Of a stretch of 64,000 bases of DNA, positions 1 to 64,000 are shown piece after piece. Source of the stretch: Candidatus Latescibacterota bacterium (lineage in GTDB: Bacteria > Latescibacterota > UBA2968); assembly GCA_965204745.1 (NCBI GenBank), contig OZ242010.1:4928001-4992000 (forward strand), in the 5' to 3' direction. Numbering within the stretch: position 1 is the first letter of the stretch; every line of letters starts with the position of its first letter. Made by a program: the position numbers and the translations under genes. Below the pieces are notes generated by a model. The model searched no databases, was not told the origin of the DNA, and saw nothing but the letters and a program-made list of their open reading frames with translations.

Positions 1-1090
1 AGAACAGGGGCGACCCATTGAGCACGACCGCGAGGCGAGACACATTGTCGTTTTGATGAAACTTGGAAATCATGTGTTGCACAAAGAGCAAGGATCCGTC
101 GTTGACTTTGGGAAGGCCCGCGCCAAAACGCCCTGCGGAACCGAGGTGCTGGGCTTCGGCTTTGATGGCGGATTCGATCTTTCGCCATTCCACGCCAAAG
201 GGCGGATTGGACAGCATGTAGTCGAAGTGCATGTCCGGCAAGCCATCTTGGGTCAAGCTGTTGCCGGGATAGATGTTTTTGGCATTGTGTCCCTTGATCA
301 TCATGTCCGATTTGCAGGTCGCATAACTCTCGTCATTGAGTTCCTGCCCATAGACGATCAGGCTCGCGCGTGGGTTGAGTTCCCTGAGATCCTCTTCGGC
401 AATGGACAGCATCCCGCCCGTGCCGCAGGCCGGGTCGTACAAATTGCGGATGATGCCGGGTTTGGTCAGCGCGTCATTGTCTTCGAGGAACAGCAAGTTG
501 ACCATCAAGCGGATGACCTCCCGGGGCGTGAAGTGCTCACCTGCGGTTTCATTGCTCTGCTCGGAGAACCGGCGGATGAGTTCTTCAAAAATGTAGCCCA
601 TCTGCAAATTGGAAACCCGGTCCGGATGCAAGTCGGCTTGGGCAAACCGGCTGACGATCAGGTAGAGCAAGTTGTCGCGGTCGAGCCGGGCGATCTGTTC
701 GGGCAACCCAAACCGGTCGATGAAGATGTCGCGTGCGTCTTGGGAAAACCCGTTGATCATGTTGTTCAGATTCGCCGCGATGTTGTCCGGGTCGTGGAGC
801 AATTTTTCAAATGTGAACGGACTCGTGTTGTGGAACTCGTGCCCGCTGGACAAGTTGAGCGTGGTTTCGCGCATCGCGTCGTCGATGTTTTCCGACAGAC
901 TTGCCAACTTTGCCTGCACGGCTTCTTGCGTTGGTGCCAACACGCAGTCGAGCCGCCGCAAGACCGTGAACGGCAGCACCACCTTGCCGTATTCCGATTG
1001 CTTGTAATTGCCCCGCAAGAGTTCGGCAATTGACCAAATAAAGCCGATGTGATCGCCAAAATCCGCATGGGCACGCGAATGATTTGTCAT
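1..1090 (-). CDS. hsdM: Type I restriction-modification methyltransferase subunit M (3' end runs off the window)
   Basis: Not in the ORF track. Manual minus-strand translation from ATG at 1090 (RBS GGAG) gives MTNHSRAHADFGDHIGFIWSIAELLRGNYKQSEYGKVVLPFTVLRRLDCVL...LYDPACGTGGML...FDYMLSNPPFGVEW: the HsdM N-terminus plus motifs I and IV. Confidence 0.93.
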   Translation of the reverse strand, partial: MTNHSRAHADFGDHIGFIWSIAELLRGNYKQSEYGKVVLPFTVLRRLDCVLAPTQEAVQAKLASLSENIDDAMRETTLNLSSGHEFHNTSPFTFEKLLHDPDNIAANLNNMINGFSQDARDIFIDRFGLPEQIARLDRDNLLYLIVSRFAQADLHPDRVSNLQMGYIFEELIRRFSEQSNETAGEHFTPREVIRLMVNLLFLEDNDALTKPGIIRNLYDPACGTGGMLSIAEEDLRELNPRASLIVYGQELNDESYATCKSDMMIKGHNAKNIYPGNSLTQDGLPDMHFDYMLSNPPFGVEWRKIESAIKAEAQHLGSAGRFGAGLPKVNDGSLLFVQHMISKFHQNDNVSRLAVVLNGSPLF

Positions 1091-1281
1091 TGAATCACTC
1101 CAAAAAAACAAGGCGGACACAGGGGCTACGATTGTCTTTAAGGCGCGCAATACATGGCCCAACGTTGCCTTTGTGGTTGTGTGGGCGGATTCGCGCTGTG
1201 CAATGTTCGCAGGTTGACGACAGACGGCTCTCATCCGTATCCGCCCTTTTATGAAGACAAAAAAATATCATTAAACCCATC

Positions 1282-1378
1282 CATTGTCAACTTATCCGTT
1301 GACAACAAATCCGTTGAGTATTATATTTTTCAAAATCATTGTCAACCTATCTGTTGACAACAAATCCGTTGCGTATTA
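1282..1378. promoter_or_regulatory. Two 42-bp direct repeats, each with a TTGTCAAC-N6-GTTGACAA palindrome and a sigma70-like promoter
   Basis: 1282-1323 and 1337-1378 are near-identical. TTGACA(1299-1304)-N17-TATATT(1322-1327) lies between divergent hsdM and the ATPase gene. Confidence 0.7.
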
Positions 1379-1390
1379 AATGTTGATGAA

Positions 1391-2641
1391 ATGGACAAAC
1401 AAGGAGGTGCTTCTATGCAAGTATCGACTGGACGCTGGGTGGATGGCGCCAACTTTTTCGACCGCGAATCCGAGTTGCAAATACTGGAATCGCGAGTCAG
1501 CGAGGGCAACCACGTACTGCTGACCGGGCAACGGCGCATGGGCAAGACCAGTATTACCCATGAACTCGGCCGCCGGCTGGAAGCCAAAGGATGGATATTC
1601 CTCTTTACAGATGTCGAAGGCGCGACCTGCCCGGAGGATGTAATCACCGACATTGCAAAAGCGGCGCATCCGGTTCGCCCGCTCAAAGCGCGTCTCGTCC
1701 ACACCTTGGGACGCTGGTTTAAGAATAATGTCGAGGAGGTCAACGCCTTCGAATTGGGTGTGAAGTTCCGCGCTGGGCTGAACGCCGGAAACTGGCGGCA
1801 CTACGGAGAACAACTCATCCGCGATTGCGCTACGCACGACAAGCCGATTCTTCTCGTCATGGACGAACTGCCGATATTCCTCAAGCGAATGCTTGGCGAT
1901 ACCGATGGCGTGCGACGGGTCGACGAGTTCCTTAGCTGGTTGCGCGGCGTATTTCAGGGACTCGAAGGCGGCTCTTTGGCCCTCATCGTATCCGGCAGTA
2001 TCGGCCTCGCCCCGCTCGTGCAACGTCTCGATATACCTGACCGCATCAACTATCTCTACCCCTTTCGCTTGGGGCCGTGGCGCCGCGAAGATAGTGTCGA
2101 ATGTTTCAAACGCCTCGCCGAGAGCCATGAGTTGCGGATCGACGACGGTGTGGCAAACGCCGTGTACGAAAAACTCGGCATCGGTATTCCGCACCATGTG
2201 CAGTTCTTCTTCGCGTGCCTGCGGGATTTTGCCATCATGCAACATCGGGATCGGGTGACAGTGGAGGATGTGGACGAGGTCTATCGCGCCCAACTGCTCG
2301 GGCCTGCGGGGCAGAACGTCCTCGTCCACTACGAGACGCGCCTCAAGGATGGGCTGGACGACGGGAGTCACACCATCGCCATGGAGATTCTCGCCGAGGC
2401 CGCCACTCAAGATGTGTTCACAAGCCACGCACGTCAGACGCTCGAACGGCAGTACTCCCAAACGCACGACGACGCACGAGACCGCATCGTCGAGGCACTC
2501 GACATCTTGGTACACGATGGCTATCTCGAAGCTGGAGACGACGGGTATCGCTTCCCGTCTCGACTGCTGAAAGACTGGTGGGCCGCGCGTTTCCGAGATC
2601 ACTATACACCTCTCGAAACTCGCCTTTCTGACGAGCGTTGA
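1391..2641 (+). CDS. P-loop AAA/archaeal-ATPase-like (STAND-related) ATP-binding protein
   Basis: FFDRESE, Walker A GQRRMGKT, Walker B LLVMDE, C-terminal winged-helix-like region. Start may be 1415 (AGGAGG RBS). Confidence 0.85.
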   Translation: MDKQGGASMQVSTGRWVDGANFFDRESELQILESRVSEGNHVLLTGQRRMGKTSITHELGRRLEAKGWIFLFTDVEGATCPEDVITDIAKAAHPVRPLKARLVHTLGRWFKNNVEEVNAFELGVKFRAGLNAGNWRHYGEQLIRDCATHDKPILLVMDELPIFLKRMLGDTDGVRRVDEFLSWLRGVFQGLEGGSLALIVSGSIGLAPLVQRLDIPDRINYLYPFRLGPWRREDSVECFKRLAESHELRIDDGVANAVYEKLGIGIPHHVQFFFACLRDFAIMQHRDRVTVEDVDEVYRAQLLGPAGQNVLVHYETRLKDGLDDGSHTIAMEILAEAATQDVFTSHARQTLERQYSQTHDDARDRIVEALDILVHDGYLEAGDDGYRFPSRLLKDWWAARFRDHYTPLETRLSDER

Positions 2642-2659
2642 GAATTGAGGAGATACCCA

Positions 2660-5509
2660 ATGAACAAACCGCTTGAGCAGACGATCCGCAAGTTCAATCC
2701 GGGGACGTTTCAGACCGATGAAGAAGTCATAAGACAGTTCGTCGTCAGGAAACGCGAGTTCGGCATCGCGATGGAGGTTCTCCGAGAAAACGTCGGTGCG
2801 CCATCGTGCCAACATGTCTTGCTCGTCGGGCCTCGCGGGCGGGGGAAGACCATGTTGTTGGCGCGTGTTGTTGCCGAGATCCGCACCGATGACGTGCTCG
2901 CTCGCCGGCTGTTGCCCGTGCGGTTCATGGAAGAAAGCCATGAGGTATTTGATGCGGGCGACTTCTGGCTTGAGACACTCTTCTATCTCGCCGGGGAGAT
3001 CGCCGATAGCCATCCCGATATTGCCCGGGACTTGCAAACTACGCACGCCGACTTAGCTAGCCAATGGCGCGGCAGGGAACTCGAAGAACGCGCCCTCGTC
3101 TCTGTGTTGGAAACAGCGGATCGGTTGGAAAAACAACTCGTGCTCATGGTCGAGAATTTGCAAGACCTGTGCTCTGCTGTGGACGACCATTTCGGCTGGA
3201 AGCTCCGCAGGGTATTGCAGACGGAACCCCAGATCATGTTGCTCGCTACGGCCACCAGTCGTTTTGAGGGGCTAGACGATGTGGAACAGCCGTTCTTCGA
3301 GTTGTTCCGAATAATCGGTTTGGAACGGTTGGATACCGAGGAGTGCCAATGCCTGTGGCAAATGGTCAGCGGCGACGCGGTGAGCACGCGCACGATTAGG
3401 CCGTTGCAGATCCTGACCGGCGGCAATCCCCGCCTCTTGGTCATTGTCGCCGAGTTCGCCCGGCACCGTTCCTTGCGCCAGTTGATGGAAGAGTTGGTCG
3501 TGCTGATCGACGATCACACCGAGTATTTTCGCGCCCATCTGCAAGGTTTCGCAAAGACTGAGCGCCGCGTCTATCTCGCTGTGATCGACCTTTGGCGACC
3601 GTCGAGTACCAGCGAAATTGCAAAGCGTGCCCGCATGGAGGTCCGAATGGTATCGACCCTGCTCGGAAGGCTCGTCACCCGAGGCGTGGTCATCGTGGAA
3701 GGAAGCGGCCGGAAGCGGCAGTACTCTGCGGCAGAACGCCTCTACAGTATCTACTACAAATTGCGGCGCGAACGCGACGAGGCGGGCGTCGTGCGAAACT
3801 TGATTCACTTTATGGCCGCGTTCTACACCATCGACGAACTGGCAGAGATGTCCAGCAAGTTGATTGCAGAGGCAGCGCAGTCGCCTGCCCTCCGCGAGGG
3901 GATTGAACGGGCCATAGTTGAACTGCCGCAAATTGAGCAGATCTTCTCCGGCATGAGACGGGCAAGTAATGAGCGGGAATCCAAACAGGCCGCGCCGCTC
4001 AACGACGGGAAGGTCAAGCGACTTGTCGATGAGATCGCGATAGCATTCGGCGAGGGCAACTTCGAGAAAGTTATCGAAATCATAAACGATTTTTTTTCTT
4101 TTCAAAGTGCAGATTCGCCGCAAGTACCGGATCTGATTGTCGCTTCATTACTCACTATGAAGGCACTTGCACATTCGAAACAGGGCGAAACTGAGGCGGC
4201 GGTTGCGCTTTGGGATGAGGTGATCAAGCGTTTTGGAAATAGCACCAAGCCAAAACTGCAAGAATGGATCGCCCAGGCATTGGTCAACAAGGGAATTGCA
4301 TGCGGGCAACGCGGGGATCTCGAGGTAGCGGTTGCACTTTGGGATGAGGTGATCAAGCGTTTTGGCAAGAGCACCGAGACAGAACTGCAAGAATGGATCG
4401 CCCAGGCATTGGTCAACAAGGGAGTTGCATGCAGACAACGCGGGGATCTCGAGGCGGCGGTTGCGCTCTACGATGAGGTGATCAGACGCTTTGGAGATAG
4501 CGACGTACTGGAGCTTCAGTTGGGCGTTGCCCAGGCATTGGTCATCAAGGGAATTGCATGCGGGCGACGCGGAGATCTCGAGGCGGCGGTTGCACTTTGG
4601 GATGAGGTGGTCAAGCGTTTTAGAAATAGCACCGAGCCAGAACTGCAAGAATGGATCGCCCAGGCATTGGTCAACAAGGGACTTGCATGCGGGCGACGCG
4701 GAGATCTCGAGGCGGCGGTTGCGCTTTGGGATGAGGTGGTCAAGCGTTTTGGAAATAGCACCGAGCCAAAACTCCAGTTGGGCGTTGCCCAGGCATTGGT
4801 CATCAAGGGAATTGCATGCGGGCAACGCGGGGATCTCGAGGCGGCGGTTGCGCTTTGGGATGAGGTGGTCAAGCGTTTTGGAAATAGCACCGAGCCAGAA
4901 CTGCAAGAATGGATCGCCCAGGCATTGGTCAATAAGGGAATTGCATGCGGGCAACGTGGGAATCTCGAGGCGGCGGTTGCGCTTTGGGATGAGGTGGTCA
5001 AGCGTTTTGGAAATAGCGACATGCCGGAACTCCAGAGACTAATCGCCACCGCATTGTCTGACAAGGGTGAGGCACAAATCCAACTCGGTATCGGCGAAGA
5101 GGCTCTGCATACGAGCGACGAACTCGAACGCAGGTTCGGGGCCTTGATTGACGACGACGAAATTACTTTCAAATGGCGGGCGCGGTGGATAAGAACGAAG
5201 GCACTGCTCGGTCAAGAGAAACGCCCTGCCGCCATGGATGCGTTCCGCTCGATGTATGCCGCGTTTGTCCCGGGCAATGAAACGATGATGCGTGAGATGC
5301 TGTGGCGCGTGATCGACTTGATCGCAAGTGGAGTTTCGGATCGCGATCTCGTCGAGATTCTGTCGGAGGATGGAGAGAAAGAAGGTGCTTTGATGCCGCT
5401 CATTATCGCCTTGCGCCAGCGGATGGGCGAGGATGTTCGCGCGCCGAAAGAAATGCTCGAGGTGGCCGCGGATATCCGCGAGCGGATTGAGGAGAGAGTT
5501 AATGGATAG
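2660..5509 (+). CDS. AAA ATPase + winged helix + tetratricopeptide-repeat protein
   Basis: Walker A GPRGRGKT, degenerate Walker B VLMVEN, HTH segment (STSEIAKRARM...LGRLVTRGVV), about 6.5 TPR-like 43-aa repeats; GAGGAG RBS. Confidence 0.85.
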   Translation: MNKPLEQTIRKFNPGTFQTDEEVIRQFVVRKREFGIAMEVLRENVGAPSCQHVLLVGPRGRGKTMLLARVVAEIRTDDVLARRLLPVRFMEESHEVFDAGDFWLETLFYLAGEIADSHPDIARDLQTTHADLASQWRGRELEERALVSVLETADRLEKQLVLMVENLQDLCSAVDDHFGWKLRRVLQTEPQIMLLATATSRFEGLDDVEQPFFELFRIIGLERLDTEECQCLWQMVSGDAVSTRTIRPLQILTGGNPRLLVIVAEFARHRSLRQLMEELVVLIDDHTEYFRAHLQGFAKTERRVYLAVIDLWRPSSTSEIAKRARMEVRMVSTLLGRLVTRGVVIVEGSGRKRQYSAAERLYSIYYKLRRERDEAGVVRNLIHFMAAFYTIDELAEMSSKLIAEAAQSPALREGIERAIVELPQIEQIFSGMRRASNERESKQAAPLNDGKVKRLVDEIAIAFGEGNFEKVIEIINDFFSFQSADSPQVPDLIVASLLTMKALAHSKQGETEAAVALWDEVIKRFGNSTKPKLQEWIAQALVNKGIACGQRGDLEVAVALWDEVIKRFGKSTETELQEWIAQALVNKGVACRQRGDLEAAVALYDEVIRRFGDSDVLELQLGVAQALVIKGIACGRRGDLEAAVALWDEVVKRFRNSTEPELQEWIAQALVNKGLACGRRGDLEAAVALWDEVVKRFGNSTEPKLQLGVAQALVIKGIACGQRGDLEAAVALWDEVVKRFGNSTEPELQEWIAQALVNKGIACGQRGNLEAAVALWDEVVKRFGNSDMPELQRLIATALSDKGEAQIQLGIGEEALHTSDELERRFGALIDDDEITFKWRARWIRTKALLGQEKRPAAMDAFRSMYAAFVPGNETMMREMLWRVIDLIASGVSDRDLVEILSEDGEKEGALMPLIIALRQRMGEDVRAPKEMLEVAADIRERIEERVNG
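4190..5030 (+). repeat. Intragenic 129-bp near-perfect tandem repeat (43-aa TPR units)
   Basis: EAAVALWDEV-type motif recurs at 4193, 4322, 4451, 4580, 4709, 4838 and 4967. Confidence 0.95.
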
Positions 5510-5542
5510 TGCATGGCTCAATCCGCGTTCTTATGTGGCGGA

Positions 5543-7531
5543 TTAAAAATTGTGGAACCCGTGCCCAGCGCCGGGGAACCAGATCAAGTCGATCACCATG
5601 CCGACGCCGATGCCCGTGCAATAGCCGATGACTGTGCCGTAGAAGAAGGGTTTTGCGCGTTCGTATAGGCGGGGGCCGCCCAAGTTGACGATGAGGAGTT
5701 TGGCCGCCCACACCATGAGAATGCTCAGGGCGTAGTAGCGCGGGCCGGTGGTGTATTGAAACGCCAAGCCCAAGGGGTGCAGGGGCCACCACGGGAACCA
5801 CGTCCGCAGACCGGCCAGCAGTGCGGCGATGCCCGCGCCCAAGAACCAGATGCCGAGTTTTTGCGGGTCAAAAGACGTTTTTTCGGTTTCGCCCAATGCG
5901 CGCCCGATCCCGCCGAAGATGCCCAAGGGGCCTTCCCACAGGGTCCAGGAACGCAGAAAGAGCGCGGAGTCTCGGTAGCAGTAGTAGATGATGGTGGCGG
6001 CGCAGACGAAAAAGCCCATCGTGAACGCGATGAAGACCACGCTGGTGGTCCACTGTTTGCCGCGGTCCGCGGGCACGTCGTCCATTGCCTTGAGATGGTG
6101 GGGCAAGACCTGCATGGTTTGAATGCGTCCGCCGCCGTAGAACAGGCTGCTGTTGACCAAGTGCATGGCGGTCATTTCGCGCGTGGAAAGGGTGGCTGTG
6201 CCGAGGATGGCGTTGACAAAGCCCGATCCCTTGATCCACACCGGAAAGAGATACCCAAACCCGCTGGCCGCGATGAATTTGGAGGTCGCAAAATACGCGA
6301 TGAACATCAACAGCAAGTGGACGAGCGCGAGGGAAAGGGACATGCCCAAGGCCATGAAAAAGCAGCAGAGGTACAGCGCGGACGAGATCAGCCCGACGAC
6401 GGCAAAGCGGTAGGAGATGGGGCCGTCGCCGCGTCTGCCATGCCAGGCGGTTTTCGCCACCTGCACGAGATGTCGCCGCGCGATCCACACGGACCAGACG
6501 ACCAAGACCGTCATCGCGCCGTGGCTTTCCAAGTTGACGATCTCGCCGCCCGTGGCAACCTGCCCCTCCAAGCCGACCGTGAACCCGGTGCGATTGACGA
6601 CCCCCATTTTGACCACGGCGAGCAGGCCGAAGAACCAGAAACTGAACAACAAGTCCAAACTGCACAAGTAGCCGAGGCCGATGACCAAGGGCAAGACGCG
6701 CAAATACACGGGCGGAAAATTCTGTGCTATGGTCATGGACTTGGTGTTGATGCTGTCGAAGAGCGTGATGCGCGGCACATTGGGAAACCAAAAGTTGATG
6801 ATGTTCCACCCGATAATGCCCGCGGTCCAGGCAAAGCCGGCCCAGAAGATCGGATCGCGGAAAATTTTGGGCAATGCGCGGCCTTCGCCAAACCCCTCCA
6901 TGAGATCCATCGGGAAATTGACGAGCGGGTAGGTCAAACGCTCGGCATCTGCCCATTGCCGATGAAAGATCGCAATGACAAAAAACCCCGCGGCCATAAA
7001 GGCCAACACGCCGGAAAACCACCACAAGACGGACGGCATCCAACCGGTCCAGGGGACGTATTCGCCGGTGTGCAAGCCAAAATAGAACCGATCCACGATC
7101 CACGGCGTGGGTTCGGGAAAGGCCCACGCGGGCAGTTCGTCCAAAAACAACTCGGCCCAGCGGTTTTCTGGAGACGCAAAAAAATGCGGCGCGGGCAACG
7201 CGCCGATGAAGTAGCCCATCCAACCCACGCCGGGCATCATGCCCACGATCCACATCGTGGCAAAGATCACCATCATTTCATGGCGCGTGAGCACGGCTTG
7301 CGGCGCGACGCGGGCGATGATCATGTTGATGATGACCCACAAGAGGAAGCCCAGGATCAGGGCGACCGGAAAACTGGATTTGACCAAGGACCCGGCGTGG
7401 AGCACGATTTCGAGGACGTTTTGTGAGTATGCCATCGCGCCTGCGGTACACAGGCCGAGGAGGATGGATCGCCCGGTGATGCGCGGCGATTCGGTCGGTT
7501 GGATTTTCGGATCGGATTGTGCTATCGCCAT
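5543..7531 (-). CDS. Polytopic membrane protein, DUF6785/DUF6784 (putative peptide transporter) family
   Basis: Many TM segments; motifs FASPENRW, QWADAERLTYPL, WWPLHPLG, KPFFYG; GGAG RBS before ATG 7531. Confidence 0.75.
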   Translation of the reverse strand: MAIAQSDPKIQPTESPRITGRSILLGLCTAGAMAYSQNVLEIVLHAGSLVKSSFPVALILGFLLWVIINMIIARVAPQAVLTRHEMMVIFATMWIVGMMPGVGWMGYFIGALPAPHFFASPENRWAELFLDELPAWAFPEPTPWIVDRFYFGLHTGEYVPWTGWMPSVLWWFSGVLAFMAAGFFVIAIFHRQWADAERLTYPLVNFPMDLMEGFGEGRALPKIFRDPIFWAGFAWTAGIIGWNIINFWFPNVPRITLFDSINTKSMTIAQNFPPVYLRVLPLVIGLGYLCSLDLLFSFWFFGLLAVVKMGVVNRTGFTVGLEGQVATGGEIVNLESHGAMTVLVVWSVWIARRHLVQVAKTAWHGRRGDGPISYRFAVVGLISSALYLCCFFMALGMSLSLALVHLLLMFIAYFATSKFIAASGFGYLFPVWIKGSGFVNAILGTATLSTREMTAMHLVNSSLFYGGGRIQTMQVLPHHLKAMDDVPADRGKQWTTSVVFIAFTMGFFVCAATIIYYCYRDSALFLRSWTLWEGPLGIFGGIGRALGETEKTSFDPQKLGIWFLGAGIAALLAGLRTWFPWWPLHPLGLAFQYTTGPRYYALSILMVWAAKLLIVNLGGPRLYERAKPFFYGTVIGYCTGIGVGMVIDLIWFPGAGHGFHNF

Positions 7532-7673
7532 GCTGTCTCCCTGTTGAAATATGCGTAATATACCACGGCCGCTTAGGGGTGTCAAACGCATGGTTGGATT
7601 TGCCAATCCGCTATGGCGGGATTATCATGTGTGTTGCTATTGATACGCGAAACCCTCAACGCTCGATTTTCTC

Positions 7674-7922
7674 ATGGCACGCAAAGACATTCGGACCATT
7701 TCGATCCGCTGCGCGAAATGCAAGAGCCTGCTGTACAAATACCGCAAAGGCGGCCGCGGTCGGTTGGTGAAGTGCATGTTAGATCGCATCGCCGAAGACC
7801 ATACCCGCGGCGACATGCACTGCCCAAAATGCGGACAGGCATTTGCGCGGTTCAAAATGTACGGCGGTCAAGCCGCGCACAAAATCATTCAAGGCAAAGT
7901 GTTCACAAAGGGAATGGGCTGA
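7674..7922 (+). CDS. Small conserved zinc-ribbon-like hypothetical protein
   Basis: CAKC...YKYRKGGRGRLVKC...CPKC. Confidence 0.7.
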   Translation: MARKDIRTISIRCAKCKSLLYKYRKGGRGRLVKCMLDRIAEDHTRGDMHCPKCGQAFARFKMYGGQAAHKIIQGKVFTKGMG

Positions 7923-7969
7923 ACGAATCGACGGAACACCAAGCACCAAAACAGCAATGGCAATCGTAC

Positions 7970-8005
7970 AAAAAAACGCCCTGGCATCTCAAAATGCCAG
8001 GGCGT
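7970..8005 (-). terminator. Rho-independent terminator downstream of the GmrSD gene
   Basis: Stem CGCCCTGGCAT/ATGCCAGGGCG followed by a T-tract on the minus strand. Confidence 0.8.
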
Positions 8006-8209
8006 GCTCGTGATATAGGTCAATCCAACTTTCGTACAGGTAGCTTGATCGCGATCCGCTAGTATTACCTACCCTTCCTCTCATCGGCCTCTTTTATGAG
8101 GCGTAGGGGGGGAAATTTTATCTCGCTATGGGTATCGGGAGTAGCTACAAGGACTTCCGGGGTTTTCGCCTGATCTCCCGATGCGTTAGCAGTGCTGTTG
8201 TTCGGAGTA

Positions 8210-9934
8210 TCAGGTCTTGCTCGTTGTTTGCCCATTTTTGATACCTCCACAATCCGCCCACTCTTGTGCCGCCCATTCGATCAATTTTTTTTCTCGTTCT
8301 ATGACCATGTCCTCCGTCCATTTCCCATGAGTAGAAATCTGCTTTGCAACCTCCTGAGCGATCAAAAGTCCCGTTTTCTCGTATTTACTAGCCTTCTCCT
8401 TTGGTCTCTTTTTGCCCAGCTTGGAATTTAGCCCAGGAGGGAGTAGCATAAGATTACCCAGCCAATGGACATCCTTCCTTCCAGTGCTTTGGGGTTGGAT
8501 ATGTTCAATTGACTTACCGACGCTAGCTTCCCAAATGCGGTTCCACTGTTCATTATTGAAGTCCTGCCCAGACTTCTTCGCTAAGTATTCTTCATACCGA
8601 CGGAAAAAGTAGCGCAATGATTCTCCCCAATCGTAGCAGTTTCTTTTTTCGAGTTCCGTAGCAGCTTTATCGGGAGGATATCTTTTTCCTATATCCGATA
8701 GTCCTTTCATAATGTCATCAAAAGGCAGTTGCTTGTTCTCGATTTTCCATGCAAGCCTTACATAGTCTCCGACCGCTGTTCTTGCATCCTTACTATATAG
8801 ACCGTAAATTCGAAATGTGACATTCTCCCAGCGACGAAGTAACTCGGCCTTCTGATTTTCTAGATCGGAACGAAGGTTTATCGCAACAGCAACCAACCTT
8901 GCCTGTACTATCCCTGTAACTGCATTTCTCCGATGGTCTTTTGTCAACTTATCTACTGCCTCAGTGACAGACTTTATCCATCTCGCAGTCTTAATTACGC
9001 TATCCGAATTATCCTTGGACTGCGAAAATAAAAGTTTGACAGCTTTTTCCTCACTCAGCGAGCGGCTCGGAGAACTGTCACTGCGTAAAGTGGCGGCGAA
9101 GCGAAGCGACTCGGTACTTAGTCCCCAGCGTAATCCTATAGTTCTGTACATTTCAGCATAGAGACGATGAATTTCAGCAATCGTATCATCAGTCGTACTA
9201 TCATCTTTCTGATCGAATACAACTGCCATCAGCATACTTTTAAGACGGTCAAACCAAGAGACTGGTAACCCTCTGCTGTTTAGCACTTCGAAGACCGAGT
9301 ACACCAATCCTTCATCATTGATTAAAAAAAAGATGAAGAGTAGTTGATTTTTGAGATGTGTACAGAGATCCATAAGAGAGTTCCCCTCGTCTTTCCAGTG
9401 TTTTACAAAATCCTCACATTCTTTTATAGCCAAGAGGAGTTGAAGGTCAGCTAATATTTCTGCGGAATTAGGATCGCTATTATATTTTTTATACCTGATA
9501 TAGTCGATAAAGGGTTCGCTTTGATCATGGGTTCGTAAAAGCAAGATGGTCACGCCATTCGGTTTTACCAGAATTTTATCAATTTCCTCGCCAGTTGCTT
9601 TTTCTTCTACAATTGAACGGTCTAGTGCCTTTGAAATCGCCTTAAAAAGTAATATCAATGTCGTAATTCGCTGTTGTCCATCCACAATATCAATTCTTTC
9701 ATACTGGTTGGTCCTAATTTCCTCTATACCTTGACTCAATCCCACGACGGTGGACATAAAATGTGGAGTTTTTTCTTTTGAATAGCTTTTCCGAATATCG
9801 TCAAACAAATTTTTTCGATGCTCTGGTCCCCAACTGTAGGACCTTTGATACGACGGAATGTTGAACAGGCGTCCGCCAAGCAAATCCCACAGTGTCAAAA
9901 GATCCATGTCAAATTGCATTTTAGGTTTCACCAT
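8210..9934 (-). CDS. GmrSD-family (DUF262 + DUF1524/HNH) type IV modification-dependent restriction endonuclease
   Basis: IPSYQRSYSW, IVDGQQRITT, FEVLNSRG, EHIQPQS...LGNLMLL; visibly more AT-rich than its neighbours. Confidence 0.9.
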   Translation of the reverse strand: MVKPKMQFDMDLLTLWDLLGGRLFNIPSYQRSYSWGPEHRKNLFDDIRKSYSKEKTPHFMSTVVGLSQGIEEIRTNQYERIDIVDGQQRITTLILLFKAISKALDRSIVEEKATGEEIDKILVKPNGVTILLLRTHDQSEPFIDYIRYKKYNSDPNSAEILADLQLLLAIKECEDFVKHWKDEGNSLMDLCTHLKNQLLFIFFLINDEGLVYSVFEVLNSRGLPVSWFDRLKSMLMAVVFDQKDDSTTDDTIAEIHRLYAEMYRTIGLRWGLSTESLRFAATLRSDSSPSRSLSEEKAVKLLFSQSKDNSDSVIKTARWIKSVTEAVDKLTKDHRRNAVTGIVQARLVAVAINLRSDLENQKAELLRRWENVTFRIYGLYSKDARTAVGDYVRLAWKIENKQLPFDDIMKGLSDIGKRYPPDKAATELEKRNCYDWGESLRYFFRRYEEYLAKKSGQDFNNEQWNRIWEASVGKSIEHIQPQSTGRKDVHWLGNLMLLPPGLNSKLGKKRPKEKASKYEKTGLLIAQEVAKQISTHGKWTEDMVIEREKKLIEWAAQEWADCGGIKNGQTTSKT

Positions 9935-10090
9935 GTTGAACTCCTATCAGAATTTATGGGGGTATACATATATTTTTTATTGTGCGCGATTAAGATAACA
10001 ATATGAGCCTGATATTACAACAAAAAATTGCCCAAATTGTGCCCGAAAGGTCAATGGTCAGTCCACTTCGCCACGCTCGTGCCGAATCCT

Positions 10091-12913
10091 TCACCGAAGC
10101 AAGTTGCTGAACAGGCGGTCGGCCACCGGGTCTTTGCCCAAGTTTTCCACAATGCGATGCGTGCACAGCGTGTACGCGCCCTGCCCATGCGCGATCTGCG
10201 TCAGGTTGGCGCCGTGGAACGCGGCGGTCACGCCCAAGTAATTTTGCTTGTGCTTGAGGCCCGCGTACCAGTCGTAGGTGATGTTGCCGCAGATCCAGTC
10301 GCTTTTGGGTTCGACGATGGACCATCGGGAAACGACATCGCGGTATTCCTGTCCCATCAGGCAGTTGGATGGCAGGCCGTCGTAAAACGGATGGTCTTTG
10401 ACCACATGGCTACACGGGGTCCACAGCCCTTTGGCAGAGTAGAGCACGAGCGCGAATGGGAGAATGGCGTCGCGTTCCACAAAGCGATACATGCGCCCTT
10501 CGCGTTCTCGCATTTTGAGAAGGGGCAATGGCGGCAGGTTGAGAAAGAGGGCATTGCCGCCGCGCGCCACCCATGCGGCGAGTTCTCGGAACCGCGCATC
10601 GGGGCGACCGTTCCACCCGTTGAGATTGACCAAAACGCGCTGTTCAACGGGCGTTTGGGGCGAGAAGGCCATCGCGCGGGGCACATGCCGGCCCAAGGCG
10701 CCGTTCATGTCGATCAGCGCGACGGGCGCATCAGGCACTTCGCATTTGTCCAAGACGTAAATGCTGGACTGGTTTTGGACTGGCGGGGCATCGGCAGGTG
10801 CGAAGACGAGTTCGATAGCGCATTTGCCCGCCGAGTTGCCGGCGTCGAGGTCGTAAGTGCCCAAATCGACAATGCCGTGGGGCGCGGCGATCTGTTCGCC
10901 GATGTCCAAGCGCGTTTGACCCTTGCCATCGGTTGCGCGGAGCGAGAGGTGGCCCCGGATGGCTTCTCGGTCATTGACAGACGTGAGCAGAATTTGCACG
11001 CGGTCGCCGGCATAGACATTTTGCGCGCTCGGCCGGATGGCGATGTAGTGGTCCGCGAACACGTCTTTGATGGCGTAATAGGGTTTTTTGGGATTGCGGA
11101 AATTGTCGATCAGGCCCGCGCCGAGCACCCAGTCCCCGTCGTTGAGCGCGTGGATGCCAATGCCCGCGATATCGGGGTTGATCCGACAGGCTTCGGCCAT
11201 GAGTTTGTTGCCGGTGGCGTGGACTGCCTGACACGCTTCGACAAAAGCGCGAAAATCGGGAAAGACCCGATCCGCGCCGGTTTCGGCAAAGACCGAGCGA
11301 TAGGAACGGTACAGCCGCTCGTGCATGCGGTAATCCGGGGTGATCGGATTGCCTTCTTTTTTGTACTGCTCAAAATTGGCCTCGAGGTCCGGGATGCTGC
11401 CATAACCGAGTTCTGAAATATTGGTCAGCAAATCCGGCTGAATTTTGCTGTTGGTAAATTGCCCGAGGGGCAACCTTAGGCGTTTGCGTTCGGCTTCGGT
11501 CTTGCCCAGCGCGAGCAGGTGGTCGTAATTTTCCTGTGCCATGGGCGCGCCTGGGTAGTTGTGGACGTCGTTGATGGTGGTCGGTTCATAGGCACCGGGC
11601 AGATAAACGCTACACCCGTCGGCAAAACCGCCGGCTTCGTCGATGATCAGGCGCGTGGGATCCAGATCGCGCACCTTGAGGGAGACGCTGTGTTTGAGGC
11701 GTTTGAGGCCGTCGCGGAGGATCTCGTTGAACATTTCCCACATGGCGATGCAGGGATGGTTGCGGTCGCGCTTGACCATTTCGATGGCTTCGTTTTCAAT
11801 GCGCCGCCCGGTGTCGGGCGTGATCTGCGGCCAATGGCCCATGCACTCGACCGGGAGCGCGCCCACAAACAGGACGCCTAATTCATCGGCGAGGTCATAC
11901 ACGATTTTGGGCTGGGGCTTGCGCCACGGGCGGATGGTGTTGAGGTTGCCGGCTTTGATGAGGGCAAATTCCTTTTTGAGCAATTCGACGTCTCGGGGAT
12001 AGGCGAGGGAATGCGGATAAAACGCCTCGTTGAACGCGGTTTTGAGGATGAGTTTTTTGCCGTTGAGGTAGAAGTGCTTGCCCGCTACCGTGAACGCGCA
12101 AAAGCCAAAGCGCGTTTCCTCGCGGTCGGATTGCGCGTTGTTGACCGCGACGGTTATTGTCGCCACGTAGAGGTTGGGATCGTCGAGATCCCAGAGTTTG
12201 TGGTCGTCAACCGCGACGGTCTCTGCGCGTTGCGTGCTGCCCGGGTTGAGGACCAGGGTTTTCTTTGCTGAAGCGACCGGGGTCTCGCCGCCAAACGGCG
12301 TGATCGTCCATTCGACCTCGGCGGTTTGGATGCTCATCGCCCGATTCTGAAATGTGCTAGTAAGGGTCGCAACACCGGTGGCGATGTCCGTGCTGACAAA
12401 TGTATCCGCGACGAAAATCGCGCCAGTGGCAATGAGGGACACGGGTTGCCAGATGCCTCCGGCAATGGCCCCGCGCCAGTGCGGCATGTGGTCGCGGCCC
12501 AAGCCGTCGATGACCACATCGCGGGTGATGATCGGCGTGACCACGCGCACGGCGATGAAATTTTCCCCGGCTGTGAGCAAGTCGCCGATTTCCAACTCAA
12601 ATCCCGTGTAGCCCCCTTCGTGCGCGCCAGCGGCCTCGCCATTGACCCAGACTTCTGCGCGGTAATTGACCGCCTCGAAGCGAATGCGAACGGTTTTGCC
12701 GCGCCAACTCTGGGGCAAGGTGACGATTTTGCCGTACCACGCCACGCCTTCGTAGTCTCGCACAAATTCTTCCAAACACGCGGGCACCGCGACCTGGACA
12801 ATGTCCGGGTGGCGGTGAAAATTTTCCCGATGTCGATAGTCGTGCATCTGGCCCTGGTTGTCGGGATCGAAGATGACGGACCAGGTACCGTCGAGAGAAA
12901 GCGTTTGTTTCAT
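10091..12913 (-). CDS. Glycoside hydrolase family 2
   Basis: SLDGTW, YEGVAWY, FEAVNY...HEGGYTGFE, GGIWQPV, RDRNHPCIAMWEMFNE. Confidence 0.9.
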   Translation of the reverse strand: MKQTLSLDGTWSVIFDPDNQGQMHDYRHRENFHRHPDIVQVAVPACLEEFVRDYEGVAWYGKIVTLPQSWRGKTVRIRFEAVNYRAEVWVNGEAAGAHEGGYTGFELEIGDLLTAGENFIAVRVVTPIITRDVVIDGLGRDHMPHWRGAIAGGIWQPVSLIATGAIFVADTFVSTDIATGVATLTSTFQNRAMSIQTAEVEWTITPFGGETPVASAKKTLVLNPGSTQRAETVAVDDHKLWDLDDPNLYVATITVAVNNAQSDREETRFGFCAFTVAGKHFYLNGKKLILKTAFNEAFYPHSLAYPRDVELLKKEFALIKAGNLNTIRPWRKPQPKIVYDLADELGVLFVGALPVECMGHWPQITPDTGRRIENEAIEMVKRDRNHPCIAMWEMFNEILRDGLKRLKHSVSLKVRDLDPTRLIIDEAGGFADGCSVYLPGAYEPTTINDVHNYPGAPMAQENYDHLLALGKTEAERKRLRLPLGQFTNSKIQPDLLTNISELGYGSIPDLEANFEQYKKEGNPITPDYRMHERLYRSYRSVFAETGADRVFPDFRAFVEACQAVHATGNKLMAEACRINPDIAGIGIHALNDGDWVLGAGLIDNFRNPKKPYYAIKDVFADHYIAIRPSAQNVYAGDRVQILLTSVNDREAIRGHLSLRATDGKGQTRLDIGEQIAAPHGIVDLGTYDLDAGNSAGKCAIELVFAPADAPPVQNQSSIYVLDKCEVPDAPVALIDMNGALGRHVPRAMAFSPQTPVEQRVLVNLNGWNGRPDARFRELAAWVARGGNALFLNLPPLPLLKMREREGRMYRFVERDAILPFALVLYSAKGLWTPCSHVVKDHPFYDGLPSNCLMGQEYRDVVSRWSIVEPKSDWICGNITYDWYAGLKHKQNYLGVTAAFHGANLTQIAHGQGAYTLCTHRIVENLGKDPVADRLFSNLLR

Positions 12914-12914
12914 G

Positions 12915-14375
12915 TTAGGGCCCCTGTTTGCCCGTTGCGATGATGCTGCCGGCGGGTGGAAGGCGGTCGAGGCGGTCGGGCAGATCGTCGCCAATGCCGC
13001 ACAGCCACGCCAGGAGTTGATCGCGCAGGTCGTTTTCCGGATCGGATGGTTGCGGTTGCCCGCTGAGATTTTTCATTTCGTGGGGATCGGTCTGGAGGTC
13101 GTAAAATTCGTCCGTGGCTTGCGGGTTCCACACGTATTTGTACCGCGCATTGCGAATCGCACGCACCTCAAAGCTGTACCCGTTGTAGCGGTAATAAACG
13201 CCGTAAGCCACTTGGTCCCAGCCGGATGGGCGCGTGGTCACGCCGACGAGGGGAAGGAGATCGCGGCCCGCGCGCGGTTGGTCACTAGGGGATTCCGCTC
13301 CGATCAGCGAAAACAGGGTCTCGCCGATGTCGAGCAACGAGACAAACGCATCTTGGGTCGCGGGCACCGCGTCGGGCATGCGGATGATGAGGGGAATGCG
13401 CCAGACTTCCTCGTAAAAATACGCGCCTTTGTCAAACCGATTGTGCGCGCCTTCCATGTCGCCGTGGTCAGACGCGAAAACGACGGCGGTCGAATCCGCG
13501 AGGCCGAGGCGGTCGATGGCGTCGAGCACGCGGCCAATGGCTTCATCGACCAACGCGATGTGGGCGTGGGAATAGGCGATGACGGTTTTCCATTCTTCAT
13601 CGTCCAAGGGCGAGGTGTCCATGCACCCCCACCACGGGGTCGCGTGAAACCACGGACGGCCCGCGCAGTTGTCGCGCAAATTCGCCGGCAGAACGACGCG
13701 CCTGCGGAGGTCACGGGCGAGTTCGACGTAGTCTTCCGGCAGGTGATGCGGGAAGTGGGGCGGCGCAGAGGATACAGTGAGAAAGAAGGGCGCGCTTTGG
13801 TCGCCCCGCGCCCAGGCCTCGAGAAATGCGACGCCTCGGTCGACCGTGGGGAAGGGTTGGAGGTGCTCTTTTGGCTGAGGCGAATCCCCCCAAAACGGCG
13901 CGCGCCCTCTGATGAGTCGCTCGGTTTGTTTGGCGTATTGGGCGACGGTTTTTTCGTACGCGTGGTCGCTCGTTTGCGGGTCGTAGGGTTTTGATCGGAT
14001 TTCGACATGGGGATCAAAGCCATGCGCGCCGCGCGTTTCCGGATTGATGTGCCCTAGGTGCCACTTGCCGTAGTAGCCGACGCGGTAGCCGAGGCGGACA
14101 GCTTCGTCGATCCATGTCTTTTGCTCCAGCGGCATGGATTCCTGAAGCGAATAGCCCACGGATTGGTTGTCGTACACCCCGGTTTGATGCGGCCATCGCG
14201 CCGTGAGCAAGGTGCCCCGCGCAGGCGTGCAAAGCGGACAAGACGTGAACGCCTGGGTAAAGACCGTGCCCGTACCCGCCAGCCGATCTATATTCGGCGT
14301 GGGAATATCCGCCCCGCGAAACCCAAATGCCCACGCAGGCCATTGGTCCGTGAGGATGAACAGTACGTTTTGCAT
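12915..14375 (-). CDS. Sulfatase (formylglycine-dependent)
   Basis: NVLFILTDQ, CTPARG (CxPxR), GKWHLG, SDHGD, YDLQTDPHEMKNL. Confidence 0.92.
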   Translation of the reverse strand: MQNVLFILTDQWPAWAFGFRGADIPTPNIDRLAGTGTVFTQAFTSCPLCTPARGTLLTARWPHQTGVYDNQSVGYSLQESMPLEQKTWIDEAVRLGYRVGYYGKWHLGHINPETRGAHGFDPHVEIRSKPYDPQTSDHAYEKTVAQYAKQTERLIRGRAPFWGDSPQPKEHLQPFPTVDRGVAFLEAWARGDQSAPFFLTVSSAPPHFPHHLPEDYVELARDLRRRVVLPANLRDNCAGRPWFHATPWWGCMDTSPLDDEEWKTVIAYSHAHIALVDEAIGRVLDAIDRLGLADSTAVVFASDHGDMEGAHNRFDKGAYFYEEVWRIPLIIRMPDAVPATQDAFVSLLDIGETLFSLIGAESPSDQPRAGRDLLPLVGVTTRPSGWDQVAYGVYYRYNGYSFEVRAIRNARYKYVWNPQATDEFYDLQTDPHEMKNLSGQPQPSDPENDLRDQLLAWLCGIGDDLPDRLDRLPPAGSIIATGKQGP

Positions 14376-14517
14376 ATCGACTCCTTCTAAATAGCCCTTG
14401 ATAGATGCACAAAAATTCACTATATTATACCACTTCTGACGCCCCTGTCGTACGCTCTTTTTCCCCTTTCCCACAACTTCACCTTCCCCACATGCCCATC
14501 AGGGTAAGGGATCTGCT

Positions 14518-16380
14518 ATGGCACTGTCAACAAAATCGCGCACCTCGAAATCTGCCCAACTCAACTTGCTCTCCCAATCCAAAGCCAGCAGCAATGGCGC
14601 GCACAATTACGACGAGAGCAAAATCAAAACCCTGTCATCGCTCGAGCACATCCGCTTGCGGACTGGCATGTACATCGGCCGGCTCGGATCGGGTGCAGAT
14701 CCGGACGATGGCATTTACGTTTTGCTCAAAGAAGTCGTGGATAATGCCGTGGATGAATTTATCGCCGGGTTCGGAAAAAAAATCGACGTCACGATCAATG
14801 CCAACCGCGTCAGCGTGCGCGACTATGGGCGCGGCGTTCCGCTCGGCAAAATTGTCGAATGCGTTTCCGTGATCAACACCGGTGCCAAGTACAACGACGA
14901 CGTGTTTCAATTCAGCGTGGGCCTCAACGGCGTGGGCACCAAAGCGGTCAACGCGCTCTCGACCGACTTTCGCGTGGTGGCCTATCGCGACGGCAAATAC
15001 GCCGAGGCCAGGTTTGAACGCGGGGAACTCGTGGCGCAACGGATGGGCAGAACCCGCGAACCCAATGGCTCGCTTTTTATTTTCGCGCCGGATCCGAAAA
15101 TTTTCGACGCGTACGACTACAATTTTGAATACGTGGAACGCCGCATGTGGACTTATGCCTGTCTCAACAGCGGGCTGACGCTGATTTTTAACGGCCAGAA
15201 ATTCACGTCCAAGCGCGGCCTGCTCGATTTTCTCAACCGCGAGGTCGATGATGCCGCGCTGTACGAACCCGCGTATTACAAGGGGCAATATCTCGAATTT
15301 GCCTTTACGCACACGTCCAACTACGGGGAAAATCACTTCTCGTTTGTCAACGGGCAATACACCAGCGACGGCGGCACGCATCAAAGCGCGTTTCGGGAGG
15401 GCGTCTTAAAAGGCGTCAACGAGTTTTACAAGAAGAATTACAGCGGCGTGGATGTGCGCGAGTCCATCAATGGCGCGGTGGCGGTCAAGCTCAAAGAACC
15501 CGTGTTCGAATCGCAGACCAAAAACAAACTCGGCAATACCGAAGTGCGGTCGTGGATCGTGGCGGAAACGCGCAGCGCGGTCGTGGATTTTCTCCACAAA
15601 AACGCCACCGCAGCGCGCATCCTTCAGGACAAGATCGACCGCAACGAGCAGTTGCGGAAAGAACTCAACGCGGTCAAGAAAGAGGCCAAAGAAGCCGCGC
15701 GCAAAGTCGCGATCAAAATCCCGCACTTCAAGGATTGCAAATACCACAAGGGCGACAAAGACCGCGGCGACGAATCGACCATTTTCATCACCGAAGGGCC
15801 ATCCGCTGCCGGGTCGATGGTCGCGGCGCGCGACGTGGCAACCCAAGCGATTTTCGGCCTCAAGGGCGTGCCCCTCAACGTGTTTGGGAAGACCAAAGCC
15901 GCGATCTACAAAAACGCCGAACTCTACAATCTCATGACCGCGTTGGGCATCGAAGACGCGGTTGAAAATCTGCGGTTCAACAAGGTGGTCATTGCCACGG
16001 ATGCGGACTACGACGGCTTCCACATCCGCAATTTGCTGATGACGTTCTTTCTCAACTACTTTGAAGAGCTCGTCACCTCGGGGCACGTCTATATTCTCGA
16101 AACGCCCATTTTTCGCGTGCGAAACAGCAAGGAGACGCGCTATTGTTACAGCGAAAAAGAACGCGACACTGCCATGGGCGCGCTGCAAAACCCCGAGGTC
16201 ACGCGCTTCAAGGGATTGGGGGAAATCTCCCCGAGCGAGTTCGGGCAATTCATCGGCCCGGACACGCGCCTCATCAAAGTGGGCGTGCGCGGCCTCGCCA
16301 CCATTCCCCATACCCTCGCATTTTACATGGGCAAAAACACGCCTGATCGCAGGGATTACATCGTGAAAAATTTGATTTGA
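14518..16380 (+). CDS. parE: DNA topoisomerase IV subunit B
   Basis: EHIRLRTGMYIG, EVVDNAVDE, GLNGVGTKAVN, TEGPSA, ATDADYDG, RFKGLGE; short Bacteroidetes/spirochaete-type ParE. Confidence 0.92.
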   Translation: MALSTKSRTSKSAQLNLLSQSKASSNGAHNYDESKIKTLSSLEHIRLRTGMYIGRLGSGADPDDGIYVLLKEVVDNAVDEFIAGFGKKIDVTINANRVSVRDYGRGVPLGKIVECVSVINTGAKYNDDVFQFSVGLNGVGTKAVNALSTDFRVVAYRDGKYAEARFERGELVAQRMGRTREPNGSLFIFAPDPKIFDAYDYNFEYVERRMWTYACLNSGLTLIFNGQKFTSKRGLLDFLNREVDDAALYEPAYYKGQYLEFAFTHTSNYGENHFSFVNGQYTSDGGTHQSAFREGVLKGVNEFYKKNYSGVDVRESINGAVAVKLKEPVFESQTKNKLGNTEVRSWIVAETRSAVVDFLHKNATAARILQDKIDRNEQLRKELNAVKKEAKEAARKVAIKIPHFKDCKYHKGDKDRGDESTIFITEGPSAAGSMVAARDVATQAIFGLKGVPLNVFGKTKAAIYKNAELYNLMTALGIEDAVENLRFNKVVIATDADYDGFHIRNLLMTFFLNYFEELVTSGHVYILETPIFRVRNSKETRYCYSEKERDTAMGALQNPEVTRFKGLGEISPSEFGQFIGPDTRLIKVGVRGLATIPHTLAFYMGKNTPDRRDYIVKNLI

Positions 16381-17300
16381 TGGTGAACGTTATGGCAAAG
16401 AAAAGCACATCGCCGATATTTTTGGACGAGGTGCCGACGGAAAGTGCCCATGTCGTTTATACCCGAAGCCGGCGGCGGATCGTGTTTGGATGGTACGGGG
16501 GCAAGTTTTCACATTTGGACTGGCTACTTCCCCTGCTTCCAAAGTGCCATCACTATTGCGAGCCCTTTGCCGGATCCGGGGCAGTGTTGCTCAATCGGGT
16601 GCCATCTCCTGTTGAAACGTACAATGACATCGACGGGGAGGTCGTCAACTTTTTTTGCGTGTTGCGCGACCAGCACGAAGAATTGATCCGGGCCATTGCG
16701 TTGACGCCATTTTCCCGAGAAGAATATTATCGCGCGATTTACGCGCCCCAAAATGGCATCGGCGATGTCGAGCGGGCCAGACGCTTTTACGTCAAAGCGC
16801 GACAGACCCGAACCGGGCTTGCCCAAACCGCGTCGCTGGGGCGTTGGGCGAATTGCAAAAATACGAGCCGCGCCGGCATGTCGGGCGTGGTTTCGCGCTG
16901 GCTCGGCGGCGTAGATGCACTCCACGACATTGCCCAACGCTTGTTGCGGGTTCAGATCGACAACCGACCTGCAAGCGATGTGATTCGCCTTTACGACAGT
17001 CCGCAGACCTTGTTCTATTGCGATCCCCCGTACTTGCATGCGACTCGGGGCGATGCGAAGGCGTACGGATTTGAGATGGATGAAACTCAGCACCGGGAAT
17101 TTGCGGAAATCGTCAATGCGTGCAACGGCATGGTCGCGGTTTCCGGCTATGCCCATCCCCTTATGGACGCGCTGTTCGAGCCGGGAAAATGGTTCAAAAC
17201 TCTGGGGCATCGCAAAACCATTCACTCCACCAAAGGCACGCGCCAAGAAGTGCTTTGGACGAATTACGACCCGCAAAAACAAATGGGACTGTTTGAATGA
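16380..17300 (+). CDS. DNA adenine methyltransferase (Dam/D12 class)
   Basis: WYGGK, EPFAGSGAV, YNDID, DPPY; start overlaps the parE stop (TGATG). Confidence 0.9.
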   Translation: MVNVMAKKSTSPIFLDEVPTESAHVVYTRSRRRIVFGWYGGKFSHLDWLLPLLPKCHHYCEPFAGSGAVLLNRVPSPVETYNDIDGEVVNFFCVLRDQHEELIRAIALTPFSREEYYRAIYAPQNGIGDVERARRFYVKARQTRTGLAQTASLGRWANCKNTSRAGMSGVVSRWLGGVDALHDIAQRLLRVQIDNRPASDVIRLYDSPQTLFYCDPPYLHATRGDAKAYGFEMDETQHREFAEIVNACNGMVAVSGYAHPLMDALFEPGKWFKTLGHRKTIHSTKGTRQEVLWTNYDPQKQMGLFE

Positions 17301-18418
17301 ATCCCGAAGAAATTTTGCGCGACATTTACGAACGCGCTGTGGCAACTTTGAACACCACTGTGATTCCCGACCCCGTCATAAGAGAGCGGGCGGATTATGT
17401 GTGTCGATGTCTGAGTAACCGCGCCGGTGCGCGTTTGCTCATGTCCTGTTTGCTTGGAAAACTCGACAATCCCGCTGTCGATCCGCGCAAACCATATACC
17501 GAGATCGGCGATGCGGATAGCTTTTCGGGTCGTACCTATGATGAGCGGTTTTTGACTAAGTTCATCAGCGAACACCGCTTGCCCGTCAATGTCACCACGG
17601 CATTTCTCACGCCGACACTGCGGAATATCGATCATCCCTTGACCACTGATCGAAAGTTGATCGGCAGGCCGCGCAAATTGTACGAAAAGACGCTCGAACT
17701 TCTCGAAGATGTGTTTGTGCAAAATATCGCCGCCGATGTGTTGTTTGTAGAGACCGTACGTGTTTTGCTACTGATGCGCGATGAAAAGCTGGCGCGCATG
17801 AACTCGTTGCTAAACGCATTGGCGCGAACCGAGGGTGCTTTGCCCTTGTCCTCTGAGGCTATTGTGACGCTGATCGACCAACACCTCGCCTGTAAAAACG
17901 CAAGTCGTTTACCAGTGTTGGTCGTGGCGGCTGCGTACGAAGCGGCGGGTACGCGCCTTTCTGAAAGCATGCTGCCGCTCAACCCACACACTGCCGCTGA
18001 TTTGCAAACCGGGTCATTGGGTGATGTGGAAATTTGTCTGATCGGCGAGGATGATGTTGTCACTGTATTCGAGATGAAGATGAAGCGCGTGACACAGGAC
18101 GATATTGACGCCGCAGTGATCAAACTATCCAGAGCATCGCATAAAATCCATAATTACCTGTTCGTGACGACGGAGGTTATCGATCCCATCGTAGCCGAAT
18201 ATGCGGCGACATTCTACGAGAAGACCGACGGAACCGAAATCGCCATTCTCGACTGTATGGGATTTTTGAGACATTTTCTGCATTTGTTCCACCGCATCCG
18301 CATTGACTATCTCAATGCCTACCAAGCGTTGGTATTGAATGAGCCAGATTCGGCTGTTAGCCAAACGCTCAAAGAGGTATTTTTAACGTTGCGACACACC
18401 GCTGAAAGTGGCGAGTGA
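17297..18418 (+). CDS. Putative type II restriction endonuclease (SacI-like family)
   Basis: Coupled (ATGA) to the MTase; SGRTYDE, HTAADLQTGSLGDVE...FEMK PD-(D/E)xK-like motif. Confidence 0.7.
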   Translation: MNPEEILRDIYERAVATLNTTVIPDPVIRERADYVCRCLSNRAGARLLMSCLLGKLDNPAVDPRKPYTEIGDADSFSGRTYDERFLTKFISEHRLPVNVTTAFLTPTLRNIDHPLTTDRKLIGRPRKLYEKTLELLEDVFVQNIAADVLFVETVRVLLLMRDEKLARMNSLLNALARTEGALPLSSEAIVTLIDQHLACKNASRLPVLVVAAAYEAAGTRLSESMLPLNPHTAADLQTGSLGDVEICLIGEDDVVTVFEMKMKRVTQDDIDAAVIKLSRASHKIHNYLFVTTEVIDPIVAEYAATFYEKTDGTEIAILDCMGFLRHFLHLFHRIRIDYLNAYQALVLNEPDSAVSQTLKEVFLTLRHTAESGE

Positions 18419-18434
18419 ACGGAGGAATTGTTTT

Positions 18435-20954
18435 ATGAATCCGTCAGTTGGTTTGATCGAAAAGGGGTGTGAGTTAAACATTATCGCCATTGACGAGGCA
18501 GAAGACAGAATTACGTATCGTCTTGGGAAGGAGAAGCAGTACGCTTGGAGCGATCCGGAGGAGAAAGTGCGTGCGGGCATTGTGCTCGACTTGATTTTCA
18601 ACTATCAATATTCTCCCCGACGTTTGGATACGGAAGTCGCCATTCCCAGTCGGACGCCCAAGCATTGGGCGGATGTGGTCGTCTTCAAGGATGATGGGCG
18701 CAAAGACCCATATATTACCATAGAGACAGCGGCCCCTCATATCACCGAAAGGGAGCGCGCCCAGAAAAGGGAGCAGTTGTTTGGGTATGCGAACGCGCTT
18801 GCCTCAGAGTTCGCGGTCTATGAAGACGCGGTATCGCCGAGAAAGCACTGGCGCGTGCGCGGATATGGCGGTTTGGAGCGCGATGAGAATATCATCGCCG
18901 ATATTCCGTCCAATTACGGCGACACGCCCGAGTACCGGTATTACCGTTCCAGCGATAGCGATCTCACACAGGTCAACGCTGCAGAACTCAATCGCATCTT
19001 CAATCAGTGTCACAATGTCTTGTGGTCGGGGGGCAAGTCGGACCCCACCGAATCCTTCGACGAAATGAGCAAGCTCCTGTTTGCCAAATTACACGATGAG
19101 CAACGCACGCGGAATGGCGAAGCCTACGATTTTCAATGGGGAAAAAATGAGACGGGCATCATGGTGGCGCAGCGCGTGCGTGATCGCTACCAAAAAGCGC
19201 GGGAACACACTCCTGGGATATTCGTCGCGGATATCGAAGCCGAGCCAGAGAAAATCGCAACGGTCGTGCAACTGTTGCAACGGGTTTCATTGCGCCGCAC
19301 GGATCCAGACGCGAAGGGCAGGGCTTTCGAGCAGTTTCTCGGCAATGTGTTCCGCGGGCGATTGGGGCAGTACTTTACCCGGCGCGAAATCGTGGATTGC
19401 CTCGTGGATATCATCGAACCTACGGATGACGACCTCTTGCTCGATCCTTCCTGTGGAAGCGGTGGCTTTTTGATCTATGCTATGAAGCGGATCTTCCAAA
19501 AAATCGAGATCGATTACGCAGGCGATGAGGCGACGATCTTGAACTTGAAAAAGAATTTTGCCCAACGGCGCATTTACGGCATAGAAATCAATGAGCGGAT
19601 AGCGCGAATCGCTATGATGGATATGGTTATCAATGAAGATGGGCATACGAATATTGAAAATCACACGGCATTAGACGACGCATTTGCCCATGACGAGATC
19701 AAAGACGGCGTTTTCTCTATGATTTTGACGAACCCCCCGTTCGGCAACCAAGTCATGCGCGGACAACGCGACCAACTTGGACGGGCGGACTTGGACGACT
19801 ACGTGCTCGCACAGGGCAGGTCTTCGGCGAAATCCGAATTGTTGTTCATCGAGCGATGTACGCGGTTTTTGCGGCCGGGAGGCAAGTTGGGCATCGTGTT
19901 GCCCGATGGCATTTTGTCCAATCCATCGGACAGGCGGGTTCGGGACTACCTGTTGGCGCATTTTCAAATCATCGCCATTATTTCGCTTCCCCATTATGCA
20001 TTTCGCATGGCGGGTTCTGGCATAAAGACGAGTATCGTCATTGCGCGAAAGTGGACGAGGGAGATGGACAGGGCCGCCGATTATCCGATGTTCATGGCAA
20101 TAGCCAAACGCATCGGCTACGACGCAACTGCGCGGCCCGACAGCAATGACTTGCCCGGTCTGGTGGCCCATTTTCGAGACCAGACCGGATCACTCGATGA
20201 GAATATCGTGCGCGTTTTTAGACGCGATATAATGGGAATGAAGCGACTCGATCCGCTTTACCATTACTTGGGGCCTATCATAGATAGGGAATTTGAGAAC
20301 ATTCCGCACCCGGTTCATTTGCTCAAATCCGTTGTGGAAGCGCCGATTCAAAGTGGAAAATCTCCGCAAGGGGGTGCGAAATACAGCATTGGGACAGTGC
20401 CTATCCTGTTGGTGGGCAATATCACGCCGCACGGGACATTGACGCTGGAAGACCTCGCGTACGCCGACGAGGATTTTTTTGAGTCCAATTGGGCTAAAGC
20501 AGGCGTTCGCCCCATGGACATCCTCGTCGCCAAAGATGGTGCGACGACGGGTAAAGTTGGATTGATACCTTCGGATTTCGAGATGGATCGGTGCTTGATT
20601 AGCGAGCATATCTTCAAATTCTCGGTCAGTGCTGTGCTTCCCGGTGATGAGGATATTCAAGGCGATGGATTTGAAGCGAAAAAACGCAATACCGATTACG
20701 TGTTCTTCTTTTTGAAATCCCATCTGGGACAACGACAAATCATCCGCGAAATATCGGGCGGTGCCCAAGGTGGCATTACCAAAGCATTCATGGAGAAAAT
20801 CCGCATCCCCATACTCCCCATCGCTGAACGCGTCCGTTTTGTCCAGCGTGCCCGCCAAGAGTATGACCACTACTTAACGTTGACAACGCGAGCGGAAGCG
20901 CAGTACGCGAGATTTGAAAACGCGCTTTCGTTCAGGGGTTTTGACGGGGCATGA
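18435..20954 (+). CDS. Fused R-M-S protein: HSDR_N-like domain + N6-adenine MTase + one target-recognition domain
   Basis: PEEKVRA...ADVVVF, GQYFTRR, DPSCGSGGF, NPPF, C-terminal TRD (DILVAKDGATTGKV); GGAGG RBS. Confidence 0.85.
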   Translation: MNPSVGLIEKGCELNIIAIDEAEDRITYRLGKEKQYAWSDPEEKVRAGIVLDLIFNYQYSPRRLDTEVAIPSRTPKHWADVVVFKDDGRKDPYITIETAAPHITERERAQKREQLFGYANALASEFAVYEDAVSPRKHWRVRGYGGLERDENIIADIPSNYGDTPEYRYYRSSDSDLTQVNAAELNRIFNQCHNVLWSGGKSDPTESFDEMSKLLFAKLHDEQRTRNGEAYDFQWGKNETGIMVAQRVRDRYQKAREHTPGIFVADIEAEPEKIATVVQLLQRVSLRRTDPDAKGRAFEQFLGNVFRGRLGQYFTRREIVDCLVDIIEPTDDDLLLDPSCGSGGFLIYAMKRIFQKIEIDYAGDEATILNLKKNFAQRRIYGIEINERIARIAMMDMVINEDGHTNIENHTALDDAFAHDEIKDGVFSMILTNPPFGNQVMRGQRDQLGRADLDDYVLAQGRSSAKSELLFIERCTRFLRPGGKLGIVLPDGILSNPSDRRVRDYLLAHFQIIAIISLPHYAFRMAGSGIKTSIVIARKWTREMDRAADYPMFMAIAKRIGYDATARPDSNDLPGLVAHFRDQTGSLDENIVRVFRRDIMGMKRLDPLYHYLGPIIDREFENIPHPVHLLKSVVEAPIQSGKSPQGGAKYSIGTVPILLVGNITPHGTLTLEDLAYADEDFFESNWAKAGVRPMDILVAKDGATTGKVGLIPSDFEMDRCLISEHIFKFSVSAVLPGDEDIQGDGFEAKKRNTDYVFFFLKSHLGQRQIIREISGGAQGGITKAFMEKIRIPILPIAERVRFVQRARQEYDHYLTLTTRAEAQYARFENALSFRGFDGA

Positions 20955-20986
20955 GTTGATCTCTCGTATTTGAAAAAGGAAAAACA

Positions 20987-22888
20987 ATGGCTTATATCGA
21001 CTCTTTGTTCGACCGGTATTTTTTGGAGCACGCCTCTTATGTCGTCAAGGACCGCGCGATTCCCGACATTGACGACGGTCTCAAACCCGTGCAGCGGCGG
21101 ATTTTGCACGCGCTCAAAGAGCAGGACGACGGCAAGTTCCACAAGGTTGCCAATGTCGTGGGGCAGACGATGAAGTATCACCCGCACGGCGACCAGTCCA
21201 TTTACGGCGCGCTGGTTCATCTGGCGAACAAGGACCTGTTCATCGAGAAGCAGGGCAATTTCGGCAACATCTTTACCGGCGACGAAGCCTCGGCCGCGCG
21301 CTACATCGAATGCAGGCTCACGCGGCTCGCCAAAGACGTGCTCTTCAACCCGGAAATCACCGAGACCGTGGAATCCTACGACGGGCGGAACAGGGAACCG
21401 GTCGCGTTTCCGGCCAAAATCCCGGTGTTGCTCGCGCAGGGCACAGAGGGCATTGCGCCGGGTATGACCACGCGGGTGTTGCCCCACAACCCGATTGAAT
21501 TGTTGCGCGCCCAAATCGCGTACCTCAAAGGCAAAGCCTTTCGGGTCTTTCCGGATTTTCCAACCGGCGGGTCGGTCGATGTCGCCGAATACGCGGATGG
21601 CAATGGCAAAGTGCGCGTGCGCGCCAAACTCGACACGCAAAACCCCAAGCGCATTGTCGTGCGCGAATTGCCCTTTGGCGCGACCTCTGAATCCCTCATC
21701 GCGTCCATTGAAAACGCCGCGCGCAAAAACAAACTCAAAATCGCGGGCATCAGCGATTACACGGGCGAGCGGGTCGAGATTGAAATTCGCTTGGCCCGAG
21801 GCGTCCACGCCAAGGATACGGTGGACGCGCTCTACGCTTTCACGGATTGCGAGCAGGCCATCGGCACCCATGCCCTGGTCATCAAGGAGAACCGCCCGCA
21901 CATCGCCACGGTCAGCGATATACTCAAGCACAATGCGGACCGCACGGTCGAGATTCTCACCGCGGAACTCAAAATTGAGCAACGGCAAGTGCGCGACAAA
22001 TTGCACATCAAGACCCTCGAACAGGTCTTCATCGAAAACCGCATTTACCAAGCCATTGAGGACATTGCCAACTCGACCGACATGCGCCGGGCCGTGCGCG
22101 ACGGGCTTTTGCCCTTGCAATCGAAGATCAAGCGCAAGGTCAAAGATGAAGACCTCGACGCGCTCTTGCAAATGCCCATTCGCCGGATTTCGCGCTACGA
22201 CCTCGCCAAAGCCAAGCGCGAGATGCGCGAGATGCGCGCCCGCCTCCGGGAACTCAAGGCCAATCTCGACACCATAACCGGCTTTGCCATTGGCTTTCTC
22301 GAATCCCTGATCGACCAGTACAAAGACCAGTACCCTCGCCGCACCGAAGTTGCGACCTTTGATCGGGTGGATGTGCGCGAAGTGGCGCAGCGCAACCTCA
22401 AACTGCGCTACGACAAAAAGACCGGGTACCTCGGCTACAATGTCAATGGCAATGTGCTCATGGATGTGTCGCAATACGACCGCGTGCTCGTCATTCGCAA
22501 GACCGGAACGTATTCCCTGTACGAAGCCCCGGATCGCCTCTTCGTGGATAAAGGCATGCTCTTTTGCGACTTTGTCGATCCCGAACGCGTGTTCACCATC
22601 ATCTACCGGGAGAAGGACACGCAGTACCCCTGCATCAAACGCTGTGTGCTCGACAAATTCATCCTGAACAGGGGCTACGAACTCGTGCCCCCGGACTGCC
22701 GCGTGCTCAAACTGACCACGGACCGCGACATCGCGGTTCACGTCTCGTACAAACCCAAACCCCGCACGCGCATCCGCGAAGGAGCATTCGACATTGAGGA
22801 CTACGCGATCCGCGGCAAAACCACCAAGGGCCTGCGCCTGGCCCGGCACGAGGTCAAAAGCGTCAAGTTCATCAAATCCAAAGCATGA
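20987..22888 (+). CDS. parC: DNA topoisomerase IV subunit A
   Basis: RAIPDIDDGLKPVQRRIL, YHPHGD, AARYIE (catalytic Tyr), PDFPTGG. Confidence 0.92.
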   Translation: MAYIDSLFDRYFLEHASYVVKDRAIPDIDDGLKPVQRRILHALKEQDDGKFHKVANVVGQTMKYHPHGDQSIYGALVHLANKDLFIEKQGNFGNIFTGDEASAARYIECRLTRLAKDVLFNPEITETVESYDGRNREPVAFPAKIPVLLAQGTEGIAPGMTTRVLPHNPIELLRAQIAYLKGKAFRVFPDFPTGGSVDVAEYADGNGKVRVRAKLDTQNPKRIVVRELPFGATSESLIASIENAARKNKLKIAGISDYTGERVEIEIRLARGVHAKDTVDALYAFTDCEQAIGTHALVIKENRPHIATVSDILKHNADRTVEILTAELKIEQRQVRDKLHIKTLEQVFIENRIYQAIEDIANSTDMRRAVRDGLLPLQSKIKRKVKDEDLDALLQMPIRRISRYDLAKAKREMREMRARLRELKANLDTITGFAIGFLESLIDQYKDQYPRRTEVATFDRVDVREVAQRNLKLRYDKKTGYLGYNVNGNVLMDVSQYDRVLVIRKTGTYSLYEAPDRLFVDKGMLFCDFVDPERVFTIIYREKDTQYPCIKRCVLDKFILNRGYELVPPDCRVLKLTTDRDIAVHVSYKPKPRTRIREGAFDIEDYAIRGKTTKGLRLARHEVKSVKFIKSKA

Positions 22889-22915
22889 TCGATCCGCTTC
22901 ATCAGGGAGGCATTT

Positions 22916-22975
22916 ATGAGTCATCCAATTTATCGCATCCTGTCATTCGAAATTAAGGAATCCGCGGCGTTCTAA
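22916..22975 (+). pseudogene. 5' relic of a DUF2442-like (antitoxin-type) gene
   Basis: GGAGG RBS then MSHPIYRILSFEI, resembling DUF2442 N-termini; stops after 19 codons. Confidence 0.45.
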
Positions 22976-22991
22976 AGGATGGAGAAACAGC

Positions 22992-24422
22992 ATGGCAAAT
23001 TCTAACTTGACAGGAGACGCGGGTTGTAAAAACAACACCGCACACAGAGACCTACTCGAAAAGAAATACGCGCATCTGATTACCCACAATCCCCAACTCA
23101 ACAGAACCCTCGTCAGCTTTCAGGCAAACAAAAACACGCCGTATTACCGGTGGTTTAAGTACAAAGAGGGCTTCTCCGCGCAGATGGTTCACTATCTCCT
23201 GAACACCTTGACAGCAAAACGCGGCGCGTTATTGGATCCGTTCTCCGGAACGGGGACCGCGCTGTTCGCATCGCAGGAGTCTGGATGGAAAGCAACCGGC
23301 ATTGAGTTGCTCCCGGTAGGATGTGCGATCACCAAAGCGCGACAGGCCGCGGAGCAGGTGGAACAGAAAGCGTTGCAGAAAGAAATGGAAACCATCCGCG
23401 ACATGGATTTTTCCACGATCAAACCCCATAGCCCCATCAAGCACATCGCGATTACCGAAGGCGCGTTTTCCCAAGAGACGGAAGCGCAACTGAACGGCTA
23501 TCTAACCTATTGCGAAAATCAGATTGAAGCCCCTCACCTCAAAACGTTTCTCCGTTTTGCCGCTTTTTGCATTCTAGAAAAAATCAGCTATACGAGAAAG
23601 GACGGTCAGTATCTCCGCTGGGATTATCGCGCGGGCCGAACCCGAGTCAAATCGAAATTTGACAAGGGAAAAGTCTATCCATTCAAAGAAGCACTGCAAC
23701 TGCAACTCAATCTGATGGTCGAAGACCTGCTTTGCGACGACATGGATCTTTTCAAAAGGGAAAATGCAAAAAAAGAACCGCGCCTCCGGCTGATTCAAGG
23801 CTCTTGCCTCGAAGAACTGTGCAAATTTGACGACGGGTGTTTTGACTTTGTTTTGACCTCTCCTCCGTATTGCAACCGCTATGATTACACGCGCACGTAC
23901 GCGCTCGAACTAATATTTTTGAACAGAGGCGAGGCAGAAGTCAAGCACTTGCGACAACAAATGCTATCCTGCACCGTCGAAAACAAAGAAAAGGTCGAAT
24001 CCCTGAAAACCCAATACGAAAAACGCAAAGCCTTTTTTCAACGGGTCGTTTCCGCTTTCAACAACCACAACGCACTTCAAGAAGTGCTCTATTGCCTGAA
24101 CACATACAAGCGGGAAGGCCAGTTGAACAATGCGAATATCCCGCGCATGGTCGCCAATTACTTCCTCGAAATGGCCTTGGTCATATTTGAAATGGGCAGG
24201 GTGCTCAAGTCAGGCGGAAAGGTCGCTATGGTGAACGACAATGTCAGGTACGCAGGAGAGGAGATCCCCGTCGATCTGATTCTCTCTGACTTTGCAGAGA
24301 CTGCGGGCCTATCTACCAAAAACATCTGGGTCTTGGGAACGGGCAAAGGGAATAGCAGCCAGCAGATGGGCAAATACGGCCGCGCAGAATTGCGAAAATG
24401 CGTGTATGTTTGGGAAAAATGA
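22992..24422 (+). CDS. Site-specific DNA methyltransferase (N4-cytosine type, M.AvaI/M.BsoBI-like)
   Basis: WFKYKEGFS, DPFSGTGT, TSPPY; adjacent to the AvaI/BsoBI-like REase. Confidence 0.85.
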   Translation: MANSNLTGDAGCKNNTAHRDLLEKKYAHLITHNPQLNRTLVSFQANKNTPYYRWFKYKEGFSAQMVHYLLNTLTAKRGALLDPFSGTGTALFASQESGWKATGIELLPVGCAITKARQAAEQVEQKALQKEMETIRDMDFSTIKPHSPIKHIAITEGAFSQETEAQLNGYLTYCENQIEAPHLKTFLRFAAFCILEKISYTRKDGQYLRWDYRAGRTRVKSKFDKGKVYPFKEALQLQLNLMVEDLLCDDMDLFKRENAKKEPRLRLIQGSCLEELCKFDDGCFDFVLTSPPYCNRYDYTRTYALELIFLNRGEAEVKHLRQQMLSCTVENKEKVESLKTQYEKRKAFFQRVVSAFNNHNALQEVLYCLNTYKREGQLNNANIPRMVANYFLEMALVIFEMGRVLKSGGKVAMVNDNVRYAGEEIPVDLILSDFAETAGLSTKNIWVLGTGKGNSSQQMGKYGRAELRKCVYVWEK

Positions 24423-24423
24423 T

Positions 24424-25398
24424 CTAAAGATCGACCAACCAATTCACCAGTGTTTCAATCTGTTTTGGTTTGCATAAATTTGCTACGCCGGTCAGTTTTC
24501 CCTCTTTTAGGCGTTCGATAATTTCTCGAGCCATTGCTACCTCTATAGCAGCACCGATAAAAATCAATTCGGGCACATGCGTTGAAAAACTGCTCGCAAT
24601 TCGATCAAGCGCGGCCCTTGCTGTCTTCCAGTGTTCATCCGCTCCCGCTGGATCGATACCTCCTTTTAATTCTCCACACAGGATGTAATTTTCCTCCTCT
24701 CTTAGCAATGCCCTCATTTCAATCCGTGAGAAAATTGTCCTAGGCGTTCCTATGAGAATCATATCTATATTATTTCCTTTGGAACCGACAAAAGGGCATG
24801 TCGTATTGAAAGCGAGAACTCGCCCCGGCCATTGCAAAGCACTCAGCCCGCTTTCAAGAAGCACTTTGGTATCTGTCCCAAGTAGATTCAAAAAATTAAG
24901 TCTGCTACGCGGCAAATAGCTCACGCCAACACATTTATATTTTGTCTGCATCCGATTCAAAAGATATTCCCCAAATTTGATCTCGGCTTGCCTACCCGTA
25001 TCATTGCGCTTGACGCCTCCGAGTTGATCCCCACAATTCAGGGTATAGCGATACAAAATCGTCTCGGTCACATCCTGCTTAAGCAAGTCTTGCTCCCTTT
25101 CGCTGAGGTGCTGTCTCAACAGTCTTTTTGTTTTTTCGAGACCAATCGCGCTTTTGGCCTTTTCTGTAAATCCCGACGCCCCCATGAGGATTTCCATGAT
25201 CTCCTGGTCTTGTTCCGCTGCATTGAGCAAGTTTGTCAATCCCGGGCCGATATGTTCCAACTTGCTTTTGGCTTTCATGATTCTATCGACAAATGGCGAC
25301 GCCAATTCAAATTGTCTCATGGCCTGCTGAAGAAACCCTTCGGCGATTTCCTCCCAAGTGGTTGTGATCTCCAAAGGATCGCGATAAATGGATTGCAT
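24424..25398 (-). CDS. Type II restriction endonuclease, AvaI/BsoBI family
   Basis: Signature GELKGGIDPAGADEHWKTA and FIGAAIE; convergent with the MTase. Confidence 0.9.
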   Translation of the reverse strand: MQSIYRDPLEITTTWEEIAEGFLQQAMRQFELASPFVDRIMKAKSKLEHIGPGLTNLLNAAEQDQEIMEILMGASGFTEKAKSAIGLEKTKRLLRQHLSEREQDLLKQDVTETILYRYTLNCGDQLGGVKRNDTGRQAEIKFGEYLLNRMQTKYKCVGVSYLPRSRLNFLNLLGTDTKVLLESGLSALQWPGRVLAFNTTCPFVGSKGNNIDMILIGTPRTIFSRIEMRALLREEENYILCGELKGGIDPAGADEHWKTARAALDRIASSFSTHVPELIFIGAAIEVAMAREIIERLKEGKLTGVANLCKPKQIETLVNWLVDL

Positions 25399-25568
25399 CT
25401 AATTTTCCTCTGTTATGGATGCGGGTGATTTTTTTGATTGCCTATTAACTTGCTGTCTGGTCGTGCGGTCACGTCAAGGATTTTGCAACAGATAAGATAC
25501 AAGAGGCCAAGATCAAATCAATTTAACAAAAAATAAGTCTCCGGTAGTGGGGAAGATCCAGGGGGCAT

Positions 25569-26714
25569 CTAAACGCCTCGCAACGCCTGCTCGAAATCCG
25601 CGCACAAATCCGCTGTGGCTTCGATGCCGACGGCCACGCGGATCAACTCATCGGCAATCCCGGCGGCGGCTCGCGCTTGGGGGGTCAAGCCCGCGTGGGA
25701 GGTTTGCGCGGGGCGGGTAATCAGGGTTTCGACCCCGCCCAGGCTCGGCGCGGAAATGGGCAGTTGCAAGCGCGCGATCACCCCATCGGCAACGCGCCTA
25801 TCGCCCCTCAACTCAAAACTCAACACCCCGCCGCATCCGTCAAACAGCGCGCTCGCCCGGTCGCGCTGCGGATGGCAGGGCAAGCCCGGGTAATTCACGC
25901 GGCACACGGCCGGATGCGCGTCCAAAAACGCGGCCAATGCCTGTGCGTTCTCGTTTTGTTTTTTCACGCGCAACCACAGGGTCTTCATCCCGCGTAGCAA
26001 CAAAAAACAGGCGTGTGGATCCAAACACCCGCCCAAGAGATTCAAGCGATGCGCGATGCGCGTCACCCAATCGCATGTGCCGATCACACAGCCCGCCACG
26101 ATGTCCGAATGCCCATTCAAATATTTTGTGCAACTGTGCAACGACAGGTCAAAGCCCAGTTCCAAGGGCCGAAAATTTACGGGAGACGCAAAGGTGTTGT
26201 CGATCAACGAAACGAGGCCATGGGAGCGGGCAAACGCGACAACGCCCGGCAGGTCTGCCACTTCGAGTAGGGGATTGCTCATGGTCTCCACATAGATGGC
26301 CCGCGTCTCGGGCCGCATGAGCTTCTCCCATGCCTTCGGTTCATCGCCCGGAACAAAATCCACGTCAATGCCAAAGTCACCGATATCGCGTGTCAAAAAG
26401 GAGTGCGTCCCGCCGTAGAGACAATTTTGCGCCAACAGGTGGTCGCCCTTTTTCAGCACGGTCAACAGCGCGGTGGTGATCGCCGCCATCCCGGACGCCG
26501 TGACCAGAGCCGCTTCCCCGCCTGCAATCCGCGCCAATTTCTCGTGCAAGACCCTGTGATTGGGGGTGTTGTTCAGGCGTGCGTATTTGATCTCGTCGTA
26601 AGGCGTATCCCCGCGATGTTCAAACGTGGCACTCTGAAACACGGGCAACGCGACCGCGCCATCGTGTGCTTTGGTTTCCTCACCTGCGTGGATGAGTTGG
26701 GTTTGGATGTTCAT
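25569..26714 (-). CDS. Cys/Met metabolism PLP-dependent enzyme (cystathionine gamma-synthase/lyase family)
   Basis: ASGMAA, YGGT, DNTFASP, HSCTKYLNGHSD, SLGGVETL. Confidence 0.92.
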   Translation of the reverse strand: MNIQTQLIHAGEETKAHDGAVALPVFQSATFEHRGDTPYDEIKYARLNNTPNHRVLHEKLARIAGGEAALVTASGMAAITTALLTVLKKGDHLLAQNCLYGGTHSFLTRDIGDFGIDVDFVPGDEPKAWEKLMRPETRAIYVETMSNPLLEVADLPGVVAFARSHGLVSLIDNTFASPVNFRPLELGFDLSLHSCTKYLNGHSDIVAGCVIGTCDWVTRIAHRLNLLGGCLDPHACFLLLRGMKTLWLRVKKQNENAQALAAFLDAHPAVCRVNYPGLPCHPQRDRASALFDGCGGVLSFELRGDRRVADGVIARLQLPISAPSLGGVETLITRPAQTSHAGLTPQARAAAGIADELIRVAVGIEATADLCADFEQALRGV

Positions 26715-26734
26715 GGTTGTCTCAGAGGTTAGAG

Positions 26735-27425
26735 GTCAGTTGTCAATGCGAATTAAGAGTAGAAAGCGAGTAAGAAGCAAGCCGCGGTCAATCGCCCAAA
26801 GACATGAACGAGTAAGCCATCCTCTGATCGTACCCGAGACGCCCTCGAGAGGTTTGTCTTTTGTTCAATCCAACTGAACAAGGCCGCTATCGGCTGTCGC
26901 ATGCTCGAAACCGCCCGAGAAAAGTCTTTTTCGGCCTCGGTCAGGCTTTCTTGTCCCTTCTTTCGCTTCACCGGCGTCTCGAAGATCAGGTTCTGCTGTT
27001 TGCTAAGCGTGTCTTTTAAGGGCTGATCGGCGTAGATTTTATCGCCGTAGAGGTGGTCATCACGCAAAACGGGTAAGACTTGTCGCAAAGCGGTCAGGTC
27101 ATGCTCTGCTGTGCCTGTCAAGCCGATGTACTCTGCTTTGGGCAGGCCGTTCTCGCGGTCTTGTGCGACCATGTGCAGTTTGGTGCCGTAATACCCCATC
27201 TTTTTGGAGGCGCACCGGCCTTTGCTGGCCAGTTGTTCTTCGGCTACACATGCCTGACCGCTACGTGCCGATTGTGCCATGACAATCGGCATGGAATCCA
27301 CCAAGTAGGTGGGTTCTATGTCATCGGTTGCGGGACTGTCCTTCCTTTAAGGGTGAAAGGGTTGCGCCCTCATGAAAGGACAAGTACGCGATGGATCCAA
27401 CTCTTAATTCGCATTGACAACTGAC
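26735..27425 (-). mobile_element. Internally deleted IS982-family-like element
   Basis: 26-bp perfect inverted repeats at 26735-26760 and 27400-27425 (outer part is heptamer-like). DDE fragment 26753-27304 (VDSMP, YYGTKLH, YGDKIY, MRQPI) lacks its N-terminal region. Confidence 0.8.
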
Positions 27426-27446
27426 AACTGACAACTGACAACTGAC
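27415..27446. repeat. (TGACAAC)n heptamer array
   Basis: About 4.5 copies abutting the IS end. Confidence 0.9.
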
Positions 27447-27454
27447 TCTGGATA

Positions 27455-28015
27455 ATGATGGAAACATCAGCAAACGATCTTCACATTGAACCCGTGCCCA
27501 TTGCGGCACGCGAGCAATTTCGCGCAATGGTCGAGGCGTATTGGCGCGAGGTGATGCCCCATGCCTCGGCGTGTCAATCGCCGGCGGCACGCGATGCGTT
27601 TTTCGAGGAAATATTTACTTGGGCGGGCGGCAATCGGCATCCCCATTGGGTGCTGATGGAGGAACAACCGATAGGGTTTGTGTCTTTTGAAATTGAAGGC
27701 GGGATCGCTCGCGTTCACGACTTTTACGTCATAGCGGAACACCAGCGCAAAGGGTATGGGACGAAAATTGTGGACTGGCTATTCGTCCATTTCGACGAGA
27801 TGGGCATTCGGCAATTAGACCTCCATGTGCGCCGAGACAATCCAAACGCGCTGTTGTTTTGGATGGCTCAGGGCTTTGGTATCGCGGGCTATCGCATGCG
27901 AATGTACCGCGACCCAGAAACGCACACGGCTTACAAAGGCGTCTTGTCTTCGGATTTTGTGGATGCTCACGCTTCAAAAGGAAAGGTGTCATATATCGAC
28001 TCTGCAAGCGTGTAG
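27455..28015 (+). CDS. GNAT family N-acetyltransferase
   Basis: FYV...HQRKGYG acetyl-CoA motif; NPNALLFW..QGF. Confidence 0.85.
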   Translation: MMETSANDLHIEPVPIAAREQFRAMVEAYWREVMPHASACQSPAARDAFFEEIFTWAGGNRHPHWVLMEEQPIGFVSFEIEGGIARVHDFYVIAEHQRKGYGTKIVDWLFVHFDEMGIRQLDLHVRRDNPNALLFWMAQGFGIAGYRMRMYRDPETHTAYKGVLSSDFVDAHASKGKVSYIDSASV

Positions 28016-28503
28016 ATATCGTCATAATCGTACTCCCGACCAATTTTTGGCGTCCAGTACCGACCATGGGCAAGCCAGTGTCTGTAATTGAAAACGCGCT
28101 CCAGAATTGCAATGACAGATGGAGAAATATTCAAATGCCGTTGCCAAAGAAAAAAAATATCCGTTAGCGACACCCGTTGACCTTTCTCCAGATGTACTTC
28201 TCGAAAGGCCCTTGATAGAGGGTCTTTTCGTCTTTTATAGCAACGTTGTAGAAAGTCCATGCGGAAAGCCGCTTCTAAAGCCGCCAAAATGCTCATGGAT
28301 GTGCTCCGTGCGTGTTCTTCGAGAACAGAGGCCATCTCGCGTTCCAATTCCTGCGGCGTATAACCGACAAATCGCTCGGTTATACGAGCGTTGCGAACGG
28401 AAAAGTAGGTTCTCACGGATGCTTCCACGTCGCTGTAATACCGATTGATTTGGGCGAGTTGGAGGTGCTCGCCGGAAAATGTGATTCTTCGCGCATTAGG
28501 CAT
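27967..28503 (-). CDS. Putative HEPN-domain protein
   Basis: Helical; LEAAFR followed by R-x4-H motif YRHWLAHG; start overlaps the upstream gene's stop. Confidence 0.65.
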   Translation of the reverse strand: MPNARRITFSGEHLQLAQINRYYSDVEASVRTYFSVRNARITERFVGYTPQELEREMASVLEEHARSTSMSILAALEAAFRMDFLQRCYKRRKDPLSRAFREVHLEKGQRVSLTDIFFLWQRHLNISPSVIAILERVFNYRHWLAHGRYWTPKIGREYDYDDIYTLAESIYDTFPFEA

Positions 28504-29080
28504 TTGCGACTTCCATGATGGCAGAGAAAAAGGCGTCCTCTTTAAGGTCGATGTACTTGATGTTCGGAGGGCGCGTCGCTATTTTCCAGGCCCATTCCTC
28601 TCCAGGATGTATCGGATCATCCTTTGATGGCTTGGTCTTGGCAAAGTCTTGGTTCACAAAATCGGCTAAAGATCCATCTCGCGCTCCGATATATGTCTCT
28701 TGAACGATGACGCGGGCAGCAGAAGCGGCTTTCGGAACGAGAACAAATTTGACCGTGCCGTGCGGCCCGTGCATGTCCACGCGACCTCTGGCGCCGATCA
28801 GATTGGTCCCGATGGGATCGAAGTGAACTTTGACCGTGCCGATCTGCACCTCGAGTGAGTCCACTTCATAGGTTCCGCTGTACTCCTCGTTGATTTGCTT
28901 TGTGGTCCACGCAATACGCACCTTGTCTCGTTCGATGTATTTCCGAAGAAATCCCTTGACCAACTGGTAAAATTGATCGAGATGACGAATCCAAGTGTCG
29001 CGTTCTTGGGTCCAGTCAGTTGACGGCCTGGCCTTGGCGACCTGTTGGTCCACAAACTCGTCAAAAGATATATCGGCCAT
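28496..29080 (-). CDS. Hypothetical protein coupled to the HEPN gene
   Basis: AAGGAG RBS before MADISFDEFV; PIGTNLIGARGRVD segment. Confidence 0.7.
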   Translation of the reverse strand: MADISFDEFVDQQVAKARPSTDWTQERDTWIRHLDQFYQLVKGFLRKYIERDKVRIAWTTKQINEEYSGTYEVDSLEVQIGTVKVHFDPIGTNLIGARGRVDMHGPHGTVKFVLVPKAASAARVIVQETYIGARDGSLADFVNQDFAKTKPSKDDPIHPGEEWAWKIATRPPNIKYIDLKEDAFFSAIMEVANA

Positions 29081-29199
29081 TGTGATTCTCCTTTCCCTCC
29101 CGCACAACCGCGCGCCTTCGTACAAAAAAACATGGATACACGCGATAGTCAGGGGTGTCCCGTCTAGCTCGTATCCATGTTTTTTTTGAGACCCGCGGG

Positions 29200-32007
29200 T
29201 TACTTTTTTAAGGTCTTTTTCAATTCCACGATGGAGTGTTCGAGTTGTTTCATCGCCTCGCCTGCGGTTGTCCAATCCCATTTTTGAAGCGATGCGCGCA
29301 CGCGCTGGAATTGCCGGTCCGCTTCTAGTGCCAATTCCGCCGCACTGCGAATGGCGGGTCGTTCTGGCGTTGGCGCAGAGGTTTGCTCGGTGCTCGACGT
29401 GCTCAGGGTTTGGCCTGCGCCGGTGCCGAACAAATCATTGAGGGCTTCGGCAAAGGTGTCGCGCATAATGACCTGCCCGCCAAAGGCCACGATCACCTGC
29501 TTGAGTTCGGGAATGGCCGTGCTTTGCTGGAGTTGGCGCGGCGCTTGTCCCTGCTGGCGTTGGGGTTGACCGCCGCCTTCGCCTTCAAAACCCTGTTGTT
29601 GCAACTGCTCGGCTTCCTGACGGGCTTGCAAATAAATGGGTTCAACGTACAGGAACGAGCTTTCGATAGGCACGGCCAACAAGTTGCCGCGAATGACCTC
29701 TGAACCGCGTTGGCCCCAAAGCGTGAGTTTTTGCGAAATGTCGGGTTGCTGATCGATGCGGGCCTCGAGTTGCATCGGGCCGAAGATGAGTTTTTCCTTG
29801 GGCAAGGTATAGACCAGCAAATCGCCGTAGTTTTCCCCGTCGCACCGGGCCGCCAACCAGCCGATCATGTTGTCCTTTTTGGCCGGGGTAAAGGGCACGA
29901 GCAGCAAAAATTCCTCGCGCTGTTCCCCCGGCAATTTGACGATGATGTAGTAAGGCTCCATCGGCTGGGCGCGGTCACTGTAAATTTCGTTGGGGATTTC
30001 CCACAGGTCTTCCTGATTGTAAAACACCTGCACATCCTGCATGTGGTATTCCCGATACATCGTGGCTTGAATGCGGAAGAGATCGACCGGATACCGCACA
30101 TGGGCGCGCAAATCCGTGGGCATGGTGTCGATTGGCTCGAACAGATTGGGGAATATCGCGGCGTACGCGGCGATGATGGGCTCGTCTTCGGCTTGGTAAA
30201 AGGTGACAGAACCGTGGTACGCATCGACAACGACCTTGATGGCATTGCGGATGTAGTTGATCGGCAACCGGCCCATGCGCTTGGAATAGGGGTACATGTT
30301 GGTGGTCGTATAGGCGTCGATGATCCAATACAAGCGGCCTTCAGAGACCACGAGATAGGGATCGGAGTCGAAAAAGAGGAAGGGCGCGATCTCGCGGGCG
30401 CGTTGCACGATCTGCCGGTGAAACATGATCTTGCTCTCGGCTTGCAAATAGCTGCTCAAGAGCAAATTGGGATCCGTCATGCGAAGGGCAAAGGCCAGGC
30501 GTTTGACAAAGCTGCCGATAGACACGCCCCCATCGCCCTCGTACGTGGTGAACGCATTGCCGTCGCGCCGGGGATAGTCAAATTCGTCCGCGCTGGTCTT
30601 GACGACCACATTGCCGTACGCGCGCTCGCCGTAGTAGATTTCCGGACGGGAAATTTGCAACTCCGCCGCGTCTGAGACCGGGGGAATGTCTTTGATCATA
30701 AACGCGGGCAAGCCCTCGGGGGTGACGTGCGTGACCGGGCTCATCGCAACGCCGTAGCCGTGCGTGTATTGCAGGCGTTCATTGACCCAGTTGCGCGCTT
30801 GGGCCGGCAGGCGATTGGTGTCGAGTTCGCGGCCCGACAGCATCACTTGGCGATACACGCCGTCAACCGTGTAGCGATCCACATCCACGCTGGGGAAGAT
30901 GTAATAGGGGCGAATCTCCTGAACTTGCTGATAGGTTTGCACCATCGGGCGCTCGTCCCAAATGCGGATGTTGCGAATGGTGAGGGGGTTGGCCGCGATA
31001 TCGGCTGCCGTGAGGTTTTCAGAGGCTTCAAAGGGTTTTTCCACGATGCGGTCGAGCGCGTAGGCTTTGCGCGTGGCTTCGATGTTGTGCTTGATGTACG
31101 GGCCTTCGCGCTGCAACTCGGTGGGATCGACCACGATTTTTTGCACGATAGCCCCCGGGATATTGCCCAGCCCAAGCGCGCCGATCAGAAAGACGCCAAT
31201 GCCGACGAGCAGGGGCCGCGCCTCGCGCGTTTTGACATTCCGCAACAGCATAATACCCGTTGCGACAAATGCGATGATGAGCAACCAATAGACCCAGATT
31301 TGCACGTTGACATCGACAAAGCCCGCGCCGAAAGAGACATTGCCCTGCGAGTAGAGCAGGCCGTAGATTTTGAGGCGGTAATTGACCGCGGAATACAGCA
31401 AGAACATCGCGGCCAAAACCGACAAATGCGCCACCGGGCGCGGCATCAGTTGGATGCGTTCCTGAATGTGGATGCCGCCCGTGGCCAGGTAAATCACCCC
31501 CGCGGCCAAGGCCGAGACGACCACCGTGCCGATGAGAAAGCCAATGGTGAATTGGTAAAAGGGCAGTGAAAAAACGAAAAAGCCCACGTCCCGATCAAAT
31601 ATGGGATCCGTCGCGCCAAAGGATCCGCCGTACCAATAGCGCAACACAGTTTGCCACTGCGAAGAGCCGACATTCCCCATGATGAGCACGAGCACCGCCG
31701 CGATCAACACGTAGCCGGTTTTGGAACGCAACAGATTCGCGCCGGGGATTTCGCCTTCGAGCAACGACGCATCGGTTTCCAAGGCATGGCGCGTGAACCG
31801 CCCCACGTAATAGAGGTTGGGGCCAATGACCATCGCCGCGAGCAGGCCGTAAAACACGCCGGACGAGAACCGCGCCTTGAGGGTCGTCCAGAAAACATCC
31901 TGAAACGCGAGGCTCGAAAACCACAGCCAGTCCGTGTAATAAGACGACAACCACGCGAACCCGACGACGATGACGAATATCGCGGGAATCAAATACTTGC
32001 GTTGCAT
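29200..32007 (-). CDS. UPF0182 family membrane protein
   Basis: YTDWLWF, DPIFDRDVGFFVFSLP, YTHGYG, DSDPYLV, NYIRNAIKVVVDAY, YVEPIY. Confidence 0.93.
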   Translation of the reverse strand: MQRKYLIPAIFVIVVGFAWLSSYYTDWLWFSSLAFQDVFWTTLKARFSSGVFYGLLAAMVIGPNLYYVGRFTRHALETDASLLEGEIPGANLLRSKTGYVLIAAVLVLIMGNVGSSQWQTVLRYWYGGSFGATDPIFDRDVGFFVFSLPFYQFTIGFLIGTVVVSALAAGVIYLATGGIHIQERIQLMPRPVAHLSVLAAMFLLYSAVNYRLKIYGLLYSQGNVSFGAGFVDVNVQIWVYWLLIIAFVATGIMLLRNVKTREARPLLVGIGVFLIGALGLGNIPGAIVQKIVVDPTELQREGPYIKHNIEATRKAYALDRIVEKPFEASENLTAADIAANPLTIRNIRIWDERPMVQTYQQVQEIRPYYIFPSVDVDRYTVDGVYRQVMLSGRELDTNRLPAQARNWVNERLQYTHGYGVAMSPVTHVTPEGLPAFMIKDIPPVSDAAELQISRPEIYYGERAYGNVVVKTSADEFDYPRRDGNAFTTYEGDGGVSIGSFVKRLAFALRMTDPNLLLSSYLQAESKIMFHRQIVQRAREIAPFLFFDSDPYLVVSEGRLYWIIDAYTTTNMYPYSKRMGRLPINYIRNAIKVVVDAYHGSVTFYQAEDEPIIAAYAAIFPNLFEPIDTMPTDLRAHVRYPVDLFRIQATMYREYHMQDVQVFYNQEDLWEIPNEIYSDRAQPMEPYYIIVKLPGEQREEFLLLVPFTPAKKDNMIGWLAARCDGENYGDLLVYTLPKEKLIFGPMQLEARIDQQPDISQKLTLWGQRGSEVIRGNLLAVPIESSFLYVEPIYLQARQEAEQLQQQGFEGEGGGQPQRQQGQAPRQLQQSTAIPELKQVIVAFGGQVIMRDTFAEALNDLFGTGAGQTLSTSSTEQTSAPTPERPAIRSAAELALEADRQFQRVRASLQKWDWTTAGEAMKQLEHSIVELKKTLKK

Positions 32008-32069
32008 AACTATGCCCTCTGCGAAAAAGGTGAACGAATGAACGAAGAACTCGGGGGGCCAAAGAAAAC

Positions 32070-32107
32070 AAAAAAGCAGGCGTTTGTCACGAAATAAAAC
32101 GCCTCGC
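32070..32107 (-). terminator. Possible terminator after the fused R-M gene
   Basis: AGGCGTTT/AAACGCCT stem followed by a T-tract on the minus strand. Confidence 0.45.
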
Positions 32108-32139
32108 GCAGGTATTTACTGCCTGCTGCAGGCGTTGGC

Positions 32140-34455
32140 TCATTCGAGATTGGCGGAAAACGGTTGTCCCTTGATATATTTTTCCATGTAGGCGTAGTCT
32201 GGTGTTCCGCGTTCCGCGACTGGCAATTTGATTTTTGATGCTTTCAATCTCGTCTGACTGCATTTTCTGCCATAGTTGTACCGATACTGTTCGATATTGA
32301 GAATGGCGACGAGGAACAGGGCGATGTACGCGTTCATCTCAAACTTAGGTATCAGTTTTTCGACGTGATCGGATGCTGAAAACGGGTCTTTTTGGTATGC
32401 ACAATATCCCAACACCGCACTGTCAAGCGTCAACACGCCGCCATCTTCGGTTGCAATGCTGTAAAAACCATCGACACCATTATTCGTCGCTTGCGTAGTG
32501 ACGTAAGGATATTCCCCCTCACCTGCGAGTTCCAGATCGCGAATAGGCGTCGTTTTGCTGCCCGTAATGTCAAATAACTCGGTCAGGGAAAACCATTTCC
32601 AACGTTCTGTGTTCAGAGCGATTGGATCGCCACAGGATTTGTCGGATACACTCCGCCGGGCGCGGTTGCGAAACAAGTACGTGGCATACTCGTGCAACGC
32701 ATCTTCAAATAGATCGTCGGAGACGAGGGTGTAATCCGTCTCCATATACGCTTCTGCTGCCCACTCGTCTTTGTGCGTTAGGCCGACATTCACACTCATC
32801 CCGGGTTTTGCTTTGCGGTTGATGTACAGGTCGAGCCACGCTTGCTTTTTCTCGGGCCATTGTCTCGATGCGTCTGTTCGTCCGCCGACCTTCTTTTTTT
32901 CAAACCCATCATCTTTGAAGTAGCCGAGAAAGACCTCTTTATTGGGGGGATGGGGACGATGAGCCGTGAATATCATGATGCAGGACACGACACTGACTTT
33001 GGAATTGAAGAAAAGCTCGTTGGGCATGGAACAAACGGCTTCCAGGGTGTGGTTTTGCATCAATTTTTCTTTGAGCAAGGCTTTGGGGCCTCTCGTCGCC
33101 AAAGCGCACGACATGGGTACAATTGCCACGCAGGTCGCGCCATGCGTGAGACATTCCAAGTTGTTGAGCACAAAATCGAGTTCTTCCCTGTCGTTGTTTT
33201 CCGCCTTATACGGTGGATTGAGCAAGCCGACCGTCGGGGTTTTTTTTCGCATTTCTCGGATAATGTCTTCGTCAAAACAATCGCCGCAGTAGATATTCGA
33301 TTTCCCGTCTTGGTGGATGTACATGTTGGAAACCGCTAAGGCATAGATGTGAGCCTGAAATTCAACACCGAAAAGTTGGGATTGTTTAATGCGTTTTTCC
33401 GTTTCCATAGACCCGTGCGCGTTTTCGATCATGCGTTTCATCGCACTGATGAGGAAACCGCCCGTACCGGCGCAATTGTCATAGACTATCGACTGGGTGT
33501 TGACTTGTGCCAAATCCGCAAAGAGTTCTGTAATGTGCGGCGGCGTGAGAACGATGCCGAGGCTTTTGTCGCTGTTGGCATATTTGAGAAATTCCACGTA
33601 CAAATTGCCGAGTACGTCTCGATATTTGTGGTTTTTGATAAAGGAAGTCACCTCGGTATCAATGTGTTGAACGATTTCTTTCAGCTCATTTGTTTTTGCC
33701 GTCAGACCCGTCGCGGTTGGCAAAAAACCAAACTGTTGCGCCAAAATGGATAATCCCCCAACACTCGCATCTTCCAACTGTGCCTGTGCTGCATTCACGA
33801 TCATTTTTGCCAATCGCGTTGGATCGCCTTCCGAGGCGTAAGCATTTTTGAAAAACTGCTGTTCAAGCGCGAGCAATATCGCACTGATGAGCAAGGATCG
33901 GTTGCTTTCAGCGACCTTGTTGCTGTGAAGGCGAACATTTAAGTCGCGTATAAAATTTTGCAGTGCCTCATAATCCTGCTGATACTTGATTGGGTCTTGT
34001 GAGTACCCCGCAATGTAATCCGTTGGAGAAAGCAATACGTCTCCAAAAATTTCAGATGCTACGCGTTGGTTTCTCAGTTGAAGAAAATGCGAAACCTTTA
34101 CCTCCCGCTCGTTTGTACCGCTTATGCCAATTGCCAACACGTCAAAACCCTTGGAAAGATGGGACGCATAGTGCAACGCCCCATCAACGGCGAAGTCTTT
34201 ATATTGATCGCGTTGTGGACTCTGATGTTTTTGCGGATCTGCTTTGCATTCCACGACAATCAGCAAATCGAATTTCTCTTTCAACGAAATGAGGAAGTCT
34301 GGATACCCTCTTCCTCGTCCATCCTTTGACGCGGCTTGAAGCAATTTATTTATCTGCGGTGAATCCGAAGATTGTTCCTCCACAGTCACTTCATCGCCAA
34401 ATTTTTGAAAGTGTTGGCGCGCAATTTCTTCTGTTTTTCTCTCGTTAGCCATCAT
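32140..34455 (-). CDS. Fused restriction-modification enzyme (type IIG/BcgI-alpha-like nuclease + N6-MTase + TRD)
   Basis: GYPDF...ECKA nuclease motif, GIVLTPPHI, DNCAGTGGF, NPPY, C-terminal S-type TRD (YNYGRK). Confidence 0.87.
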   Translation of the reverse strand: MMANERKTEEIARQHFQKFGDEVTVEEQSSDSPQINKLLQAASKDGRGRGYPDFLISLKEKFDLLIVVECKADPQKHQSPQRDQYKDFAVDGALHYASHLSKGFDVLAIGISGTNEREVKVSHFLQLRNQRVASEIFGDVLLSPTDYIAGYSQDPIKYQQDYEALQNFIRDLNVRLHSNKVAESNRSLLISAILLALEQQFFKNAYASEGDPTRLAKMIVNAAQAQLEDASVGGLSILAQQFGFLPTATGLTAKTNELKEIVQHIDTEVTSFIKNHKYRDVLGNLYVEFLKYANSDKSLGIVLTPPHITELFADLAQVNTQSIVYDNCAGTGGFLISAMKRMIENAHGSMETEKRIKQSQLFGVEFQAHIYALAVSNMYIHQDGKSNIYCGDCFDEDIIREMRKKTPTVGLLNPPYKAENNDREELDFVLNNLECLTHGATCVAIVPMSCALATRGPKALLKEKLMQNHTLEAVCSMPNELFFNSKVSVVSCIMIFTAHRPHPPNKEVFLGYFKDDGFEKKKVGGRTDASRQWPEKKQAWLDLYINRKAKPGMSVNVGLTHKDEWAAEAYMETDYTLVSDDLFEDALHEYATYLFRNRARRSVSDKSCGDPIALNTERWKWFSLTELFDITGSKTTPIRDLELAGEGEYPYVTTQATNNGVDGFYSIATEDGGVLTLDSAVLGYCAYQKDPFSASDHVEKLIPKFEMNAYIALFLVAILNIEQYRYNYGRKCSQTRLKASKIKLPVAERGTPDYAYMEKYIKGQPFSANLE

Positions 34456-34499
34456 GCCCTCCTTTTGGATAATACCAACTGGCACACCTCAACCCGTCC

Positions 34500-34785
34500 T
34501 TGCTTCGGACAGGCACGGGGCCTGTCCCTGCGATGAACTGCTATCGCAGTTGTACCCCGCTCCGCGTAGTTGAATTGGTATAACATCGCCAAAAACGCCT
34601 TCGCAATCAAGCCATGATTGTGAAGGCGTTTCGCGTTTAATGACAGGGCTACGTTTCGCTTTAGCCCTCGCCTCTCGTATCTTTGGGCGAGCACGGGGGC
34701 ATCGCCCCTACATACGGCTCGCTTTTGAACGGGCTATCGCCAGTTGTACCCCGCTCGTGGCTAAAATCCCATCTCGCCTCTCCCC
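34500..34785. repeat. Mosaic intergenic repeat (REP-like GTAGGGGCG palindrome + GGAGCGGGGTACAACTGCGATAGCAGTTCA module)
   Basis: 34672-34785 is largely the reverse complement of 49363-49525; module copies at 34534-34563 and 34726-34756. Confidence 0.8.
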
Positions 34786-34806
34786 CTTCGGTCACTGAAC
34801 TGTATT

Positions 34807-35754
34807 TCAACTGCAATAGGCCGCGAGGCGTTTGGTGTGGGCCGGGTGGCGCAGGCGGGTGAGGGCCTCTTCTTTGAGTTGCCGAACCCGTTCTCGGCTG
34901 AGCCCCAGTTTGTTGCCGATTTGTTGGTAGGTCACGGGTTTTGTGCAATCCACTTCACCACTGCCGGCCCCGTCGTCGGCCTCTGTGTCGAAACCGTAAT
35001 AGAGATGCAAGACTTGCCGAGCGCGGTCGGGCAGGGCACTGAGGGCACGTTGCACGTCGCTACGCATGGCATCTCGAATATAGGCGTCTTCCGGAGGCAG
35101 GGCTTGGGGATCGGGCAGGGTTTCTTGGAGGGTGATGGCGGTGTCGTCGTACATGGGGGTATCCAGCGACACCGCGTTGTAAGTCGATTCGAGGGTGTGG
35201 CTGACTTTGTCGGGGGACAGGTCGGCTTCTCGGGCGATTTCATCGGCGTCTGGGTGCCGGTCGAGGTGCTGGTACAGATCGGCTTCGACTTTGCGGAGTT
35301 TGTTGAGGTCGTTGAGGACATTGCCGGGAACCCGAATGGCGCGGGTTTGCGTTTCGAGGGCTTTGAGGATATTCTGCCGAATCCACCACACGGCGTAGGT
35401 GATGAACTTATTCCCCTTTTCCGGCTTGAATTTGCGCGCCGCGGTCATGAGGCCCACGTTGCCTTCGTTGATGAGGTCCGCCATGGAAAGCCCCTGGTTT
35501 TTGTAGCTCTTGGCGACGTGAATGACAAAGCGCAGGTTGCTGGTGATGAGCTTTTCCCGGGCACTGTCTCCGGCGCGGCGCGCTCGCGCACTCGCCCAGG
35601 GTTGGTCGCCTTGGGCGATTTGCTCGGTCAGGGCGCGTTCTTCGTCGGGCGTGAGCAAGGGATGCCGCTCGACTTCTCGGTAGTAATAGGCCAGCGAGGG
35701 TTCACTGAATGCCCCTCTCCCTGCATCGTGCGCTTGGTGCATTGCGAAACTCAT
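34807..35754 (-). CDS. RNA polymerase sigma-70 factor, RpoD/RpoS-like (lacks region 1.1)
   Basis: SNLRFV, DLINEGNVGL, KFITYAVWWIRQ, LSRERVRQL; AGGAGG RBS. Confidence 0.93.
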   Translation of the reverse strand: MSFAMHQAHDAGRGAFSEPSLAYYYREVERHPLLTPDEERALTEQIAQGDQPWASARARRAGDSAREKLITSNLRFVIHVAKSYKNQGLSMADLINEGNVGLMTAARKFKPEKGNKFITYAVWWIRQNILKALETQTRAIRVPGNVLNDLNKLRKVEADLYQHLDRHPDADEIAREADLSPDKVSHTLESTYNAVSLDTPMYDDTAITLQETLPDPQALPPEDAYIRDAMRSDVQRALSALPDRARQVLHLYYGFDTEADDGAGSGEVDCTKPVTYQQIGNKLGLSRERVRQLKEEALTRLRHPAHTKRLAAYCS

Positions 35755-35841
35755 ACTTCCTCCTTTTGGTGTCCTGAGACCTCCATACCCTTTGCGAAAA
35801 CATCTGTTGACACTGCGAAATGGCCTCAGTTTCGTTGGAAC

Positions 35842-35920
35842 AATATAGTGAACATTTGTTTATTAGTCAAGAAAAAAATAGCACAATAAACCGTTGTTTA
35901 CGAATGGCTTATTGTGCTAT
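35842..35920 (-). promoter_or_regulatory. Sigma70 promoter of the sigma-factor gene with an upstream inverted repeat
   Basis: Minus strand TTGACT(35870-35865)-N17-TATATT(35847-35842); 12-bp IR ATAGCACAATAA/TTATTGTGCTAT at 35878-35920. Confidence 0.65.
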
Positions 35921-36051
35921 AAAAAAGTGTGCAGTGGTCAAACGCGATGTTATACCAATTTGCCAGACGAATAGACGGAGCGGAGTCCAAATGCGATAGC
36001 AGTTCATTGCTCCTGTGCCCGGCCGAATAGAGGGGAAACAGCGATCCGTGG

Positions 36052-36504
36052 TCAGTCCTCTCCGAGTTCGTATATGCCCGAGTTTTTCTGGTTTTCGCGG
36101 GTTTCGACTTTGTACACCCAGCAGCGGTTGTCGGTCATGCCGCGCACGAGTTTGTCGGCGTACTCAAAGACAAATTTCGAGGACGCTTCCATGCCGACAT
36201 TGGGCATCACGCGCAGGTCAACCAAGCCCCTGCGGTGCATTTCTTCAAACAAGTCGCGCTCGGGATCGTTTTCATTGATGAGCATGGTGTGGTCGAACAT
36301 GTGCTCCAACCACACCTTGAGTTTTTTGAGTTTGCTAAAATCCACGACAAAGTGATTTTCGTCGAGTGCGTTGCATGAAAAGTAAAACGTGATCTCCCGG
36401 TTGTACCCGTGAATAAAACGACAGTGCCCATCGTGATACCCCTGACGGTGCGCGCAGGGCAGGTCGTGGTAGGTCTTGGTCGATGAGAATTTTCCCTTTC
36501 CCAT
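36052..36504 (-). CDS. queD: 6-carboxytetrahydropterin / 6-pyruvoyl-tetrahydropterin synthase (QueD-like)
   Basis: CAHRQ..HDGHCRFIHGY, VVDF, FDHT, ETRENQKNS. Confidence 0.8.
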   Translation of the reverse strand: MGKGKFSSTKTYHDLPCAHRQGYHDGHCRFIHGYNREITFYFSCNALDENHFVVDFSKLKKLKVWLEHMFDHTMLINENDPERDLFEEMHRRGLVDLRVMPNVGMEASSKFVFEYADKLVRGMTDNRCWVYKVETRENQKNSGIYELGED

Positions 36505-36643
36505 GCGACGTCCTTTCTGGGAAGTGGTCAGTGGTCAGTGGGAACAGGTGAGACGCAAGACGGGAGAGGCAAGAGGGCCGCCCAACGCCCAAATGTATTT
36601 TTGCATTGCCATAGCCAAATGTATGAACGGAGTCGCCAAAATT

Positions 36644-39001
36644 TTACCTGTTCGCAATTCGGAACACGCCTTCCCGAACTGCGGATTGCGCGCTGTTGTG
36701 GTCTTTTACGGTCATGATCAGGCGATACCGCCCGGCCTTGACTTGACCGATGTCGAGTTCGACATAGTCGGCAACCCACAGGTCGCGGCCCGTTTGCGCG
36801 TATTGCACGCTGATCACCTCGCCATCTTTGCGCCGGATTGTGGGCATAGCCGCCAACTCGCGTCCCTTTTCCGGCGCCACGGCAAAGGCGACTTCGTAAT
36901 GCGTTTGCCCGAAAGGGTCTCGCGTCAGATTGTAGATTTCAAAATAGACAAACATGGGCGTTCCCGAAAAAAAGGTGCGCGAGGGCGAGGTCGTGACGCG
37001 CCACTGTGCAGCCGAGGTGTCGCCTTCGCTTTTCGCAATATGCTGTGCGAGTTGCAGATCGCTGAGCATCAAACTGTCGCCCGAAAAATCGTGTACGCGC
37101 ACCTTTTCCCGATAATTCCCCAGTCGATTGGTGTGAACCCGCCACATCTGCACCGCGAAATCGTATTCGCCAGGAGGCAATGAGATATCGAGTTGGTCCC
37201 TGGCGAGCAGGCTTTTGCCCCGAAGCCCGATGGGGATGGGCACGGCCACCTCTTCCCGCAGGCGCTTGACTTCGCGGTCGCGGTCATCCACCAGCGCGAT
37301 GCGCCGCTCGACCACCACCGTCGTATCCGGGTCATCGGGCAGTGCCACTTCATCCACGGGCAGGCCGATGTTGATCTGCAAGTTCGTCTTGCCCTGTTCC
37401 CCCCTGAACGAAAGGGCTTCGTAATAAAAATTGAGCGGGTGCAGATCGGAGGTGTCGTAGCGTTCGGGAGTTTTTGCCGCGGCAGTAGCCACTTGTGCTG
37501 CGGGCGCGTAATCGTTCATCAATTGGAGAAATCGAAGGGGCGACCCTCGGTAATCGACTTCGTAAATATCCTCTCGGTCGATGGATGGCACGGGCGCGTA
37601 GTCGAAAATGCGCGTGTGCATCTCGTCTGTGAACACCACTTCAATGCCGTTGTGAATGTCGGCATAGATCCACACTTCCCACGGCACGCTGGAAAAATCA
37701 TTTCCGGCGGTCACGGGCTTGAACCCGCGCAAGCCGAGCGTGCCATCGTCTTCCTCGAGCGGGCGGTTGCTCTCGATATTTCGCAGGCCAATGCGGACCG
37801 GGAACACAGGCCCCGTATAGGTCACGGTGGTGCCAGAGCGACCGTAGAGTTGAAACGCCAATTTTTCCTGAATCCGTTGCACGGGAATCGGCACGCTGGC
37901 ATTTGGCTCGCGCCAAGACGAGCGATAGTCTGGCTCGCCATAGCGGATATAGACCTCGCCGCGCCGGTCAAAGGGATAGCGATAGCGACCAAAAAACGTG
38001 CGCGCATGCCAAACCCGGCGGTAGTGCTCGGCCCGCCTCTGCGCCCCGCCCGTTGTTCCAAACGGGTCTTTGCGGATCCAAAACGCCTTGAGAAAATCGT
38101 CCCTCGCCTCGCCTGAAACCGCGCGATATGCCGCGACCTCCTCGGGCGTGCCCACCAGCGCGATATCTTCATAAACCGCCTTTTCCCGCGCATCTAAAGT
38201 CGCCGAGTATTTTTCAAACACGGCCATGGCCGCTTCAAACCGCCGCGACGCCAAAAGCACCTGCGCCAGCAACGGTAGCCTTTGGACATCGGTCATGCGA
38301 GCGGCGAGTTGCGTCACGATGTCGTAGCGTTTTGCGGTCAAAAACCCGAGGGCAAACTCGAGGGCGGGGGCCTCTTCTTGCGGGCCTTGGGACAAATAGT
38401 GATCGTAGTGGGCAAGCGCGCGGCGCGTATCGCCTTTTTGCTGATACAGACGCGCCAGCAACAAGTGGGCGGGCGCGTACCGAGGGTTGATTTGCAATGC
38501 CCTGTTTGCCGCTGCCATCGCTTCCTTCTGCTTCCCGCGTGCGAGATGGGTTTTGCCCAAGAACGCATAGCTCTCGGCGCGGTTGGAATCGGCTTGGATC
38601 GCCTTGTTGAAATGGGCGCGCGCGCGCTTGTGCTCGTTTCGATAGTTCAGAAAAACGCGCCCCATTCCCAGATGGGCATCCGCCTGATGCGGCTCGTTTT
38701 TCAGCACGCGCACAAAAGCCGCTTCCGCGCTGTCGGGCAGCTGAAGCCGCAGGTAGAGATGGCCGATGCGCGCCAGCAATGCGGTGGAATCCGCCGAGGT
38801 CGGCAATGCCCGGTTGAGCGCGTGGAGGGCGTCCCGAATCAGGCTCGGTCGCCCGAGGGTCTGCGCTTTGAGATAGAGCGCGTCCAGATCCTCTGCGTTT
38901 GCCGAAGAAACCGGCGGCGCGTCATCGCCAACCGCATGCCCGACGAGCCACAAAAGCAAACAGAAAATCCAAATCCAATAGCGCGTGTGCATGGTCATCA
39001 T
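36644..39001 (-). CDS. TPR + GWxTD-domain protein, secreted
   Basis: Signal peptide, TPRs, FWIRKDP...AEHYRRV...FDRRGEVYIRYGEPD. Confidence 0.85.
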   Translation of the reverse strand: MMTMHTRYWIWIFCLLLWLVGHAVGDDAPPVSSANAEDLDALYLKAQTLGRPSLIRDALHALNRALPTSADSTALLARIGHLYLRLQLPDSAEAAFVRVLKNEPHQADAHLGMGRVFLNYRNEHKRARAHFNKAIQADSNRAESYAFLGKTHLARGKQKEAMAAANRALQINPRYAPAHLLLARLYQQKGDTRRALAHYDHYLSQGPQEEAPALEFALGFLTAKRYDIVTQLAARMTDVQRLPLLAQVLLASRRFEAAMAVFEKYSATLDAREKAVYEDIALVGTPEEVAAYRAVSGEARDDFLKAFWIRKDPFGTTGGAQRRAEHYRRVWHARTFFGRYRYPFDRRGEVYIRYGEPDYRSSWREPNASVPIPVQRIQEKLAFQLYGRSGTTVTYTGPVFPVRIGLRNIESNRPLEEDDGTLGLRGFKPVTAGNDFSSVPWEVWIYADIHNGIEVVFTDEMHTRIFDYAPVPSIDREDIYEVDYRGSPLRFLQLMNDYAPAAQVATAAAKTPERYDTSDLHPLNFYYEALSFRGEQGKTNLQINIGLPVDEVALPDDPDTTVVVERRIALVDDRDREVKRLREEVAVPIPIGLRGKSLLARDQLDISLPPGEYDFAVQMWRVHTNRLGNYREKVRVHDFSGDSLMLSDLQLAQHIAKSEGDTSAAQWRVTTSPSRTFFSGTPMFVYFEIYNLTRDPFGQTHYEVAFAVAPEKGRELAAMPTIRRKDGEVISVQYAQTGRDLWVADYVELDIGQVKAGRYRLIMTVKDHNSAQSAVREGVFRIANR

Positions 39002-41409
39002 CTCCACTCATGGAAGCTAGCTCGTATTGAAAATCCGCGCTCGTCCAGTCGTTTGGTGGCGTCGAGGCGCAGGATGCGGGACCAGTTTAGGGCGATGCCG
39101 GCTTCGTGGTAGAATTTGTCGAGGACATGGGGCGCGTATTGCAAGGCGTTCAACTTTTCTTGGGATATCCATGTTCGCCCGGATCCGCCGTATAAGATGG
39201 TCTCAAAGCCATTTCTTGCCAAATAACCCAGATTGAAAATTTCAAAGGGCGCGGCGCGAAAATTGTGTTGCCAGTACACCCCCAAATACTTTTCGCCTTC
39301 GTAGGGATAGTCGCCCAAGTGCCGAAACGTGCCAAACGAGGTGACGGGTCGCCACACATCTAAAACGCCAAAACGCTGCACGGGCAAATCGCCTGCACTC
39401 GTGCCAGCCACAACGCGCACATCCAAAACATTGGGATTTGCACGCCGCTTCAAAAAGGTCTCAACGCGCCAATCAACCCCCAACTCGCATTTGAAAAAAG
39501 AGAAATCGCTCGACAAGAGATCGGGCGAACTCCATTCAATGCGTGCAACCGTGCGTTTGTACCGAGACTTCGCAAAAGTCAATGCGAAATCAACAGAACG
39601 CAACCGGCCCTCGTCAATGGGCGGATTTGCGCGTTGGACTATATCCCTGCCCAAGATATTGAAATCCGTCTGCTTGCGTAGGGACTCGTGCTTGGCATCA
39701 CGCACGCTTGCAGTTAGCCTAATTTTGCCGCGGGAAAGGGATTGCGAAATCTCAACCGCCGTGGATTCGCGCCAATAGTAGTCGTAGTAATCGTCCCATC
39801 CCAACAGGGAGAGGGCGTTATTGACCGACAACATTTCGCTTACCCTGCGAGACCCGTAATGATGCGAACGATAGCGTTCGGCAATCTCGGTTTGATGGCG
39901 AATGGACAACCGCCCCGGATCGCCCGAACGCATCCTGCCCCACTCGTGCCAAAATTCAACGCGATAGAGATAACGGGCGGGGCCTTGGGCATAGCCGCCT
40001 TCCAAGAACACGCGATGTCGCCTGCCCGTAGCCGAGTTGATCACCCCCACACCCATTCGCATTCTGCCTTCCGCCATGCTGACGCGGTTATAGTCGCCTC
40101 TCAATCCCCAATCGACAACGGGGCTATATCCCTTGCGCGGAGACTTTGTCGGCAATTTTAATGGCCCCGCGCTCATGGTCACCCAACGCGCGAGAGGCCC
40201 AGAAGGCGGGAATGCCTTGCGAAGCGTGAGGGTTTCGTCAATTTCCCGATACGCCTTTTCCCCGCGTGCCGAGAGGGGTATTCTATCTATAAATTTTGTG
40301 AACAGGCTGTCCGCTCGAACCGAAGCCTCATCGACCAAAACCCGTTGGGTTGTCTCGTAAAGCGGCGCGGAAAGGGCCTCGTTGATCTCGAAATTTGATA
40401 ATTGTGTAGTGACCGTGGCTTTGCCTGTGGGCGTGCGAATCGCGCCGGGAATCGCGACCCTGCCCGCAATGTCCATGTGAAAATCAATGGGCAACCACAT
40501 CGCGTCGCCAAATGCCTGAAATTGTTGGAGAAAGGACACTTGCACCCGTGCAAAGGGCATGAATGAAAATGCAAGCGGACTGGGTTTTAATTCGGCACGC
40601 AGGATCACAAAAGCTCCATCCAAAACAAAGACTCGGCCCGTAAAGGCGGGTTGGAGTTTGGTTTTGGGATGGACGGAGATTTCGTAGATGACTTGTTTGC
40701 CATTGTATTGTTGCTCGCGCAACTGAAAGTGGTAATAATCGAGCGCGTCTGGATGCGTTGGCCCAATGATGCGGTTCCCGGCGAAAACGATCTCATCGTC
40801 GTAGATGTTGGGGAATGCGTGAAGCGATTTGACGAGGGAAAAGGTGTGCAACCATTCGGGCACATTTTTGGTGTGGCGTTTCGACAGGATGACTTCACGA
40901 GAACCCAAGTCCGCGTCCCAATGAATTTCTGATATGAGATCGCCCATGCCGACAATGCGCGCTTCGTTTTCGATATTTTCGACGACTTGGCGCGTGTACG
41001 CCATGGCCCGAAAACGCTTGAGAGTGGAACGCCACTGGCGCTTTCGGGCGATGACTTTTCGCATGATGCCCGCGCCCATGCCGGGCGTTATGACGACTTC
41101 CTCAAACGGGTACGCGATGGGTTGCATGCGGATGGACAGGGATTCGGTCACATCGTTCACCAACACCTCTTGATCCGCGTACCCAATATGCGTGATGATC
41201 AGCGCGACGGGCAATTCTGAAACCCCGATCAAAAACGCGCCATCCTCATTCGCTATGGTTGCAAGAGACGTATTCTTCGCTCTGATATTAGCAGTCGGCA
41301 ACGGCTGTCCGCTACTGCTATCGACAATTTCGCCTGTGAGCAGAACTCGTGCATTCGCACTCACACACAATCCCAAGTAGCAATATCCCACAAAAAAGAA
41401 AATTCTCAT
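38998..41409 (-). CDS. Carboxypeptidase-regulatory-like + DUF5686 outer-membrane protein
   Basis: GEIVDSSSGQPLPTANI...IGY, DYYHFQL, ISVHPK...FTG; beta-barrel-like C-terminus. Confidence 0.8.
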   Translation of the reverse strand: MRIFFFVGYCYLGLCVSANARVLLTGEIVDSSSGQPLPTANIRAKNTSLATIANEDGAFLIGVSELPVALIITHIGYADQEVLVNDVTESLSIRMQPIAYPFEEVVITPGMGAGIMRKVIARKRQWRSTLKRFRAMAYTRQVVENIENEARIVGMGDLISEIHWDADLGSREVILSKRHTKNVPEWLHTFSLVKSLHAFPNIYDDEIVFAGNRIIGPTHPDALDYYHFQLREQQYNGKQVIYEISVHPKTKLQPAFTGRVFVLDGAFVILRAELKPSPLAFSFMPFARVQVSFLQQFQAFGDAMWLPIDFHMDIAGRVAIPGAIRTPTGKATVTTQLSNFEINEALSAPLYETTQRVLVDEASVRADSLFTKFIDRIPLSARGEKAYREIDETLTLRKAFPPSGPLARWVTMSAGPLKLPTKSPRKGYSPVVDWGLRGDYNRVSMAEGRMRMGVGVINSATGRRHRVFLEGGYAQGPARYLYRVEFWHEWGRMRSGDPGRLSIRHQTEIAERYRSHHYGSRRVSEMLSVNNALSLLGWDDYYDYYWRESTAVEISQSLSRGKIRLTASVRDAKHESLRKQTDFNILGRDIVQRANPPIDEGRLRSVDFALTFAKSRYKRTVARIEWSSPDLLSSDFSFFKCELGVDWRVETFLKRRANPNVLDVRVVAGTSAGDLPVQRFGVLDVWRPVTSFGTFRHLGDYPYEGEKYLGVYWQHNFRAAPFEIFNLGYLARNGFETILYGGSGRTWISQEKLNALQYAPHVLDKFYHEAGIALNWSRILRLDATKRLDERGFSIRASFHEWR

Positions 41410-41459
41410 GGTAGCCTCTTTAAGAGGTCTTGACTAAGCAAAGTAAATGTCAACACAAC

Positions 41460-42191
41460 CTAAAAGTATTTCATGAAACCAACCGAAACAACAAAGCCAC
41501 TGAAATCCCCTGGCTGGAATAAGTTTTCAGAAAATCGAATATAATGATGGTAGCCGTTCACAGTAATTGCAGCGTCCAAATTCTCGCCGACAAGAATATC
41601 AAAACCACCACCGACAAAAGCACCAAAGGCAAATGATATTTTGGGGAGTTGTTGTGGAAACACAAGGTCTAAGAGAAGGTTAATGTCTGAAACGATAGCG
41701 TTGGTATGCGACTGGATGCGATCAGGGGCAATCTGTTCTTGGTGATCGAGACGGATATAAGGTCCAATGCCAACTTCCAAATGGGGCACAAAATGAGATA
41801 AAAATCCGAGCGAACCTTGAAATCCAAACGGAAAGGAAAGAACAGTAACGCTCTCTATGTATGGATTGTTCGCAACTTTGAGCTTTTTTGAAACATGAGA
41901 CGCGCTATATGCGATGAACTCAAAACCGAGCCTGGTTGCAAAAACAGAATTGAGCTTGCGATGATAGTTCCAACGACCACCACCACCCCCTGATGTCATA
42001 GAGAGTGCAGCACTAAAACTATTCCGCAGAATTTTTGAACCCTCATCATTCAGTCCAGATCCAAGGGATCGACGCACTTTCTCTATGCGGTGAACGGATG
42101 GCTTAAGCGTTTCCGCCTGTGCTGGATAGATATACAGGCCAAACAGAAGACCAAGACAGAGAAAGCCCCGAAATTTATTGGGATAAGACAT
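41460..42191 (-). CDS. Hypothetical outer-membrane beta-barrel protein
   Basis: Signal peptide, amphipathic strands, C-terminal aromatic residue (GFMKYF); AT-rich. Confidence 0.6.
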   Translation of the reverse strand: MSYPNKFRGFLCLGLLFGLYIYPAQAETLKPSVHRIEKVRRSLGSGLNDEGSKILRNSFSAALSMTSGGGGGRWNYHRKLNSVFATRLGFEFIAYSASHVSKKLKVANNPYIESVTVLSFPFGFQGSLGFLSHFVPHLEVGIGPYIRLDHQEQIAPDRIQSHTNAIVSDINLLLDLVFPQQLPKISFAFGAFVGGGFDILVGENLDAAITVNGYHHYIRFSENLFQPGDFSGFVVSVGFMKYF

Positions 42192-42408
42192 TTCTCTCTC
42201 CTTATTCTTTTTAGAAGAACCGCCCAGTTGTATCCCGCTCCATCTATTCGTCCACTCGGACGGACACAGGGGCCGCGCCCAAAAAGGTGAGAGGCAAGAC
42301 GTGAGAAGGCCACCCCCCTTGCATCTTCGGACGAGCACAGGGGCATCGCCCCTCCATCTGCGCCCTCTGCACGATCTGCGAACCGCCTTTGGGCGGCGAT
42401 GGGCGGGG

Positions 42409-42449
42409 ACTGACCACTGACCACTGACTACTGACTACTGACTACTGAC
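42409..42449. repeat. (ACTGACC/ACTGACT)n heptamer array overlapping the prpD stop codon
   Basis: About 6 copies. Confidence 0.9.
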
Positions 42450-43856
42450 GGTTGAACGGACGACGAACAGATCCATAAACGCGCACACGGGCATGGTGTC
42501 GAAATCTGGGCTTTCAAACGTGTGCAGTATTTTTTGTACCTGATGATCCGAGAACCGGGTGGACATGTTTTGCGTGAACTTTTCCAGCAACAGGGGCGCG
42601 GCCTCATCTCGTCTTCTGCGATGCCCGATGGGGTATTCAACTGTGATGGCCTCGGTGCTCGTCCCGTCGTCGAAAAACACCTGCACGGTATTGGCGATGG
42701 ACCGCTTGTGCGGATCGTGGTAATCCCGCGTGAACTGCGCGTTCTCCGCCACCACCATCTTTGCTCGCAGTGCGTCGATGCGTGCGTCTTGGGCGCGTTC
42801 GTCCTCGTAGTCGTCTGCGGTCAACGCGCCGAAAATCAGCCCCATTGCCACCATGTATTGCAAGCAGTGATCGCGGTCCGCCGGATTGTGCAAGGGGCCG
42901 GTCTTGTCGATAATTTTGATCGCGGCTTCGTGCGTGGTAATCTCCACGCGCTGGACGGACGCAATCCTGTGGGCCACCTGATCGTGCAAGACAAACGCGG
43001 CCTCGACTGCGGTTTGCGCGTGAAATTCAGCGGGAAAAGACACCTTGAACAGAATGTTCTCCATCACGTAAGCACCGTACGCACGTTGAAACCGAAACCG
43101 GTCGCCGTTCCACATCCGGTCGTAAAAACCCCAGCCGGGCGCGGACAGCGCGGTTGGATAGCCCATTTCCCCGCGCTTTGTTTGCAATGCCAAAAACGCG
43201 CCGCGCGCGGTGGCATCGCCTGCGGCCCAACTCTTGCGCGACCCGGTATTGGGCGCGTGGCGATAGGTTCGCAACGGGCCTAAATCGCACCACACCTGCG
43301 ACGCGGCGTCCGCGATTCGCGCCTCATCGCACCCCAACAGGCCCGCCGCGACCGCTGCACTCGCCAGTTTCACCAAGATCACATGATCCAACCCGCGGGC
43401 ATTAAAACTGTTTTCCAGTGCCATCACGCCTTGAATCTCGTGCGCCTTGATCATCGCGGTCAGCACATCCCGCATCACCACCGCGTGGCGCGTGCGCGAC
43501 AACCAGTCCGCGATGCCGAGAATCGCGCCCAAATTGTCGGACGGATGCCCCCATTCCGCCGCCAACCACGTATCATTAAAATCCAGCCAGCGCACCGCCG
43601 TGCCGATATTAAACGCCGCGGTCACCGGATCGAGTTCAAAATCCGTGCCCGGCACGCGTGCGCCATGGGGCACCACGGTTCCGGGAACGACCGGACCGAG
43701 CATCTTCGCGCACTCGGCAAATCGCAACGCCAACACCGCGCAACCCAAGCTGTCCATCAAACACAGGCGCGCGGTCCGAAACGCCTCCTCAGAAATCACG
43801 TCGTAATGGCGCACGTATTGCGCGATATCCAACAATTCGATATCGGGTTGATTCAT
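42435..43856 (-). CDS. prpD: 2-methylcitrate dehydratase
   Basis: [69 protein letters not shown]. Confidence 0.96.
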
Positions 43857-44155
43857 GGCAAACCTCAAAGGCGAAAGCAAAGTCGCTGGCGTTGGCTACC
43901 CCAGGGTTGGTGCGGATGGATGGATCAGTGAAAACAGACGAACCGAAAAAACAGCACGGCGGGCTTCAAGACGCCATTGGCAAACACGTTCAGCGCGGTT
44001 TGGACGCGAAATGTACGCGTGCGCCACAGGTGGGCCAATCGGAAAAAAACACCCACAAATTCTGGGTGTTTTTGACTGTGAATCGGGCTGTTTTTTTTAG
44101 ACATGGTTTCAAAATTTTACGCGCCGCTAAGTACGGAGATTATCATAGCCCATAT

Positions 44156-44572
44156 TCAGAAACCACCGAACCAAATGAGAACGCCCAGTGTTACGGTCAT
44201 GGAAATCAGGAGGATGATAGTCCACTTGAACATGCGGGAGAAGCTGGACTCGATCTTGTCGAAGCCCTCGGACATATTTTTTTCAAATTCGTCGAATCGC
44301 TTTTCAAAATCATCAAAAGCCTGCTTCATTTCCTCAAAGGAATGCTCCATCTTTTCAAACTGATCGAACAGCGAATCCAGCTCGGATCGCTCGCGGCCCG
44401 TCAGCACGCGATAGGCATGGGCGCCCTTTTTGAACGCCTCTTCGGCGTCTGGATTGTTCGGATTGCGGTCGGGGTGATGCTGAAGCGCGTAGCGGCGGAA
44501 TGCGCGCTTGATCGCGTCTTCAGAGGCGTTCTCATCAACGCCCAAAATCTCGCGGGCTTGTCGTCGTCTCAT
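44156..44572 (-). CDS. J-domain (DnaJ) protein with coiled coil and C-terminal TM anchor
   Basis: ILGV...IKRAFRRYALQHHPDRNP, heptad F-x6 repeats, hydrophobic tail. Confidence 0.8.
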   Translation of the reverse strand: MRRRQAREILGVDENASEDAIKRAFRRYALQHHPDRNPNNPDAEEAFKKGAHAYRVLTGRERSELDSLFDQFEKMEHSFEEMKQAFDDFEKRFDEFEKNMSEGFDKIESSFSRMFKWTIILLISMTVTLGVLIWFGGF

Positions 44573-44800
44573 AGGTTCACTCGTGGAAAGGGGAAGCAGT
44601 GGTCAGTTGTCGGTGGTCAGTGGTCAGTCCCCGCCTTGCACCGCCCCAAGTGGTCGCGGGTAGCGGTAGGACTGAAAGCCATAACCCAAAATACGGCACA
44701 TGCCGAGAAAATGCAAGCGAGAGGCGGAGAAACCCCTCGCGTTTTTTTGTTTTTTTCGGCAGACATACCTTATATTTTTTACACTCAAAAGGAGGCGGTC

Positions 44801-45601
44801 ATGTTTTGCGACACGCAACGACGGCAGTACAGGAAGCAGGGGTTTTTTGTCGTGGATGATGCCGTGGATCCCGATCTGTTGCAACCCCTGTTGGCGGCCG
44901 CGATTCGCGCCAAGCAAAAGGTGCGCGCAGGCGAGGTGGATTTGTACACGCACCGCTCCGCAGATGGCGAACCCTGGGCCATTCGCGGGTTGTTCGCGCC
45001 CGAGATGGACGAACCGATTTTCGCCGAGTACCTGATGTCTGAACCCGTGATGAAATACATGCGTCCGTTTTTGGGCACGCGATTGCAGTTGGGCGGCGTG
45101 CTCATTTTCACGAATCCGTATCAGGCGGATTACGGGTTTGGTTGGCATCGGGATTTTGGGGGCAATGAACGCGACGGGTCGTATCGGATGGAAATGCAAA
45201 TTTTGAATCGCCCACAGCGGAGTTTGAAATGGCATCTCGCGCTGGTGGATGATCACTGTTTGCAACTTGTGCCGGGCAGCCACAAGCGGTATCGCACGGC
45301 TCACGAGCGCAAGTGCTTGTTGGAGGAACGCCACGACGATATTCCCGGTCAATACGCCGTGCCCCTCAAGGCCGGGCAAACCGCGTTTTGGAGTGGCAAT
45401 TTGATCCATCGCGGGGTGATGGCAAAAGATGTGGAACGCTTGACGCTGGCGGGCAGTTGGAGCATGTACACGCCGGGCAGTGAACCCACCGAGACAGACC
45501 CGCGCCTGAAATGGATGCTGGCGGACAATGTGCGCGGGTTCTTGCCAAAAGAAATGCGTCCGTTGTACGACCGCTGGCGAGAAGGACAAGTTGAAAGTTG
45601 A
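44801..45601 (+). CDS. Phytanoyl-CoA dioxygenase (PhyH) family protein
   Basis: YRKQGF, WHRD, LVPGSH, LIHRG; AAGGAGG RBS. Confidence 0.88.
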   Translation: MFCDTQRRQYRKQGFFVVDDAVDPDLLQPLLAAAIRAKQKVRAGEVDLYTHRSADGEPWAIRGLFAPEMDEPIFAEYLMSEPVMKYMRPFLGTRLQLGGVLIFTNPYQADYGFGWHRDFGGNERDGSYRMEMQILNRPQRSLKWHLALVDDHCLQLVPGSHKRYRTAHERKCLLEERHDDIPGQYAVPLKAGQTAFWSGNLIHRGVMAKDVERLTLAGSWSMYTPGSEPTETDPRLKWMLADNVRGFLPKEMRPLYDRWREGQVES

Positions 45602-45629
45602 TTGCCCCTCATCTGCGTTTATCTGTTCC

Positions 45630-45938
45630 ATGCAAATCGACAAAAAATACGCTCGGATCTACAACGAGGTCGCCAAAATTCCCGAAGGCACAGTGGCGAC
45701 CTATGGGCAAATCGCGGAGCGGGTGGGGTGTGGGCCGCGCGAAGTGGGCAAGGCTCTATCGGAACTGCCTCCCGACATCCCTTGCCCTTGGCACCGGGTC
45801 ATCAATGCGCGGGGGATGGTGTCAATCCGCAGTGGAAATCACCTGGCGCACCACACTCAGGAAGCCCGCCTCGAAGCAGAAGGCGTCGTTTTTGTCAATG
45901 GACGAGTCGATCTCGAAGTTTATAGATGGGAGGAATAG
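45630..45938 (+). CDS. MGMT-family alkyltransferase-like (Atl) protein
   Basis: IPEGTVATYGQIA, PWHRV (Trp in place of the active-site Cys), LEAEGV. Confidence 0.88.
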   Translation: MQIDKKYARIYNEVAKIPEGTVATYGQIAERVGCGPREVGKALSELPPDIPCPWHRVINARGMVSIRSGNHLAHHTQEARLEAEGVVFVNGRVDLEVYRWEE

Positions 45939-46009
45939 ATGCGGGGACGGGGGTAAGTAACGGTTTTTTCGTGTCCGCGATTCAGACATGTGTGCCTATC
46001 TCCGCTTCC

Positions 46010-46215
46010 GCACCACCGCCCAAGTGCGTGCCCCGCTCATCCACCCCGCCACCCGTGCGTCCCCTTCCCGACACCGCCCCGCCAAGTGCGATCCCATCCG
46101 CTACCCTACCCCGCCGTGTGCGTGCCCTTCCGCTCCCCCCATCCGCCGTGTGCGTTAACCCCGTCTTTTCCCTCTCCCGTCTCACCTCTTGCCTCTCCCG
46201 TCTTACCTCTTACCG
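46010..46215. repeat. Degenerate ~30-bp C-rich tandem repeat followed by a CCTCT-type heptamer array
   Basis: Five CCGCC..GTGCG units, then cctctcc cgtctca cctcttg cctctcc cgtctta cctctta. Confidence 0.7.
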
Positions 46216-46250
46216 AAGGGCGGTTGGGCAGGGTGGACTTGACAACTGAT

Positions 46251-47427
46251 TCACGCCCCGAGTGCCCAACCGACGGGCAGGGCCATAACCCCATCGCCGA
46301 GGTCGTGAATGCGCGGATCGTTGGAGAGCACCACGGCTTGCGAGATGGGTTTGTCCAAAATCGCATCGAGATTGCGTAAATGGCGGGCGTCTGTGGCAAC
46401 AATGCGTTCCGCCATTTTTATTTCAATGGGCACAAAGCCCGTTTCGGTTTCGAGCAACAAATCGACCTCGCGCCCATCCGCCGTGCGAAGGTGGTGACAA
46501 TCAATGGGCAAGCGGCTGTTGTGAATTTGTTTGTAGATTTCGGAAACCACCGCACTTTCAAATTCATGACCCGTGGGTTGACCGCGCCGGTTGAGCAATG
46601 CGCGCTGAATGCCCGGATCGAGAAAGTGAACTTTTGGGGCTTTGGACAGGCGTTTGTTGAGGTTGCGAAACCACGGTTGCAACAGGATGACTTGGTAGCT
46701 GATTTCGAGATAGGAAAGAAAGCGTTTGACGGTCTTGGCCGTCACGCCCGCGAGTTGCGCGAGTTCATTCATGTTGAGTAATGCGCCCGTCAACCCGGCC
46801 AATGCGCGTTGCATGCGGGCAAACGGATTGAGATCGCGCAAATTGGCGAGATCGCGCAAGTCGCGCTGGAGATAGGTTTGGATGTAATCGCGCAACCAAT
46901 CGTATTTATCTCGCGCTGTGAGCATGGGATCGACGACGGCCGGCATGGCGCCAAAGTTCAAGTAATGCGCGATGTGATGCGCGGTTTGTGCGTAGCGTTC
47001 GCTTTGAAGGGGCATGCCCGAATGCAAAACATCGCGGTCACCGGTTTTTAGAAATTGGATCAGTCTGGACTCCAAAACGGGATCATCCCACGACTCCGTC
47101 AACATTTCCGGCAAGGTGAGGGGATAGAGTTCGACCAATGAGATGCGCCCGGCCAAACTCTCGCGGATCTGTTCCATCAACAAAATTTGGCTGGAACCGA
47201 GCAAGAGGCAACGGGCGTCGGGATACTGGTCGTACACGGCTTTGACGGATTCGATGAGCGCGGGGGCTTTTTGCACTTCGTCCAAAACGACGACCGGATA
47301 CTGCTGATACCACTGCGCCGCTGACAGCGCGGCAAAGTCCGGGCGCGTGATGGGGTCTTCGAGGGAAATGTAGCAATAGTCGGGAAATCCGGTTTGCACG
47401 AGTGTGGTCTTGCCGGTTTGTCGCGCA
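46251..47427 (-). pseudogene. AAA_14 + DUF4143 ATPase, 5'-truncated at Walker A
   Basis: (G)ARQTGKTTL at the break, LDEVQK, GSS, ESLAGR, LSKAPKVHFLDPG, EVDLL; no N-terminus or RBS. Confidence 0.8.
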
Positions 47428-49319
47428 TGGGCATCGCTACTTCACGCTTTCGGACAGCGACAGCCAGTTGCGCTGCGTGATGTGGTGGTCGCGTCCCATC
47501 GGTGGATTTCATCCGGAATTGGGCATGGCCGCGTTGGCACAGGGCCAATTGACGGTGTACGAACGCCGGGGCGAGTACCAGTTCAATGTGTTCCACTTGT
47601 TGCCCGCAGGCGAGGGGCAACAGCAACTCGCCTTTGAAGCATTGAAGCAGAAATTGGCAGACGAGGGCCTGTTTGACCAAGACCGCAAACGCCCCCTGCC
47701 CGAATACCCCCGCGGCATTGGGGTGGTCACGTCTCGAACCGGCGCGGCTTTTCGGGATATTTTGGACGTGTTGAACCGGCGGTTTGCCGGGGTTCGCGTC
47801 GTGTTGCGGCACGCGCTCGTGCAAGGGGAGGGCGCGCCAGAGGAAATTGCACAGGGCATTGCGGACCTGAATGCGTTTGGCGAAGTCGATGTGCTCATCA
47901 TCGGGCGCGGTGGCGGGTCCGCAGAGGATTTGGCTGCGTTTAATGACGAGCGCGTGGTGCGGGCCATTGCCCAGTCCGATATTCCCACCATTTCAGCCGT
48001 CGGGCACGAGATCGACATCTCGCTTGCGGACCTCGCCGCGGATGTGCGTGCGCCAACGCCTTCTGTTGCCGCGGAAATTGCGGTGCGCGATGTGGCGGAG
48101 GTGCGCGAACGAGTCGGGCGGCTCACCCTGCGCGGTCGCGATGCCCTAAAGCGGTTGTTAGGTTCTGTTGACATTTTGTTTTAGAGCGATGAGCGTGGCC
48201 GCAAAAGCGAGAAAGCCTCGATAACTCGTGCTGAGTTTCTCAAAGCGAGCGAATATCCTGCGATACTGCTTCATTTTTCCAATCAACCGCTCAATCAAAT
48301 TGCGTTGCTTATACCGATGGCGATCATAATCACGCGGGGTCTTGCGATAAGACCGGGGCGGAATCACGGCAACCTGTCCATGGTGAGAAAGGACGTCCAG
48401 AAACGCTTGTGAATCATAGCCCTTATCCGCGATGACAGATCGGCTCTCATACCCAGCGATTAACGCTTCGGCTTGCGTGATATCGTGGGTTTGTCCCGGT
48501 GTGAGTCGAAACCGGAGCGGGAGGCCACGCGCATCTGTGCAGAGATGGATTTTGGTGCTGAACCCGCCTCGGCTCTTGCCGAGGGCTTGCGCGGCTTGCC
48601 CCCCTTTTTTTTTGAGGCACCCGCTGCACAGGCATGAGCACGCACGACAGTGCTGTCAATGATCAGACATGCCAAGTCTGGATCAGACGTAAAATGCTGG
48701 TGCATGCGTTCCCACACGCCATACCGGCACCAGCGAGCAAAGCGTTTATAGACTGTGTTCCACTTCCCGTACTGTGCGGGCAACTGACGCCACTGACCAC
48801 CCGAGCGCATCACCCACAGAACCGCTTCAATGAAGCGTTTGCAACCGGCTTCCTCGCCGACATAGACGCGAGGGCATTCGCGGATGAATGCGAGAATTTT
48901 AGGCCACTGATTCGGAGAAAGAATAAGGTTTGACATACACACAGAGTAACTCAAAATATCCCAAATGTCAACAGAACCTAGACGAGAACGCGGATCTGCT
49001 GGAATCCTACGAAGATAGCTACGGCATGCGGCGCATGGCCGATTTGATCGACCAACACGCGCAACACGTCGACGAATTGCACGGCGATTTGTACGCGCTT
49101 TTGCGCCGGTTGTTGGAAACGCGATGGGCGGATTACCGCCGGCTCACGGGCAAACTCGGCTCGCTCAACCCCCTATCCGTGCTCGCGCGCGGCTTTGGTA
49201 TCATCCAGCGCGAAGACGGGTCGATAGTGTCCGATGCACATGTCTTGACGCCCGAAGAACGCCTGTCTATCAAGTTCGCAAAAGGCGAGGCGATCTGCCG
49301 GGTTGAGGACGTAAGATGA
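47428..49319 (+). pseudogene. xseA: Exodeoxyribonuclease VII large subunit, 5'-truncated and interrupted by an IS5-family element
   Basis: GHRYFTL, GVVTSRTGAA, VQGEGA, GRGGGSAEDL, SAVGHE, RAPTPS; the frame rejoins across the IS (RLL|DENA) to LNPLSVLARG. Confidence 0.9.
48161..48978 (-). mobile_element. IS5 family (IS427-group-like) element with programmed frameshift
   Basis: 16-bp IR GGTTCTGTTGACATTT/AAATGTCAACAGAACC, TA duplication, orfA and orfB joined by an A9G6 slippery run (~48599-48613), DDE motifs IDST, ADKGYD, RNLIER. Confidence 0.92.
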
Positions 49320-49600
49320 GATTTTAGCCACAAAAGGCACAAAAGGCACAAAAGGGGTATAAGACGTAAGATGAGATTTTAGCCACAAAAGGCACGAGCG
49401 GGGTACAACTGGCGATAGCCAGTTCAAAGGCACAAAAGGGGTATAACTGGCGATAGTCCGTTCAAAGGCGAGCGGTGTGTGTAGGGGCGATGCCCCCGTG
49501 CTCGCCCGAAGATACAAGAGGGGAGATGCAGTAGTCAGTAGTCAGTAGTCAGTGGTCAGTGGTCAGTGGTCAGTGGTCAGTGGTCAGTGGTCAGTTCCCG
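49308..49600. repeat. Mosaic intergenic repeat cluster (CACAAAAGG 9-mers, TACAACTGGCGATAG module, REP-like palindrome, heptamer array 49529-49595)
   Basis: Direct inspection; shares modules with 34500-34785. Confidence 0.85.
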
Positions 49601-49682
49601 CCCTTCCACCCCGAGGCAATGGATGTGTAGAGGTGTAGAGGTGTAGGGACGCGGCTTCCGCCCAATTCACAAAGGCAATTCA

Positions 49683-49922
49683 ATGGCGAAAGAGAAAGCG
49701 GAAAATCCCACATTTGAAGCGGCGTTGAAGCAGTTGGAAACCGTTGTCGAGCAGTTGGAAGAGGGCACATTGCCCTTGTCCGAAGCCCTGCGAGTATTCG
49801 AGGAAGGGCTGACCGCATCCAACCATTGCCGCTATTTGCTCGAAGACGCCCGGCAACGGGTCGACGTGTTGCTGCGCGACAGCGATGGAAAATTTGAACC
49901 GGTGTCGCTGGATACCGAATAA
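49683..49922 (+). CDS. xseB: Exodeoxyribonuclease VII small subunit
   Basis: FEAALKQLETVVEQLEEGTLPLSEAL..FEEG; follows xseA. Confidence 0.93.
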   Translation: MAKEKAENPTFEAALKQLETVVEQLEEGTLPLSEALRVFEEGLTASNHCRYLLEDARQRVDVLLRDSDGKFEPVSLDTE

Positions 49923-49933
49923 TTTGGAGGCGA

Positions 49934-51799
49934 ATGAAGTCCATCGGTCTGATTTCCAACCCGACCCAGCCGGGCATGGGTGCTGCGGTCGATCAACTGG
50001 CAACGCGCATCCACCAGCGGGGCATCGACGCGCTGATCGCCGACAATTTGCGCCCAATCTGCAAATCCGACGCGCGGTGGTTTTGTGTGGTCGATCAGTT
50101 GCCCGAGCGCACGGATATGATCGTGGCGATGGGGGGCGATGGTACGTTGTTGCGCGCCGCCGCCCAAGTGCATCCGCACAGCACGCCGATTTTGGGGGTG
50201 AATTTGGGGCGGTTGGGGTTTTTGTCCGGCGCGGAACCCCGGGAATTAGACGATGGCCTCGACCGCTTGTTGAACGGCGATTACGCGATAGAAGAGCGAA
50301 TTGCCCTGCACGCGCAAACGCGCACGCACAACGCCTTTGCCCTCAACGAAGTGGTCATTGAGCGCAGTGTCACGGCGCGCTTGGTGCAAGTGGTGATGCG
50401 CGTCGGCGATGCGCCGGTGCTGTTCGACGATTCCCGTAGCATGAGCGTGTCCGAATACGGCGATCAGACGCGCGCAGAGCGATTCGTGCAGGCGTACCGC
50501 GCATCCGGATTTGAGGACGCCTTGGCGCGGACGCATCGGGTCGTGCGGTTTCGGTTTGGCGAGAACATAGCGCGAGTCAATGGTGTTGCGGACCTCGGCT
50601 TTGATCAGGCGCAGTCGGATATCGCGGGCGCAGTGCGTTCGGTGATCGGGCAAATGGCCGGCGCGGAACTGTCGGCGGTGGTGGTGTTCAGCGACGGGGT
50701 GCAGCAAAGCGATGCGCCCGTGCAACTGAAGGAGTTGCCCGGTGACGTGCCCGTGTTTGCCGTGGGAACGGGGCGCGACGACCGTTGGCGCGACTTGGCA
50801 TTGGTCGATGTGGCTACCACCCGGGTGCGAGACGACGAAGTGGCGGTGACAGCGCGGGTGGTCGCCGAGGGCATGGCCGGGGAAGATGTGCACGTTGAAA
50901 CCCGGGCCGGCGGGCGCGTCGTGGCGTCGGCCTCACTTGCGATTTCAGGGGAGAAAGAAGAACACTACGTCCGCCTGAAATTTCAGCCGAGGGCCGAGGG
51001 CTGGCGGGTCTATCGCGTGCAGACGCGCCTGGCAGATACCACGAGCGCGAAAGACCGCATCGCCGCGAATAATGCACGGGATATTTTGGTGGATCAGCGC
51101 GTGCGGGTGTTTCGCATTTTGTACTTTAGCGGGCGGCCAAATTGGGAGGGCAAGTTTTTGCGCCGCGCATTGGATGGGGATCGGCAGTTGGCCTTGTCGA
51201 GCCTGCTCCGCATTTCCGGGCCCGAGCGCAAGTTCGTGTTTCGGGGCCGCGATGCGACGATGGCGAATCCCCTGTTTGAGGGCTTTGACGATCAGGCGTT
51301 GAACGCGCCGCGCTACGACGAGGCCGTGTTCATCCGCATCGGCGTGTCCAAATCCGCGTTGGCGAGTGGGTATCCGTCCGATGCCGCCGAGCTTTTTCGC
51401 TACGATCTGGTGATTTGGGGGGACATCGAGCGCGATTTCTTTTCCCTTGCCCAACTCAATTTGACGCGGGAATTTGTGTCCAAACGCGCGGGGAGCTTTT
51501 TGATGCTGGGCGGGCCGCGCGCGTACTCTGAAGGCGGGTGGGCGCGGTCGAGCATCGAGCCGTTGTTGCCTATCGCGCTGGGGCCTGCGGGCGATTACGA
51601 CGACATTGCCTTTCGCGCAAAGCCGACCATTGACGGCCTCTTGTCCGGGGTGTGGTCATTGGGCGAAAATGCCGCAGTCAATAACGCACAGGCGCGGCTG
51701 GATCGTTTTCCATTGTGGCACCGCCCGCCATTTTATATCCTACTCGCGGCATTGCTGTGCATGGAATGGTATTTGAGACGAAAGCGGGGCGAACCGTGA
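49934..51799 (+). pseudogene. nadK: Chimeric ORF: NAD kinase N-terminal half fused in frame to a VWA/glutamine-amidotransferase-like membrane protein fragment
   Basis: GGDGT, GVNLGRLGFL, ALNEV, then a switch at ~50419 to LFDDSRSM...FSDG...GRPNWEGKF...GGP...EWYLRR; NadK TPTGSTAY domain absent. Confidence 0.7.
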
Positions 51800-52752
51800 A
51801 GGCGATGGTATTTATTGCGATTGGCCTGAGTTGCGTCGGACAGGCGCGGGCCGCGGCTTTTGACGTGATCATCAGCGGCAGCGGTGGCGAAGCGATATAC
51901 GCAGAGCGGTTCGGCACTTGGGCACAGCGGTTGCGGCAGGCACTCATCGACCGATGCGGCCATCCCAAAGACCATGTGCGATTGCTCAATGAGACGGGCG
52001 AGAACGCCGATGGCGTCGCGTCCAAACAGGGCATTGGCAAGGCCCTGCGCGAGTTGTCCGAGCGCGTCACCCCAAGCGACGACGCGTTCGTTTTTCTCAT
52101 CGGGCACGGCACGTATCGGCGGCGGGTTGCCAAGTTGAATCTCCCCGGCCCGGATTTGACCGCCGCAGAACTCGACGGCCTTTTGAAGCTCCTGTCCGCA
52201 CGGCGCGTCGTCATTGTCAACAGCGCGTCTATGAGCGCGCCCTTTGTCAACGCGCTCAGCCGCGCCGGGCGGATTGTGTGCGCGAGTACGCGCAGCGCGA
52301 ATCAGCGCGACGCCACGCGATTCATGGGCTTTTTCGTGCAGGCATTGGAAGATGGCAACGCGGATCAAAACCGCGATGACCGCATTTCCATTTTGGAAAT
52401 TTGCACCCAAGCCGCGTCCCTGACCGATGCGTGGTTTTTGGGCGAGGGCCTGATCCCCACCGAGAACGCGATTTTGGACGACAATGGCGATGGCTTGGGC
52501 ACGCGGCTGTCAGACCTGCGAGTTGACGCGGGCGACGGGGCCGTGGCTACCCGTTGTTTCCTCCGCGATTTCCGCGTTCCCAAAGGTGCGTCGCCCGAAC
52601 TCGTCCGAGCTTATGGCGAGGCCATTGACGCGGTGCAAGCACTGGTCGCCCAAAAAGCGATGATGGACTCGGTGGCCTATTACCACTTGTTGGAACGCGA
52701 GTTGGTGAAGGCGGCGCGGTTGAATCGGGCGATCAAGAGCAACCACAGATGA
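51796..52752 (+). CDS. Secreted hypothetical protein with caspase/C13-peptidase-like fold
   Basis: Signal peptide, FLIGHG, NLPGPDL, ADQNRDDRIS, LDDNGDG; GTG overlaps the upstream TGA. Confidence 0.65.
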   Translation: MKAMVFIAIGLSCVGQARAAAFDVIISGSGGEAIYAERFGTWAQRLRQALIDRCGHPKDHVRLLNETGENADGVASKQGIGKALRELSERVTPSDDAFVFLIGHGTYRRRVAKLNLPGPDLTAAELDGLLKLLSARRVVIVNSASMSAPFVNALSRAGRIVCASTRSANQRDATRFMGFFVQALEDGNADQNRDDRISILEICTQAASLTDAWFLGEGLIPTENAILDDNGDGLGTRLSDLRVDAGDGAVATRCFLRDFRVPKGASPELVRAYGEAIDAVQALVAQKAMMDSVAYYHLLERELVKAARLNRAIKSNHR

Positions 52753-52897
52753 ACGCGGGCGGTGTACAACTGCGATAGCCGCTCACGAGTACGCAGAGCG
52801 GATTGGGGTCGCAGGTAGGGCGCAGTGAGGGGGGGTTAATCCGCGTAATCCCTGAATCCGCGACAATCCGCGATTCAGACAAATGGAGGAGGATGTG

Positions 52898-53635
52898 ATG
52901 TTGACTGACGAACAGAGGCAGCGGTTTCGCAATGAGGGGTACCTAATTTTTGAGGGCCTCATTCGCGGAGCGCGGTTGGCGTATTACAAAGGGGTGTTTG
53001 ACGAATTGGTCGCCCAAGGCCGCGGGCTGACCGAGCAGATTCCGCATTGGACGCTCGAGTTGGACGAGCGCGGCGTGCCTCGCCCCGGGTTGTTGCACAA
53101 AGTTCAGGGCGTTTGCATGGTCGATCCCCGGGTGCTGGAACTGGCGCGTGAACCTGCGATTTTGGACCGCGTGGAAGCCCTGATCGGCAAAAATATCGAC
53201 GTGTTTGGCACCAAGTTTTTTCCCAAATTGCCCAATGGCGGCACATCGACGCACTGGCATCAGGACAATTTCTATTTTGGCACCGAGACCGAGCGCATCA
53301 TCAGTTGCGGCGTTTATCTGGAAGACTCGGATGTGGAGAACGGCTGTTTGCGCGTCGTGCCCGGCAGCCATCGCCTGGGCAAAATCGTCGAACACCGCAA
53401 GAACCCGGCCCTGCACGGCATGTGGACGGACGTCGATGAGTCGCGGGCCGTGGATCTGGTCATTCCGGCCGGGACTGTGGTGCTGTTTTCCGCCAATATC
53501 CTCCACGGCGCGTACGACAACCACAGCACCCGCACGCGCTACAGCACGGCTTGGCACTACTTGCCCGAGACGCTCAATCCGGAAAAATTCATAAAGGGCA
53601 AATACGAGGACCGACATGTGGCGCGCAAACATTGA
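52898..53635 (+). CDS. Phytanoyl-CoA dioxygenase (PhyH) family protein
   Basis: FRNEGY, WHQD, NGCLRVVPGSH, ILHGA..N. Confidence 0.9.
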   Translation: MLTDEQRQRFRNEGYLIFEGLIRGARLAYYKGVFDELVAQGRGLTEQIPHWTLELDERGVPRPGLLHKVQGVCMVDPRVLELAREPAILDRVEALIGKNIDVFGTKFFPKLPNGGTSTHWHQDNFYFGTETERIISCGVYLEDSDVENGCLRVVPGSHRLGKIVEHRKNPALHGMWTDVDESRAVDLVIPAGTVVLFSANILHGAYDNHSTRTRYSTAWHYLPETLNPEKFIKGKYEDRHVARKH

Positions 53636-53656
53636 CCCCTCCCCGAGGCGGGGCGG

Positions 53657-53784
53657 ACTGACAACTGACAACTGACAACTGACAACTGACAACTGACAAC
53701 TGACAACTGACAACTGACAACTGACAACTGACAACTGACAACTGACAACTGACAACTGACAACTGACAACTGACAACTGACAAC
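53657..53784. repeat. (ACTGACA)x18 heptamer tandem array, continuing at 54970-55000 after the IS
   Basis: 128 bp of perfect 7-mer repeat. Confidence 0.97.
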
Positions 53785-54969
53785 GGCGTTGTTGCATAAA
53801 TCGCTATTGCCTGCGAGTTGGGATTGCAAAAAGATAGGCTCCTTCGTAGATTGGGCATATTTATCACCGAAACCACTCACCCTTTCTCACTAAGGAACCT
53901 GTCATGCCCAAGATAACCGCTTCCAAGACCGCCGTCAAGTCCCCGCGTCGCCCGCGTCGCCCGCGCTGTGAGCCTGTCTATCGGGTCCGGAACTGGGCGG
54001 CCTACGAGGCCGGTCTCAAGCAACGGGGCAGTCTGACGTTTTGGATCACGCCGCAAGCTCTTCGGGGGTGGTACCATCAAGGGCCAACGCAACGGGGGAG
54101 GCAAAACACCTTTTCAGATTTGGCTATTCAAACGGCGTTGATGTTGCGCTTGGTCTATGCCTTGCCCCTGCGTCAAACCGAGGGGTTTCTCACGTCCATC
54201 CTGGCGTTGATGGGGGTGGCTTTGCGCGTGCCCGATCACACGATCCTCTGCCGGCGACAGGGCGATTTGAACGTGGATTTACCTGTCCAATCCCGTCACG
54301 CGCCGATCCACTTGGTGGTGGATTCTACCGGCCTGAAAGTGTATGGCGAAGGGGAATGGAAGGTGCGTCAACACGGCTTTTGCAAGCGCCGGACTTGGCG
54401 CAAATTGCACATCGGCGTCGATGAGGCCACCGGGGAGCTTGTCGCACAGACCCTGACCTCGGCAAGCTTTGATGACGCTTCGCAGGTCAACCCCTTGCTC
54501 GATCAAGTCCTGGCCCCTGTGATATGATGGGCGCAGATGGCGGCTATGACAAACGCAAGGGCTTCAACACATGCGCCGCCCCCAAACAAGGAGGCCCCAT
54601 CCGACCTCTTTTTCTTCCGCGCCATGACGCGAAAATTGAACAACACGGAAACAGGAAGGCGCCCCGCCTCTCCCGCGATGAAATCATCCGAGCGATCAGG
54701 CGTCAAGGCCGCCGAAAGTGGAAACGCACCCGTGGCTATCATCGCCGCTCGGTCGTTGAAACCCAACTATGCCGCTACAAGCAACTCATTGGGCGGCAGT
54801 TGCGCGCACGCAGTCAGGAGAACCAAGAAACGGAAGCGCGGTTGGGATGTGCGGTGCTCAATCGCATGATGAGGATCGCGAAACCCGTGTCCTATCCCAG
54901 AGAAAGAGGGGCTTAAATCTCGCGGGAAAGGGACGAACTTTGCCACGACAACATTTATGCAACAACGCC
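53785..54969 (+). mobile_element. IS5 family, IS903-group element; transposase frameshifted near 54524
   Basis: 17-bp IR GGCGTTGTTGCATAAAT/ATTTATGCAACAACGCC; flanks ACTGACAAC/ACTGACTAC; motifs VRNWAAY, VDSTGLKVYGEGEW, ADGGYD, YHRRSVVET. Confidence 0.92.
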
Positions 54970-55051
54970 ACTGACTACTGACTACTGACTACTGACAACT
55001 CGGGATCATCGTCTTTGCGCGTCTAGGCTTTGTCATCGGCGTGGGCAGTAC

Positions 55052-55245
55052 TAGGTTCTGTTGACATTTTGTTTTCGTGCGATGCCGCAAAATAGAGAAC
55101 GCCTCGATAACTCGTGCTACGTTTCTCAAAGCGAGAGAATATTCTACGATACGGCTTCATTTTCCCAATGAATTGCTCAATCAAATTGCGTTGCTGGTAC
55201 CGATGGCGATCATAATCACGAGGGTCTTGCGATAAGACCGGGAGG
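55052..55245 (-). mobile_element. Degenerate 3'-end remnant of the IS found in xseA
   Basis: Starts TAGGTTCTGTTGACATTTTGTT and parallels 48159-48360 with substitutions and indels. Confidence 0.85.
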
Positions 55246-55292
55246 GATTTTCACTTCAAGCCCCGCCAAAATCACGACCGCTCGTCAAAAAC

Positions 55293-55328
55293 AAAAGCCC
55301 GAGTTCCTTGCGAACCCGGGCTTTTTTT
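55293..55328. terminator. Bidirectional Rho-independent terminator
   Basis: AAAAGCCCGAGTTC...GAACCCGGGCTTTTTTT. Confidence 0.8.
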
Positions 55329-55346
55329 CAACATCGTTTTTACGCA

Positions 55347-58300
55347 TCAGCCTCCAGTGCCGAATTGGTCGGTGAGGATCTGGCCATCGGAAAATCCAAT
55401 TTCGCCATCGCTGTCGAGATCGTACCGCGCATCGTACTCCGCATCGCCTCGGCGCATCCCATACTTGAAAATAAAGGCTATGAAGTCGGCAAAATTAACC
55501 TGACCATCGCCATTGAAGTCGGCGGTCGGTTGTTGCACTTCAAGGGTGAACGTCAGCGAAGCGAAATCGCCATCTGCATCAAACGCCGACAAAGTGTATT
55601 CGGTCTCGGTCATCACCTTGCTCGGCGTGCCGGAGATCGTATGCGTGGCCGAGTCGAATCGCAATCCCTTCGGTAGGGTCGGCAGTAGGATATAGACTAG
55701 CGTGCCATCGCCACCGGTGGCTTCGGGCAGGGTCATGCGGACATTGCCCCCGATGATGTAGCGTTGCGCGGCAACCCGTGTCCCATCGCCAAAGGCAGGC
55801 AGTCGGTCCGCTATGACCGCGAGCGTGAACGTCAATGTCGCTACATCGCCATCTTCATCGGTTGCAGTCAATGTGTATTCGGTTGCGTCCAGTGCCTCTT
55901 GTGGGGTACCGGATAACACGCGCGTTTTTGCGTCAAAGGTCAGTCCCGAAGGCAGAGCGGGCGTCAGGGCGTAGGTCAGTGCCTCATCGCCACCGGTGGC
56001 AGTGGGCAGGGTCAGCGGCGCAATGGCCGTGCCTTGCTCATGGCGTTGTGCGGCAACCCGCGTCGCATCGCTGAAGGATGGTAGCCGATCCGCTGCGACC
56101 GCGAGCGTGAAGGTCAATGTCGTCGCATCGCCATCTGTATCGGTTGCAGTTAGCGTGTATTCGGTTTCGTCCATTATCTCGCCCGGCGTGCCAGACAGTT
56201 CCCGCGTTGTCGCGTCAAAGGTCAGTCCCGAAGGCAGAGCGGGCGTTAGGGCGTAGGTCAGTGCCTCATCGCCACCGGTGGCAGTGGGCAGGGTGATGCT
56301 GATGGCTGTCCCCGTCCGATAGCGTTGCGCGGTGACTGTTGAACCTTTGAAGGATGGCAGATGGTCTGGAGTGGGGTCGGGCGGGGCAGGGGGCGGCGAG
56401 GGCGGTCTGTCACTGGGCGTCCCCGTCACGTCCACCGAGGGTTGCCCATCGTCGGCGTCGGTCAAGGTGGCGATGACGCGCACAGTGTATTCCGTGCCTG
56501 CGGTCAGACCTGGGATTGTCGCACTCGTCTTACTGCCGTTGTCGATGACTTGCTGACGGTCAGAGGCGTACAACGCCTCCCCGGATTTCCACTGCACTTT
56601 GTAACCGGTCGCCCCGTTCACCGCATCCCATGACACGCCCAAATAGCCCTCGCCAGGCGCGACTGTCACACCCGTCACTTGCCCCGGTTCTGTCACCACT
56701 GTGACAGGCCCCGCCACCTGCGCGGCTGTCACGGTGAAGGTCACGGACTTGTCAATGTCCGCGACGTCGATAATTGCCTTAACTGTATTCGCACCCACAG
56801 CACCCAGGGTCAACCTTGTTGAAGCGCGACCATTGGCGTCTGTGGTATCGGTTGTGGTACTGAGCGACCCTCCACCCGCCGTGACCGAAAAAGTGACCGG
56901 CACCCCGGCAAAGGCAACGTAGTTCGTATCCCGCAGGCGGTCGCGGTCCAAGAAGATTGCGAATAAACCATGATCCTCGCCAAAGGCAACGTAGTTCGTA
57001 TCCCGCACTTCAACGATGAACGGATCGGACAGGCGAGAACCAGCCGTGCCGGTTTGATCATCGCCTGAGATTTTTACCAAACTGGTCAAGGTGCGGGTAT
57101 CGTAGCGTACACTAACGCCTCGGGACTGAAAGGCGGGGATATGGGTGGTGTGGGAAGGATAGCTCAAGAGATTACCCCTAATGTCCAGAAGTTCCAGGCT
57201 GGTTAAGCCCGACAGGGCCGAGATATCTGAGATACGGTTAATAAGAAGATGCAGACGTTCCAGGCTGGTGAGACCCTTAAGTGGCGAGATATCCGAGATG
57301 TCGTTTTTCCAAAGATCCAGATTTGTCAGTCTGGTTAAGCCCGACAGGGCCGAGATATCCGAGATGGTGTTGTAGGAAAGATCCAGATTTGTCAGTCTGG
57401 TTAAGCCCGACAGGGCCGAGATATCCGAGATGTTGCTGCGGAAAAGCCGTAGCTCTTTCAGTCTGGTTAAGCCCGACAGGGCCGAGATATCCGAGATGTC
57501 GTTGGCGTCAAGATCCAGATGTTCCAGGTTGGTTAAGCCCGACAGGGCCGAGATATCAGAGATACGGTTAATAAGAAGATACAGAATTTCCAGGCTGGTG
57601 AGACCCTTAAGTGGCGAGATATCCGAGATGTCGTTTTCTTTAAGATTCAGATATGTCAGGCTGGTTAAGCCCGACAGGGCCGAGATATCAGAGATGTTGT
57701 TGAGGCCAAGATACAGAAGTGTCAGGCTGGTTAAGCCCGACAGGGCCGAGATATCCGAGATACGGTTGCCGCCAAGCTCCAGAATTTCCAGTCTGGTTAA
57801 GCCCGACAGGGCCGAGATATCCGAGATGTTGTTGTCGTAAAGCTCCAGAAGTGTCAGGCTGGTTAAGCCCGACAGGGCCGAGATATCCGAGATACGGTTG
57901 TTGCCAAGATACAGCGTATCCAGGCTGATTGCATGCTCCAGCCCGGTCAAATCCCTTATGCCCCAAGTATCAACAAGGCGGGTCAGGGTCGCCATCTCAC
58001 TTGGGGTAATGATCGCACCGCTCGGTTTTTTCAGTGCGACCTCAATGGCAACACGCAATTTGGCGTCGGGGATGTTCACGCCTCGCTCAACGGTCACTGT
58101 GTAGGTTTTCGTCGTGATCCCATCTTCTGCGGCAACCACTATGGTAATAGTGTTTTCGCCCACACTGAGGGAAATGGCACTACTCGCACTGCCACTCGAT
58201 ACCGAAGTGCCGTTCACCGTGATCGTGGTGCCGTTGTGGTTGCTCGTCGGCGTGACGGTCAGGCTGATTGTGCTGTTCGCCACGGTCGCGGTGTAGGCGA

Positions 58301-58460
58301 GAGAGTCGCGGGCAAAGGCCGGATCCAGCGTCCCTGCCGAGAGCGTCAGGCCGCTCAAATCCGCATCGCTTGAAGCACTATTCTGCGCGGCGGATTCGCC
58401 ACAAACAACGAGCAGGGCGCAGAGCATAAGAACGGAGCTAAAAGGGCGGTAGGTCGTCAT
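55347..58460 (-). CDS. Secreted multidomain protein: cadherin-like beta-sandwich, internalin-type LRRs, Ig-like (Big), fibronectin III, three putative Ig domains, dockerin/EF-hand
   Basis: Signal peptide; ADLSGLTLS..LDPAF; about 11 x 22-aa LRR (NNISDISALSGLTSL); YKVQWKSG; LPTATGG...LPSGLTFD; ADFNGDGQVNFADF. Confidence 0.9.
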   Translation of the reverse strand: MTTYRPFSSVLMLCALLVVCGESAAQNSASSDADLSGLTLSAGTLDPAFARDSLAYTATVANSTISLTVTPTSNHNGTTITVNGTSVSSGSASSAISLSVGENTITIVVAAEDGITTKTYTVTVERGVNIPDAKLRVAIEVALKKPSGAIITPSEMATLTRLVDTWGIRDLTGLEHAISLDTLYLGNNRISDISALSGLTSLTLLELYDNNISDISALSGLTRLEILELGGNRISDISALSGLTSLTLLYLGLNNISDISALSGLTSLTYLNLKENDISDISPLKGLTSLEILYLLINRISDISALSGLTNLEHLDLDANDISDISALSGLTRLKELRLFRSNISDISALSGLTRLTNLDLSYNTISDISALSGLTRLTNLDLWKNDISDISPLKGLTSLERLHLLINRISDISALSGLTSLELLDIRGNLLSYPSHTTHIPAFQSRGVSVRYDTRTLTSLVKISGDDQTGTAGSRLSDPFIVEVRDTNYVAFGEDHGLFAIFLDRDRLRDTNYVAFAGVPVTFSVTAGGGSLSTTTDTTDANGRASTRLTLGAVGANTVKAIIDVADIDKSVTFTVTAAQVAGPVTVVTEPGQVTGVTVAPGEGYLGVSWDAVNGATGYKVQWKSGEALYASDRQQVIDNGSKTSATIPGLTAGTEYTVRVIATLTDADDGQPSVDVTGTPSDRPPSPPPAPPDPTPDHLPSFKGSTVTAQRYRTGTAISITLPTATGGDEALTYALTPALPSGLTFDATTRELSGTPGEIMDETEYTLTATDTDGDATTLTFTLAVAADRLPSFSDATRVAAQRHEQGTAIAPLTLPTATGGDEALTYALTPALPSGLTFDAKTRVLSGTPQEALDATEYTLTATDEDGDVATLTFTLAVIADRLPAFGDGTRVAAQRYIIGGNVRMTLPEATGGDGTLVYILLPTLPKGLRFDSATHTISGTPSKVMTETEYTLSAFDADGDFASLTFTLEVQQPTADFNGDGQVNFADFIAFIFKYGMRRGDAEYDARYDLDSDGEIGFSDGQILTDQFGTGG

Positions 58461-58584
58461 GGTGAACTCCTAAAGTTATACCACCAAAAAAAATAGAATC
58501 TACACGATTGCAGCGTGATTTGCGAATAATATAACACAGACAAAACAAAAAAACAAAAAAAATTGGTAGTACAATGTATTTCCC

Positions 58585-58725
58585 ATCGGTCTGTCCCGTC
58601 TGTTTGTCCCGCGCCGAGCCGGTCAGTTGGTAAATCCCCGTGGGCACTTGTGCCACATCGATCTGCAAATATCCATCTCGCGCCCCCTTCGTAATCCGCG
58701 GTCACGGTACGGGGCATGGCGCCAT
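58585..58725 (-). pseudogene. C-terminal relic of a GWxTD-type gene
   Basis: LQIDVAQVPTGIYQLTGSARDKQTGQ parallels VELDIGQVKAGRYRLIMTVKDHNSAQ in 36644-39001. Confidence 0.45.
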
Positions 58726-58861
58726 CAGAGGATCGCACGGACAACGGATAACGGACAACGGACCGCTGACCACTTGGGCGGGGGCGGGGTTGCCTCACCT
58801 CTCCCATCTTACGTCTCACCGAAGGGGGCTGGGCGGGGTGGGAACTGACAACTGACCATCG

Positions 58862-59602
58862 CTATTTCCCCACCGATCCAAAATACACGGCAAAGTGTTC
58901 AACGCCGTCGAGTTTGAGTGCTCGGTTCAATTCGTCATCGTTAAATGCGGCACTCGTGCATGCGCGGCAATTCACGGCCATCGCGCCCAAATACAAATTC
59001 TGCCCCACATGGCCGGCATCCAAGTGGAGGTAGCGATATCCCCTATCGCCGTAACGCCAAGTCATGCGTGCGGCCACCGCTGTCCAGATCAACGTGGCGG
59101 CACTCGTTTGGATCAATTCCGGTTGCAACGTGGTACTTGCAATCCGATCCCCAATCTCCTCAGAACGCTCAATCGCGCCCAAGGCGTGTCCCAGTGCCAA
59201 ATACCGGTACAATCCCCGCTCCAAGTTCTGCACATTGTTGACCACCACATAGGTCTCAAATGCGTGGCGCGCGCCCGCTGATGGCACGGTGCGAAACGTC
59301 TCGCCCTGCGCCATCTCCTTCACGCCCTGCGTCGCCCAAAGCAAATACGCCAGTTCGTCCAAACGCAGGGGATCATCGAAAAACACCCGCTCGCTTTCGC
59401 GCTCGTCAATGGCCCGGCGCAAATCCATTTCCGCGGTCCCGATCTGATCGGGTTTGGGCAAGGCCACGGTCTCGCCCCGATACGGCAACTCGGGCATGGG
59501 CGGCGGTTCTCTGCGCGCCTGTCCGGTCGGTTGCAAATTCTTGAATTGCGTGCGCCGCATAAATTCCTGCCCTGCTTGCACGCGCCGTTTGCGCTTTGCC
59601 AT
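58862..59602 (-). CDS. SagB/ThcOx-family nitroreductase-like dehydrogenase
   Basis: RESER, LLWATQG, RTVPSAGARHAFETY, WRYGDRGYRY..LDAGH..QNLYL. Confidence 0.9.
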   Translation of the reverse strand: MAKRKRRVQAGQEFMRRTQFKNLQPTGQARREPPPMPELPYRGETVALPKPDQIGTAEMDLRRAIDERESERVFFDDPLRLDELAYLLWATQGVKEMAQGETFRTVPSAGARHAFETYVVVNNVQNLERGLYRYLALGHALGAIERSEEIGDRIASTTLQPELIQTSAATLIWTAVAARMTWRYGDRGYRYLHLDAGHVGQNLYLGAMAVNCRACTSAAFNDDELNRALKLDGVEHFAVYFGSVGK

Positions 59603-59667
59603 TGAATTGCCTCCTTCGTGTAAGCCTGCCGCACGGAACTGCGAAAGACATCTCGGGCGCCTTGTAG

Positions 59668-60990
59668 CTAAAATTTCAACCTCGGGAGAATGCGCGCGGG
59701 GACGAGGCGACGATATTCATCCCAATACGCGCCGTACTTTTGCCGGCAACGCTCTTCGTCGCGCCGGGCGCGATGGACCAACAAAATCGTCAGAAAAATC
59801 ACGTAAAAATAGGGCGAGAAGTGCGAAAACAGAGCTGGCACCGTCCAAAAGAAGGCCGCCAAAATTTCCGGCGCGTAGTGAAAGTGCCGCGCCACGCCCC
59901 ACCAACCGGACGCCAACAAAACGGTCTCTTTTTCCGTGCCATCTTCCGCGCGATACTTAGCGGCAATAAGCCGCGGCTTTTTCCCCCAGATCGCGCATTC
60001 GCCGCCCGTTGCCCGGACGACCTGACGTTGTCTATCGGCAAAATAGTTGATCATCACCGCCCCCATTCCTAAGACCGCGATCCCGGCCGACCACGCCATA
60101 CCCAGATGATGCGGGTGATGCACCAAGTACAAAATGGGCGATGTATAAATCGCCGGCACCCATACCAAACACCCCCAGCAAATCATAAATCCGGCTCGGT
60201 CATGCATGATGTCAATCGAACAGAGATAACCCGTTTCCCATACAAAAAATTTTACCAAATAAGTCAGCATGACGATTAGGGCCACCACCATCGAATCGCT
60301 CAAACCGCCGAGCTCGGCCTGCTTTGCCGCAAACGACAACACGATGATCGGCCACCCCATCAAGCCAAAGCGACAATTGGTGAACATCTTGACGTCCCAG
60401 CCCAATATGCGCGGGTATAGTTCCGTTCCCCAGTAATAATCGAAAATAAAATTGCCGCTCAGCCCTCCATCCGGCCCAGAGGGAAAAAACCGACCCTTGC
60501 AGTACAGCAGCAAACAGAACGCCAAACTAAAGACATTCAACGCCCCGATAATACCCGCAAAATGGTCATAGACGATAGTCGGCGCGAACCAGTTGAACAC
60601 AAAGCCACCCAAAAGGAACGCGCCCAGCGAAATCAAAAAACACGCCACGCCATTGGCGCGGTATATCGGCACATAACCCTTCGGTGTGGTCGGCCCGCAA
60701 AAGCGCCGCCCCGGCACCAAGCGCATCAACAACAACTGCACCGCAGCAAAAGTGCCGATGATTTTCCATCCAGCCGCCGTGCCCCAGACGACCGGTTCCC
60801 ATACCGACACCAGTTCAACAAAAAAACCAACGGCGAGGACCTGCTCTGCAAAGGATGCCACCGAGCCTTGGTATTTCACATTGATCTCCCACATCAACAA
60901 GACCGTCGGGAGGCAACAAATCATCAAGAACAGCGGTGCCAGCGTATAGTGAAAAAGATGCCGTGTCTTATTTTTAAGTCGAGGATCCAT
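59668..60990 (-). CDS. Sterol delta-7 reductase (7-dehydrocholesterol reductase, ERG4/ERG24 family)
   Basis: YRANG, DYYWGTELYPR, DVKMFTNCRFG, DIMHDRAGF, LASGWWGVARHFHY, HRARRDEERC..KYG..W..Y. Confidence 0.92.
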   Translation of the reverse strand: MDPRLKNKTRHLFHYTLAPLFLMICCLPTVLLMWEINVKYQGSVASFAEQVLAVGFFVELVSVWEPVVWGTAAGWKIIGTFAAVQLLLMRLVPGRRFCGPTTPKGYVPIYRANGVACFLISLGAFLLGGFVFNWFAPTIVYDHFAGIIGALNVFSLAFCLLLYCKGRFFPSGPDGGLSGNFIFDYYWGTELYPRILGWDVKMFTNCRFGLMGWPIIVLSFAAKQAELGGLSDSMVVALIVMLTYLVKFFVWETGYLCSIDIMHDRAGFMICWGCLVWVPAIYTSPILYLVHHPHHLGMAWSAGIAVLGMGAVMINYFADRQRQVVRATGGECAIWGKKPRLIAAKYRAEDGTEKETVLLASGWWGVARHFHYAPEILAAFFWTVPALFSHFSPYFYVIFLTILLVHRARRDEERCRQKYGAYWDEYRRLVPARILPRLKF

Positions 60991-61089
60991 CCGTCCATCC
61001 CGTTTTCAGCGCGCCTGTCTGGTCGGCTACAAATTCTTGAATTGCGTGCGCCGCATAAATTCCTGCCCTTCCCCTCTTGTATCTTGGAA

Positions 61090-61275
61090 GTAAGGGTTAA
61101 TTAGGAGTTGCGCCCTCGTATCGAGATAAGCCATCTTGATGCCCGGCTCGGGGAAGGCCGGCCCCTCTTGAAGGCGATGACCTTGTAGGTAAGATAGGCC
61201 CCCCGACCGCCGGGTCTATGCCGAAGAGTATCTAAGCCCCTTGAGGCTGCATATACAAGACCGGTAGACTTGGCG
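61090..61275 (+). ncRNA. Predicted IS110 bridge RNA
   Basis: Two stem-closed internal loops carrying GGCCCCTCT/AGGTAAG (target) and AGAGTATCT/ATACAAG (donor) guides; ends are approximate. Confidence 0.8.
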
Positions 61276-61344
61276 TCAATGGTCGGGACGCGACCCCGAG
61301 CGCGCACCAGATCCCTTACAACCCCCTCATCACAGGAGGCCCCC

Positions 61345-62352
61345 ATGTCGAAATCTCACCCCGCTTTTGCCGGCATTGATGTCAGTGCCCGCACGTTGTC
61401 CGTTGCCCTGTCCAGACCCGGACAAGCTGTCATGCAAGCGACCTTTGCCAATGATCCCCAAGCGCATAAGCGGTTGCTGAAGTGGCTCACGAAGGGCGGG
61501 CACATGGTCTCTGTGTGCCTCGAAGCGACCGGGCTTTACAGTTTGGGGGTGGCCTTGGCCTTGCATCGGCATCGCCACACAAAGGTCATGGTCGTCAATC
61601 CCAAAGCGATGAGCAAGTACGCCCAAGCCTGCATGCAACGGGCGAAGACGGATGCGAAGGATGCGTTGTTGATCCTCGACTATGCCGAGCGCATGCCTTT
61701 TGTGCCTTGGCAAGCGCCGAGCGAGCAACGGCTTCAACTGCAAGCCCTCACCAGACGCATTGACCAACTCAAGCAGGAGATCATCCGCGAACAGAGCCGC
61801 AACCACGCGCAGAGCTACCACATCCGCAGCACACGTCTCATCGCACGCGATATTCAGGTGAATATTCGACACTTCAAACGCCGGATTGCATACTTGGAAA
61901 GCCAAGCCCTCGATCTCGTTTTGCACGATGAGCCCCTCAAGCGTGCCTACCAACGCCTCTGCTCGACGCCTGGCATCGCGCAAACGAGTGCCTTGCGGCT
62001 CTTGGCCGAGTTGACCCTTTTGCCAGAGGAGATGCAACCGCCCCAGTGGGTCGCACATGCAGGCCTGGATCCCAAACCCAAACAATCCGGAACCGCCAAT
62101 CCACAAAGACGCATCTCGAAAACCGGGAATAAGTACCTCCGCCATGCCCTCTATATGCCTGCCTGGGTGGCCATCAGACACGAAGGCCATGTCAAAGCCT
62201 TCTATGACCAACTCATCGCCCGCGGCAAGAAACCTTTGCAGGCTATCGTTGCGGTGATGCGAAAGTTGCTCCATTCGATCTGGGGCATGTTGCGCCATGA
62301 CCAAGATTTTGAGGGCGAAAAATTCTATCGAATCACCCCGAAAACCCCTTGA
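61345..62352 (+). CDS. IS110 family DEDD recombinase/transposase
   Basis: GIDVS, LEATG, KTDAKDA, PGI, AGLDP..KQSG, ISKTGN..LR..LY, AVMRKL; AGGAGG RBS. Confidence 0.95.
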   Translation: MSKSHPAFAGIDVSARTLSVALSRPGQAVMQATFANDPQAHKRLLKWLTKGGHMVSVCLEATGLYSLGVALALHRHRHTKVMVVNPKAMSKYAQACMQRAKTDAKDALLILDYAERMPFVPWQAPSEQRLQLQALTRRIDQLKQEIIREQSRNHAQSYHIRSTRLIARDIQVNIRHFKRRIAYLESQALDLVLHDEPLKRAYQRLCSTPGIAQTSALRLLAELTLLPEEMQPPQWVAHAGLDPKPKQSGTANPQRRISKTGNKYLRHALYMPAWVAIRHEGHVKAFYDQLIARGKKPLQAIVAVMRKLLHSIWGMLRHDQDFEGEKFYRITPKTP

Positions 62353-62417
62353 CCTTTTAAGAGAGTATCTTACCTCTTGCCTCTTGCGTCTCACCTCTCC
62401 CGCCCCCCCTCTCCCGC

Positions 62418-64000
62418 CTATTCGTCCATCTGCGCTTTGGTCGCTACTGCGCGCACGGCTTTGATGCCCAGCCGATCTTCGAGTTGTTTCAAGTACAAAC
62501 TGCGCGGGCGCACCTTTTGCCCGTGCGATTCCCAATAGCCATCCGCGCGTGCGTGCCACCCGTCTCGCTTTTCGCCGATGCAACCGATGGCGTAATTCTG
62601 CGAGGTCGGCGGCTTTTGCACCACAAAGCTCTCTGCTTCGCAATTCCACAACACCTTTTGGGCACCTGCCCAACCGTGCCCCGTGCCCGAGCTTTGCCTG
62701 TCCTGCACATTGATCGCATTGCCCTTTACAACCACATTGTCAAACAGCGTGCCCACAGACCAGCGGTGATGCGGCCCGGTGTCGGAATGCGCGATGTCTG
62801 CCACGCAATCGACAAACGCATTTGGCCCCGGCACCCGCGCGTGCAACACGTAATCGTGCCGGCCGCGGCGGGTATAACACCGCTGTACCAGCGACAACTG
62901 CCCGTGAATGGGAAACGAATACCGCCGGGAGCCCGTGATGAGCGACACGGGATCCAAACACTGGCAATCCTGCACGGTCATCCATTTGGCGTGCGTCCCA
63001 ACCGTCACGCACGCATACCCAAAGTGAACCGCGGTCACATTGCGCGCCCATGCATTTTGCACCTTTGAAAACGCGACAAAATTCCAAGCGTGGTCTTCAT
63101 CGACAAACTCGCCCTCGCGCCGGCGGTCTTTTTGACGCGCATCAAATTCCGATATGCCGCGCAAATGCTCGATGCCCACCTGTTCGATCCGCCCGGGATA
63201 CGCGTACTTGTACACCCACCCGCCGCCGTATTCGCGTTCAAGCGCATTGCCCATCGGCGCGTCAATGGTCAGCCGATTGCCATCGATCTCGGTCACGATG
63301 CGGTCAAACCGAAAATCGTAAGCCCCTGGTCGCCATTGCTGAACCTTGGGATGGGCCATCTCGATGCGGTCCATCCCAATCGCGGCGATCCACTTTTCAG
63401 TGCTCGGACGATGCACGATCACCGCGTCGCCCACTTCAAAATGAGACGCATCCGCGACCTCAAACGTCCGCGTTCCAACCGCAACGTATTCATCGACTAT
63501 CGCCTGTCGCGTTCCGTCCACCTCTCGCGGCCCTCGCCCCTGCCCTTCAAAGGTGATCAATGTGCGCTGTCCTTTTCCGGTGGCGATCAACGCGGTGCCA
63601 TCCTCGGCCGCGCCCTCTCCGCGCAATACCACGCCACTCGCCCGGATGTGGAGCGTGCCGCCAATCCGATACGCGCCGCGCCTTAGCAACAACACCCCGC
63701 GAAATCCACGGGCGTCCAATGCGCGTTTGGACACGGCGTCAATCGCGGCTTGCAATCGGTCTGTATCATCCCCTTCTGCGCTCGGCTGAACCACCATCAC
63801 CACCGGCACATCTGGCAGGGCCACACCGCCGCCCATGTACCCGCAATGCGAAAAATCGGGAATCGCGTTTCCCCGTTCATCTGGCATGTACACCAGCCGC
63901 CCATCGGCACCCGGATACACCAACCCGCTGTAATTCCCCTCGGCCCGCACAGTGCCGACGCACACCAAGACCAGTGCCAATACGCCCATAAATCCCAACA
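62418..64000 (-). CDS. Secreted pectate-lyase-like (beta-helix) carbohydrate-active protein; start at or beyond the window edge
   Basis: IPDFSHCGY.GG, DDTDRLQAAID, SGVVLRGEG, GPHHRW, GHGWAGA, PRSLYLKQL. Confidence 0.75.
   Translation of the reverse strand, partial: LGFMGVLALVLVCVGTVRAEGNYSGLVYPGADGRLVYMPDERGNAIPDFSHCGYMGGGVALPDVPVVMVVQPSAEGDDTDRLQAAIDAVSKRALDARGFRGVLLLRRGAYRIGGTLHIRASGVVLRGEGAAEDGTALIATGKGQRTLITFEGQGRGPREVDGTRQAIVDEYVAVGTRTFEVADASHFEVGDAVIVHRPSTEKWIAAIGMDRIEMAHPKVQQWRPGAYDFRFDRIVTEIDGNRLTIDAPMGNALEREYGGGWVYKYAYPGRIEQVGIEHLRGISEFDARQKDRRREGEFVDEDHAWNFVAFSKVQNAWARNVTAVHFGYACVTVGTHAKWMTVQDCQCLDPVSLITGSRRYSFPIHGQLSLVQRCYTRRGRHDYVLHARVPGPNAFVDCVADIAHSDTGPHHRWSVGTLFDNVVVKGNAINVQDRQSSGTGHGWAGAQKVLWNCEAESFVVQKPPTSQNYAIGCIGEKRDGWHARADGYWESHGQKVRPRSLYLKQLEDRLGIKAVRAVATKAQMDE

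What the first reader, a model, noticed from the sequence alone, without database searches (positions are those of the whole stretch)
61069..62405. IS110 element with a readable bridge RNA programmed against a genomic heptamer repeat
Seen: the 5' non-coding region forms two stem-closed loops. Loop 1 (stems CGGGG/CCCCG and GGCC/GGCC) holds GGCCCCTCT (61160-61168), a 7/9 match to the left flank ttCCCCTCT, and AGGTAAG (61187-61193), the reverse complement of the right flank CTTACCT. Loop 2 (stem CGCCGGGTCTA/TAGACTTGGCG) holds AGAGTATCT (61225-61233), identical to the element's right end, and ATACAAG (61253-61259), the reverse complement of core plus left end CTTGTAT. Circularisation would join TTGACC to TATCTT 18 bp apart, forming a promoter. 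The empty site rebuilds a 7-mer array (cctctta cctcttg cctcttg cgtctca cctctcc), related to arrays at 46170-46215, 58790-58820, 36548-36574 and 42286-42306. Established: this is the IS621 bridge-RNA architecture, and from memory the IS621 donor (ACAGTATCTTGTAT) is nearly the same; IS621 targets REPs. Inference: a bridge recombinase retargeted to a heptamer microsatellite as a safe harbour.
Basis: partly seen in the sequence, partly recalled or inferred. Interest (0 to 1): 0.85.

Follow-up and report, generated by a model that had tools for sequence, protein, structure and literature searches.

The report
Bridge-RNA insertion sequence targeting heptamer repeats
This is a jumping gene of the IS110 family that carries its own guide RNA, whose loops match the element's ends and the seven-base repeat arrays that hold nearly all of its 52 genomic copies; it is a very clean natural example of a known mechanism, not a new one.

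Summary
The element proper is 61078-62370 (1293 bp). It has a 335-aa IS110-family recombinase whose DEDD and Ser residues align with those of IS621. Its 267-nt non-coding left end folds into two stem-closed internal loops.

Loop 1 carries GGCCCCTCT and AGGTAAG, which match the flanks CCCCTCT|TACCT. Loop 2 carries AGAGTATCT and ATACAAG, which match the element's own right and left ends.

The genome holds 52 full-length copies; 30 are identical and 51 have an intact ORF. In 43 of 52, both guides pair fully with the flanks, counting G-U wobbles. Four guide variants coexist, and each changed guide base is matched by the flanks of its own copies (Fisher p about 3e-4 at two positions).

Perfect sites are 80% occupied, wobble sites 21%, and two-mismatch sites 5%.

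Relatives in two sister genomes and seven more distant ones keep the RNA scaffold (14 compensatory pairs) but carry different guides that match their own flanks.

The heptamer arrays are abundant only in this genome and one sister genome.

Verdict: a recently active IS621-type bridge recombinase system, a new member of a known kind. RNA expression, circle formation and recombination were not observed.

The parts
61069..61077 (+). Left half of the target: TTCCCCTCT. The 7 nt at 61071-61077 equal the left target guide. CT at 61076-61077 is the left copy of the core.
   Evidence: 42 of the 46 copies with C at the guide's 4th base have C at the matching flank position.
61078..62370 (+). IS110-family insertion sequence, 1293 bp, counted with the right-hand CT core.
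   Evidence: blastn finds 52 full-length copies whose similarity ends at these bounds.
61080..61085 (+). TATCTT, the -10-like hexamer of the promoter that would form only on the circle junction.
   Evidence: No sigma-70-like site lies upstream of the RNA in the integrated state.
61118..61142 (+). 5' stem-loop of the predicted bridge RNA (10-bp stem).
   Evidence: MFE and centroid fold. Its covariation was not tested.
61148..61206 (+). Target-binding loop module. Outer stem 61148-61153 with 61201-61206; inner stem GGCC 61156-61159 with 61197-61200; distal stem-loop 61171-61184.
   Evidence: RNAalifold and pair counts.
61160..61168 (+). Left target guide GGCCCCTCT. The last 7 nt have the sequence of the top strand of the left flank plus core, so they would pair with the bottom strand.
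   Evidence: Variants GGTCCCTCT, GGTGCCTCT and GGCGCCTCT co-vary with their flanks.
61187..61193 (+). Right target guide AGGTAAG, the reverse complement of core plus right flank (CTTACCT).
   Evidence: Variants AGGTGAG and AAGTAAG co-vary with their flanks.
61194..61195 (+). Candidate handshake guide of the target loop (AU). It is complementary to the last two bases of the right end before the core (A, T).
   Evidence: the first base pairs in 13 of 13 rows and the second in 12 of 13. The definition comes from passages of PMC11208158.
61209..61274 (+). Donor-binding loop module. Basal stem 61209-61216 with 61267-61274 and 61219-61223 with 61262-61266; distal stem-loop 61235-61248.
   Evidence: 9 of the 13 pairs of this helix show compensatory changes.
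61225..61233 (+). Left donor guide AGAGTATCT, identical to the element's last 9 nt (right end plus core).
   Evidence: 51 of 52 copies match at all 9 positions. Copy c1297030 has one change in the guide.
61253..61259 (+). Right donor guide ATACAAG, the reverse complement of core plus left end (CTTGTAT).
   Evidence: 51 of 52 copies. The exception has a 1-nt insertion in its left end.
61260..61261 (+). Candidate handshake guide of the donor loop (AC). Its first base is complementary to the target base just before the core (T).
   Evidence: across 13 rows from 9 genomes the first base pairs with that target base in 10 by Watson-Crick and 2 by wobble, with 1 mismatch. The pairs seen are A-T, G-C, U-A and G.T.
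61345..62352 (+). Recombinase CDS, 335 aa, with an AGGAGG ribosome-binding site at 61334-61339. Contains the DEDD RuvC-like domain and the Tnp domain.
   Evidence: Pfam PF01548 at 1.2e-24 and PF02371 at 4.8e-20. NCBIfam NF033542 scores 213.8 bits against a cutoff of 140. D12, E60, D103, D106 and S248 align with IS621 D11, E60, D102, D105 and S241.
62349..62354 (+). TTGACC, the -35-like hexamer in the right end. It overlaps the stop codon.
   Evidence: TTGAnn is kept at a 17-nt spacing from TA[T/C]CTT in 9 related-family rows.
62362..62370 (+). Right end AGAGTAT plus the right copy of the CT core (62369-62370).
62371..62405 (+). Right half of the target (TACCT, 62371-62375), running into the heptamer array (62373-62400 by the regex).

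Best explanation
The feature is an IS621-type IS110-family insertion sequence, a bridge recombinase with a bridge RNA, that was active recently. The inferred cycle runs as follows. A copy is released as a circle, which joins the right end to the left end. That junction brings a -35 (TTGACC) in the right end within 18 nt of a -10 (TATCTT) in the left end, and an RNA of roughly 200 nt is transcribed from the left end. The RNA's first internal loop pairs with both strands of a particular junction between two heptamers of a genomic microsatellite, CCCCTCT|TACCT with CT as core. Its second loop pairs with the element's own joined ends, AGAGTATCT|TGTAT. A recombinase tetramer (DEDD plus Ser248) then exchanges strands next to the CT core and inserts the element without a target duplication. 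Point changes in the two target guides have produced at least four guide alleles in this one genome, each found at the heptamer junction it matches. Shown here: the anatomy, the conserved catalytic residues, RNA structure covariation, guide-flank pairing in 43 of 52 copies, guide-flank covariation within and between genomes, and graded site occupancy. Inferred by analogy with IS621: transcription, the circle, the strand-exchange chemistry and the handshake step.
For: Protein:
- It carries the IS110 domains and fits the IS110 models.
- phmmer against PDB chains gives ISCro4 at 7.6e-40 and IS621 at 5.8e-36, with all five catalytic residues aligned (residue roles).

RNA:
- The consensus fold of 17 homologues from 10 genomes gives two stem-closed internal loops.
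- 93.3% of cells are paired against 85.0% in shuffles, and 14 of 30 pairs show compensatory changes. None of 500 shuffles reaches any of the five measures, and slid controls give 30-54% paired.

Guides in this genome:
- There are 52 full-length copies.
- In 43 of 52, all 7+7 guide positions pair with the flanks, counting G-U/G-T wobbles.
- Donor guides match the ends in 51 of 52.
- RTG base 2 against flank base: G with C 43 and T 1; A with C 2 and T 4; two other bases left out; p=3.1e-4.
- LTG base 4 against flank base: C with C 42 and not-C 4; G with C 1 and not-C 5; p=2.7e-4.
- The single copy with guides GGTCCCTCT/AGGTGAG sits at TCCCTCT|CACCT, a perfect match.

Dose-response in occupancy:
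- The perfect site is occupied in 20 of 25 instances.
- The U.G wobble site is occupied in 17 of 82.
- The two-mismatch site TACCTCT|TACCT is occupied in 4 of 87.

Recency:
- 30 of 52 elements are identical over their whole length.
- 51 of 52 ORFs are intact.

Other genomes:
- G018 has 18 copies with guide CTCGCCTCT and RTG complement CTCCC. Their flanks are [C/T][G/A]CCTCT|CCC.., and 17 of 18 lie in arrays.
- G016 has 7 copies with guides TCC[T/C]CCT and CTTTTCT, at sites ..CC[T/C]CCT|TTTCT.
- Seven further families have an RTG that matches their own right flank at 6-7 of 7 positions in most cases.
- Guides score 12.9 of 14 on their own target against 9.4 of 14 on targets of other groups.

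Handshake bases and the junction promoter are conserved across families.
Against: - No RNA, circle junction or empty site was observed. No RNA run was listed, and the contigs laid on the region showed only array-derived joints.
- The first two bases of the nominal 9-nt left guide (GG) never pair with the flank, so only 7 nt are used. A 4-nt TCTT is shared by both junctions, so the crossover point and loop register rest on analogy and on the donor guide.
- Nine of 52 copies do not pair fully. Four have two mismatches at the far end of the left half, two have three mismatches in the right half, two have one mismatch, and c602776 has three.
- The cross-family score allows wobble and the best register among C/T-rich sequences, so its background is high: the maximum among foreign targets is 14 of 14. 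One row (G097) had its right end mis-located.
- The covariance test sequences are kin, so shuffle counts overstate independence.
- The junction spacer is 18 nt here, against 17 in nine related-family rows.
Confidence: 0.9

Rival explanations
1. The site choice is made by the protein or by DNA-DNA similarity between the element's ends and the target. On this view the loop-flank matches are a by-product of low-complexity C/T-rich sequence.
For: The target and donor share TCTT at the crossover, and both have a 7-nt periodicity. C/T-rich guides give a high background in the cross-family matrix, 9.4 of 14.
Against: The guide strings lie 83-116 nt inside the left end, not at the termini. Single-base guide variants are matched by the flanks of their own copies. 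Relatives with unrelated guides, including A/G-rich ones in G128, G120 and G152, match their own unrelated flanks. The scaffold around the guides is conserved while the guides vary.
Confidence: 0.03
2. The element family is a fossil. The guide-flank matches record past activity, and the copies no longer move.
For: No circle junction, empty site or RNA was seen. The junction spacer is 18 nt rather than the 17 of relatives. Fourteen fragments exist.
Against: 30 of 52 copies are identical over 1293 bp and 51 of 52 ORFs are intact. The perfect sites are 80% filled. Contigs from four other runs carry the element with variants at guide positions 61162 and 61188.
Confidence: 0.05
3. The causal arrow runs the other way, or both ways: the heptamer arrays were spread or expanded by the recombinase system rather than being a pre-existing landing pad.
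For: The three-unit array pattern is abundant only in G000 (743 hits) and G018 (329 hits) among 41 genomes; the others have 0-5. These are the two genomes whose elements carry array-matching guides. G016 has the element but non-array guides, and one array hit. The donor junction is itself a tandem heptamer that shares TCTT with the array unit.
Against: Arrays (622) far outnumber elements (52 plus 14 fragments), and most have no element sequence nearby. The known chemistry makes no duplication. G000 and G018 look like closest kin: an accessory ERG4-like gene is shared at 92% identity and was found in no other of the 21 genus genomes. One origin of the arrays in their common ancestor therefore explains the co-occurrence. 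Replication slippage is enough to explain array length variation.
Confidence: 0.05

Closest known systems
IS621 of Escherichia coli (IS110 family; bridge recombinase with bridge RNA; PMC11208160, PMC11208158)
   Same: - Two-domain recombinase with aligned D, E, D, D and S residues.
- RNA encoded in the left end, with a 5' stem-loop and two internal loops.
[quoted passage not shown]
- CT core.
- The donor agrees at the eight positions named in passages of PMC11208158.
- AU handshake bases.
- Promoter split across the joined ends.
- The target is a dispersed genomic repeat.
   Different: - Distant protein (phmmer E 5.8e-36) and no detectable DNA similarity to any E. coli genome.
- The right target guide is 7 nt here, against 4 in IS621.
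- Only 7 of the nominal 9 left-guide bases pair.
- The target is a junction inside tandem heptamer arrays, not a REP element.
- 52 copies and four guide alleles coexist in one genome.
- The host belongs to Latescibacterota, judged from the record titles of same-genus relatives.
ISCro4 transposase (PDB 9t56)
   Same: It is the best-scoring solved relative of the recombinase: E 7.6e-40, aligned over residues 7-326.
   Different: Only the protein was compared. Its RNA and target were not examined here.
ISPpu9 / ISPpu10 of Pseudomonas putida (IS110 family, inserted in REP sequences; abstracts seen in the listing)
   Same: These are multi-copy IS110 elements whose copies all sit in one family of dispersed intergenic repeats.
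   Different: Their target is a palindromic REP rather than a tandem heptamer array. No sequence comparison was made here.
Short tandem heptanucleotide repeats of cyanobacteria
   Same: They are dispersed intergenic arrays of 7-nt units present in hundreds of copies in some genomes and absent from relatives.
   Different: They occur in a different phylum with different units, and I know of no link to IS110 elements. This is a resemblance for the target only.

Membership tests
IS110-family bridge recombinase system (IS621 type) | N-terminal DEDD RuvC-like domain (PF01548) and C-terminal Tnp domain (PF02371) | tested here: met
   87.3 bits (cutoff 29) and 72.2 bits (cutoff 21.3). NF033542 'IS110 family RNA-guided transposase', 213.8 bits (cutoff 140).
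IS110-family bridge recombinase system (IS621 type) | Catalytic D, E, D, D and Ser-Gly conserved | tested here: met
   alignment: D12, E60, D103, D106 and S248-G249 fall opposite IS621 D11, E60, D102, D105 and S241-G242. The numbering comes; the PDB chain is offset by 2.
IS110-family bridge recombinase system (IS621 type) | Long non-coding left end that encodes an RNA with a 5' stem-loop and two stem-closed internal loops | tested here: met
   The left end is 267 nt (61078-61344). Folds are; consensus and pair counts (93.3% paired, 14 compensatory pairs, 0 of 500 shuffles). The 5' stem-loop rests on a single-sequence fold only.
IS110-family bridge recombinase system (IS621 type) | Loop 1 guides complementary to the two strands of the target, overlapping at the core | tested here: met
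   43 of 52 copies pair fully over 7+7 positions. The first 2 bases of the nominal 9-nt left guide do not pair.
IS110-family bridge recombinase system (IS621 type) | Loop 2 guides complementary to the element's joined ends | tested here: met
   9 of 9 and 7 of 7 positions in 51 of 52 copies.
IS110-family bridge recombinase system (IS621 type) | Guides co-vary with targets across relatives | tested here: met
   Within the genome: (p about 3e-4 at two positions). Between genomes.
IS110-family bridge recombinase system (IS621 type) | Handshake bases 3' of each right guide, complementary to the partner DNA | tested here: met
   Target-loop first base: 13 of 13 rows pair. Donor-loop first base: 12 of 13 pair (2 by wobble). 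The second bases are weaker: 12 of 13 and 4 of 13 (one of the 4 by wobble).
IS110-family bridge recombinase system (IS621 type) | The same core dinucleotide on both sides and no target-site duplication | tested here: met
   CT lies at 61076-61077 and at 62369-62370 and in 51 of 52 copies. Because TCTT is shared at both junctions, the exact crossover cannot be fixed from sequence.
IS110-family bridge recombinase system (IS621 type) | A promoter formed only across the joined right and left ends | tested here: inconclusive
   The hexamers TTGACC and TATCTT are 18 nt apart on the computed junction. The arrangement is conserved with a 17-nt spacer in relatives. No promoter-like site lies upstream in the integrated state. 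No circle or transcript was observed.
IS110-family bridge recombinase system (IS621 type) | RNA binds the recombinase and directs recombination | not testable with these tools
   This needs expression and a recombination assay.
Rfam RNA families | A match to a curated covariance model | tested here: not met
   among 4227 families, only four chance-level matches (E 1 to 5.3, all far below gathering scores). No bridge-RNA family matched this stretch.

The most novel reading that the evidence does not exclude
The element family and a lineage-specific heptamer microsatellite have expanded together. Guide alleles arise by single-base changes and divide the different heptamer-heptamer junctions of the arrays among themselves, giving four alleles in this genome and a fifth in the sister genome. 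The arrays, which are abundant only in the two genomes whose elements are aimed at them, would then be maintained or enlarged because of this relationship. They could be a host-tolerated sink for insertions or a by-product of recombinase activity.
Probability: 0.12. Interest if true: 0.6.

Novelty: new member of a known kind. Interest (0 to 1): 0.4.

Why it matters
This is a natural experiment on how bridge RNA guides evolve and how strict they are in vivo. One closed genome holds 52 insertions, four guide alleles, and a countable pool of free and occupied sites. Those counts give an occupancy gradient of 80% for perfect sites, 21% for sites with one rU.dG wobble, and 5% for sites with two distal mismatches. 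They also include a few insertions that match on only one half of the target, the behaviour described in a 2026 preprint on IS621 (abstract read). Sister genomes show the same scaffold re-aimed at other sequences over short evolutionary distances. The element also adds tandem microsatellite arrays to the kinds of repeat known to be used by IS110 elements, and it extends the IS621-type system to Latescibacterota. For tool builders, it offers a compact 335-aa orthologue with a 7-nt right guide. None of this changes the known mechanism.

Tried and rejected
- Rfam scan of 60900-62600 at E up to 10: only chance-level hits, and no bridge-RNA family matched.
- blastn of the left end against E. coli genomes to fetch IS621 itself: no match, so no direct RNA-to-RNA comparison with IS621 was possible.
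Figures and supplements are not held or are closed, and they may contain it.
- Sequencing runs: no RNA holder was listed.
- Contigs of four runs laid on 60700-62700: no circle junction. The two joints reported carry extra heptamer letters and come from arrays, so they are not evidence of an empty site or a circle. No piece spans the whole stretch.
- Orthologous empty site: the G018 locus syntenic with 58863-61013 and 62414-63421 has a 454-bp unrelated spacer, with no array and no element. It neither supports nor refutes precise insertion.
- Replication-strand bias: the cumulative GC skew has no clear two-arm shape, so no conclusion was drawn. Copies are 18 on the + strand and 34 on the - strand.
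- Six-frame open-frame test of the safe-harbour idea: 39 of 52 rebuilt sites are spanned by an open frame of at least 150 codons, against 459 of 500 random sites. This does not discriminate in a 56.5% G+C genome with stop-poor arrays. The crude ORF-call tests were used instead, and they are only approximate.
- G106 locus L090: a partial protein match whose upstream region lacks the RNA scaffold. It was left out of the alignment.
- L079 and L114 failed the scaffold regex. The G097 right end was mis-located and not found.
No structure prediction or complex prediction was run, because the family assignment did not need one.
- Literature on IS110 elements aimed at microsatellites or heptanucleotide repeats, and on Latescibacteria with IS110: searches and passages found nothing on this point in the held library.
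Full report
**What is there**

The sequence at 60900-62700 contains one long ORF on the + strand, 61345-62352 (335 aa). It carries the two Pfam domains of IS110 transposases: PF01548 at 1.2e-24 and PF02371 at 4.8e-20. It passes the NCBIfam model named 'IS110 family RNA-guided transposase' with 213.8 bits against a cutoff of 140.

Against all PDB chains, only two proteins match: the ISCro4 transposase (7.6e-40) and the IS621 transposase (5.8e-36). In the IS621 alignment, D12, E60, D103, D106 and S248-G249 of this protein stand opposite IS621 D11, E60, D102, D105 and S241-G242. Passages of PMC11208158 describe those residues as the composite active site.

The genes on either side are unrelated to the element. 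An ERG4/ERG24-like gene on the - strand starts at 60990, and a 526-aa ORF with no Pfam match on the - strand ends at 62418.

**Boundaries and copy number**

The window lies in a closed 5.48-Mb contig. blastn of 61069-62405 against it gives 66 hits. Of these, 52 run from the first 10 to beyond base 1300 of the query:
- 37 at 99.1-100% identity
- 8 at 95.7-96.0%
- one at 95.5%
- one at 94.7%
- five at 88.6-89.1%

Similarity between copies stops at TGTATCTTGG on the left and at AGAGTATCT on the right. The element is therefore 61078-62370, with CT on both sides (61076-61077 and 62369-62370) and no target duplication.

30 of the 52 copies are identical over their whole length, and 51 of 52 keep a 335-aa ORF. 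One copy has a 1-nt insertion and a 262-aa frame.

All four strings are at the stated coordinates.
- Loop 1 lies between the stems 61149-61153/61201-61205 and 61156-61159/61197-61200. It holds GGCCCCTCT on its 5' side and AGGTAAG on its 3' side, with a small stem-loop (61171-61184) between them.
- Loop 2 holds AGAGTATCT on its 5' side and ATACAAG on its 3' side, with a stem-loop at 61235-61248 between them.

Single-sequence folds recover these helices, but their z-scores are modest (-2.25 and -0.99). The fold alone would therefore not be convincing.

[quoted passage not shown] That is exactly the sense relationship seen here. The 5'-side strings read like the top strand (CCCCTCT of the flank; AGAGTATCT of the right end). 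The 3'-side strings are reverse complements (of CTTACCT and CTTGTAT).

**The decisive test: flanks of all copies**

For each of the 52 copies I extracted guides and flanks.
- 45 copies carry the window's guides. Their sites are CCCCTCT|TACCT (20), CCCCTCT|TGCCT (17, where the guide U faces a G), TACCTCT|TACCT (4), CCCCTCT|CCCGT (2), CCCCTCT|TACTT (1) and CCCCTCT|TGCCC (1).
- One copy (95.5% identity) has guides GGTCCCTCT and AGGTGAG. It sits at TCCCTCT|CACCT, so both changed guide bases are answered by the flanks.
- The 89% subfamily has GG[C/T]GCCTCT and AAGTAAG. It sits at CGCCTCT|TACTT (2), CACCTCT|TACTT, TACCTCT|TACTT and CGCCTCT|TACCT.

Counting wobbles as pairs, 43 of 52 copies pair at all 7+7 positions.

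Two guide positions can be tested as contingency tables.
- Right guide base 2: G goes with flank C in 43 and T in 1; A goes with C in 2 and T in 4 (p=3.1e-4). Two copies with another flank base were left out.
- Left guide base 4: C goes with C in 42 and not-C in 4; G goes with C in 1 and not-C in 5 (p=2.7e-4).

The donor guides match the element ends in 51 of 52 copies.

The exceptions:
- four copies with two mismatches at the distal end of the left half
- two with three mismatches in the right half
- two with a single mismatch
- c602776, a mosaic whose left end resembles the 89% subfamily and whose remainder resembles the 96% one. It has three mismatches and may have acquired its guides by recombination after insertion (inference).

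**Occupancy**

The perfect 12-mer is expected 0.73 times in the genome from base composition.
- Perfect site: 20 occupied and 5 free (80% occupied).
- Wobble site: 17 occupied and 65 free (21%).
- TACCTCT|TACCT: 4 occupied and 83 free (5%).

This gradient is what guide-directed choice predicts.

**RNA structure across relatives**

The element's DNA matches 4 of 41 related genomes, counting the window's own: G000, G016 (about 84% identity), G018 (about 79%) and G036 (partial). The protein matches 12 of 168 genomes of the phylum at E up to 1e-40. A scan of genome contigs gave the same two sister genomes plus one Gemmatimonadota contig. The record titles of the sister genomes name Latescibacteria/Latescibacterota.

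I aligned the RNA region of 17 sequences from 10 genomes. RNAalifold returns the two-loop architecture. On that structure:
- 93.3% of cells are standard pairs, against 85.0% in shuffles.
- 14 of 30 pairs show changes on both sides.
- None of 500 shuffles reaches any of the five measures.
- Sliding the partners by 1-3 columns drops pairing to 30-54%.
- Most compensatory changes are in the basal stem of loop 2 (9 of 13 pairs).
- The loop-1 stems are nearly invariant, so they say little either way.

These sequences are kin, so the shuffle counts overstate independence.

**Guides in the relatives**

The scaffold is conserved, but the loop strings differ and follow each family's own flanks.
- G018, 18 copies: the 5' side is GCTCGCCTCT and the complement of the 3' side begins CTCCC. 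The flanks are [C/T][G/A/T]CCTCT|CCC.. in 16 of 18, and 17 of 18 lie in heptamer arrays.
- G016, 7 copies: guides TCC[T/C]CCT and CTTTTCT or CTTTCCT. The sites are ..CC[T/C]CCT|TTTCT in 6 of 7. They are not in heptamer arrays, and three of them share a palindromic-looking flank.
- In G128, G101, G120, G036, G152, G151 and the Gemmatimonadota contig, the 7-nt right guide matches core plus right flank at 6-7 of 7 positions in most cases.

A cross-table of guides against targets gives 12.9 of 14 for own targets (25 rows) and 9.4 of 14 for targets of other groups (544 pairs). The background is high because wobble and the best register were allowed among C/T-rich strings. Some foreign pairs reach 14.

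**Handshake bases and promoter**

Passages of PMC11208158 define two bases 3' of each right guide that pair with the partner DNA after strand exchange.
- Here the target-loop pair is AU, the same as the IS621 wild type named in that paper. It faces the A and T that end the right end. It pairs in 13 of 13 rows (first base) and 12 of 13 (second base).
- The first donor-loop base varies (A, G, U, C) with the target base before the core (T, C, A). It pairs in 12 of 13 rows, two of them by wobble.

On the computed junction of right and left ends, TTGACC (62349-62354, overlapping the stop codon) lies 18 nt from TATCTT (61080-61085). Nine rows from related families keep TTGAnn, a 17-nt spacer and TA[T/C]CTT. 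In the integrated state, no sigma-70-like site lies upstream of the RNA. This fits the published model, in which the promoter exists only on the circle (passages). Neither the circle nor the RNA was seen here.

**The target**

A regex for three or more units of C[CGT]TCT[TC]N finds 622 arrays totalling 24.5 kb, with a median length of 28 nt and a maximum of 343 nt. 480 of them lie outside crude ORF calls that cover 85.5% of the genome. Of the 52 insertions, 29 have both flanks outside such calls and 4 have both inside. A six-frame open-frame test did not discriminate.

A three-unit pattern is abundant only in G000 (743 hits) and G018 (329) among 41 genomes; all others have 0-5. G018 is also the only one of 20 genus relatives with the ERG4-like neighbour gene, at 92% identity. 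The two genomes are therefore probably closest kin, and the arrays a shared trait of that lineage.

The element of G016 is closer in sequence to that of G000 than the G018 element is, yet it is aimed elsewhere. The guides have therefore been re-aimed at least once within this small clade.

**Open points of anatomy**

The first two bases of the nominal 9-nt left guide (GG) face CT, TT, CA or AT and never pair, so the working guide is 7 nt. In G018 nine bases pair, and the paired stretch ends one column nearer the distal stem.

Both junctions share TCTT. Placing the core at CT therefore rests on the donor guide, on the right target guide and on analogy with IS621.

**What it is, and how new**

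Every family feature that sequence can test is met. Expression, circle formation, RNA binding and recombination are untested. It is a member of the IS621-type group of IS110 elements, new in host and in target class.

Four searches of the held library found no report of an IS110 element aimed at a microsatellite, and none in Latescibacteria. The mechanism itself, natural guide-target covariation and repeat targeting are all in print (PMC11208160, passages). The interest therefore lies in the unusually complete natural data set, not in a new principle.

Noticed in passing
window 36549-36576 (-), 42288-42308 (-), 46171-46212 (+), 62373-62400 (+); genome-wide in G000: A dispersed family of tandem heptamer arrays (units like CCTCTTG, CCTCTTA, CCTCTCC, CGTCTCA). 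There are 622 arrays of 3 or more units in this genome, mostly outside crude ORF calls. The pattern is abundant only in this genome and in G018 among the 41 searched. Their function is unknown. Some occur as inverted pairs that could form hairpins.
   Followed up: partly
G000:C1:1121577-1124187 (- strand): Two full copies, one of the 99.8% class and one of the 96% class, lie head to tail and are separated by only the 7 nt TACCTCT. One evidently inserted into the array unit next to the other.
   Followed up: no
G000:C1:2972653-2972844: A miniature derivative: the left end up to element position 183 (through the right donor guide) is joined directly to the last bases of the right end, inside an array. 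It keeps the target loop but lacks the recombinase and the 3' strand of the donor-loop stem.
   Followed up: no
G000:C1:921764, 1263479, 2089406, 4373185 (fragments): Older truncated left ends (88-97% identity) are each preceded by the same unrelated repeat and by TTCCCCCT. This half-site resembles the guide of the G016 family rather than the array sites. They may be relics of an earlier guide allele.
   Followed up: no
G000:C1:602776-604086 (locus L111): A mosaic copy. Its left end, including both target guides, resembles the 89% subfamily, and the rest resembles the 96% subfamily. Its flanks do not fit its guides (3 mismatches) but equal the site of copy c1297030's guide type.
   Followed up: partly
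L096, L101, L086 (G036): In this more distant family, the left guide ends in AT and two of three copies have AT, not CT, before the left end. The right end and right guide still use CT. This may be a core mismatch between target and donor.
   Followed up: no
L036 (G016), left flank: One G016 copy sits in a sequence that, on the opposite strand, reads as a ribosome-binding site (AAGGAGGAG) followed by ATG. The insertion is next to a gene start.
   Followed up: no
window 61162 and 61188: Contigs of other public runs carry the element with C>T at 61162 and G>A at 61188. These are the same two guide positions that distinguish the guide alleles within this genome.
   Followed up: partly
window 59668-60990 (-): An ERG4/ERG24 sterol-reductase-like gene (Pfam 1.1e-73) in a Latescibacterota-type genome. 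Among 21 genus genomes, counting the window's own, it was found only here and in G018 (92% identity). The element lies about 87 bp upstream of its start, between it and the preceding gene on the same strand.
   Followed up: partly
window 62418-63998 (-): A 526-aa ORF with no Pfam family at E up to 0.001. It is conserved at about 92% DNA identity in G018.
   Followed up: no
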